Below are positions 1-32,000 of a stretch of 32,000 nt of DNA, in pieces. Within the stretch, counting starts at the first letter, position 1. Every line of letters begins with the position of its first letter. Under the pieces are notes generated by a model. That model searched no databases. It was not told the origin of the DNA and worked only from the letters and a program-made list of their open reading frames with translations. Source of the stretch: Nanobdellota archaeon (GTDB taxonomy: Archaea; Nanobdellota; Nanobdellia; Woesearchaeales; UBA9642); NCBI GenBank assembly GCA_021813435.1, contig JAKAKR010000007.1, forward strand, positions 66,857 to 98,856. Direction: 5' to 3'. The position numbers were made by a program, and so were the translations under genes.

Positions 1-488
1 GCACCAAACAGGTTGCTGAATTGATAAAAGCAAAACCCTATCTTGATCACGAAAAGATCTGGGAATACGTCGGGCAGTTCAAGTTTATGGATGAGCATAT
101 CCTGAAAAAATCCGTAGCGGAGATCGAGCAGGAATACGCGCGCATCAATGCTGCTGCGCGGAATGCTGCGCGCAAACTGCGCAGAAAAGAATATTCCTGC
201 AGTGAAGAAGAGGAGGTGCTCAAGATTTTTGCGCTTCCAGGGATTTGGATTGACACTTCTCCAAAGAATGCGCGCGGGATCAATCTGGAAATTATCCTCC
301 TGAATCCTGAACAGTCACATATCTATAAGGTCGAGATGCCGCATGATACTGGTTATGTGCATTTTCGTGCAACAAAGCGCAAAGAATCCCATGTCCATAA
401 TTACTCTGAGCATCTTGAACACCGTCTCCACGAATGGTTTTCTGATCTCTTCCCCACAACCTATGGGCAAAAGATTATTAATCTTTGA
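1..488 (+). CDS. hypothetical protein, possibly 5'-truncated by the window edge
   Basis: The frame is open from nt 3 to the TTG at 21 with no in-frame stop, so the gene may start upstream of the window. The stop is TGA 486-488, followed by a T-rich tract. No motif recognised. Confidence 0.35.
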   Translation, partial: TKQVAELIKAKPYLDHEKIWEYVGQFKFMDEHILKKSVAEIEQEYARINAAARNAARKLRRKEYSCSEEEEVLKIFALPGIWIDTSPKNARGINLEIILLNPEQSHIYKVEMPHDTGYVHFRATKRKESHVHNYSEHLEHRLHEWFSDLFPTTYGQKIINL

Positions 489-632
489 ACAATCCTTGAT
501 CTTTTTTTGATCTTTAGATATCTCTTGTAATCTTCTATTTTTTAACCCCTATACAGTAGCTACAAAACGAAAGATTTATATATAAGTTCATATTATAGTT
601 ACTATTGAGTGGTTAAATATCGTTGGGGGATT

Positions 633-818
633 ATGATGAATCACACTATCATCATGCAAAAAATGACTCGTGTCAAACGGGTTTATGCAGCAAAAGACGT
701 TTCAGATATGACTCTTGACGAGATCAACGCCTTTATCGAAAACGAAGGAATCACCTATTCCGGCGATTACGGATTCAGGGTTACTGACTCTGTACAGCTC
801 ATCCACAGTCTCAACTAA
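633..818 (+). CDS. small hypothetical protein (61 aa)
   Basis: ATG at 633 is preceded by GGGGG (625-629) and a TATA-like GATTTATATATAAG (573-586). The GTG at 609 in the ORF track is less likely. A long stem-loop plus T-tract follows. Confidence 0.4.
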   Translation: MMNHTIIMQKMTRVKRVYAAKDVSDMTLDEINAFIENEGITYSGDYGFRVTDSVQLIHSLN

Positions 819-853
819 ATCCACATAACGCTCATATGTTCATCATATGATTT

Positions 854-940
854 AAGCACGAAGAACTGTTTCCATCAATCACCTCACCCTAAAACACACT
901 CGTGTTCTGTTCTTCGTGCTTTTATTATTTTATTTCTTAC
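854..940 (+). terminator. 13-bp perfect inverted repeat followed by a T-rich run; terminator-like or structured 3' element
   Basis: AAGCACGAAGAAC (854-866) pairs with GTTCTTCGTGCTT (909-921). The loop is 42 nt, then TTATTATTTTATTTC. Confidence 0.4.
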
Positions 941-1030
941 TCTATTCTTACTTCTTACCTCTCTTGTTTCTCCTTCCACTTCTTGTTGGTCAAAAAACAT
1001 TTAAACCGCAGTCATTTCCCGCGCATACCT

Positions 1031-1846
1031 ATGAAAATCCCGCAGGAATTCATCGCTCATAATCCTATTATCGAACTGGGTCATATCAAACAAGGAAGCA
1101 ATACGTCATTACTCAAATACGTTGATTCTCCCATAACATTCGATCAACTATACCATATAACCAAGACGATAAGAACACCGGATAATGGTCGCGATATCTT
1201 TGGTCGCGGCCAGGCGTATCGCAGCAGCTGCGGAATTGGTTGCGAGCGTACCAGTCTTGAAGAGCTTGCAGGTATTACCTTCAAAAAAGAAACGCACTTG
1301 ATCCGGCTCGTCCAGGATTTATACATCGCAAAACAATTCAGCGAAGATAAAGGCATCGCCTATGATTATGTCCGGTATGACCGTTCGGGGCATCTCATAA
1401 CTGATTTTATCGCAAAAGAGGGCGGCTACCAGAAAACAATGATCAATGTTGCAAGATTTTTTGATCTCAATTTTTTCTCAGGATCGCATGGTACAATAAA
1501 GAATCTTAACGCAATCACCAAAGCAGGCATTCCTGCAATTGTCTTCAGAAAGCTCAACGGGAAAGATAAGGGTGATGGGCATTATATTCTTGTATACGAC
1601 GTTGACATGCGCAATGAAATAGTTTCGCTCTTTGATCCGAAATATCGTGGCGAGCGCCCGCATGACAACCTCGAACATAAGGGGGGATATCTTACAGAAT
1701 CATTCGAACGCTTCACCGAACGATGGTCTTATGTGATGCCGCTTAAACCCGGTTCGAAAAAAACTGTCTCTTTCAATTATTATATGTTCTTCTGTTTTAA
1801 GGATGAGCGCCCAAAGCATCCGGGTAAAGGGATATACTATGGTTAA
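1031..1846 (+). CDS. stand-alone papain-fold cysteine peptidase, C39-like
   Basis: GQAYRSSCGIGC fits the C39 pattern Q-x5-C-G-x-x-C. Downstream GDGHYILVYDVD (catalytic His context) and VSLFDPKYRG (Asp) also fit. ATG 1031 lies 25 nt after the TATA-like ATTTAAA (999-1005). No signal peptide or TM segment. Confidence 0.6.
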   Translation: MKIPQEFIAHNPIIELGHIKQGSNTSLLKYVDSPITFDQLYHITKTIRTPDNGRDIFGRGQAYRSSCGIGCERTSLEELAGITFKKETHLIRLVQDLYIAKQFSEDKGIAYDYVRYDRSGHLITDFIAKEGGYQKTMINVARFFDLNFFSGSHGTIKNLNAITKAGIPAIVFRKLNGKDKGDGHYILVYDVDMRNEIVSLFDPKYRGERPHDNLEHKGGYLTESFERFTERWSYVMPLKPGSKKTVSFNYYMFFCFKDERPKHPGKGIYYG

Positions 1847-3114
1847 CCTTTGATCATCGCATAATCCTCGAGCATGATGCGATCAAGATCTGCAAGATCA
1901 GTCACCTTATACAGTTTGCCACTGCCGATCTCGACGATCTTCTGCGCAAGTGAAAGTCCTTTCTCATCAAGATTGATACCGACCAGCGAGATCGTGATCC
2001 CTCCGGCACGCGCCTGCGAGACTGCCTGCAGTGTTTCACGTTCAGGAATATCGCCTTTGGTGGGCAGGGCGTCAGTGAGAAGAATGAGATGCTTGGTATC
2101 GTGTTTGGGAAACAACTCTATTGATTTGGTGACGCTCCGGGCAATATCGGTTTCCATTGATGCACGGATATCTGCAAGTTTCCGGAGTATCTGCATGAAA
2201 TCCATCGTCGGTGGAATCGTATCCTTGATGTCTGAACCGAAGACCACAAGCCCCACGCGATTCTTTTCAGTGATTGCCTTGAATGCAAGGGCAATCCCTG
2301 CTTTTTTTGCAGTCTTGAGCTTTTCACCCTTCATGCTTCCAGAAGCGTCAAGCCCATAAATGATGGAGATGCGCCCTTCATTGTCGCGAATGCTTGACTT
2401 CCAGTCGCTGTTCTCGACTGTTGAATGTCCACGTCGCAATGTTGTCTTGATGGTCTGTTTGAGCGCAATGTCGCGGTAATGGTCGCGTTGCCGTCGATAC
2501 TGTTGATACTCTTCCTTATCGCCATAGAACATCTTCTTCTTGCTCTTGTGCTCACCAAACCCTTTCGGGGTGAGATGATCAAGTTCCTCGACATAGAGTA
2601 CCAGTGCAGAGAGCGCAATCCCTTTATCGGTAAGTTCCCCTTCTTTATTGAGAAACCCTTCGTCCTGCAACCGATCCATGCGATCGTCAATCCGTTTCTT
2701 GAGCTCGCGCTTGAATTCAGGTATCGCAATATTTTTTTCGACATAATCAGGACTATACCTGGTAAGTTCCCGGATGATGGTTTCACCATACAATTTTTTG
2801 GCGAGCTTGAAATCCTTGACAAGATTAGTGAATAATAAGTCAGGGGTGATGCTGCCGATGCCCTGCGTGATCGCCTCGGAGAGCAGTTTCCCGTCGCTGA
2901 TCTTTTCCTTGTCATCCTCGAGAATACTATGCATCAATTTGTCTTCATCAGTCTGCTTTGCAAGCTTTCCCTTCTTCTCTTTGATCTCGTCGAGTTTAGG
3001 GATGATGCGTTCTGCGTCCGCATCGTTTTGGGTCTCCTCGACGCTAGGTCGAACCACCCTTGCGCGCCTTATGTTTTGCGTACTGTTCTTCAATATACTG
3101 TTCTGGTGTCTCAA
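1843..3114 (-). CDS. von Willebrand factor A (VWA) domain protein with helical, charged N-terminal region (ChlD C-terminal / CoxE-like)
   Basis: MIDAS motif DASGSM in IIYGLDASGSMKGEKL, with VWA-type strands VGLVVFGS and LILLTDALPT. The start is uncertain: TTG 3114 (71-nt overlap with the ATPase gene), GTG 3057 (14-nt overlap) or ATG 2934. Confidence 0.8.
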   Translation of the reverse strand: MRHQNSILKNSTQNIRRARVVRPSVEETQNDADAERIIPKLDEIKEKKGKLAKQTDEDKLMHSILEDDKEKISDGKLLSEAITQGIGSITPDLLFTNLVKDFKLAKKLYGETIIRELTRYSPDYVEKNIAIPEFKRELKKRIDDRMDRLQDEGFLNKEGELTDKGIALSALVLYVEELDHLTPKGFGEHKSKKKMFYGDKEEYQQYRRQRDHYRDIALKQTIKTTLRRGHSTVENSDWKSSIRDNEGRISIIYGLDASGSMKGEKLKTAKKAGIALAFKAITEKNRVGLVVFGSDIKDTIPPTMDFMQILRKLADIRASMETDIARSVTKSIELFPKHDTKHLILLTDALPTKGDIPERETLQAVSQARAGGITISLVGINLDEKGLSLAQKIVEIGSGKLYKVTDLADLDRIMLEDYAMIKG

Positions 3115-4066
3115 GATACTTGACTGATGGTTTTAGCTTGATGCGATGGCTGAGCACTGAGATCATGATCTTATGGATATCCTCTGGCGTCACACTGTCC
3201 CGCCCGGAAAGCAGGGCGTATGATTGCGCGCGCTCGTAGATCCCGAGTGTCGAGCGAACAGAAGGTGTTCTTTCAATATTCGGATCCTGTCGTAGTCCCC
3301 GGATAAATTGGATCATTCCCTCAAGAATCGAATCCGAGAATTCAATGTCGGCGATCCGCTTGCCTTTGAGAAGCACTATCGCTTTCTCAATATCAAGACT
3401 CTCGGGGTGATGCATATAGATCATGTCAAAGCGGTCAAGAAAGACATCGCTCAGTGTCTCAGTGGAACTGTCCTCGGGATTCATGGTTCCGATGAAGATG
3501 AATGATGCAGGAAAATCAATATGATAGCTGCCGATCGTGACCTGCTTTTCTTCAAGCACCTGAAGGAGTGCATTCTGTAGTTTTTCGCTGCAACGGTTGA
3601 CCTCGTCAAAAAAGAGGATGCCGTTGTTTGCGCGAAAGATCTTTCCCGGGCTGAATGCCTCGATACTCAAGGGGCCGTATTGGAGCGCCTTACTTGGATC
3701 AATGTCTCCTAAGAGATCCTCTGCAGTAAGATCAGGAGATCCCTGGATCCTGACGAATCGTTCATTGCCTGTAATTGTTATAGTCTCTATTTTTTCATGC
3801 CGCTTTGTTTTTTCAATGCAGGAAGGACAGATAGGATGATTTGGACTGCAATTGAACCCACAATCGTTGACGGTGAGTTCCGGAAGGATCTTTGCAACAT
3901 TTTTTGCAAGTGTGGTCTTACCAATACCCGGGCTTCCGACTATGATCACATGCCGGTTCATTAAAAGCGCAGATTTCAGATCTTTCTTTACTGGTTCCTG
4001 CCCTAAGATATCGTCGAATGTCTCCTGTAGAATGATGCGTTGCAATGCTTCAGTACTGTTCTTCAT
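3044..4066 (-). CDS. AAA+ ATPase, ChlI/BchI-MoxR type
   Basis: Walker A GSPGIGKTT, Walker B ILFFDEVN, sensor GTMNPE and LDRFD are present. The Cys-rich insert CGFNCSPNHPICPSC resembles ChlI/BchI-type proteins. ATG 4066 is preceded by GGAGGG; the TTG 4096 of the ORF track is rejected. Confidence 0.85.
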   Translation of the reverse strand: MKNSTEALQRIILQETFDDILGQEPVKKDLKSALLMNRHVIIVGSPGIGKTTLAKNVAKILPELTVNDCGFNCSPNHPICPSCIEKTKRHEKIETITITGNERFVRIQGSPDLTAEDLLGDIDPSKALQYGPLSIEAFSPGKIFRANNGILFFDEVNRCSEKLQNALLQVLEEKQVTIGSYHIDFPASFIFIGTMNPEDSSTETLSDVFLDRFDMIYMHHPESLDIEKAIVLLKGKRIADIEFSDSILEGMIQFIRGLRQDPNIERTPSVRSTLGIYERAQSYALLSGRDSVTPEDIHKIMISVLSHRIKLKPSVKYLETPEQYIEEQYAKHKARKGGST

Positions 4067-4100
4067 ATGTTTTCCCTCCACTGACCGTTCATACAAACAG

Positions 4101-4121
4101 GGAATATTTTAAAAATGTTCC
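4101..4121. promoter_or_regulatory. near-palindrome GGAATATTTTAAAAATGTTCC embedding a TATA-like core upstream of the ATPase-VWA genes
   Basis: Arms GGAATATTTT and AAAATGTTCC have one mismatch. The element lies 35-55 nt upstream of ATG 4066 on the minus strand. Confidence 0.35.
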
Positions 4122-4145
4122 TAAAATAGGTCACAGTACACACTG

Positions 4146-4757
4146 CTATACCCCGATTAATCCGATGATTGTTATCACGATTGCACTCACGATCGGGACG
4201 AGAAAATTATCGTCGATGTCGTGACCAAAAAAAGTGATGTCGGCTGATTCGAATAGCATTGCAATGATTGCAGCCCCAAGCGCATCATACCAGGGAACAA
4301 AGAGCATTGCGCCAAGCGTTCCGCAGATAATTCCTGCAATGGTCCCCTCGAGGAGCCGATGCGAATTGAAGGGATGCCTGATTCTGCCGTAATGCATGCC
4401 TACAAGTGCCGAGATGCTATCGCCGAGCGTCCAGATCGCAAGGGATGCAAGGATAATATTTTTTTCAAAAAAGAGAAGGAGCAGTGTCACTGCAAGAAAG
4501 ATGGTAATAACTCCGCGCCCTGGGATGAATTCCCGATGATGCGGCCGCTCGAACCAGTCAAGCAGTGGCGTGATGATAGGGATAGTTATGTTTTTTGCGA
4601 CAAGCGAAATGATGACTCCTATCATAAGAATAATTCCTGCGCTTATCCATGAGAGGATACTCAGATATATCAGCGTTATCAGCACTATACCGAGCGCAAT
4701 ATGGAATAATTTTCTGCGTAATTCAAACCAATCAACAAGTGTCTTTTTTGTTTGCAT
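4146..4757 (-). CDS. polytopic membrane protein, dolichol/polyprenol kinase-like (CTP-transferase family 1 fold)
   Basis: Multiple TM helices. LGDSISALVGMHYGR ... LEGTIAGIICG ... DDNFLVP resembles the dolichol kinase/phytol kinase family. ATG 4757 is preferred over 4829 because it gives a smaller overlap with the upstream PAP2 gene. Confidence 0.55.
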   Translation of the reverse strand: MQTKKTLVDWFELRRKLFHIALGIVLITLIYLSILSWISAGIILMIGVIISLVAKNITIPIITPLLDWFERPHHREFIPGRGVITIFLAVTLLLLFFEKNIILASLAIWTLGDSISALVGMHYGRIRHPFNSHRLLEGTIAGIICGTLGAMLFVPWYDALGAAIIAMLFESADITFFGHDIDDNFLVPIVSAIVITIIGLIGV

Positions 4758-5331
4758 AGTTCTTCTCGCAATACTCCTGGAATCGCGCACACAGCGTTCC
4801 GATACTGTATCCGAGGATTCCTCCGGCAACTACATCACTAAGATAGTGTACCCCAAGATAGATCCTGCTGAGTGCAACAAGGAATGCAAGCGTCCACCAC
4901 ACTGCCTTCCATTTTGGAAATCCTCTGTTGAGAAATGGGAGGAGCAGGAACGCAAATGCTGCATGACCTGAAGGGAAGGATGATAACGAGACATTGACAA
5001 GCTGGCTTCCATGATACGCGATGAATGGCCGCGCGCGATCAGTCACTGCCTTAATGATATAGACCAGCGCAGAGTTCGCAATGAATGCAATCCAGAAGAA
5101 CTGTGTATCCTTACGGGTGATAAGAAACGCTGCAGTGATGATGATTGCAATAATGATTGCAGGCATTGCCTCGCCGACAATAGTGATGCCTTTGAAAAAT
5201 GCCGTGAGCACTGGAATGCGCAGTGATACTGCAGCGTCATAGGCTGCGTGGTCGAGAATAAAGCTTGCAAGTATCGCAAGGACAATCAGTGCCGCGATAC
5301 CAATGGTTTTTATCTTGCGTTTCATCATCAC
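4732..5331 (-). CDS. PAP2-family (type 2 phosphatidic acid / polyprenyl-diphosphate) phosphatase
   Basis: All three PAP2 motifs are present: KAVTDRARP, PSGH, SRIYLGVHYLSDV. Confidence 0.8.
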   Translation of the reverse strand: MMMKRKIKTIGIAALIVLAILASFILDHAAYDAAVSLRIPVLTAFFKGITIVGEAMPAIIIAIIITAAFLITRKDTQFFWIAFIANSALVYIIKAVTDRARPFIAYHGSQLVNVSLSSFPSGHAAFAFLLLPFLNRGFPKWKAVWWTLAFLVALSRIYLGVHYLSDVVAGGILGYSIGTLCARFQEYCEKNYANKKDTC

Positions 5332-5361
5332 ATACCTATCTTTGTTGGGACATCTTTGTTT

Positions 5362-6717
5362 TCATTTATGTATCTTTATTTCTGCGACGCGGGAAGCGAT
5401 AAAATCCTTCCTGAATAGTTCACTCAGATACTGCGCAGGTGTCGTATATTTCCGTTTGATGATTGCAATGGCGTGATCGCCCCGGATACTGACCGCTTCG
5501 CCCTGCGCCCGATGTTTTTCCACAAAGCGGTTATAATCTGCGGTGATGCGGACCGGCGGTCCCTGCATTTCGATCTTTGCGGGCAATGATTCTTTGGCAG
5601 TGATCATATAGATGACTGCGCTTCTCTTTTCAAATGCAAAATTCCATCCTGCGCCAAGAATGACAAATCCTTCAAGTGTAAGATGCCGGGTGAGCAGTTC
5701 ATACACTTTGAGTACCTTTGTACCGACAATATCCTTGCTCCCGTCAAGTGTTTTAATCGTGATGACATCGGTCTGCAGATGGGTAATCTTCTTTGCAGTC
5801 TTTATCCTGCGCAGCGTCGCAGCAATCTCTCTTTTAAGGTTGAACGGCGTTATCTGGAAGAATTTTTTGTCCGGCTGGTCGAGAAACTTCTTGCATGCAG
5901 TAATGAACATCTCAAGTTTTTCCTTGCTGAGGGCTGCGGCGGCATTGCGATCCGCCTGGATGGGATCGACGATGATGAGTGGCGTTATTTTGCTCTCATT
6001 CAATTCCTTGAGCGGATTTTTAAGATGTTTCTCATGATCAATGATGATCGGCATATCTTGCGGCGTTATTTTTGCAAACGCGACTGCAAACTTTGTGAAT
6101 GATCCATAATGAATAATGAGGATATCAAGGATGTGCCCGCTAAACCCATTGATATAGGATTCTGCACCATATACGCCATTTGCCTTACAGAACTGTTTTG
6201 CAAGACGTATCTCATCTTTTAATCCCGGATTCTTTGCAGTATATGTATTGACCCAATTAACATGTTCCGGGCTCAGGTCAGTCACATTCTCTGCATCCTG
6301 GTAATCCTGCGCGTGGATCAATAGGACTGGAACAATCTCATACTGGAGTGCAATCTTCTGTTTTTGAAATATGATCTGTTGCGTGCATTGGAAATAATCC
6401 CTGCTGCCATGAATGCGCAAAAGAGGAGTCATCCCCTTAATCTTGCATGCCTGCAGGACATCATGGGTGATGCGTGAGATATCCTTGCCGCGATACGCAG
6501 TATTGAATCGCACGAATAGATCAATATCATGATTGTTTTTGAGAAATGTCTCTTTTGCAGTGCTGCCGCCCTTGACGCAAATCGCAGAAATCCCTGCGCG
6601 TGCAAGCTGCGCATTAATGATTGCAACAGTCTCATCAACAATGTGCAGGATACGCAGGTCTGGCCTGGTCGATCGTTTCACCTGCTCAAGAATGCGCTCC
6701 ATCCGGCTCTGCTTCAT
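5362..6717 (-). CDS. cca: archaeal class I CCA-adding tRNA nucleotidyltransferase
   Basis: GGSTAKETFLKNNHDIDLFVRF matches the archaeal CCA-adding enzyme active site (GS ... DxD). The length (451 aa) is typical. An alternative ATG lies at 6702. Confidence 0.85.
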   Translation of the reverse strand: MKQSRMERILEQVKRSTRPDLRILHIVDETVAIINAQLARAGISAICVKGGSTAKETFLKNNHDIDLFVRFNTAYRGKDISRITHDVLQACKIKGMTPLLRIHGSRDYFQCTQQIIFQKQKIALQYEIVPVLLIHAQDYQDAENVTDLSPEHVNWVNTYTAKNPGLKDEIRLAKQFCKANGVYGAESYINGFSGHILDILIIHYGSFTKFAVAFAKITPQDMPIIIDHEKHLKNPLKELNESKITPLIIVDPIQADRNAAAALSKEKLEMFITACKKFLDQPDKKFFQITPFNLKREIAATLRRIKTAKKITHLQTDVITIKTLDGSKDIVGTKVLKVYELLTRHLTLEGFVILGAGWNFAFEKRSAVIYMITAKESLPAKIEMQGPPVRITADYNRFVEKHRAQGEAVSIRGDHAIAIIKRKYTTPAQYLSELFRKDFIASRVAEIKIHK

Positions 6718-6865
6718 CCTGCTACTGAACCGATTGGCGTTTAAAAAGTTTTATGCTTTCTTCACCACTGAATCAATTACTGCAAAATTTATGGGTGTAT
6801 GGTCATACCGTACTTCTGTTGCCCTGCGTGAAGCCCATTGAAGCGAATAATAGAAACATTAATAA

Positions 6866-8086
6866 ATGGGTTTTTCTGATAAAAAAGCAAAGAGGTGTGG
6901 TGTGGATTCACTCATTATACAGTTCATCTATCTTGCAATCATTATCGTATTGGGGGGAGGAGTGCTTTACTTGCGCCGAAAAGCATCCGGAAATAAATCA
7001 TTCTACAAATTCGTATTAATCATCCTCGGACTTCTCCTTGCCGCCTATACTGTCAACGGCACGTCAATCATTCATTTTGACCGGTATTTTTTGGGAAGTG
7101 TCGGAGTCCTGCTCCTTGTCATACTCATGTTCGAATTGAGTGTACGGCTTAACCCTGAAAATATCCGCATCACCAGAAAGCACCTGACCCGTATTGGACT
7201 GCTCGTCATTGCAAACCTTGTCATCATCACGCTTCTTGCAACAGTGCTGTTAGGGATTGATCTCGTGCAGGCAATGGTATACGCGCTCATCATCTCCACC
7301 ATCGAATTCTTTATCATCGAAGAATTGCGCGCTGAAGGCGACCTTGCAAACCCGCTCCTCTTGCTGTTCAGCTTTCTTGTCTTCGGGTTTTATGTCTCAA
7401 TGCAATCAACATTCTTCTCATTGCTCTATTTCCTACAGTACCTGCTCATCGGACTCGGCATGGGTGTACTCGTCGGGATCCTGGTGTTCAAATCACTCAA
7501 GCATCGCAGAATAACCTGGTTTCATGAACTTGCGCTTATTGCCGCTGCGCTCACTCTTTTTATCTGCACAGAATATGTGAATGGATCTGGCCTTTTTGCA
7601 GTCATGGTCATGGGGATGTTTTATGGAAACAGTTTTGTTCGCAAGCGCGCAGATTACAAGAGCTTTTCACCATTCATCTTTAAATCACTCGAGATGCTCA
7701 TCTTTATCCTCATCGGATTTGCAATTCCCCTGCTCTTGTCGTGGAAGACATTTTGGCAGAGCCTCCTGATATTCGTAGTCTATTTAGCACTCCGCTTTGT
7801 CGTCATTACGCTTGTCCATAAATCCTATTCACTCAAAAACAAGTTTTATCTGACCATCGCGCCCAAGGGCATGATCCTTGGAATCATGATTATCCTGCTC
7901 TCTACGTATCTGCAGGGATCGACAGCACTCGTCAATTCCCTGCTCATGATCCTACTACTCTCACTGATCGTCTCGACGATTGCAGAACATCTGGAGCATA
8001 AAAAGATAATGCGGCTTGATAGGCTCTTTGAAGTTCTGAAGAAAATCCGCTTCGGGCGAAAACAGGATCTGAAACAGAAACGTTAA
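6866..8086 (+). CDS. multi-pass membrane transporter, cation:proton antiporter (CPA/NhaP)-like
   Basis: About 11 predicted hydrophobic helices. MFELSVRLNPENIR resembles the CPA F-x-G-L-E-ld motif region. The family assignment is tentative. Confidence 0.5.
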   Translation: MGFSDKKAKRCGVDSLIIQFIYLAIIIVLGGGVLYLRRKASGNKSFYKFVLIILGLLLAAYTVNGTSIIHFDRYFLGSVGVLLLVILMFELSVRLNPENIRITRKHLTRIGLLVIANLVIITLLATVLLGIDLVQAMVYALIISTIEFFIIEELRAEGDLANPLLLLFSFLVFGFYVSMQSTFFSLLYFLQYLLIGLGMGVLVGILVFKSLKHRRITWFHELALIAAALTLFICTEYVNGSGLFAVMVMGMFYGNSFVRKRADYKSFSPFIFKSLEMLIFILIGFAIPLLLSWKTFWQSLLIFVVYLALRFVVITLVHKSYSLKNKFYLTIAPKGMILGIMIILLSTYLQGSTALVNSLLMILLLSLIVSTIAEHLEHKKIMRLDRLFEVLKKIRFGRKQDLKQKR

Positions 8087-8105
8087 TCTGAAACAGAAAC
8101 GTTAA
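8068..8105 (+). repeat. perfect 19-bp tandem duplication TCTGAAACAGAAACGTTAA x2 spanning the stop codon
   Basis: Copy 1 is 8068-8086 (ends with the TAA stop of the transporter gene). Copy 2 is 8087-8105. Confidence 0.9.
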
Positions 8106-8129
8106 ATAGGACGCGTACTTCTTTCAAGA

Positions 8130-8924
8130 ATGATCCATATCGGCCCCGGGGGAACCGGCGGGTTAGGGTATGAAGAAGGATTACAGTATTGTCATCAGCA
8201 TAAACTCTCCTGTCTTGAGGTGGAATTCACGCATGGCGTGCAGATGAGTCCTGCGACTGCAAAATCCGTCGGAAGAATTGCAGAAACAAATAAGGTGCTT
8301 CTCAGTGTTCACGCGCCCTATTTCATTAATCTTGTCTCCAAAGAAAAGGAAAAAATCATTGCAAGCCAGAAACGGATCATTGATTCCTGCGCGCGCGGAA
8401 ATTATTTTTATTCTGCGCTGTTCAGGAAAAAGGTTCCTATTGTCTTTCATGCAGGATACTATCAGGACATCGACAAGAGCGATGTCTACGAATCAGTGAG
8501 AGACAGGATTCTTGAATTGCAGGAAGTCATCGCAGAGCAGGATTGGAATGTGCTGTTATGCCCTGAACTGACAGGTAAACCCACGCAATTCGGTGACGAG
8601 AACGAACTCTTGCGCCTCGCGCAGGAAACAGGATGCGGAATGACTATTGATTTTGCGCATGTTCTTGCGCGATACAATGGCACTGTTGATTATGCATCGC
8701 TCATCAGGAAATTGCCGCAATCATTCCACGCCCATTATTCCGGGATCAATTATGGACTTAAAGGCGAGAAGAACCATGTACCTGTGGATATTGCCGCATG
8801 GAAAAAAATCGCGCTCCTTCTCAAAAAACATGACAAGAATGTCACACTCATCTGCGAGAGTCCGGATCCTTTAAGGGACGCGGTGAAGATGCGAACATGG
8901 GTCCCTGCGGTTGCGCGCCGCTAG
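8130..8924 (+). CDS. endonuclease IV-like (AP endonuclease family 2, xylose-isomerase-type TIM barrel)
   Basis: The metal-ligand contexts resemble Nfo: HAPYFINL, IVFHAGYY, LCPELTGK, IDFAHV, HAHYSG...NHVP. Confidence 0.65.
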   Translation: MIHIGPGGTGGLGYEEGLQYCHQHKLSCLEVEFTHGVQMSPATAKSVGRIAETNKVLLSVHAPYFINLVSKEKEKIIASQKRIIDSCARGNYFYSALFRKKVPIVFHAGYYQDIDKSDVYESVRDRILELQEVIAEQDWNVLLCPELTGKPTQFGDENELLRLAQETGCGMTIDFAHVLARYNGTVDYASLIRKLPQSFHAHYSGINYGLKGEKNHVPVDIAAWKKIALLLKKHDKNVTLICESPDPLRDAVKMRTWVPAVARR

Positions 8925-10084
8925 GGAAATGGTCCTCTGTCAACAATGCTTCCATTGCTCACTTGCTTTATCTCGACCAGTATACGATCCATATCTCCAC
9001 TTGCAGTGAAACCATAATCTCCGATGGTTCCATGATATTCTTTGAGATTATACATGTAATTCTTGATGCAGTCGGTCTTTATTCCACATTGCATCAGTGC
9101 ATCCTTAAGGATATAGACACGATCATAACTGGCGCCAATAATATACTCATTGACCGGTGTTCCCTTTTCCTCACGGTATTTTTCGAGAAGCATCCTTCCT
9201 GCAGTCGTCGTGAGTCCTCTTGCATCAAGAAACAATGTTCCGTCGACTGCAGACCCCGCAATAGCTATGGCTCGTGGACTACTGAGATAATACGCGCTGT
9301 AAAACTGCGCGGTAATGCCAAGTTCTCTTGCCTGTTTTGCGCACAACCCACCACTAGTATCATCTTGAGGATTGATGAATAGTGCGTCGGGATTTGCATC
9401 TTTTATCTTGGTGAGTTCAGCTCTTAAATCCTTTGATCCGGAAGCAAACACTTCGTCGGCAACAATGTGCGTCCCTTGTTTTGCGGCCTGTATCTTGAAT
9501 AATGCACGAACACTCATGGCATATTCGGTATTTTCACTAATTATGGCAACTCTTTTATATCCGTTACGCGCAATGAACTCTGCCATTGCAGGAGCAAAAT
9601 CATTATCTGTAGGAGAATTTCTGAAGATATAGGTTCCTGCATCGCTAATCGCAGGATTACTCGATGACGACGAGAACAGTATAATTTTATGCTCTTCAGT
9701 CAATGGCGCCATCGCAAGTGTTTCCCCGCTACACGTCCCTCCTAAGATTATTTTTACATGGTCTACAGTTATGAGTTTCTGGATGGCAGACACTGCATCC
9801 TTCCCGTTACATTTCCCGTCTTCTGGAATAATTCTGAGCAGGCGTCCATTTATGCCGTCATTGCTGTTGATTTCTGTTGCAGCAATCGTCGCGGCATCAA
9901 GTTCTGCCTGTCCTATTGCTCCTGCATCTCCACTGAGTGGACCCACAAACCCTATCGTTATTGGATCATGATTTCCGGTGACTTGTGCAGTTGGTAACTT
10001 AATAACAATAAGCGCTATAATACTTGCAGCAATGAGTACTGTAACAATCGCAGCGATAAACAGCGTTTTTGCATTCTTTTTCAT
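8921..10084 (-). CDS. membrane-anchored LivJ-type (Peripla_BP_6) solute-binding protein
   Basis: An N-terminal hydrophobic anchor is followed by ITIGFVGPLSGDAGAIGQ and a type I periplasmic-binding fold pattern. ATG 10084 is preceded by GGGGGTG; the GTG 10093 of the ORF track is rejected. Confidence 0.75.
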   Translation of the reverse strand: MKKNAKTLFIAAIVTVLIAASIIALIVIKLPTAQVTGNHDPITIGFVGPLSGDAGAIGQAELDAATIAATEINSNDGINGRLLRIIPEDGKCNGKDAVSAIQKLITVDHVKIILGGTCSGETLAMAPLTEEHKIILFSSSSSNPAISDAGTYIFRNSPTDNDFAPAMAEFIARNGYKRVAIISENTEYAMSVRALFKIQAAKQGTHIVADEVFASGSKDLRAELTKIKDANPDALFINPQDDTSGGLCAKQARELGITAQFYSAYYLSSPRAIAIAGSAVDGTLFLDARGLTTTAGRMLLEKYREEKGTPVNEYIIGASYDRVYILKDALMQCGIKTDCIKNYMYNLKEYHGTIGDYGFTASGDMDRILVEIKQVSNGSIVDRGPFP

Positions 10085-10205
10085 GAATAACACCCCCTAT
10101 TTTTTCATCTTTTTCAGTGCAGGATATATGATCAAGTGATGTATGATCATATTTTTTGTTATCCCTTACAAGTAAAGATAAATTGAACTATTATTTCTAT
10201 TTTTT

Positions 10206-10221
10206 ATCGGAATATTCCGAT
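10206..10221. promoter_or_regulatory. perfect 16-bp palindrome ATCGGAATATTCCGAT
   Basis: It abuts the stop codon of the HTH_10 gene and lies about 120 nt upstream of the solute-binding protein ATG. It shares 13 nt with the site at 10914-10926. Confidence 0.5.
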
Positions 10222-10895
10222 TATTTAAGATTTCGAGAAATATATGGCAGTACTTTCTCCTCTGCTTTCGCAAGATGGAATTGATACGTTGAAAGCGAGA
10301 TTTTCATCATTTTTGCAAGCTTTTCAAGCGTGATATGTCGGGGATATCCGTAATATCCGTTTGCGATCGCAAGATCGAGCGCTATCTTTTGTCTTGCGGA
10401 TATCTTTGGTAGGGTTGAAAGAATCATAAAACTAGATACGTGCTTCTTCTTCAAATGATACACTTTAAAATTAACTGCCTTCCACTGATGCGCGAGCTTG
10501 ATAATCTCTTCAAGCTGTTTGCGCTCAGGGCATGCAATCTCCCAATATTCAAATCCTTCTTTGTCGACGAACGCAGGTGTAATATACAATAATTTAGGGT
10601 TATAGACAAGTTGTATCGCTTTGGCGCGCGGCGCACTCAGCGGTTCTGAATAAATAAACGTAAACGCATTGACGTGATGTTCAAAAAAATGCTTTTTCTT
10701 ATCCATCGCAAGTGACTTGAAAAATTGTTTTTGTTGTTTTTCATTTCCGTCGACAGTGCCAATACTGGTCACGAAAATTCGCCCGTTCTCTATATAATGA
10801 CTCAATGCATAGTAATGGATTGTTACCCCAAATTTTTCTGTGCGCCAACTGAATGGTCCGTCGTTCTCTTTAGCCCTAATTTTTAGTGCCCACAT
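10221..10895 (-). CDS. HTH_10 (bacterio-opsin activator-type) DNA-binding regulator
   Basis: The C-terminal LSARQKIALDLAIANGYYGYPRHITLEKLAKMMKISLSTYQFHLAKAEEK matches the HTH_10 pattern (Q..l..A...GY...PR......A..l.is.st....L..ae.K). Confidence 0.7.
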   Translation of the reverse strand: MWALKIRAKENDGPFSWRTEKFGVTIHYYALSHYIENGRIFVTSIGTVDGNEKQQKQFFKSLAMDKKKHFFEHHVNAFTFIYSEPLSAPRAKAIQLVYNPKLLYITPAFVDKEGFEYWEIACPERKQLEEIIKLAHQWKAVNFKVYHLKKKHVSSFMILSTLPKISARQKIALDLAIANGYYGYPRHITLEKLAKMMKISLSTYQFHLAKAEEKVLPYISRNLK

Positions 10896-10913
10896 CGTAC
10901 GTCAAATACTCTA

Positions 10914-10926
10914 GGAATATTCCGAT
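10914..10926. promoter_or_regulatory. GGAATATTCCGAT operator-like palindrome in the HTH_10 gene promoter
   Basis: It sits between the TATA-like ATATATAA (about 10925-10932) and ATG 10895 of the minus-strand regulator gene. The 13 nt are identical to part of the 10206-10221 palindrome. Confidence 0.5.
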
Positions 10927-11026
10927 ATATAAAACTTATGTGCGTATGGTATTGACCGCTATGGTGGTCGGTCGAGTTCGCGTATCCAAAAGTCACCTTT
11001 ATAAACCCCCTTTCGATTCTTCATGT

Positions 11027-11431
11027 ATGCAGAAAACCCGCGTCATCCTGGACACGAATTTTGCAATGATTCCCGGGCAGTTCAGGGTCGATATCTATAC
11101 AGAATTCGCGCGAATCCTGAATTTTCCGTATGAACTTTGCATCTTCAAGGCAACACTTGTTGAACTCCAGAAACTTGCAAAAAGCAATGGAAAAGACGGT
11201 GCTGCAGCAAAACTGGCATTAGTGCTCATAAAACAGCAAAACTTAAAAATACTCCCTAATTCCTTTAAAAATAACGGTGTTGAGGAGCACTATACTGACG
11301 CAATCATCGTCGCAGAGTCCACACCCCGCGACATTGTGTGCACGCAGGATAAAGCGCTCAAGCGTGCGCTTAAAGATAATAACGTTGCAATCATAACGCT
11401 CCAATCACAAAAACGGTTAGGATTATCCTGA
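11027..11431 (+). CDS. PIN-domain protein (Fcf1/Utp24-like)
   Basis: RVILDTNFAM is an N-terminal PIN acidic motif, with later TDAIIV and CTQD. TATA TTTATAAA (10998-11005) lies 21 nt before ATG 11027. It occupies the position upstream of rpo7 typical for archaea. Confidence 0.7.
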   Translation: MQKTRVILDTNFAMIPGQFRVDIYTEFARILNFPYELCIFKATLVELQKLAKSNGKDGAAAKLALVLIKQQNLKILPNSFKNNGVEEHYTDAIIVAESTPRDIVCTQDKALKRALKDNNVAIITLQSQKRLGLS

Positions 11432-11486
11432 CCCATTCACTGACTCATTGTTTTGCATGACTTAATGCTTGAAAACGGAGGTAAAC

Positions 11487-12068
11487 ATGTACTACAAAAC
11501 CAAAGTCCAAGATTATGTACGCGTTCCGCCCAGCTCGTTTGGCGATGAACAAAAGCTTGCAATAATCAAGGAATTAAAAAAGAAATACAGCGGTTATATC
11601 AGTCCGGAATTAGGATTTGTGATCGATGTCTCAGGAGTCGAGGAAGTCGGCCAGGGACTTATACTTGCCGGTGATGGATCAACACATTATCAGGTCACAT
11701 TCTCTATGATCACATTCAAGCCGGAAATGCAGGAAATTGTGTATGGAAAGATCACGAATGTCGCTGATTTTGGCGCATTCATCAACATCGGTCCAGTCGA
11801 AGGCATGATCCATATCAGCCAGACCATGAATGACTTTGTCTCATTCAGTAAAGATGGAGTGCTCTTAGGGAAAAATACCAAGCGATCATTAAAAGTCGGC
11901 GACGTTTGCCGTGCAAGAATCATTGCAGTATCCTACAAGGATGTCAGCAATCCCAAGATCGGCCTTACCATGCGTCAGACTGGCCTTGGCAAAGAAGACT
12001 GGATTGACGAACCTGAAGAGAAGAAAGAGAAAGAGTCCAAGGAAAAAGAGGACAAAAAGGCAAAATAA
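11487..12068 (+). CDS. rpo7: DNA-directed RNA polymerase subunit Rpo7 (E')
   Basis: N-terminal YVRVPPSSFG, an S1 domain (GKITNVADFGAFINIGPVEGMIHISQ) and a Lys/Glu-rich tail. GGAGGT lies 5 nt before ATG 11487. Confidence 0.9.
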   Translation: MYYKTKVQDYVRVPPSSFGDEQKLAIIKELKKKYSGYISPELGFVIDVSGVEEVGQGLILAGDGSTHYQVTFSMITFKPEMQEIVYGKITNVADFGAFINIGPVEGMIHISQTMNDFVSFSKDGVLLGKNTKRSLKVGDVCRARIIAVSYKDVSNPKIGLTMRQTGLGKEDWIDEPEEKKEKESKEKEDKKAK

Positions 12069-12077
12069 GGTGTCATC

Positions 12078-12263
12078 ATGAAAAAAAAAGTATGTAAGAA
12101 ATGCAAGATTTTTGTGGAAGGAGAGACCTGCCCTATCTGTAAAAAGAACAGTTTCTCAACAAATTGGCAGGGTAGACTGTACATTGTCGATACCGGCAAG
12201 TCAGTCATTGCAAAAAAAGTGAATGCAGAACTCAAAGGAGAGTACGCAATCAAGGTCAAATAA
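12078..12263 (+). CDS. spt4: transcription elongation factor Spt4 (RpoE'')
   Basis: 61 aa zinc ribbon with CKKC...CPIC. It lies immediately downstream of rpo7. Confidence 0.85.
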   Translation: MKKKVCKKCKIFVEGETCPICKKNSFSTNWQGRLYIVDTGKSVIAKKVNAELKGEYAIKVK

Positions 12264-12282
12264 GAAATCATGAGGTTATATT

Positions 12283-12651
12283 ATGGCAACATCTATTGAA
12301 ATAAAAAAGAAAACTGCTGAACCACTGATGAAACGGACTCTGTTCAGCGCAAAAATGGTTTTTGAAGGGAAAACACCTTCACGGCTCGATATCAAAAAAG
12401 AGCTTGCACATGCCCTTGGCGCAAAACCAGAACTGCTTGTTGTGCGAAAGATCACCACTGATTATGGTTCTGAACGCGCAATGCTTGAAGGATATTTTTA
12501 TGAGGATGAGACAGCGATGAAGACCTTGGAAAACAAGCACGTCCTGCTCAGGCATCTCTCCACAGAAGAGCAGAAAAAAGAAAAGGACAGGCTCAAAGAG
12601 GCCAAAGCAGCTGCAAAATCTGCAGCGCAGGCAGCAAAGAAGAAAAAGTAA
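12283..12651 (+). CDS. rps24e: 30S ribosomal protein S24e
   Basis: NPLMKR-like start, EGKTPSR, TDYGSERAMLEGYFYED and a Lys/Ala-rich tail. Conserved position after spt4. Confidence 0.85.
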   Translation: MATSIEIKKKTAEPLMKRTLFSAKMVFEGKTPSRLDIKKELAHALGAKPELLVVRKITTDYGSERAMLEGYFYEDETAMKTLENKHVLLRHLSTEEQKKEKDRLKEAKAAAKSAAQAAKKKK

Positions 12652-12680
12652 TAAAAAAATAATATTCAAAGGTGATATTC

Positions 12681-12887
12681 ATGGCAGCTAAACCCGCAGC
12701 AAAATCCGCCGCAAAAGGCGGAGCACCCGTACCGAAAGGAAAGCAATACCATATGTATAAGATTTATGAAGTCTCTGGCACTAAGGCAAAGGCAAAGAAC
12801 AAGACCTGCCCAAAGTGTTCTGTCTTTATGGCAAACCACAAGGACCGCTGGACATGCGGCAAGTGTGGGTATATGGAAAAGAAGTAA
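12681..12887 (+). CDS. rps27ae: 30S ribosomal protein S27ae
   Basis: Zinc ribbon CPKC...[18 protein letters not shown] 12681 is preceded by AAAGGTGA. T-tracts follow the stop. Confidence 0.9.
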
Positions 12888-13000
12888 GTCTTATTGTGAC
12901 CACACTGTTCTTTCACTTTTTTTTATTCTTTTTAGAGTTTCTTTTTAAAACATTATAGCTCTTGTTTAGGATGCATCACATCTCAGAATGAAACTCAGGA

Positions 13001-13831
13001 CTAAATCTTGGCGAGAATATCCATCATTTTTTGCGGTCTACAATGGTATACACTATCGAACAATATCTTTAATACAGAGAATGTGACTGCTTTTGCCTTG
13101 AGAATATGTTTATCTTCTTCAGTTCTCAAGTGTGTTTCTATGAGCTGACATTTGGTACTGATATCCCGAAGCCGATAACCGAGTGTACTGCTCGTATTGC
13201 TTTTGTGAGTCCGGATATTGACTATCTCACTATTCACATATTTACTCGTATTCTTTTTCAGGTACCTTACAAGAAGTTCTGTATCAAAATTTATCTTCCA
13301 ATCCTTATTGTAGCTTCCAATCGCTTTTAATTCGTCAGTCTTGAACATGCAAGAGTTCTGTCTTATAGGAACTATCGCTCCGCCTAACAATTTTCGTATT
13401 AATTCATGAGAATCTTCTAATCCAATATTTTTTTTATGAGAATATACCTTTCCGTTCTCTTTCATATACGCTAAATCCCCGTACGCAAGACCTATCTGTG
13501 GATTTTGTTCCATAGTATCCACAAGCGTAGCAATCGATCCCTGTTTTAGGGCATCATCATGATCCAAAATCATCAAATATTTCCCTTGTGCCATTTCAAC
13601 GCCGCGGATATAGGCGTAAGGAAGTCCGAGATGTTCAAGATAGTGATATTTGAATGAAGCGTCATCGATAGAATCAAACAATGATTTTAGCGGCGGGCTG
13701 CTTCCATCATCAACAAGAAGAATCTCAAGATTTTTATACCCATTATTTAATGCGCTTTTAACAGAGTCTGTTACATACTGCGGTTTATTATATGCAGTGA
13801 TTACAACTGTTACAAAAGGTAACTCCGTCAT
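13001..13831 (-). CDS. family 2 glycosyltransferase
   Basis: VTVVITAYNKPQYV ... ILLVDDGS ... ILDHDD is a GT2 (GT-A) signature. TATA TTTATAAA (13853-13860) is upstream. A spot count gives markedly low GC. Confidence 0.85.
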   Translation of the reverse strand: MTELPFVTVVITAYNKPQYVTDSVKSALNNGYKNLEILLVDDGSSPPLKSLFDSIDDASFKYHYLEHLGLPYAYIRGVEMAQGKYLMILDHDDALKQGSIATLVDTMEQNPQIGLAYGDLAYMKENGKVYSHKKNIGLEDSHELIRKLLGGAIVPIRQNSCMFKTDELKAIGSYNKDWKINFDTELLVRYLKKNTSKYVNSEIVNIRTHKSNTSSTLGYRLRDISTKCQLIETHLRTEEDKHILKAKAVTFSVLKILFDSVYHCRPQKMMDILAKI

Positions 13832-13890
13832 AGGAGTGAAAATGAGGATTTATTTATAAATGTATGCAAATATCGCTCTTTTTGGGAAAG

Positions 13891-13945
13891 TCGAAAGAAA
13901 AATAAAATCCCTCTAGAAACCTTGAGGGTTCTTAGATTCTAGAGG
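13891..13945 (-). terminator. hairpin (9-bp stem) followed by a T-rich run on the minus strand
   Basis: CCTCTAGAA (13910-13918) pairs with TTCTAGAGG (13937-13945). On the minus strand this is followed by GATTTTATTTTTCTTTC. Confidence 0.4.
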
Positions 13946-13960
13946 TTTGATTACCTGATA

Positions 13961-14010
13961 ATAAAAAAATTTGCCTTCACTTGTCGTTGGGGGTGATGAG
14001 TGAAGGCAAA
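13961..14010 (-). terminator. intrinsic-terminator-like hairpin downstream of ftsZ
   Basis: Perfect 12-bp stem TTTGCCTTCACT (13970-13981) / AGTGAAGGCAAA (13999-14010) with a 17-nt loop. On the minus strand it is followed by TTTTTTTAT. Confidence 0.55.
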
Positions 14011-14101
14011 GAATTACATCCATAACGGAATGTGATTCTTGAACTGCGATGTAGCGCAGGTAGTGATTAGAGGGAAAATAAAAAAATAATAATCGTAAGG
14101 T

Positions 14102-15160
14102 TTATCTTACGATTTCAATGCCGAGTTCATCAGACATGCGCTGCCTGTTTGCTTTGGCCTGTTTTGGAGTGGTCTTTCCAAGGATCCAGGGGCTCTTGAC
14201 TCCAGTGATGATGGTCATGACTGTGAGTTTACCCTTCATGGATTCAGAGACACGTGCTCCCCAGATGACATTTGCATCTTCATCCATTGCTTCGGTCACA
14301 AGTTCGCCAACCCTGCTTATCTCATCAAGTGTCAAGTCAGGTCCGCCAGAGACATGGATGATTGCGCCTGTAGCGCCTTCGTAGCTGATGTCGAGGAGTG
14401 GGTTTGAAAGTGCGCCCTTGACTGCCTCTTCAACTCTGTTGTTGGTATCTGATGCGCCAACACCGATTGCTGCGACTCCGCCATCAGTCATGATTGCCTT
14501 GACATCTGCGTAGTCTAAGTTGACTAGTGATGGTATTGCGATAGTCTCTACAATTCCCTTGATCATTGTTGCCACAAGTTCGTTTGCGACTGCAAATGCT
14601 TGCTGGACTGGCAGGTTTCCTGCGATCTGGACAAGTCGATTGTTGTCAATAACAATGACCGTGTCTGATACTTGTCGCAATTGTTGGAGTCCGAATTCAG
14701 CCTTGTCAACGCGCGCTCTCTCAATCTTGAATGGCATGGTGACTGTTCCAATAACGATTGCGCCCATATCTTTAGCAGTTTGCGCGACTACGGGTGCTCC
14801 ACCAGTTCCTGTTCCGCCGCCCATTCCTGCGCAGACAAATACCATATCTGATGATTTGAGTGCATCCTTGATTTCCTGGATACTTTCCTGTGCTGCTTCT
14901 GTTCCTCGTTCAGGGAATCCTCCACATCCAAGTCCGCGTGTTACATCCTTTCCGAGTAAGAATTTGCGATCAGCTTCCATAAGATTAAGATGTTGCTGGT
15001 CTGTGTTGCAGGCGATGATTTCAGCGCCTTTGATCCCTTTTTTGTAGAGCCAGTTGACCATGTTGTTTCCTGCTCCACCGACGCCAATAACTTTAATATT
15101 GGCCTGTCCTACTTCTATGCCTTCAAAGCCGTTTGCTTGTGTTGTTTTAACGAAGTCCAT
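14102..15160 (-). CDS. ftsZ: cell division GTPase FtsZ
   Basis: IKVIGVGGAGNN and the tubulin signature GGGTGTG are present. ATG 15160 (MDFVKT...) is preceded by GGGGG. The ORF-track start at 15232 lies inside the promoter repeats. Confidence 0.95.
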   Translation of the reverse strand: MDFVKTTQANGFEGIEVGQANIKVIGVGGAGNNMVNWLYKKGIKGAEIIACNTDQQHLNLMEADRKFLLGKDVTRGLGCGGFPERGTEAAQESIQEIKDALKSSDMVFVCAGMGGGTGTGGAPVVAQTAKDMGAIVIGTVTMPFKIERARVDKAEFGLQQLRQVSDTVIVIDNNRLVQIAGNLPVQQAFAVANELVATMIKGIVETIAIPSLVNLDYADVKAIMTDGGVAAIGVGASDTNNRVEEAVKGALSNPLLDISYEGATGAIIHVSGGPDLTLDEISRVGELVTEAMDEDANVIWGARVSESMKGKLTVMTIITGVKSPWILGKTTPKQAKANRQRMSDELGIEIVR

Positions 15161-15207
15161 TTTTTGCCCCCAAGGTTTTTCCCCCTTGTTTTTGGTTGTC
15201 CTTGATA

Positions 15208-15234
15208 ATATATTGCAAAACATATATTGCAAAA
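15208..15234 (-). promoter_or_regulatory. tandem 13-nt repeat ATATATTGCAAAA x2 in the ftsZ promoter region
   Basis: Copies at 15208-15220 and 15222-15234, 48-74 nt upstream of the ftsZ ATG. Each contains a TATA-like core. Confidence 0.5.
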
Positions 15235-15302
15235 TATACTTCTGACTATGAAAATGTTTATATAATAGTTTCCACTATTCCCTTTTAGAACAAGTTTTTA
15301 TC

Positions 15303-15408
15303 TCGCCAAAGATAAACTTCGCCAATCGGACTTTTCGCCAAAAAAGCACGATTTTGGTTACCTTTTTTGTATACTCGTATATTAAAGTTTTCGCCAAAAA
15401 ACTTTAAT
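15303..15408. repeat. iteron-like TCGCCAA boxes (3 copies in 16-bp phase plus a fourth inside an 11-bp perfect palindrome)
   Basis: TCGCCAA occurs at 15303, 15319, 15335 and 15391. The arms ATTAAAGTTTT (15381-15391) and AAAACTTTAAT (15398-15408) flank the loop CGCCAA. Confidence 0.6.
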
Positions 15409-15725
15409 TAATTCTTTTAATCTCAGAACTTATATATAAATATTTCTGTTCTGCAAATTAGTAATTCATAATAATTACTTCTCAATGATTGTTTTTTAAT
15501 TACTATTTTTGAGTATATACTTCGTGCGTGTTATGTCGGTGTTCTCTTTTATGCACGAGAAATATTTTATTTTTTTCAAATACTGCCATCTTTGGAACGC
15601 GATTTTGATCAATCCTGAGCGCTCAGCAGATAAAATCCAACAATGAAAAATTAATAAAATTTATATATAAGTATATTCATTTGTATACTGATTGTGTTAT
15701 TTTAAGCGGATTATTTAGGTGGATT

Positions 15726-16166
15726 ATGTCAAAATTGATCATGATTATCAATGAACATGATTTCAATCGTAAGATTGACGAACATATCTTTAGAAAAATG
15801 TACGGGTTTGAAACAATCGGGATGAAATCATACGCTGATGCCCGATCCTATCTCCATACTGATTCTTCCCGTTTGCCTGATGGAATCATTGCAATGCAGG
15901 GACTTGGTCGCGAAGGCGAGCAATTCATCAATAACGATGTCGGGCCCCTATCCCAACTTGCAGATATCCCCAAAAATGTTGTTGTCGTTTCAGGCGATTA
16001 TGGCGGGCATTATAAAGAGATTTTTAGCTCCCCGTTTATCCACGATGTGTGCTTGCTTGCTGACGTAAAAACCCCTGCCAAAAATTCCTGCGATAATTAT
16101 TACGAATCAATGGCGCGACTCCTTAATTACCAGAAAACACCTGTTCCTGCAAAAATATTTGGATAA
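15726..16166 (+). CDS. hypothetical protein (146 aa)
   Basis: ATG 15726 follows AT-rich TATA-like sequence. The N-terminal alternating beta/alpha pattern is vaguely receiver-like but lacks the conserved Asp pocket. No confident family. Confidence 0.4.
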   Translation: MSKLIMIINEHDFNRKIDEHIFRKMYGFETIGMKSYADARSYLHTDSSRLPDGIIAMQGLGREGEQFINNDVGPLSQLADIPKNVVVVSGDYGGHYKEIFSSPFIHDVCLLADVKTPAKNSCDNYYESMARLLNYQKTPVPAKIFG

Positions 16167-16700
16167 TCAGCGCTCAAATATTATTTCTTTCTTATCCGGA
16201 TACAGATTCATCGCAACCATCTGCGTGTATTGATCTTCGGTGAGCACGAGCTGCGTGATGGTGTAATTGTGCTGCTCCTTGATCTGTACCACTGCCTGTC
16301 GGATGGGGTTCTGCTCTACCCCGTCTCCGATGATGAGAAGGTTTGCTTTCTCCTTTTCTTCCTTGCCGTACAGTATAATCCCGCGGATATTCGGGTCCTT
16401 GATCACCTGTTCAATAAATTCATCGAGTATTGTTTTCTTCTGTTCGAGTATGGAATCAAGAAATTTGGTCTTCTCGTTACTCAGTAGGATATACGTCTTG
16501 AGGTGTTTTGTTTTGTTCTTTTGGAGCACTTGTAATGCGACAAGCTTGTTGACAATCCGGTATGTGGAAGCAAGCGGGACTTTGCTGTATTTCGAGATTT
16601 CCTGAAGACAGAACTCCTGGTCTTTCTTGGTTAAAAAAAGCTTGAGGATGTTGAGTGTTTTTATGTCAAAAAGGCTTTCGAGCAGTTTTGCTGATTCCAT
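16167..16700 (-). CDS. winged-helix (MarR/ArsR/TrmB-like) transcription regulator with uncharacterised C-terminal domain
   Basis: N-terminal LNILKLFLTKKDQEFCLQEISKYSKVPLASTYRIVNKLVALQVL is a typical wHTH. The stop codon abuts the stop of the convergent gene (16166/16167). Confidence 0.55.
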   Translation of the reverse strand: MESAKLLESLFDIKTLNILKLFLTKKDQEFCLQEISKYSKVPLASTYRIVNKLVALQVLQKNKTKHLKTYILLSNEKTKFLDSILEQKKTILDEFIEQVIKDPNIRGIILYGKEEKEKANLLIIGDGVEQNPIRQAVVQIKEQHNYTITQLVLTEDQYTQMVAMNLYPDKKEIIFER

Positions 16701-16827
16701 TGATTTGCTATTGTACGCGCTTTTATTTAAATCTTTTCATTTTTGAAATTAGTTTTCATATTTGGATTAATTGAGACAGTTCATACGTATCACTATTTAT
16801 ATCGCACGTTTATGGTTATACTCTTAC

Positions 16828-17373
16828 TTAGAAATACAGCTTCTTATTCTTCCATTGCGCTACTGCATGAATGATCGCATGTTCAGTATATGCCTGTCGC
16901 GTCAGTATCCTATTGGTAAGAACTCCCACAATCCCTTCTTTACTGCCAATATCTGATTGATCAGTCATTTTATGGTTAAAAAATGAAGTACTGGAATCAA
17001 TGCCCTTTGTCAGGATATCTTCAACAACCTGTTTCGGAAACTCAAACATTGATGAGAGACCCATATAATAGTGTTCTCCATCATAAATGACGCATGCAGT
17101 AAAATCCAGATATCCGGTATATGTATACGGTGCTTCCATAAGTCCACTTTCAATCCCAAAACCAAGTGTTGCTTTTCCTACGGCTGATTCAAATGCAAGC
17201 CGCGCTCTGTTGCGGGCGCCATCAATGGTTTCTTTTAAGCTCTTGGGTTGTTCTGAAACTCCTGAAGAAACAGGAAACGCAAGTATCTCGATAGGATGGG
17301 TATCATACATTTGTATGATTTTCTCTACTGCCTGGATTTTTGCAGGATTCTTTGTCCCTAAAGAAATAATCAT
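16828..17373 (-). CDS. inosine/xanthosine triphosphatase (YjjX / DUF84 NTPase family)
   Basis: GTKNPAKIQAV, SGVSEQP and GARNRA match the YjjX family signature. Confidence 0.8.
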   Translation of the reverse strand: MIISLGTKNPAKIQAVEKIIQMYDTHPIEILAFPVSSGVSEQPKSLKETIDGARNRARLAFESAVGKATLGFGIESGLMEAPYTYTGYLDFTACVIYDGEHYYMGLSSMFEFPKQVVEDILTKGIDSSTSFFNHKMTDQSDIGSKEGIVGVLTNRILTRQAYTEHAIIHAVAQWKNKKLYF

Positions 17374-17378
17374 GACTA

Positions 17379-18047
17379 TTACCTGATATGTCTGATCTCA
17401 CGGTATTGCATATTCATATCTGTAGTTCGTTCAAGCTCGCGAAGTTTGAGTGTTGTCTTGCGTAGAAGAATGCCTAATTTGAGATCAATATTCTTTAATA
17501 ATATCTCTTCTCTACTGATCAGATGGTTCTCTTCATGAAATATCGTGTCTAGTTGCGTATGCAGCAGAGTATTTTTAAGAACCTCGTCTCCTTTTTCTGC
17601 AATACCGAGCTGCTGTTCCCAAAGCGTTCCGGTGTTGTCCACAATTGTCAAGAGTTCACTAGTATCGTCACTCATCTCCCGCTCAACATTTTTGAGCTCA
17701 GTATCATCTTCACCCTTAGTGATATGCTTTAATTCATCCTTGATGTACTCTATCTCCTTTTTCTCATAATCATTGGCCCGTTCATCCTCATCAAACATGC
17801 CTTCAAGTTTTTTGATCTCTGTGGCAAGTTTATGCCATGATTCAGCATCAATTTTCTGGAGGAAAGCGTTATATGCAAGAATCTTCTGTTTGTGGTGGGA
17901 TTTCTTTTTCTGGAATGCCTCGATTGCTCCATCAAGCTTCTTATCAATATCGAGAAGTTTCGGCTCTTTTTCTTTATAGTACTTTAATGCATCCTTCTTG
18001 GTCTTAATCCCGAAGAACCCCTGGAATAAATGCTCTTGAATGCGCAT
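17379..18047 (-). CDS. coiled-coil hypothetical protein
   Basis: Lys/Glu-rich heptad-like sequence throughout. It ends 5 nt before the NTPase start, so co-transcription is likely. TATA-like TATAAAG (18071-18077) is upstream. Confidence 0.5.
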   Translation of the reverse strand: MRIQEHLFQGFFGIKTKKDALKYYKEKEPKLLDIDKKLDGAIEAFQKKKSHHKQKILAYNAFLQKIDAESWHKLATEIKKLEGMFDEDERANDYEKKEIEYIKDELKHITKGEDDTELKNVEREMSDDTSELLTIVDNTGTLWEQQLGIAEKGDEVLKNTLLHTQLDTIFHEENHLISREEILLKNIDLKLGILLRKTTLKLRELERTTDMNMQYREIRHIR

Positions 18048-18146
18048 AACCTTTAGAAGAATCGAAGTAATATAAAGATTTTACGCTTGAATATACTCCA
18101 CTTTAGAGTAGCTAAATCTATAAATAAATACGATTTTCCTATACCT

Positions 18147-18557
18147 ATGCCGCTTGTTGACCAGGTACAAAATTCAGATACGACCTATTCTTTGAAGCTA
18201 TTTATCGATAAGAATTATGAACATTCTGAACTTTTTGATTCCTCAACGCGAATAAATGAAGCAACTATCAAAAGTGCATGTTTTTCTGATCCATTTGGAT
18301 CATATAATCCCACCACTTTTGATAAGAAGAAGTTTAGTGCCAATGAACAAGGATGTTATCTTACTGTGAAAAGTAAGTTAGGTGTTGCCCCGTTTGGGCT
18401 CTACGGCCTCAGGGAACTGGAACAATTCAAAAAAATCACTAACACTCAGGATATTTCTTGCATCAAGAATATTCCCTGCATTGAGTATGCACGCGGCCAA
18501 ACAATATTCGCAATCGGCCTTATTGTAGATAAAAAAACAACTTTTTCTAAAGAATAG
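18147..18557 (+). CDS. hypothetical protein (136 aa)
   Basis: ATG 18147 lies about 20 nt after CTATAAATAAATA (18118-18130). The TTG 18087 of the ORF track is rejected. Low GC by spot count. No motif recognised. Confidence 0.4.
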   Translation: MPLVDQVQNSDTTYSLKLFIDKNYEHSELFDSSTRINEATIKSACFSDPFGSYNPTTFDKKKFSANEQGCYLTVKSKLGVAPFGLYGLRELEQFKKITNTQDISCIKNIPCIEYARGQTIFAIGLIVDKKTTFSKE

Positions 18558-18602
18558 TAAATAGATTACGCAAGAATGCGTATTGGCACTTTAGTAGTAT
18601 GC

Positions 18603-20390
18603 TTACTTGATATACCCGCCTTTCTGGATATTCCATAAGTTTTTGTATTCCCCTTTCTGCCGGATGAGCTGCTTATGGGTTCCTTCCTGGACAATTTTTC
18701 CGCGTTTGAGGATGATGATTTTGTCAGCACTCATGATTGTTGAGAGACGGTGGGCGATGATGATTGTGGTCCTGCCTTTCATGAGCCGCTTGAGCGCTGC
18801 TTGGATCTCCTGTTCTGTGCGTGAATCAAGCGCGCTGGTGGCTTCATCCAAGACCAGTATCTTTCTATTTGCAAGTATTGCACGCGCTATGGAAACCCGC
18901 TGCTTTTCGCCGCCGGATAATTTGACTCCCCGTTCACCTACTATGGTCTCTTCTTTATTGGGGAATTCTTTTATGATCTTATCCAGTTGCGCGAACCGTA
19001 TTGCATTCATGACTTCTTCACGAGTTGCATTCGGCCTTGAGAATGCGATATTATTATAGATCGTATCATCAAAGAGCACGCATTCCTGCGGGACAATGCT
19101 CATTTCTTCGCGCAGTGATTCCTGCTTGACATCCCGGATATCAATCCCATCAATGGTGATACTTCCCTTGTCAACGTCGTAGAGCCTGTACAGTAATTTA
19201 ACCATGGTCGACTTTCCTGACCCTGAATGACCGACAAGAGCAATCTTTTGATCGCGGTTGATTTTGAGGTTGAAATCGTTGAAGATCCTGCGCTTCCCGT
19301 AATGGAATGTGACATGGTCAAATGCCACTGCGCCATGTCTGATCTGCAATGGCTTTGCGTGGGGTTTATCCTTGACTTCCTGCTCAATCTTGTTGTACTC
19401 AAAGAGCGATTCAAAATCTGCCATGACAATATAATACTCTCGCATTGAAGAGACGAACCTGAAGAGTGGATCAACGACTCCGCCATATAATGTATAGATG
19501 AGTACGAGTGTTCCCAGGCTTAATTCGTGGTTGAGGAATTTTACGAGCGGGAAATAGATGACAAAGAATGTCCCTATCGCAACAATAAGGCTCTGCCCTG
19601 CATCAATCCAACGGTAATAGTTCCAGCTCTTGACAGTGATCTTTTTGGTGTCTTCACTGATTGTTGCATACCTTTTCTTGACATAATCTTCTTTGCCGAA
19701 GTGTTTGATGGAATCAATATTCGTGAACATGTCTGCAATGACTCCTTTCTCATAATCCTCTGCATCATTAGCCTGCAGGCTTGAGGGTTCCCTTATCTTC
19801 TGGAATATGAAACTATAGCAGACAAAGACTGCTGCAGTGATAAGGATGACTATGGCGCTTGTCATGTCAAAATACGCAAGACTCACGGTAACAATGATGA
19901 TCTGGAATATGATCGGCGCTACGGAAAATACAATAAGATCAGTCATGCGCTCGATTGCACGTCCCCCGCGGGTAAGCCGCGAGATCATTGAACCGGTCCG
20001 GTGCGTAGTGTGGAATGCGTGGGAGAGTGTGACAATATGATTGAAGAATTTTCGTTTGAGATCTACGATAAGTTCTCCTTCGAGCTTATTGAGGTAATGG
20101 AGATGCAGCCATTTGACTATGGACTTGAGGATATTGAGCCCGATATAGATTGCGGCAACAATGAAGAGTATATGCATGAATGTGTCTGCGGTTGAGCTTC
20201 CTGCGACAAATGCAGTCCCCCCATCAACTATTGCCTTAAAGAGGAATCGGGTGCTGGTATTCACTGCCTCATTGATGAGGATGAGTATGATGACTAGCGT
20301 AAACCACCACTTATAATTCTTCAATAGTCCAAAATAGATTTGAAGGTTGTACTTGAAATCTATCCGTTCAGGTTTTTCAGTCATGTGCAT
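18603..20390 (-). CDS. ABC exporter, fused permease/ATPase (MsbA/type I exporter-like)
   Basis: Six-helix N-terminal TMD. Walker A GHSGSGKST, signature LSGGEKQR, Walker B ILVLDEATSALD and an H-loop IAHRL. Confidence 0.9.
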   Translation of the reverse strand: MHMTEKPERIDFKYNLQIYFGLLKNYKWWFTLVIILILINEAVNTSTRFLFKAIVDGGTAFVAGSSTADTFMHILFIVAAIYIGLNILKSIVKWLHLHYLNKLEGELIVDLKRKFFNHIVTLSHAFHTTHRTGSMISRLTRGGRAIERMTDLIVFSVAPIIFQIIIVTVSLAYFDMTSAIVILITAAVFVCYSFIFQKIREPSSLQANDAEDYEKGVIADMFTNIDSIKHFGKEDYVKKRYATISEDTKKITVKSWNYYRWIDAGQSLIVAIGTFFVIYFPLVKFLNHELSLGTLVLIYTLYGGVVDPLFRFVSSMREYYIVMADFESLFEYNKIEQEVKDKPHAKPLQIRHGAVAFDHVTFHYGKRRIFNDFNLKINRDQKIALVGHSGSGKSTMVKLLYRLYDVDKGSITIDGIDIRDVKQESLREEMSIVPQECVLFDDTIYNNIAFSRPNATREEVMNAIRFAQLDKIIKEFPNKEETIVGERGVKLSGGEKQRVSIARAILANRKILVLDEATSALDSRTEQEIQAALKRLMKGRTTIIIAHRLSTIMSADKIIILKRGKIVQEGTHKQLIRQKGEYKNLWNIQKGGYIK

Positions 20391-20546
20391 TTCACCTGTG
20401 GAACAGTCTACTGGCTAATCGCAGATATATATTAAGAACGAATCCGCTGTTTATATACCTTTCTATTCACGTACCGGAGGTTTTCCGATTGTAGAAATGT
20501 GTGCGTCTAGCGATTTTCTAACTATTTTGATACTTATCTGGCGCAG

Positions 20547-21266
20547 TTATGGGGCAAGATTATAGTTTACTGTCATAGTTCCCCAACTTTCATTATAGAC
20601 AATATCCTTGAATGATTCATTCGTTCGTTTCTGGGTTGTGACTGACGCATTAATATTAAACTTTGGGGTCGGCGTCCAGGTCATTCCTACTGTTCCTGCG
20701 ATACTGCTTATCCCTTTTTGATTGCAGAAATAATTGTCAAGGTATATTGCCTCGATTCTTCCTGAGACACTGATGTTCTCTGTGAGTTTGACATCTTTTG
20801 AGGCTCCTACAATGCCCATGGCTCCCTCTCCTGAATCCTTTCCGAAAACTTTTCCTGCTTTGTAGGAAAGATCGACAGCTGTACCGGTGATTCCCCCTTC
20901 AACCATAACTTCAATGGCATCCCCCATTGTTGAGTTGGGGAAAGCATAATATGCAACTGCAGGATTAAACGTGAATGTGGCGTCGCCTACCTCTGTACTC
21001 TGGTTTTTCTTGATCTTGAAATCTGTTTCTACAAGTCTGGTATTATTGATATCATAATTTGTCCAGATGGATCCTGTGATATCGCTTTTGTTTACTTCAG
21101 CATAGAGTTGACTCATCGGCTTACTTTCAAAATTCATTCCATAAAACATGTTCTTGCTAATGAAGGTATTGCTGAGATTTGCAGAAGTTTCTTGCGCGTA
21201 TGCTTTTCCAAATCCAATGGCATAGAGCATGGTGGCTATGAGTGCGATTTTTCGGAGTGTTTTCAT
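20547..21266 (-). CDS. secreted beta-strand-rich protein, barrel-like
   Basis: Signal peptide MKTLRKIALIATMLYAIGFGKAYA-QE. The protein is rich in Gly/Thr/Asn/Tyr, with alternating hydrophobic strands (ATFTFNPAVAYYAF, VSGRIEAIYLDNYF, IAGTVGMTWTPT, WGTMTVNYNL). Confidence 0.5.
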   Translation of the reverse strand: MKTLRKIALIATMLYAIGFGKAYAQETSANLSNTFISKNMFYGMNFESKPMSQLYAEVNKSDITGSIWTNYDINNTRLVETDFKIKKNQSTEVGDATFTFNPAVAYYAFPNSTMGDAIEVMVEGGITGTAVDLSYKAGKVFGKDSGEGAMGIVGASKDVKLTENISVSGRIEAIYLDNYFCNQKGISSIAGTVGMTWTPTPKFNINASVTTQKRTNESFKDIVYNESWGTMTVNYNLAP

Positions 21267-21348
21267 ATCTTGAGAAAAAACAAACTTCTATATAAAATTT
21301 TCTATTTTTTTGTCACTTTACAGGGGTTACAAAACAATGTTTGTATTG

Positions 21349-23106
21349 TCACTGTTCCCGGTACATATCTTCTACTTGTCCGAGTGTGGAGCATGAATCT
21401 GGTTTGCGATCATCACGGACGCGCACCAGTCGTGGGAAACGGAGCGCGTATCCTGAACTATAAGACGGACTTTTCTGGATTTCTTCAAACGCGATCTCTA
21501 CAACTACGTGCGGCTTAATGATGATCTCGCGTCCTTTTTCGTTTTTGATGTGCGGCTTCAATAATGTCGTTAGTTCATCAAAACTCGTTCCTTCCTCTGA
21601 TTTTTCCTTGACTCCTGTCCCAAATTTTCCTATTTCGAGAAATTCATCAGTATCAGGATCGTAGACTGCAAGCACAAATGAGCTGATCCATCCGCTACGC
21701 TTTCCCTCACCCCATTCTCCGCCGACAATGACTAAGTCAAGTGTTTCCATGACCGGCTTCATCTTGATCATGTAGCCGACGCGGGAGCCGGGCTTATACG
21801 GCGCGGTGAGCGTCTTGAACATGATGCCTTCGTTGCCTGCATTCAATGATTGTTGATAGAATGCATTCGCTTTTTTTTCATCATCTGTTGTGATCTGCAC
21901 TGCAAGATTGATATGGAATGCTTTAGTCGTGATGATCTTTTCAATAATTTTTCTGCGCTCATTAAATGGAACGTTAATAGTGCTTTTCCCGTCATAATAC
22001 AGGATGTCGAAAATATTGAGTTCAACAGGGACATCCTTTGCCACTTCCTCAATATCATACTTGCGCTTGATGCGTTGTGAAATATTCTGGAATGGGACAT
22101 ACTTTTTAGTCTGAGGATCATATCCGACTGCCTCACCATCAATGATGCATGAATGGCAATGCACATTTGCCTTGACAAGTTTTGCAACCTCAGGAAACTG
22201 CGCGGTAACATTCTCGAGCCTGCGTGTGTGGATAGTGATGCTCTCGCCCTGTTTTCCGATGAGCATCCGGAATCCGTCATATTTGTATTCGAGTGCCGCA
22301 GGTTTTCCGACACGCTCAAATGCCTCAGCAGTATTCTTGACTTTCTGCGCAAGCATGACCTTGACCGGCTTGAGCGGATCCAATTCCAGCTCTCCGAGTT
22401 TTTCAAGTCCTTGCGCAAATACAATTTTTGCGATCTCTGCATAATCATTTGTGATATCATATGCTTCCTGTATCTTATCACGGATCTTTGCAAGCTCAGT
22501 GTCCTTACCAAAGAATATGCTCTCATTTTCCGCAGCAATATTCACACTATTCATCTTTTCATAATAGCCCCAGGCGATTGCATCGCGCAGTGTCCCCTCG
22601 CCAAGGCCGATGCGCAGATCCTCGAGGAGGAGTCGCGTGATATATTTTGCCTCGCTGGATTTTGCGCTCGTGAGCAGTTCAGCGATCATCTTCAGTTTCA
22701 GATCAGTTGAGCCAGTCCCCTCGATATCTGCAAGCTTGCGGATAGTGGCATAGACCTTATCGCAGGTCAAATCGCTGCTAAAGAGCGTATGCTGCCGTTT
22801 GCGCTTTACAATATCATGGGCGGTCTCACCCAGGTCGCCAGTCTTCTTCCAGTTCCTCTCAATCTCATCCGCAGGGATACCTGTTGCAGTGTTGAGTGCC
22901 TTCACGACGAGCTTTGAAGCGATGCCTATCTTCTTGTCCTCATACTTTGGAAAGACAAGTCCCTGCAATAATAAGACGACTTTCTCAATCTCTTTTGGTG
23001 GGCACTCCTTCAAGAAATCCGCGATGATCTTAGTCTTTTCAATACGCTTGGTCGTTGATTCAAGCTGTTCATAGACCTTAGCCAAATCGAGATAATCCAT
23101 AATCAA
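21349..23106 (-). CDS. lig: ATP-dependent DNA ligase
   Basis: Adenylation motif EYKYDGFR, with EGIMFK and LDLVIVG motifs. 585 aa, typical for an archaeal Lig1-type enzyme. Confidence 0.95.
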   Translation of the reverse strand: MIMDYLDLAKVYEQLESTTKRIEKTKIIADFLKECPPKEIEKVVLLLQGLVFPKYEDKKIGIASKLVVKALNTATGIPADEIERNWKKTGDLGETAHDIVKRKRQHTLFSSDLTCDKVYATIRKLADIEGTGSTDLKLKMIAELLTSAKSSEAKYITRLLLEDLRIGLGEGTLRDAIAWGYYEKMNSVNIAAENESIFFGKDTELAKIRDKIQEAYDITNDYAEIAKIVFAQGLEKLGELELDPLKPVKVMLAQKVKNTAEAFERVGKPAALEYKYDGFRMLIGKQGESITIHTRRLENVTAQFPEVAKLVKANVHCHSCIIDGEAVGYDPQTKKYVPFQNISQRIKRKYDIEEVAKDVPVELNIFDILYYDGKSTINVPFNERRKIIEKIITTKAFHINLAVQITTDDEKKANAFYQQSLNAGNEGIMFKTLTAPYKPGSRVGYMIKMKPVMETLDLVIVGGEWGEGKRSGWISSFVLAVYDPDTDEFLEIGKFGTGVKEKSEEGTSFDELTTLLKPHIKNEKGREIIIKPHVVVEIAFEEIQKSPSYSSGYALRFPRLVRVRDDRKPDSCSTLGQVEDMYREQ

Positions 23107-23160
23107 GTCATGATGAGGGATTTTAAAAAGGTTGTTCTTTACGTCGGTCGCATCTTTCTT

Positions 23161-23523
23161 CTATCGTTTCCGGAACACAAAGAGCCCGATGATATAGCTG
23201 ATGGCAAGGATTGCAAGTGCAAGTACGGGTGATTTGAGTATGGATATTCCTGCAGCAAATGCAAGCAGGACAAGCATCCCGCCGAGGATTCCGCCTTTGT
23301 GATAAATGGAAAGCAGTGTGATAATGGTCGTGACTGTAAAAAATATGGGGAGGACAACAAACGCAGTGTGGATCCACGGATGCAGATTATCAAGATAATA
23401 TTTGAGGAAATTAAATACTTCATCCTGCGGGTTGATGCCGATTGCAAGCCAGAGTCCATTCAGAAATCCGAAACTGATGACAAATACGTATGCAAGACTT
23501 TTTTTTGATGTCTTTTTTTTCAT
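23161..23523 (-). CDS. small membrane protein (120 aa, about 4 TM)
   Basis: ATG 23523 (MKKKTSKKS...) is followed by four hydrophobic segments. The upstream extension to 23601 lacks support. Confidence 0.45.
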   Translation of the reverse strand: MKKKTSKKSLAYVFVISFGFLNGLWLAIGINPQDEVFNFLKYYLDNLHPWIHTAFVVLPIFFTVTTIITLLSIYHKGGILGGMLVLLAFAAGISILKSPVLALAILAISYIIGLFVFRKR

Positions 23524-23536
23524 TTGAGGAATACTA

Positions 23537-23671
23537 TTGATGTTTGCGCATTGATGGCAATGGCCATCGCTCGCATTTTTTTGGTGTTGCCGCGGGAACA
23601 ATTCGTCACTTGGAATTCTACGAATTTTTCGTGAGGAATAATCGTTGATGCTCGCACATGGATGGCAATTG
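23537..23671. repeat. 27-nt imperfect direct repeats flanking a 7-bp inverted repeat in a divergent intergenic region
   Basis: TTGATGTTTGCGCATTGATGGCAATGG (23537-23563) and TTGATGCTCGCACATGGATGGCAATTG (23645-23671) match at 22/27 positions. AATTCGT (23600-23606) and ACGAATT (23620-23626) lie between them. Confidence 0.6.
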
Positions 23672-23746
23672 TGATGCTTGGATATATGGAGTGTAGTAAG
23701 AATATTTATAAATCATTGGATTCATGGAACTATCCTGGTGGTTACT

Positions 23747-25081
23747 ATGAGTTATGAATGGCTTGTCTTTATTATACTCCTCATGCTTTCTGCATTCTTT
23801 TCCGGATTTGAGAGTGCAATACTTTCCCTGCGCCTGTCACGTATCCGCGAACTCGTGAAAAAGCGCGTCCATAATGCAAAGCTGGTCGAAAAACTCAAGG
23901 AGGATCAGCACGCGACACTGATCACGCTTCTTATCGGCAATAATATCGTCAACATTTCTGCATCAGCGCTCGCGACAAAGATGGCATTTGATTTTGCTTC
24001 GCACTACTCGATCGAGGCAGGGTATATCATCGCCATCGCGACCGGTGTCATGACCTTTATCCTCCTTGTTTTTGGTGAGATCACTCCGAAGACTTTTGCA
24101 GTGCGCAAGGCAGAGAAATTCGCACTCAAGAGTGCAAGATTCTTCAACTTCTTTCGCATCATCTTCAAGCCGTTCGCTGTTGTTTTTGAGGGCATTGCGT
24201 CATTAATCCTGCGATTCTTTGGCGCTTCAAAACAGGAATCCGGATTCTACACCACGGGTGAATTGCGCGAATTCGTCGAGATGAGCCATGAGAAAGGAAC
24301 GCTGCGCGAGTCAGAAAAAGAGATGATCCACAACATCCTCAATTTCAATGACATCCTTGTCCGTGAGATCATGAAGCCCCTGGGTGACGTGGTTGCAGTC
24401 GAGGCAAGTATGACCCTTGCAGAATTTTCCGAGACTGTCGGCAAGGACAATTTCTCACGGATCCCGGTCTATGAGAAACATATCGAGGATATCGTCGGAG
24501 TCGTCTATCTTAAGGATATCCTGCCCTATCTCAAGCGGGGAGAGACGCAGGTCAGGATGCGCGAGATCATGCGCAGGATCGCCCATGTCCCTGCGGTAAA
24601 AAAGATCGGGACGCTCTTCCATTATTTCAAGAATAAAAAGGAGCATATCGCAGTTGTCGTCAATGAATTCGGCAACACCTTAGGTATTGTCACGATGGAG
24701 GATGTGCTTGAGGAACTGGTCGGTGAGATTCAGGATGAATATGACGATGAAAGTGAGAATAATATTAAGGTTGTCGACAAATACACGATCATCGCCCCGG
24801 GGAGCATCAATATTGATGACGTCAATGAGATGCTTGCGATAAAGATTGACGACAAGGAAGGGACCTATCAGACTATTGCAGGATACATCTTTTATCAGTC
24901 GGGAAAAATCCCGAAAACCGGTACAGTCCTGAACATTGGCCCGGTGACCATAACGATCATTGATGCGACACACAAGAAGATAAACAAGGTCAAGATCGAG
25001 AAGAATATGACCTCGAATATCTCCCAGTTCAAGAAAGATCTTGTGGAATCGGCTTCTGCAAGGCATGCACGCAAAGAGTGA
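23747..25081 (+). CDS. CNNM/CorC/HlyC-family transporter (DUF21 + CBS pair + CorC_HlyC)
   Basis: N-terminal DUF21 TM helices (FFSGFESAILSL), GEITPK, a CBS pair region (VREIMKP..., VVNEFGNTLGIVTMEDVLEELVGEI) and a C-terminal CorC domain. TATA TTTATAAA lies at 23705-23712. Confidence 0.85.
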   Translation: MSYEWLVFIILLMLSAFFSGFESAILSLRLSRIRELVKKRVHNAKLVEKLKEDQHATLITLLIGNNIVNISASALATKMAFDFASHYSIEAGYIIAIATGVMTFILLVFGEITPKTFAVRKAEKFALKSARFFNFFRIIFKPFAVVFEGIASLILRFFGASKQESGFYTTGELREFVEMSHEKGTLRESEKEMIHNILNFNDILVREIMKPLGDVVAVEASMTLAEFSETVGKDNFSRIPVYEKHIEDIVGVVYLKDILPYLKRGETQVRMREIMRRIAHVPAVKKIGTLFHYFKNKKEHIAVVVNEFGNTLGIVTMEDVLEELVGEIQDEYDDESENNIKVVDKYTIIAPGSINIDDVNEMLAIKIDDKEGTYQTIAGYIFYQSGKIPKTGTVLNIGPVTITIIDATHKKINKVKIEKNMTSNISQFKKDLVESASARHARKE

Positions 25082-25099
25082 ATAGTTGTGCCTCTGGCT

Positions 25100-25245
25100 C
25101 TGGAGAAATTCTCGCTTTGCTCGCAGTCGCCATTCGCATTCCTTATCATGATTTGAAGAAAATGTTCACCATTTGCAATTCTGTGAACATTTTGAGAGGG
25201 TTGTCTTAAAGATGCTCATCTTAAGGCGACTAACATTTTCTCCAG
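25100..25245. other. candidate replication origin core: ORB-like inverted repeats upstream of cdc6
   Basis: CTGGAGAAA (25100-25108) is the reverse complement of TTTCTCCAG (25237-25245). AAAATGTTCAC (25159-25169) is the reverse complement of GTGAACATTTT (25183-25193). TGAAGAAAATGTT (25154-25166) versus the reverse complement of 25233-25246 (TGGAGAAAATGTT) differs at one base. Confidence 0.45.
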
Positions 25246-25264
25246 CACCTGTGCTTCCACAATG

Positions 25265-25272
25265 TTTATAAA
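25265..25272 (+). promoter_or_regulatory. TATA box of cdc6
   Basis: TTTATAAA lies 21 nt upstream of ATG 25294, a leaderless-type arrangement. Confidence 0.6.
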
Positions 25273-25293
25273 GTTCTTTTATTTCTGAAAATC

Positions 25294-26355
25294 ATGGGGA
25301 TGTACGACGATTTATTGAAGCATGATGAATCATTATTCAAGAATGAGTATGCACTCGACTACGCATTTCTCCCTAAGCGCATCCCTTACCGCGAATCGCA
25401 GCAGAAATTTCTTGCGACCTGCATTCGACCGCTCCTTGCAGACCATAATGGCAGGAACGTCTTTGTGCATGGACCGCCCGGGGTCGGAAAGACTGCGGCA
25501 TTGCGCCATCTCATAAAGGAACTTGAGGAAAGCGACCAATTCGCAGACAAGCTTGAACTCATCTATGTCAATTGCTGGCACAAGAATACGACCTACAAGG
25601 TTGTGCTGGAATTATGCGACGCTGTGGGATATGCATTCACGCAGAACAAGAATACTGAGGATCTCTTCAAGATCGTGAGCCAGATCATCAACAAGAAATC
25701 CGCGATATTCATCTTTGACGAGATCGATAAGGCAGAGGATACGGATTTTCTCTATATTCTCTCAGAAGTCATCTACAAGAAAAGCATATTCCTCGTGACT
25801 AATTACAAGTCATGGATACTCGAACTTGATGATCGGATACGCTCGCGACTCCTTTTGGAGCAGGTCGAATTTCCGCAGTATACTGAAGATGAGATGCGCG
25901 GGATATTGCAGGAACGCATTTCTTATGCCTTTACCGAGGATTGCGTTGATGCAGATGCATTGCAGCTCATTGCGCATAAGGCTGCAGAATTCAAGGATAT
26001 CCGCATCGGACTCTTTATGCTGCGCGAGGCAGGATTCATTGCTGAGGAGAAGGCATCGCGACGAATCACACTCATGCATGCGCAGCGTGCAATTGAAAAA
26101 CTTGCACAATTCTCTATCAAGAATACTGATGAACTGGATGATGAATCAAAATCAATCCTGAAAATAATCCGCGACAATTCCGGACTCAAGATCGGTGATC
26201 TCTATAAAGTCTATGAGAAGACCGGCGGCAAGATTTCTTACAAGACATTCCAGCGCAAGATTGCAAAGCTTGACGAGGGCCGGTTCATCTCGCTCGAGCG
26301 CCAATTCGCCGGCGGAAACACAACCATTGTGAACAAGAAACTGACTGAGTATTGA
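25294..26355 (+). CDS. cdc6: Orc1/Cdc6 replication initiator
   Basis: Walker A HGPPGVGKTA, Walker B IFIFDEIDK and a C-terminal winged helix. N-terminal LDYAFLPKRIPYRESQ is typical for Orc1/Cdc6. Confidence 0.95.
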   Translation: MGMYDDLLKHDESLFKNEYALDYAFLPKRIPYRESQQKFLATCIRPLLADHNGRNVFVHGPPGVGKTAALRHLIKELEESDQFADKLELIYVNCWHKNTTYKVVLELCDAVGYAFTQNKNTEDLFKIVSQIINKKSAIFIFDEIDKAEDTDFLYILSEVIYKKSIFLVTNYKSWILELDDRIRSRLLLEQVEFPQYTEDEMRGILQERISYAFTEDCVDADALQLIAHKAAEFKDIRIGLFMLREAGFIAEEKASRRITLMHAQRAIEKLAQFSIKNTDELDDESKSILKIIRDNSGLKIGDLYKVYEKTGGKISYKTFQRKIAKLDEGRFISLERQFAGGNTTIVNKKLTEY

Positions 26356-26452
26356 TGGAGTGTTGATTAGCGGGTATCAATGATAGCACGCGATTAGTTC
26401 TATTTTTGTATGCATTTGCACTGGACACACTAGACTTTTCTGCGCAGGGTAT

Positions 26453-26563
26453 TTAAAGAACTTCTTGCAGTAATAGATCATTCACGCAGCTGATGAAGCT
26501 GATACTGAATAACATACCCAATGGAAACAACCCCTTTGCAAGCACCCCAAGGATTGTTTTCAT
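26453..26563 (-). CDS. tentative 36-aa hydrophobic mini-ORF (MKTILGVLAKGLFPLGMLFSISFISCVNDLLLQEVL)
   Basis: Hand translation: ATG 26563, TAA 26453-26455. An AT-rich TATA-like stretch lies just upstream on the minus strand. No SD and no conservation evidence. Confidence 0.2.
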   Translation of the reverse strand: MKTILGVLAKGLFPLGMLFSISFISCVNDLLLQEVL

Positions 26564-26624
26564 TTGTGTATATTTTATTTTCGCAACAGAGCACTGGCGC
26601 AATCGCGCCATAACGGAGGAAAAG

Positions 26625-26771
26625 ATGACACAAACAACAACTGCAACGACCGGATTTACGGCAATACCTGAAGAGACGTATAGGTACCAGAACGATGACC
26701 TGGTATTTATTGAGGGATTGTTCTACAACCAGATCATGGCACTCTCAAAACAGGCGGCAAAAGTCGCATGA
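26625..26771 (+). CDS. small hypothetical protein (48 aa)
   Basis: ATG 26625 lies 4 nt after GGAGG (26616-26620). The ORF-track extension back to 26493 is rejected. Confidence 0.4.
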   Translation: MTQTTTATTGFTAIPEETYRYQNDDLVFIEGLFYNQIMALSKQAAKVA

Positions 26772-26838
26772 TCACGCATCATCCCCTGCACTGCAAGCAG
26801 GATAGTGTATCATTATCACATTGTTGGAGGTGGCTACA

Positions 26839-26955
26839 ATGAGAAAAACATCCGCACGGAAAAGAATCATGGGATTGCTTGAGGAATACGAGAACCGGGA
26901 TCTCTTTGATGAACGCATATCACTCATGGAACGAAAGCTCGAGATAGCAGGATAA
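26839..26955 (+). CDS. small hypothetical protein (38 aa, MRKTSARKRIMGLLEEYENRDLFDERISLMERKLEIAG)
   Basis: Below the ORF-track size cut-off and found by hand. GGAGGTG (26826-26832) lies 6 nt before ATG 26839. TAA is at 26953-26955, followed by a T8 tract. Confidence 0.35.
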   Translation: MRKTSARKRIMGLLEEYENRDLFDERISLMERKLEIAG

Positions 26956-27125
26956 TCAGTTTTTTTTATTTCTATTTCTACGAGTAGATTCTTCTTTTTT
27001 TATTTATAAATTATTCATCACTTCTTATATATGGCTTATAAATAATATATTGTTAAATTATATACTTCACGACCACAATACATATAAATTGAATTATTAG
27101 AATAGATACCGGTGGAGGCGATAGC

Positions 27126-28253
27126 ATGACAATTGTTGTATCCCAAAACGGCAAAGATGCGCGGATTCTCGAAAAAGAGATTATTGATAAAGAGAATTAC
27201 CTTCAAGAATATATTTTTAATAATCCTGAATCTGTTAAAATTTACGATATTAAAGAGGATACAAAGCTTCTTATTGTTTCTAGAGAATTTCCTACGAACA
27301 GCGGGCCAATTGATGCTTTAGCATTGGATAAGTATGGCAATATCTACATCATTGAAACAAAACTTTACAAGAATGCTGACAAGAGGAAGGTGGTGGCGCA
27401 AGCATTGGATTATGGTGCTGCACTATGGAAGAAATTCAATGATTTTAACAAATTTAAATCTATTATCAGTGAATCAGTTGTAAAGCAATTTGACCAAAGT
27501 TTAGAGGATAAATTCATGCAGTTTTTTGGATTCCTTGAATATGATGATACACTTAAGTTGTTGGAGAATGCCAGAGACAATCTCGACAAAGGACACTTTA
27601 AATTCGTCATACTAATGGATAGCGTGGATGAGCGATTGAAAGATCTTATCTTGTTTATGAATGAAAACAGTGATTTTGAAATATACTGTGTTGAACTTGA
27701 ATATTATAAACATGATTCGTATGAGATAGTTATACCCAAACTGTACGGAGCAGAATACAAGAAAACGCAATCTAAAGAAACAATAAATTCAACCGCAGCA
27801 CCGATATCAAAAAACGATTTTATAGAATACTGTGACACAAATGTTCATGAGCGGGTAGAACGTCAAGTTGTTGACGAACTGTTGCAATTTGCGGAATCAC
27901 AAGCGGACAGAATGGGCTGGGGAAGAGGAAAAGAACCCAACTTTACATTCCGTGTAGAATATTCACCAGGAAAATATATCACACTATTCCAGTTATGGGC
28001 GCATGGCAGAATCAATGTTTATGGTTGGCTGATGGGTGGTCTGTTAGGAAACCCTGATCTTAAACCATACAACGAAGAGATAGAGAAATACTTCAAAGAA
28101 ATAACAGCTATCACTGGGAAAACAGCAATAGTCAATATGCGTGAAACCCAAGAATTCAGCTACAAAGTATTTTCAACCCCTGAAAAAATGAATGAATTCA
28201 AAAAAGCAGTATTGAGATTAAAAACGGCATTAAAAATACCAAAACAAATGTAA
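27126..28253 (+). CDS. PD-(D/E)XK nuclease-fold protein (NucS/DUF91-like core) with uncharacterised C-terminal half
   Basis: GPIDALALDKYGNIYIIETKLYKN fits the restriction-endonuclease-like D ... (D/E)-x-K core. It is followed by VVAQALDYGAALW and FVILMDSVDERLKDLILFMNENSDFEIYCVELEYY. GGTGGAGG (27111-27118) precedes ATG 27126. Confidence 0.6.
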   Translation: MTIVVSQNGKDARILEKEIIDKENYLQEYIFNNPESVKIYDIKEDTKLLIVSREFPTNSGPIDALALDKYGNIYIIETKLYKNADKRKVVAQALDYGAALWKKFNDFNKFKSIISESVVKQFDQSLEDKFMQFFGFLEYDDTLKLLENARDNLDKGHFKFVILMDSVDERLKDLILFMNENSDFEIYCVELEYYKHDSYEIVIPKLYGAEYKKTQSKETINSTAAPISKNDFIEYCDTNVHERVERQVVDELLQFAESQADRMGWGRGKEPNFTFRVEYSPGKYITLFQLWAHGRINVYGWLMGGLLGNPDLKPYNEEIEKYFKEITAITGKTAIVNMRETQEFSYKVFSTPEKMNEFKKAVLRLKTALKIPKQM

Positions 28254-28264
28254 ACACGATTAAA

Positions 28265-28879
28265 ATGAATGTTGAAAAATTGATTTATAGAGCAAATTGC
28301 TTTTGTGTCGAACGTAAGTATAGTATAGCTCTAAGAATTTACGAGAAGATACTGAAATCTAATCCAAATAATAAAGACGCTCACAGAGGAAAAAAATCAT
28401 GCCTTTTCGGCTTAAAAAGATATGATAAGCTGATCGCTATCTGTGATAAAACTTTAAAGATTGATCCAAAAAATTTTCGAGTAATAGAAGAAAAGATTAG
28501 TTGTCTTCGTAACTTAGGAAAACACAAACAAGCTCTCAAATTAAACGCGTATTATCTTAAGATTCGACCTTATTATTTTCACGCATTATTTGACCGAGGA
28601 ATCATTGCATATCAGCTAAAAAAATACTCCGAATCGATAAAGGCATTTAATCTTGCACTACACAGGAAAGCAAATGGGTATAAACGTGACGAATTCCATA
28701 AAAGAGATTTAGGCTATGCTCACGTCCATATGGGTAATGCATGGAAAAAGCTGGGAAAGAACGACAAAGCAAAAGACGAGTATGTATGGGCGATGCAAGC
28801 GTGGCCTAGAAAAGATATAGCATTCTTCATGAGAATTATACTTAAAGAATTAGACGAGATAAAGAAGACGCATTCTTAA
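28265..28879 (+). CDS. TPR-repeat protein
   Basis: There are several 34-residue repeats of the TPR pattern (for example YSIALRIYEKILKSNPNNKDAH, YDKLIAICDKTLKIDPKNFRV, YSESIKAFNLAL, HVHMGNAWKKLGKNDKAKDEY). It starts 11 nt after the nuclease stop. Confidence 0.75.
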   Translation: MNVEKLIYRANCFCVERKYSIALRIYEKILKSNPNNKDAHRGKKSCLFGLKRYDKLIAICDKTLKIDPKNFRVIEEKISCLRNLGKHKQALKLNAYYLKIRPYYFHALFDRGIIAYQLKKYSESIKAFNLALHRKANGYKRDEFHKRDLGYAHVHMGNAWKKLGKNDKAKDEYVWAMQAWPRKDIAFFMRIILKELDEIKKTHS

Positions 28880-29015
28880 ATAGAAACTGCGCTAGTTATT
28901 CAAATCATATATTTCATTTTTACAGCTAAAAAACATCGGGATTTTAGTTCGTGTTATATTCTTCGTTAACTTTTTCTTTCAATACCTTTTTAAATCTGCA
29001 AAATCTCCTCCTAGT

Positions 29016-29660
29016 ATGATTATCTTAAATTTTGACGAGTACAACACGCACCGCAAGACCCTGCTCCGCGATTTGCATCACTCGGTTTTCGTTTATCCGA
29101 CAGATACGATCTATGGCATCGGCTGTGATGCAACAAATGAGAAACTCGTTCAGAAAATCCGGCTGCTCAAGAAGAGCGCGCAGCCATTCTCGATCATTGT
29201 CCCGAACAAGGACTGGATCTATCATCATTGTGTGATGACTGCAGAGGCCGAGGAGTGGGTAAGAAAGCTTCCTGGACCGTATACGCTGATTCTGCGTTTG
29301 AAAAACAAGAATGCAGTCGCGCGCAATGTGCATAATGTAAAGGGGGCTGATTCCCCGACTATTGGTGTGCGTATGCCAAACCATTGGTTTCTTGCAGTAG
29401 CATATCAGCTTAATCGTCCGATTATAACAACATCGGCAAATGTCACTGGCGGAGATTTTATGACATCGCTGGACACGCTCGATCCGCAGATAAGGACTGC
29501 AGTCGACTACATATTCTATGATGGGCCGAAACAGGGCGTGCTTTCTACACTTATCCATCTTGAGGGAGCTGCGGTCGTGGTGCAGCCCCGGACACCGATA
29601 AAACGCTCATCTCCTAAGATACAATTTCCTATTGAAGAAGTAAAGCTTGTCGAAAAGTGA
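29016..29660 (+). CDS. tsaC: threonylcarbamoyl-AMP synthase, YrdC/Sua5 family (YrdC-domain-only form)
   Basis: VFVYPTDTIYGIGCDA, KKSAQPFSIIV, PGPYTLIL, GVRMPNH and TTSANVTGG match the family. TATA-like TTTTTAAAT lies about 21 nt upstream of the ATG. Confidence 0.85.
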   Translation: MIILNFDEYNTHRKTLLRDLHHSVFVYPTDTIYGIGCDATNEKLVQKIRLLKKSAQPFSIIVPNKDWIYHHCVMTAEAEEWVRKLPGPYTLILRLKNKNAVARNVHNVKGADSPTIGVRMPNHWFLAVAYQLNRPIITTSANVTGGDFMTSLDTLDPQIRTAVDYIFYDGPKQGVLSTLIHLEGAAVVVQPRTPIKRSSPKIQFPIEEVKLVEK

Positions 29661-29664
29661 TCGT

Positions 29665-30303
29665 ATGAAAATTCTTTCTGCAGGAGATCTGCATGGTGAT
29701 GCAGGTATTGCAAAAAAGCTTGCGCAAAAAGCAGCAAAGGAAGGAGTAGATATTGTCATACTCTGCGGGGATCTCACTGAAGCAGATGAAAAAACTGACA
29801 ATCTTATCGGCCCATTCCTCAAGTACAAGAAGAAGGTCTTAGTGGTTCCTGGAAATCATGAAGGACTTGCAACTGTTGATTTTCTCGAACAGCTTTATGG
29901 CATCAAGAACCTGCACGGCTACTCCATGCGATTCATTGAACCCTCGACGAAAGGAGCGCAGGGAAAATCGCAGAGCATCGGAATCTTCGGCTGTTCGGCA
30001 GTCAATGTCGGAATCCATCAGATAACAGATCGGGAAACATATGATCTGCTCAAGAAAGGACATGATTATATCAAGGATACCGGGGTGAAGATCATGGTGA
30101 CCCATGTTCATCCTGCTGATTCCAAAATGGAAAAATTCACGAATTTTATCCCCGGCAGCAAGGCAGTGCGCAGGGCAATCGATACTTTCAAGCCAGACAT
30201 CCTTCTCTGCTCGCATGTCCATGAAGCCGAAGGACTCGAAGAAAAAATCGGCAAAACCCGCGTCATCAATGTTGGCCAGCGGGGAAAGATCTTTGAGATA
30301 TAA
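29665..30303 (+). CDS. calcineurin-like metallophosphoesterase
   Basis: MKILSAGDLHGD, CGDLT, GNHE, VTHVHP and CSHVH metal-binding motifs are present. ATG 29665 lies just after the tsaC stop; the TTG 29647 of the ORF track is rejected. Confidence 0.8.
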   Translation: MKILSAGDLHGDAGIAKKLAQKAAKEGVDIVILCGDLTEADEKTDNLIGPFLKYKKKVLVVPGNHEGLATVDFLEQLYGIKNLHGYSMRFIEPSTKGAQGKSQSIGIFGCSAVNVGIHQITDRETYDLLKKGHDYIKDTGVKIMVTHVHPADSKMEKFTNFIPGSKAVRRAIDTFKPDILLCSHVHEAEGLEEKIGKTRVINVGQRGKIFEI

Positions 30304-30333
30304 TACGGTACCGTTGTCTTTCTTTTTTCATGC

Positions 30334-30579
30334 TCATCTTTGCGGATGATACTTATAATCAACGTCATCATCATGTTTCTTATACATTTGCTTGCAGTCC
30401 TGTTCTATCCGGGTCCTTGCATGACATGAGATAAATTGCGGGTATTTGTCGAAAAACGCATCACTGATATTGGCGACTGTCCGCGGATTCATTTCTTTAA
30501 CATGATGCGATTTGACGTATGCAGTGATGAATCCCCTGATATTCTCGTTTGTTAACTCATCTTCATCGAGTAGGGCCAT
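30334..30579 (-). CDS. small hypothetical protein (81 aa) apparently translationally coupled to rtcB
   Basis: ATG 30579 is separated by 2 nt from the rtcB stop (30582-30584). No motif recognised. Confidence 0.5.
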   Translation of the reverse strand: MALLDEDELTNENIRGFITAYVKSHHVKEMNPRTVANISDAFFDKYPQFISCHARTRIEQDCKQMYKKHDDDVDYKYHPQR

Positions 30580-30581
30580 GA

Positions 30582-32000
30582 TTATCCCTTGATGACTCCG
30601 AGCGGTACAAGCCGTGCGACCTTGTTGCCGATGCCGATGCCGTGACTGACACGGATGACTTCGTCGATGTCCTTATACATCTGGGGCGCTTCTTCAGCAA
30701 TTCCCTTCATGCTGTTGCCCTTGACTTCAATCCCTTTGATCCTGAGCGCATCAACAACCTCGCTTCCTTTCAATGTGCGTAGTGCCTCTGCCCTGCTTGC
30801 TACACGTCCTGCACCATGCGCAGTGCTTGCAAATGATGCCTCCTCGGCGGCTTTTGTCCCGACAAGAACATAGGATGCGGTTCCCATGGATCCGGGGATG
30901 ATGATGGGCTGGCCGTACTTGCGATAGACCTCAGGAATTTCTTCACGTCCAGGTCCAAAGCTGCGCGTTGCGCCCTTGCGATGCACGCAGACTTTGCGTT
31001 TTTCTCCATCGACAGTGTGCTTCTCGAATTTTCCGATATTATGACAGACATCATAGACAACGTCGACATGTTCGCTTGAGCCGTACACCTGTTCGAGCGC
31101 CTTGCGTACTTGGTGGGTTATAACTTGTTTATTGGTGAATGCAAAATTTGCTGCAGCGCCCATGGCCTTGAGGTATTTCTGTCCGAGATCAGAATTGATT
31201 GGCGCATTGATAAGTTCACGGTCAGGAAGGTCTGCAAAACCATACTTTTCTTCCATGAGTTTGATATAATCACTTGCGACCTGATGGCCTAATCCGCGCG
31301 ATCCGCAATGAATCATGATCATGACCTGTCCGATATGCGTGATGCCGAATGCCCGGGCAATATGCTCGTCATAGATCTCATCGACTTTTTGCAATTCAAG
31401 AAAATGATTTCCTGAGCCAAGGGTTCCAATCTGGGGGACTCCACGTGCAAGCGCCCTATCACTGATAAGGCTTGGATCTGCTGCAAGATGTCCGTTCTCT
31501 TCAGTGCGTTCAATATCTGCATGCGTGCCATATCCGTGATCTACTGCCCACGCTGCGCCTTTTTCCATGAGTTCAAGAATATCACTGGTGGTAAAATCAA
31601 TGATTCCCTTGCGTCCGACACCAACCGGGACGCGTTTGAATAATTCATTCAGTAGTGCAGTGCGCTGGGTGAGGATCTGATCAGCAGTATAGTCTGTACG
31701 CAGCAATCGGACACTGCAATTGATATCATACCCGATACCGCCTGGGCTTACAATTCCTTCATTCGCATCGAATGCTGCGACTCCACCGATTGGAAAACCA
31801 TATCCTTCATGCGCATCAGGCATAGCGTACGCGCTCTTGACAATTCCTGGGAGTTGCGCGACATTCATGATCTGGTTGAATGTGCGGTCAGTTCGTACTG
31901 CGCTCATAAGTTTTTCTGAGGAATAGATGATTGCGGGAACTTGCATTGCTCCCTCTTTTTCAATCTTCCAGGTGAATTCATTGATTTTCGCCAGTTGCAT
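30582..32000 (-). CDS. rtcB: RNA-splicing ligase RtcB
   Basis: MPDAHEGYGFPIGGV, GYDINC, SGNHFLE, HCGSRGLGHQV and HGAGR motifs are present. ATG lies exactly at 31998-32000, and the N-terminus resembles full-length archaeal RtcB (472 aa). Confidence 0.95.
   Translation of the reverse strand: MQLAKINEFTWKIEKEGAMQVPAIIYSSEKLMSAVRTDRTFNQIMNVAQLPGIVKSAYAMPDAHEGYGFPIGGVAAFDANEGIVSPGGIGYDINCSVRLLRTDYTADQILTQRTALLNELFKRVPVGVGRKGIIDFTTSDILELMEKGAAWAVDHGYGTHADIERTEENGHLAADPSLISDRALARGVPQIGTLGSGNHFLELQKVDEIYDEHIARAFGITHIGQVMIMIHCGSRGLGHQVASDYIKLMEEKYGFADLPDRELINAPINSDLGQKYLKAMGAAANFAFTNKQVITHQVRKALEQVYGSSEHVDVVYDVCHNIGKFEKHTVDGEKRKVCVHRKGATRSFGPGREEIPEVYRKYGQPIIIPGSMGTASYVLVGTKAAEEASFASTAHGAGRVASRAEALRTLKGSEVVDALRIKGIEVKGNSMKGIAEEAPQMYKDIDEVIRVSHGIGIGNKVARLVPLGVIKG

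Follow-up and report, generated by a model that had tools for sequence, protein, structure and literature searches.

In this study, we show how a low-GC block between cdc6 and tsaC, found in a 32,000-nucleotide stretch of DNA from an uncultivated archaeon (hereafter the window, by which we mean that whole stretch), carries the gene of a PD-(D/E)XK nuclease, here called NUC, that belongs to a large and unnamed family with 1,994 database matches. The interpretation that we favour, and that we consider moderately probable, is that of an acquired block carrying a single-polypeptide, restriction-like or conflict nuclease, where the function is assigned by association. A sequence-only reading of the same stretch had instead proposed a module composed of a nuclease effector and a TPR sensor. 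That part of the proposal fell, as the two genes are not co-conserved: since none of the nuclease homologs inspected lies next to a TPR gene, and no relative of the TPR protein could be detected, a two-gene system does not find support. With the TPR gene being a one-off neighbour, NUC therefore looks like a candidate for single-gene defence and not one half of a new two-gene system. The main value of the present analysis for the original proposal is thus corrective, in that 'nuclease plus TPR' is not a conserved system. The family consists of stand-alone nucleases, the gene of which travels alone in other genomes, mostly those of Patescibacteria.

Table 1. Features of the cdc6-tsaC region, with positions counted from the first letter of the window.
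Feature	Position	Strand	Basis
cdc6/orc1, left synteny anchor	25294..26355	+	Pfam domains; synteny in 27 related metagenome loci
Small ORF, 92 aa, between cdc6 and nuclease gene	26493-26771		
Small ORF, roughly 38 aa, between cdc6 and nuclease gene	26840-26956		
Low-GC segment, 2,037 bp	26933..28969	.	blastn vs L089 (closest related contig), boundary alignments, GC profile
AT-rich leader, GC about 25-33%	26957..27125	+	Direct sequence reading; GC profile
NUC gene, stand-alone NucS-like nuclease, 375 aa	27126..28253	+	ORF; 1,994 homologs
Residues 1-215 of NUC, PD-(D/E)XK (NucS/RecB-like) module	27126..27770	+	Pfam, PADLOC, Foldseek, conservation
Active-site codons D63 (27312-27314), E77-T-K79 (27354-27362), Q92 (27399-27401), Y96 (27411-27413)	27312..27413	+	Alignment with P. 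abyssi NucS
Residues 216-375 of NUC, fast-evolving alpha/beta domain	27771..28250	+	AlphaFold model; profile comparison
All-TPR protein gene, 204 aa, pI 9.9, orphan	28265..28879	+	Pfam TPR families
tsaC/sua5 (Sua5_yciO_yrdC), right synteny anchor	29016..29660	+	Pfam domains; synteny

The layout of the locus is as the sequence-only reading had described it, with exact coordinates for two ORFs on the same strand, a spacer of 11 nt between them, cdc6 and tsaC on either side, and all three of the peptide strings that it quoted present in the translation (Table 1). The spacer has no oligo-T tract. Upstream of the nuclease gene, the AT-rich leader opens on the oligo-T tail left by the preceding small ORF, continues with several TATA-like stretches and closes with GGTGGAGG, about 8 nt upstream of the nuclease ATG; going by these motifs, it presumably holds the promoter and ribosome-binding site of the nuclease/TPR pair. 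A scan with a sigma-70 promoter and terminator model, which is of bacterial type whereas the host is an archaeon, returned fewer matches than in shuffled sequences. The drop in GC that had been noted from spot counts is confirmed by a profile of the whole window, which runs at 0.31-0.36 across 27001-29000 versus 0.42-0.53 in the flanks, with a finer profile placing the low-GC block from about 26900 to 29010. Per gene, the nuclease (GC 0.350, GC3 0.33) and the TPR protein (GC 0.338, GC3 0.31) have the lowest GC and GC3 among the 36 ORFs of the window (mean GC 0.434, sd 0.038), which puts their GC some 2.2 and 2.5 sd under the ORF mean, respectively.

Horizontal acquisition, which had likewise been proposed, is now well supported for a block of about 2 kb that entered a variable cdc6-tsaC interval, due to both the variability of this interval and the finding that the two genes are missing from all 80 related loci that were retrieved. 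The gene order lig-(CNNM)-cdc6-[variable]-tsaC-metallophosphoesterase-rtcB is conserved, while the cdc6-tsaC interval ranges from 0.5 to 5.9 kb, with differing cargo, in 27 syntenic relatives. In the closest related contig, L089, of which Cdc6 is 86% identical, blastn places 251 unrelated bases opposite the 2,037-bp segment of the window, and pairwise alignment sets the true edges of the segment at roughly 26985 and 28965. Atypical composition and a presence/absence polymorphism are therefore found together at a conserved syntenic site, as is expected of an island. The exact nuclease protein occurs on 12 contigs, and its context is identical in all of them. Furthermore, the TPR gene probably arrived together with the nuclease gene, given their equal GC, their presence in one insertion and the 11-nt spacing. 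The edges of the segment carry no convincing direct or inverted repeats, no recombinase or integrase was found inside it, and an Rfam scan of the whole window returned no family at threshold, and thus no tRNA gene in the window. In the Patescibacteria homologs, GC of the gene follows that of the host (r 0.71, no significant offset), which means that the nuclease gene is compositionally foreign only in the archaeon. So is the cdc6-tsaC hotspot a defence island? Its cargo in the relatives consists mainly of Nudix, EamA, PurA-like, methyltransferase and kinase genes, with one integrase. We rejected a defence island on the grounds that this cargo is mostly made up of Nudix, transporter and metabolic genes rather than recognised defence systems, and the local context in the archaeon therefore adds nothing to a defence reading.

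Judged by its residues, the 375-aa protein qualifies as a PD-(D/E)XK nuclease, its D...ExK and QxxxY positions being intact and near-invariant. These align with the catalytic positions of P. abyssi NucS (2vld) and are kept in 196 to 198 of 198 homologs (D63 in 196, E77 in 198, K79, Q92 and Y96 in 197 each), so that the nuclease core recognised earlier from the sequence is real. The Pfam match to NucS_C is sub-threshold, with an E of 8e-4 and 19.8 bits versus a gathering score of 24, and the best Foldseek matches of the module are NucS structures 2vld and 5gke (best E 2e-3). Within the N-terminal module, residues 100-156 (27423-27593) form a helical insertion, and there is also a second beta-alpha-beta part (FVILMD...EYY). 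Among the 120 matches listed, the typical length is 350-375 aa, and M1 is invariant in the family. Mean identity to homologs amounts to 59-66% for the N-terminal module versus 17-22% for the C-terminal domain. It should be noted that identity of about 60% between phyla, as seen in the N-terminal module, is unusually high conservation for a gene of defence, which counts against a defence role.

The C-terminal half, which the sequence-only reading had been unable to assign, resists assignment still. AlphaFold predicts it confidently, with a pLDDT of 87.2 and a pTM of 0.84, and this model has no relative in Foldseek searches of either the PDB (best E 0.47) or BFVD (best E 0.23). Moreover, Pfam gave no match on the C-terminal domains of 17 members, nor did a sequence-profile search of the PDB with this domain. 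We considered and rejected DUF4268 as its identity, as there is no Pfam match and hhalign returns a probability of 0.1 against a DUF4268 protein. A profile built from 17 C-terminal sequences (A2) picks up the domain in 189 of 202 family members, and a full HMMER search among 1.84 billion representatives gave 7 matches, one of which, the PEGA-repeat surface protein P0124, was judged spurious. The same A2 profile returned 2 fragments only from a database of 5.8 billion proteins, where a word prefilter was apparently limiting.

The nuclease family is patchily distributed, occurring in 483 of 185,579 species genomes, mostly Patescibacteria. Of the 483 genomic loci, 80 were inspected for their neighbourhoods, with a simple script for ORF calling and single-linkage clustering of the ORFs. 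In 40 of these 80 loci, TerS, TerL or a serine recombinase is encoded within 6 kb of the nuclease homolog, and in 41 an N6_N4 methylase is, with no member of the methylase cluster nearby in the other 39. Together these genes form a cassette of ParB-methylase, methylase, TerS, TerL and serine recombinase, relative to which position and orientation of the nuclease gene vary: it may flank the cassette on one side or the other, or separate TerL from the recombinase. In several loci, the gene directly downstream on the same strand belongs to a Type ISP, Type IIG or Type III (Mod+Res) system, or encodes a PLD-SNF2 helicase or DUF2779, and homologs are also found near Type I restriction-modification genes. 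The 74 immediate downstream genes that were scanned are heterogeneous and include 5 for LD-carboxypeptidases, 4 of Eco57I/MmeI type, 3 for recombinases and 2 for N6_N4 methylases. These mobile-element and restriction-modification contexts recur for seven further close homologs and on IMG/VR contigs. A phage origin of the nuclease was rejected, with no match found in INPHARED phage genomes or PHROGs. The tight link to TerL and methylase counts against a defence role, since the nuclease could instead take part in processing the DNA of the element itself.

How, then, should the adjacent TPR gene be understood? The 204-aa protein is all TPR, as had been recognised (Pfam TPR_2 E 6.5e-13, TPR_1 E 9.2e-13, TPR_16 E 5.3e-11). 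A true two-component system, with the TPR protein acting as sensor or gate of the nuclease and both genes moved as a unit from an unsampled donor, would account for the shared strand, the short spacer without an oligo-T tract, the near-identical GC and GC3 of the two genes, their joint presence in a segment that is missing from the closest relative, and the constant context on 12 of 12 contigs. We nonetheless regard it as unlikely, as phmmer against all ORFs within 6 kb of the 80 homolog loci found no TPR relative but the window's own copies, no TPR gene lies beside the seven further close homologs, tblastn with the TPR protein gave no match at 22 viral-contig loci, and the 25 Pfam families listed as most frequent in the 74 immediate downstream genes include none of TPR type. 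Furthermore, among 5.8 billion proteins the TPR protein finds only itself, it has no PADLOC match, in the PDB it comes closest to consensus or designed TPR proteins, and its plasmid matches are of a similarly generic TPR kind, while the nuclease family clearly functions without it. The TPR gene is thus not a conserved partner of the nuclease family but at most a lineage-specific accessory, and the adjacency reflects local chance or, at best, an add-on confined to this lineage. A housekeeping mismatch-repair nuclease of the NucS/EndoMS type, to which we assign a very low probability indeed, shares with NUC the RecB-like PD-(D/E)XK fold and the aligned D, ExK and QxxxY residues, and it gives the best structural match next to weak NucS_C and NCBIfam NucS matches. 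These scores, however, lie far below the curated cut-offs, with 27.2 bits versus 216 for NF003270 and 16.3 versus 252 for NF002876 in addition to the sub-threshold Pfam score, and the alignment is limited to the nuclease domain, pairing NUC residues 17-134 with NucS positions 124-232 without any match to the NucS N-domain. Whereas NucS/EndoMS proteins have an N-terminal DNA-binding and dimerisation domain followed by the nuclease in about 220-250 aa, the 375-aa NUC starts with its nuclease, carries a 57-residue helical insertion and continues into a different domain, so the earlier view that it is not canonical NucS was correct. Unlike core NucS, the NUC gene is accessory and mobile: it is missing at this locus in all related archaeal contigs, and the family is patchy and found in mobile or variable contexts.

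An alternative to which we attach a small but appreciable probability is that the nuclease serves the mobile element and not host immunity, for instance in terminase-linked DNA processing, recombination or exclusion/addiction, with the archaeal copy being a stranded remnant. The cassette neighbours TerL, TerS, ParB-methylase and serine recombinase in half of the inspected loci and on viral-flagged contigs argue for such a role, as does the unusual conservation of the catalytic module. Conversely, placement relative to the cassette is not constant, the cassette is missing from the other half of the loci, several of which carry restriction-modification genes instead, and no INPHARED phage genome or PHROG family holds the nuclease. 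In addition, among the ORFs of the window, Pfam identifies no terminase, methylase, recombinase or restriction-modification neighbour of NUC. The frequent N6_N4 methylases could also be taken as partners of an endonuclease in a Type II/IIS-like restriction-modification pair, with the C-terminal domain in charge of DNA recognition. Type IIS enzymes combine a catalytic module with a variable domain, and the architecture of NUC may be seen as analogous. Nevertheless, we find this quite improbable, as nearly half of the loci and the window have no such methylase nearby, the order of nuclease and methylase is not fixed, and the methylases that do occur sit in the ParB-methylase/methylase/TerS/TerL block, which is typical of phage-borne orphan methylases.

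Under the single-polypeptide reading that we prefer, the conserved N-terminal module would cut DNA, while the variable C-terminal domain would set what is cut or when, with foreign DNA or a foreign factor being either what it recognises or what triggers it. In doing so, the nuclease may shield the host, or its mobile element, from invading DNA. Elsewhere, the NUC-family gene is carried as cargo, either within or bordering a methylase/TerS/TerL/serine-recombinase integrative cassette, or else immediately precedes restriction-modification genes of Type IIG, Type ISP or Type III. A more far-reaching version, which we think decidedly unlikely, holds that NUC is a widespread single-gene immune nuclease with a previously unseen C-terminal fold providing specificity or trigger, that it passed from Patescibacteria-type elements to archaea, and that this archaeal lineage recruited the orphan TPR protein as a genuine regulatory partner, which would make for a new two-component variant. 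Patescibacteria are small, host-dependent bacteria. If an immune or conflict nuclease were confirmed, these bacteria would possess a common defence gene that is seen partly or not at all by Pfam, PADLOC and PHROGs. It would moreover show clearly how a conserved catalytic module can be coupled to a domain that evolves fast and has an unknown fold, and provide a record of genes passing between bacteria of the candidate phyla and archaea.

Several known nucleases share features with NUC. Shedu (SduA, DUF4263; PDB 8ps4) serves as a working analogy only, being a single-gene defence nuclease with a conserved PD-(D/E)XK module and a hypervariable non-catalytic domain. In Shedu the variable domain is N-terminal, and the order is thus reversed compared to NUC. 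Foldseek similarity between 8ps4 and NUC is weak (E 0.45, probability 0.25), and a Pfam scan with E up to 1 gave no DUF4263 match in NUC. The claim that the system was undescribed is correct by half only: the N-terminal module matches PADLOC models of PDC-S11. This is a single-gene phage-defence candidate, the models of which include NucS-like plus DUF4268 proteins, and one of 145 candidates listed as untested that were obtained through 'guilt-by-embedding' in BREX, DISARM and Type I restriction-modification loci (bioRxiv 10.1101/2024.01.29.577857). Like NUC, PDC-S11 is a single gene of about 350-380 aa, and its model PDLC04916 matches NUC residues 10-232 (E 1e-18), helical insertion and second beta-alpha-beta part included. 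However, this match covers only profile positions 12-210 of 358 (about 55%). While a genuine PDC-S11 protein is matched end to end (positions 4-315 of 318, E 6e-122), NUC gives no near-full-length match to any of PDLC04909-04916, and the C-terminal domain of the DUF4268 models in the PDC-S11 group is absent from it. The company typical of PDC-S11, namely restriction-modification genes and recombinases, is kept by NUC homologs but not by the window copy. PDC-S18 and PDC-S02, which are single-gene PADLOC candidates containing NucS_C and were defined through embedding in the same way as PDC-S11, show weak partial matches to the first ~100 residues and the nuclease core of NUC, and have accessory domains other than those of NUC. 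PDC-S02 (DUF8426 + NucS_C) is embedded in a Type I restriction-modification locus within the same island as a NUC relative, and in locus L169 the gene immediately upstream of a full-length PDC-S11 gene encodes a NUC relative.

The N-terminal ~215 residues of the 375-aa protein form a NucS/RecB-like PD-(D/E)XK module, as the sequence-only reading had proposed. The module matches Pfam NucS_C below threshold, its best Foldseek matches are NucS (2vld and 5gke), and in the alignment to P. abyssi NucS the residues D63, E77-x-K79, Q92 and Y96 fall on catalytic positions; the module also contains a second beta-alpha-beta part (FVILMD...EYY) and, at residues 100-156, a helical insertion. The active site is intact and conserved: these five residues are kept in 196-198 of 198 homologs, and the absence of D...ExK from homologs, named beforehand as counter-evidence, therefore does not occur. 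With NucS the protein shares the nuclease domain and its D, ExK, Q and Y positions, whereas it scores far under the curated cut-offs, aligns in that domain only and has another domain order. As had been supposed, it is thus something other than NucS proper, and a housekeeping NucS role is very improbable. Relatives (1,994 in the database at E up to 1e-3, in 483 of 185,579 species genomes) make up a stand-alone gene family; those listed are mostly 350-375 aa, lack a precomputed Pfam domain and, where named, are all "hypothetical". The best 80 genomic relatives come mostly from Patescibacteria, with a few other bacterial labels and one Nitrosopumilales MAG. A short unannotated nuclease-like stretch on more than 200 plasmids of Klebsiella, Enterobacter and Escherichia, 45.6% identical to nuclease residues 24-98 only, could be either a fragmentary gene or a related small domain.

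Locations of the features discussed (L-numbers are fetched loci; positions without an identifier are those of the window)
Feature	Location	Strand	Description
Nuclease gene	27126-28253	+	ORF, 375 aa
TPR gene	28265-28879	+	ORF, 204 aa; Pfam TPR families
Length-variable hotspot	26356-29015; matching interval in L089-L162		related archaeal contigs
Segment replaced in L089	26933-28969		2,037 bp
Small ORF	26840-26956	+	~38 aa
Low-GC ORF	18087-18557	+	156 aa
Low-GC ORF	13001-13831	-	family-2 glycosyltransferase
Cassette example	L046:1611-9554		Patescibacteria-type cassette
Restriction-modification island	L169:268-9039		three NucS-like nucleases
Plasmid stretch, example	NZ_CP140258.1:66210-66434		nuclease-like

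The rate contrast between the two domains is strong: the N-terminal module of homologs is 59% identical to that of the window protein (66% over all pairs), residues 216-375 on average 17% (22% over all pairs). A profile from 17 aligned C-terminal sequences (A2) recognises 189 of 202 family members, so that the C-terminal half is, as judged from its sequence, a single fast-evolving domain rather than an assortment of unrelated tails. A model of this domain by itself is confident (pLDDT 87.2, pTM 0.84). This large, unannotated family carries a domain matching nothing in PDB, BFVD or Pfam: Foldseek with the model gave no match in PDB (best E 0.47) or BFVD (best E 0.23), and neither PDB sequences nor Pfam families matched. 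DUF4268 was rejected as its identity. With the single C-terminal sequence as query, a complete HMMER search through 1.84 billion representatives returned seven proteins only; because one of these (P0123) has a more divergent N-terminal module and another (P0127) an N-terminal region that PDC-S11, a PADLOC phage-defence candidate, does not match, there are hints that the domain is modular.

The PDC systems are 145 predicted candidates, selected for lying inside loci of BREX, DISARM or Type I restriction-modification (bioRxiv 10.1101/2024.01.29.577857); in a haloarchaeal survey, PDC-S11 was only statistically associated with resistance to one virus. One PDC-S11 model, PDLC04916, matches nuclease residues 10-232 at profile positions 12-210 of 358 (E 1e-18). 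The N-terminal modules are homologous, whereas the PDC-S11 models leave the C-terminal half of our protein unmatched; a genuine PDC-S11 protein, the DUF4268 protein adjoining P0123, is matched end to end (E 6e-122). The 375-aa protein is related to an already known kind of candidate but carries another accessory domain, and "undescribed" fits its C-terminal half but not its N-terminal module. That adjoining protein lies in an island (L169) where a Type I restriction-modification system is surrounded by three distinct NucS-like nucleases, in the order serine recombinase, P0123, DUF4268 (full-length PDC-S11), DUF4352, HsdM, DUF8426-NucS_C (PDC-S02, E 1e-158), 179-aa ORF, HsdS.

In the window, the ORF coordinates read from sequence were exact, all peptide motifs quoted are found in the translation, and the 204-aa protein is indeed made up of TPR repeats (TPR_2, E 6.5e-13; TPR_1, E 9.2e-13; TPR_16, E 5.3e-11). 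The pair, flanked by the Cdc6/Orc1 and Sua5/TsaC genes, occupies a low-GC block (~26900 to ~29010), with GC 0.31-0.36 over 27001-29000 versus 0.42-0.53 in the flanks, a stronger contrast than spot counts had implied. The window lies on a 517-kb contig of MAG GCA_027347435.1. GC and GC3 of the nuclease gene (0.350 and 0.33) and TPR gene (0.338 and 0.31) are the lowest among 36 window ORFs (mean GC 0.434, sd 0.038). Two other low-GC ORFs, one without Pfam match (GC 0.355, GC3 0.32) and the glycosyltransferase (GC 0.372), may be further acquired genes.

Among 80 metagenomic loci encoding Cdc6 relatives (45-86% identity), none has a match to either protein, and 27 keep the order lig-(CNNM)-cdc6-[gap]-tsaC-metallophosphoesterase-rtcB, with a gap of 0.5-5.9 kb whose gene content differs by locus. 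The closest relative, L089 (Cdc6 86% identical), retains the 92-aa ORF and the small ORF 3' of cdc6, and has 251 unrelated bases in place of a segment that matches the extent of the low-GC block and contains just the two genes and an AT-rich leader. Horizontal transfer, as had been suspected, is well supported by the low GC, this replacement and the variable interval, and the acquisition in this archaeon is recent. No flanking repeats or recombinase were found at the island, and no tRNA gene in the window. L089 conserves the DNA sequence of the ~38-aa ORF (MRKTSARKRIMGLLEEYENRDLFDERISLMERKLEIAG), which ends just at the island's left edge and has an oligo-T tract behind it. In relatives, this interval mainly carries genes for Nudix proteins, transporters and metabolism, which makes it a variable hotspot and not a recognisable defence island; Nudix proteins, matching PADLOC PDC-S07, account for 10 of 47 ORFs, and genes for kinases, methyltransferases, small membrane proteins, EamA and PurA-like proteins also recur, together with a single tyrosine integrase (L114).

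The TPR and nuclease genes are alike in GC, lie in one insertion and are 11 nt apart, which speaks for a joint arrival; they are probably co-transcribed. Nothing indicates a conserved functional pair. We found no TPR relative within 6 kb of the nuclease homolog in 80 loci. The 74 immediate downstream genes scanned are heterogeneous, and TPR is absent from their 25 most frequent Pfam families listed; nor was a TPR gene seen beside seven further homologs or on the IMG/VR contigs examined. A search of 5.8 billion sequences detected no homolog of the TPR protein, which also lacks a PADLOC match and resembles only consensus TPR proteins. The expected co-occurrence across genomes is thus not seen, and the two-gene system, which had made the finding attractive, is not supported, even if the observation and part of its interpretation are; a real pair confined to this lineage is unlikely.

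ORFs called and clustered in the 80 homolog-bearing loci reveal mobile-element and restriction-modification neighbourhoods. In 40 loci the homolog has TerS, TerL or a large serine recombinase no more than 6 kb away, and in 41 it has N6_N4 methylases within that distance. A recurring cassette comprises a ParB_N-N6_N4 methylase (~445 aa), an N6_N4 methylase (~250 aa), a TerS-like HTH protein, TerL (phrog_38, E 4e-82) and a serine recombinase; the nuclease gene, found at either end or between TerL and recombinase, behaves as cargo and not as a fixed component, given this varying position. Elsewhere the homolog is immediately followed, in the same orientation, by genes for Type ISP, Type IIG (MmeI/Eco57I-like), Type III Mod+Res, a PLD-SNF2 helicase or DUF2779. 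Seven further close homologs keep like company (Type III restriction-modification with SNase; serine recombinase; a Dam/ParB/TerL/integrase block; Type IIG-like methylase; a Type I island), as do 22 IMG/VR contigs, several with the same cassette. Besides L046, it was seen in L011, L015, L019, L021, L026, L028, L030, L055, L066-L073, L078, L079 and L083, in IMG/VR L174-L178, and in L197, which has a tyrosine integrase instead of the serine recombinase; a Cro/C1 HTH protein is sometimes present. No portal or capsid gene adjoins the cassette TerL within 6 kb. In Patescibacteria the cassette has the appearance of a small, possibly satellite-like integrative element whose cargo slots vary.

The functional evidence for the family is associative. 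On balance we lean slightly towards a single-polypeptide restriction-like or conflict endonuclease, in which the variable C-terminal domain would set the target or trigger. The mobile-element company would also suit a nuclease that functions for the element itself, which we consider rather unlikely. Pairing of a Type II/IIS endonuclease with neighbouring methylases appears quite improbable, since the window copy has no nearby methylase and 39 of the 80 loci lack a methylase-cluster member.

In Patescibacteria, GC of the nuclease gene tracks that of the host (r 0.71); only in this archaeon does its composition stand out as foreign. One homolog (L053, BTXY01000001.1), 44% identical to the window copy and not specially close, belongs to Candidatus Microsyncoccus archaeolyticus PMX.50, a Patescibacterium that reportedly lives on methanogenic archaea; such contact would be one conceivable way for the gene to pass physically from bacterium to archaeon.
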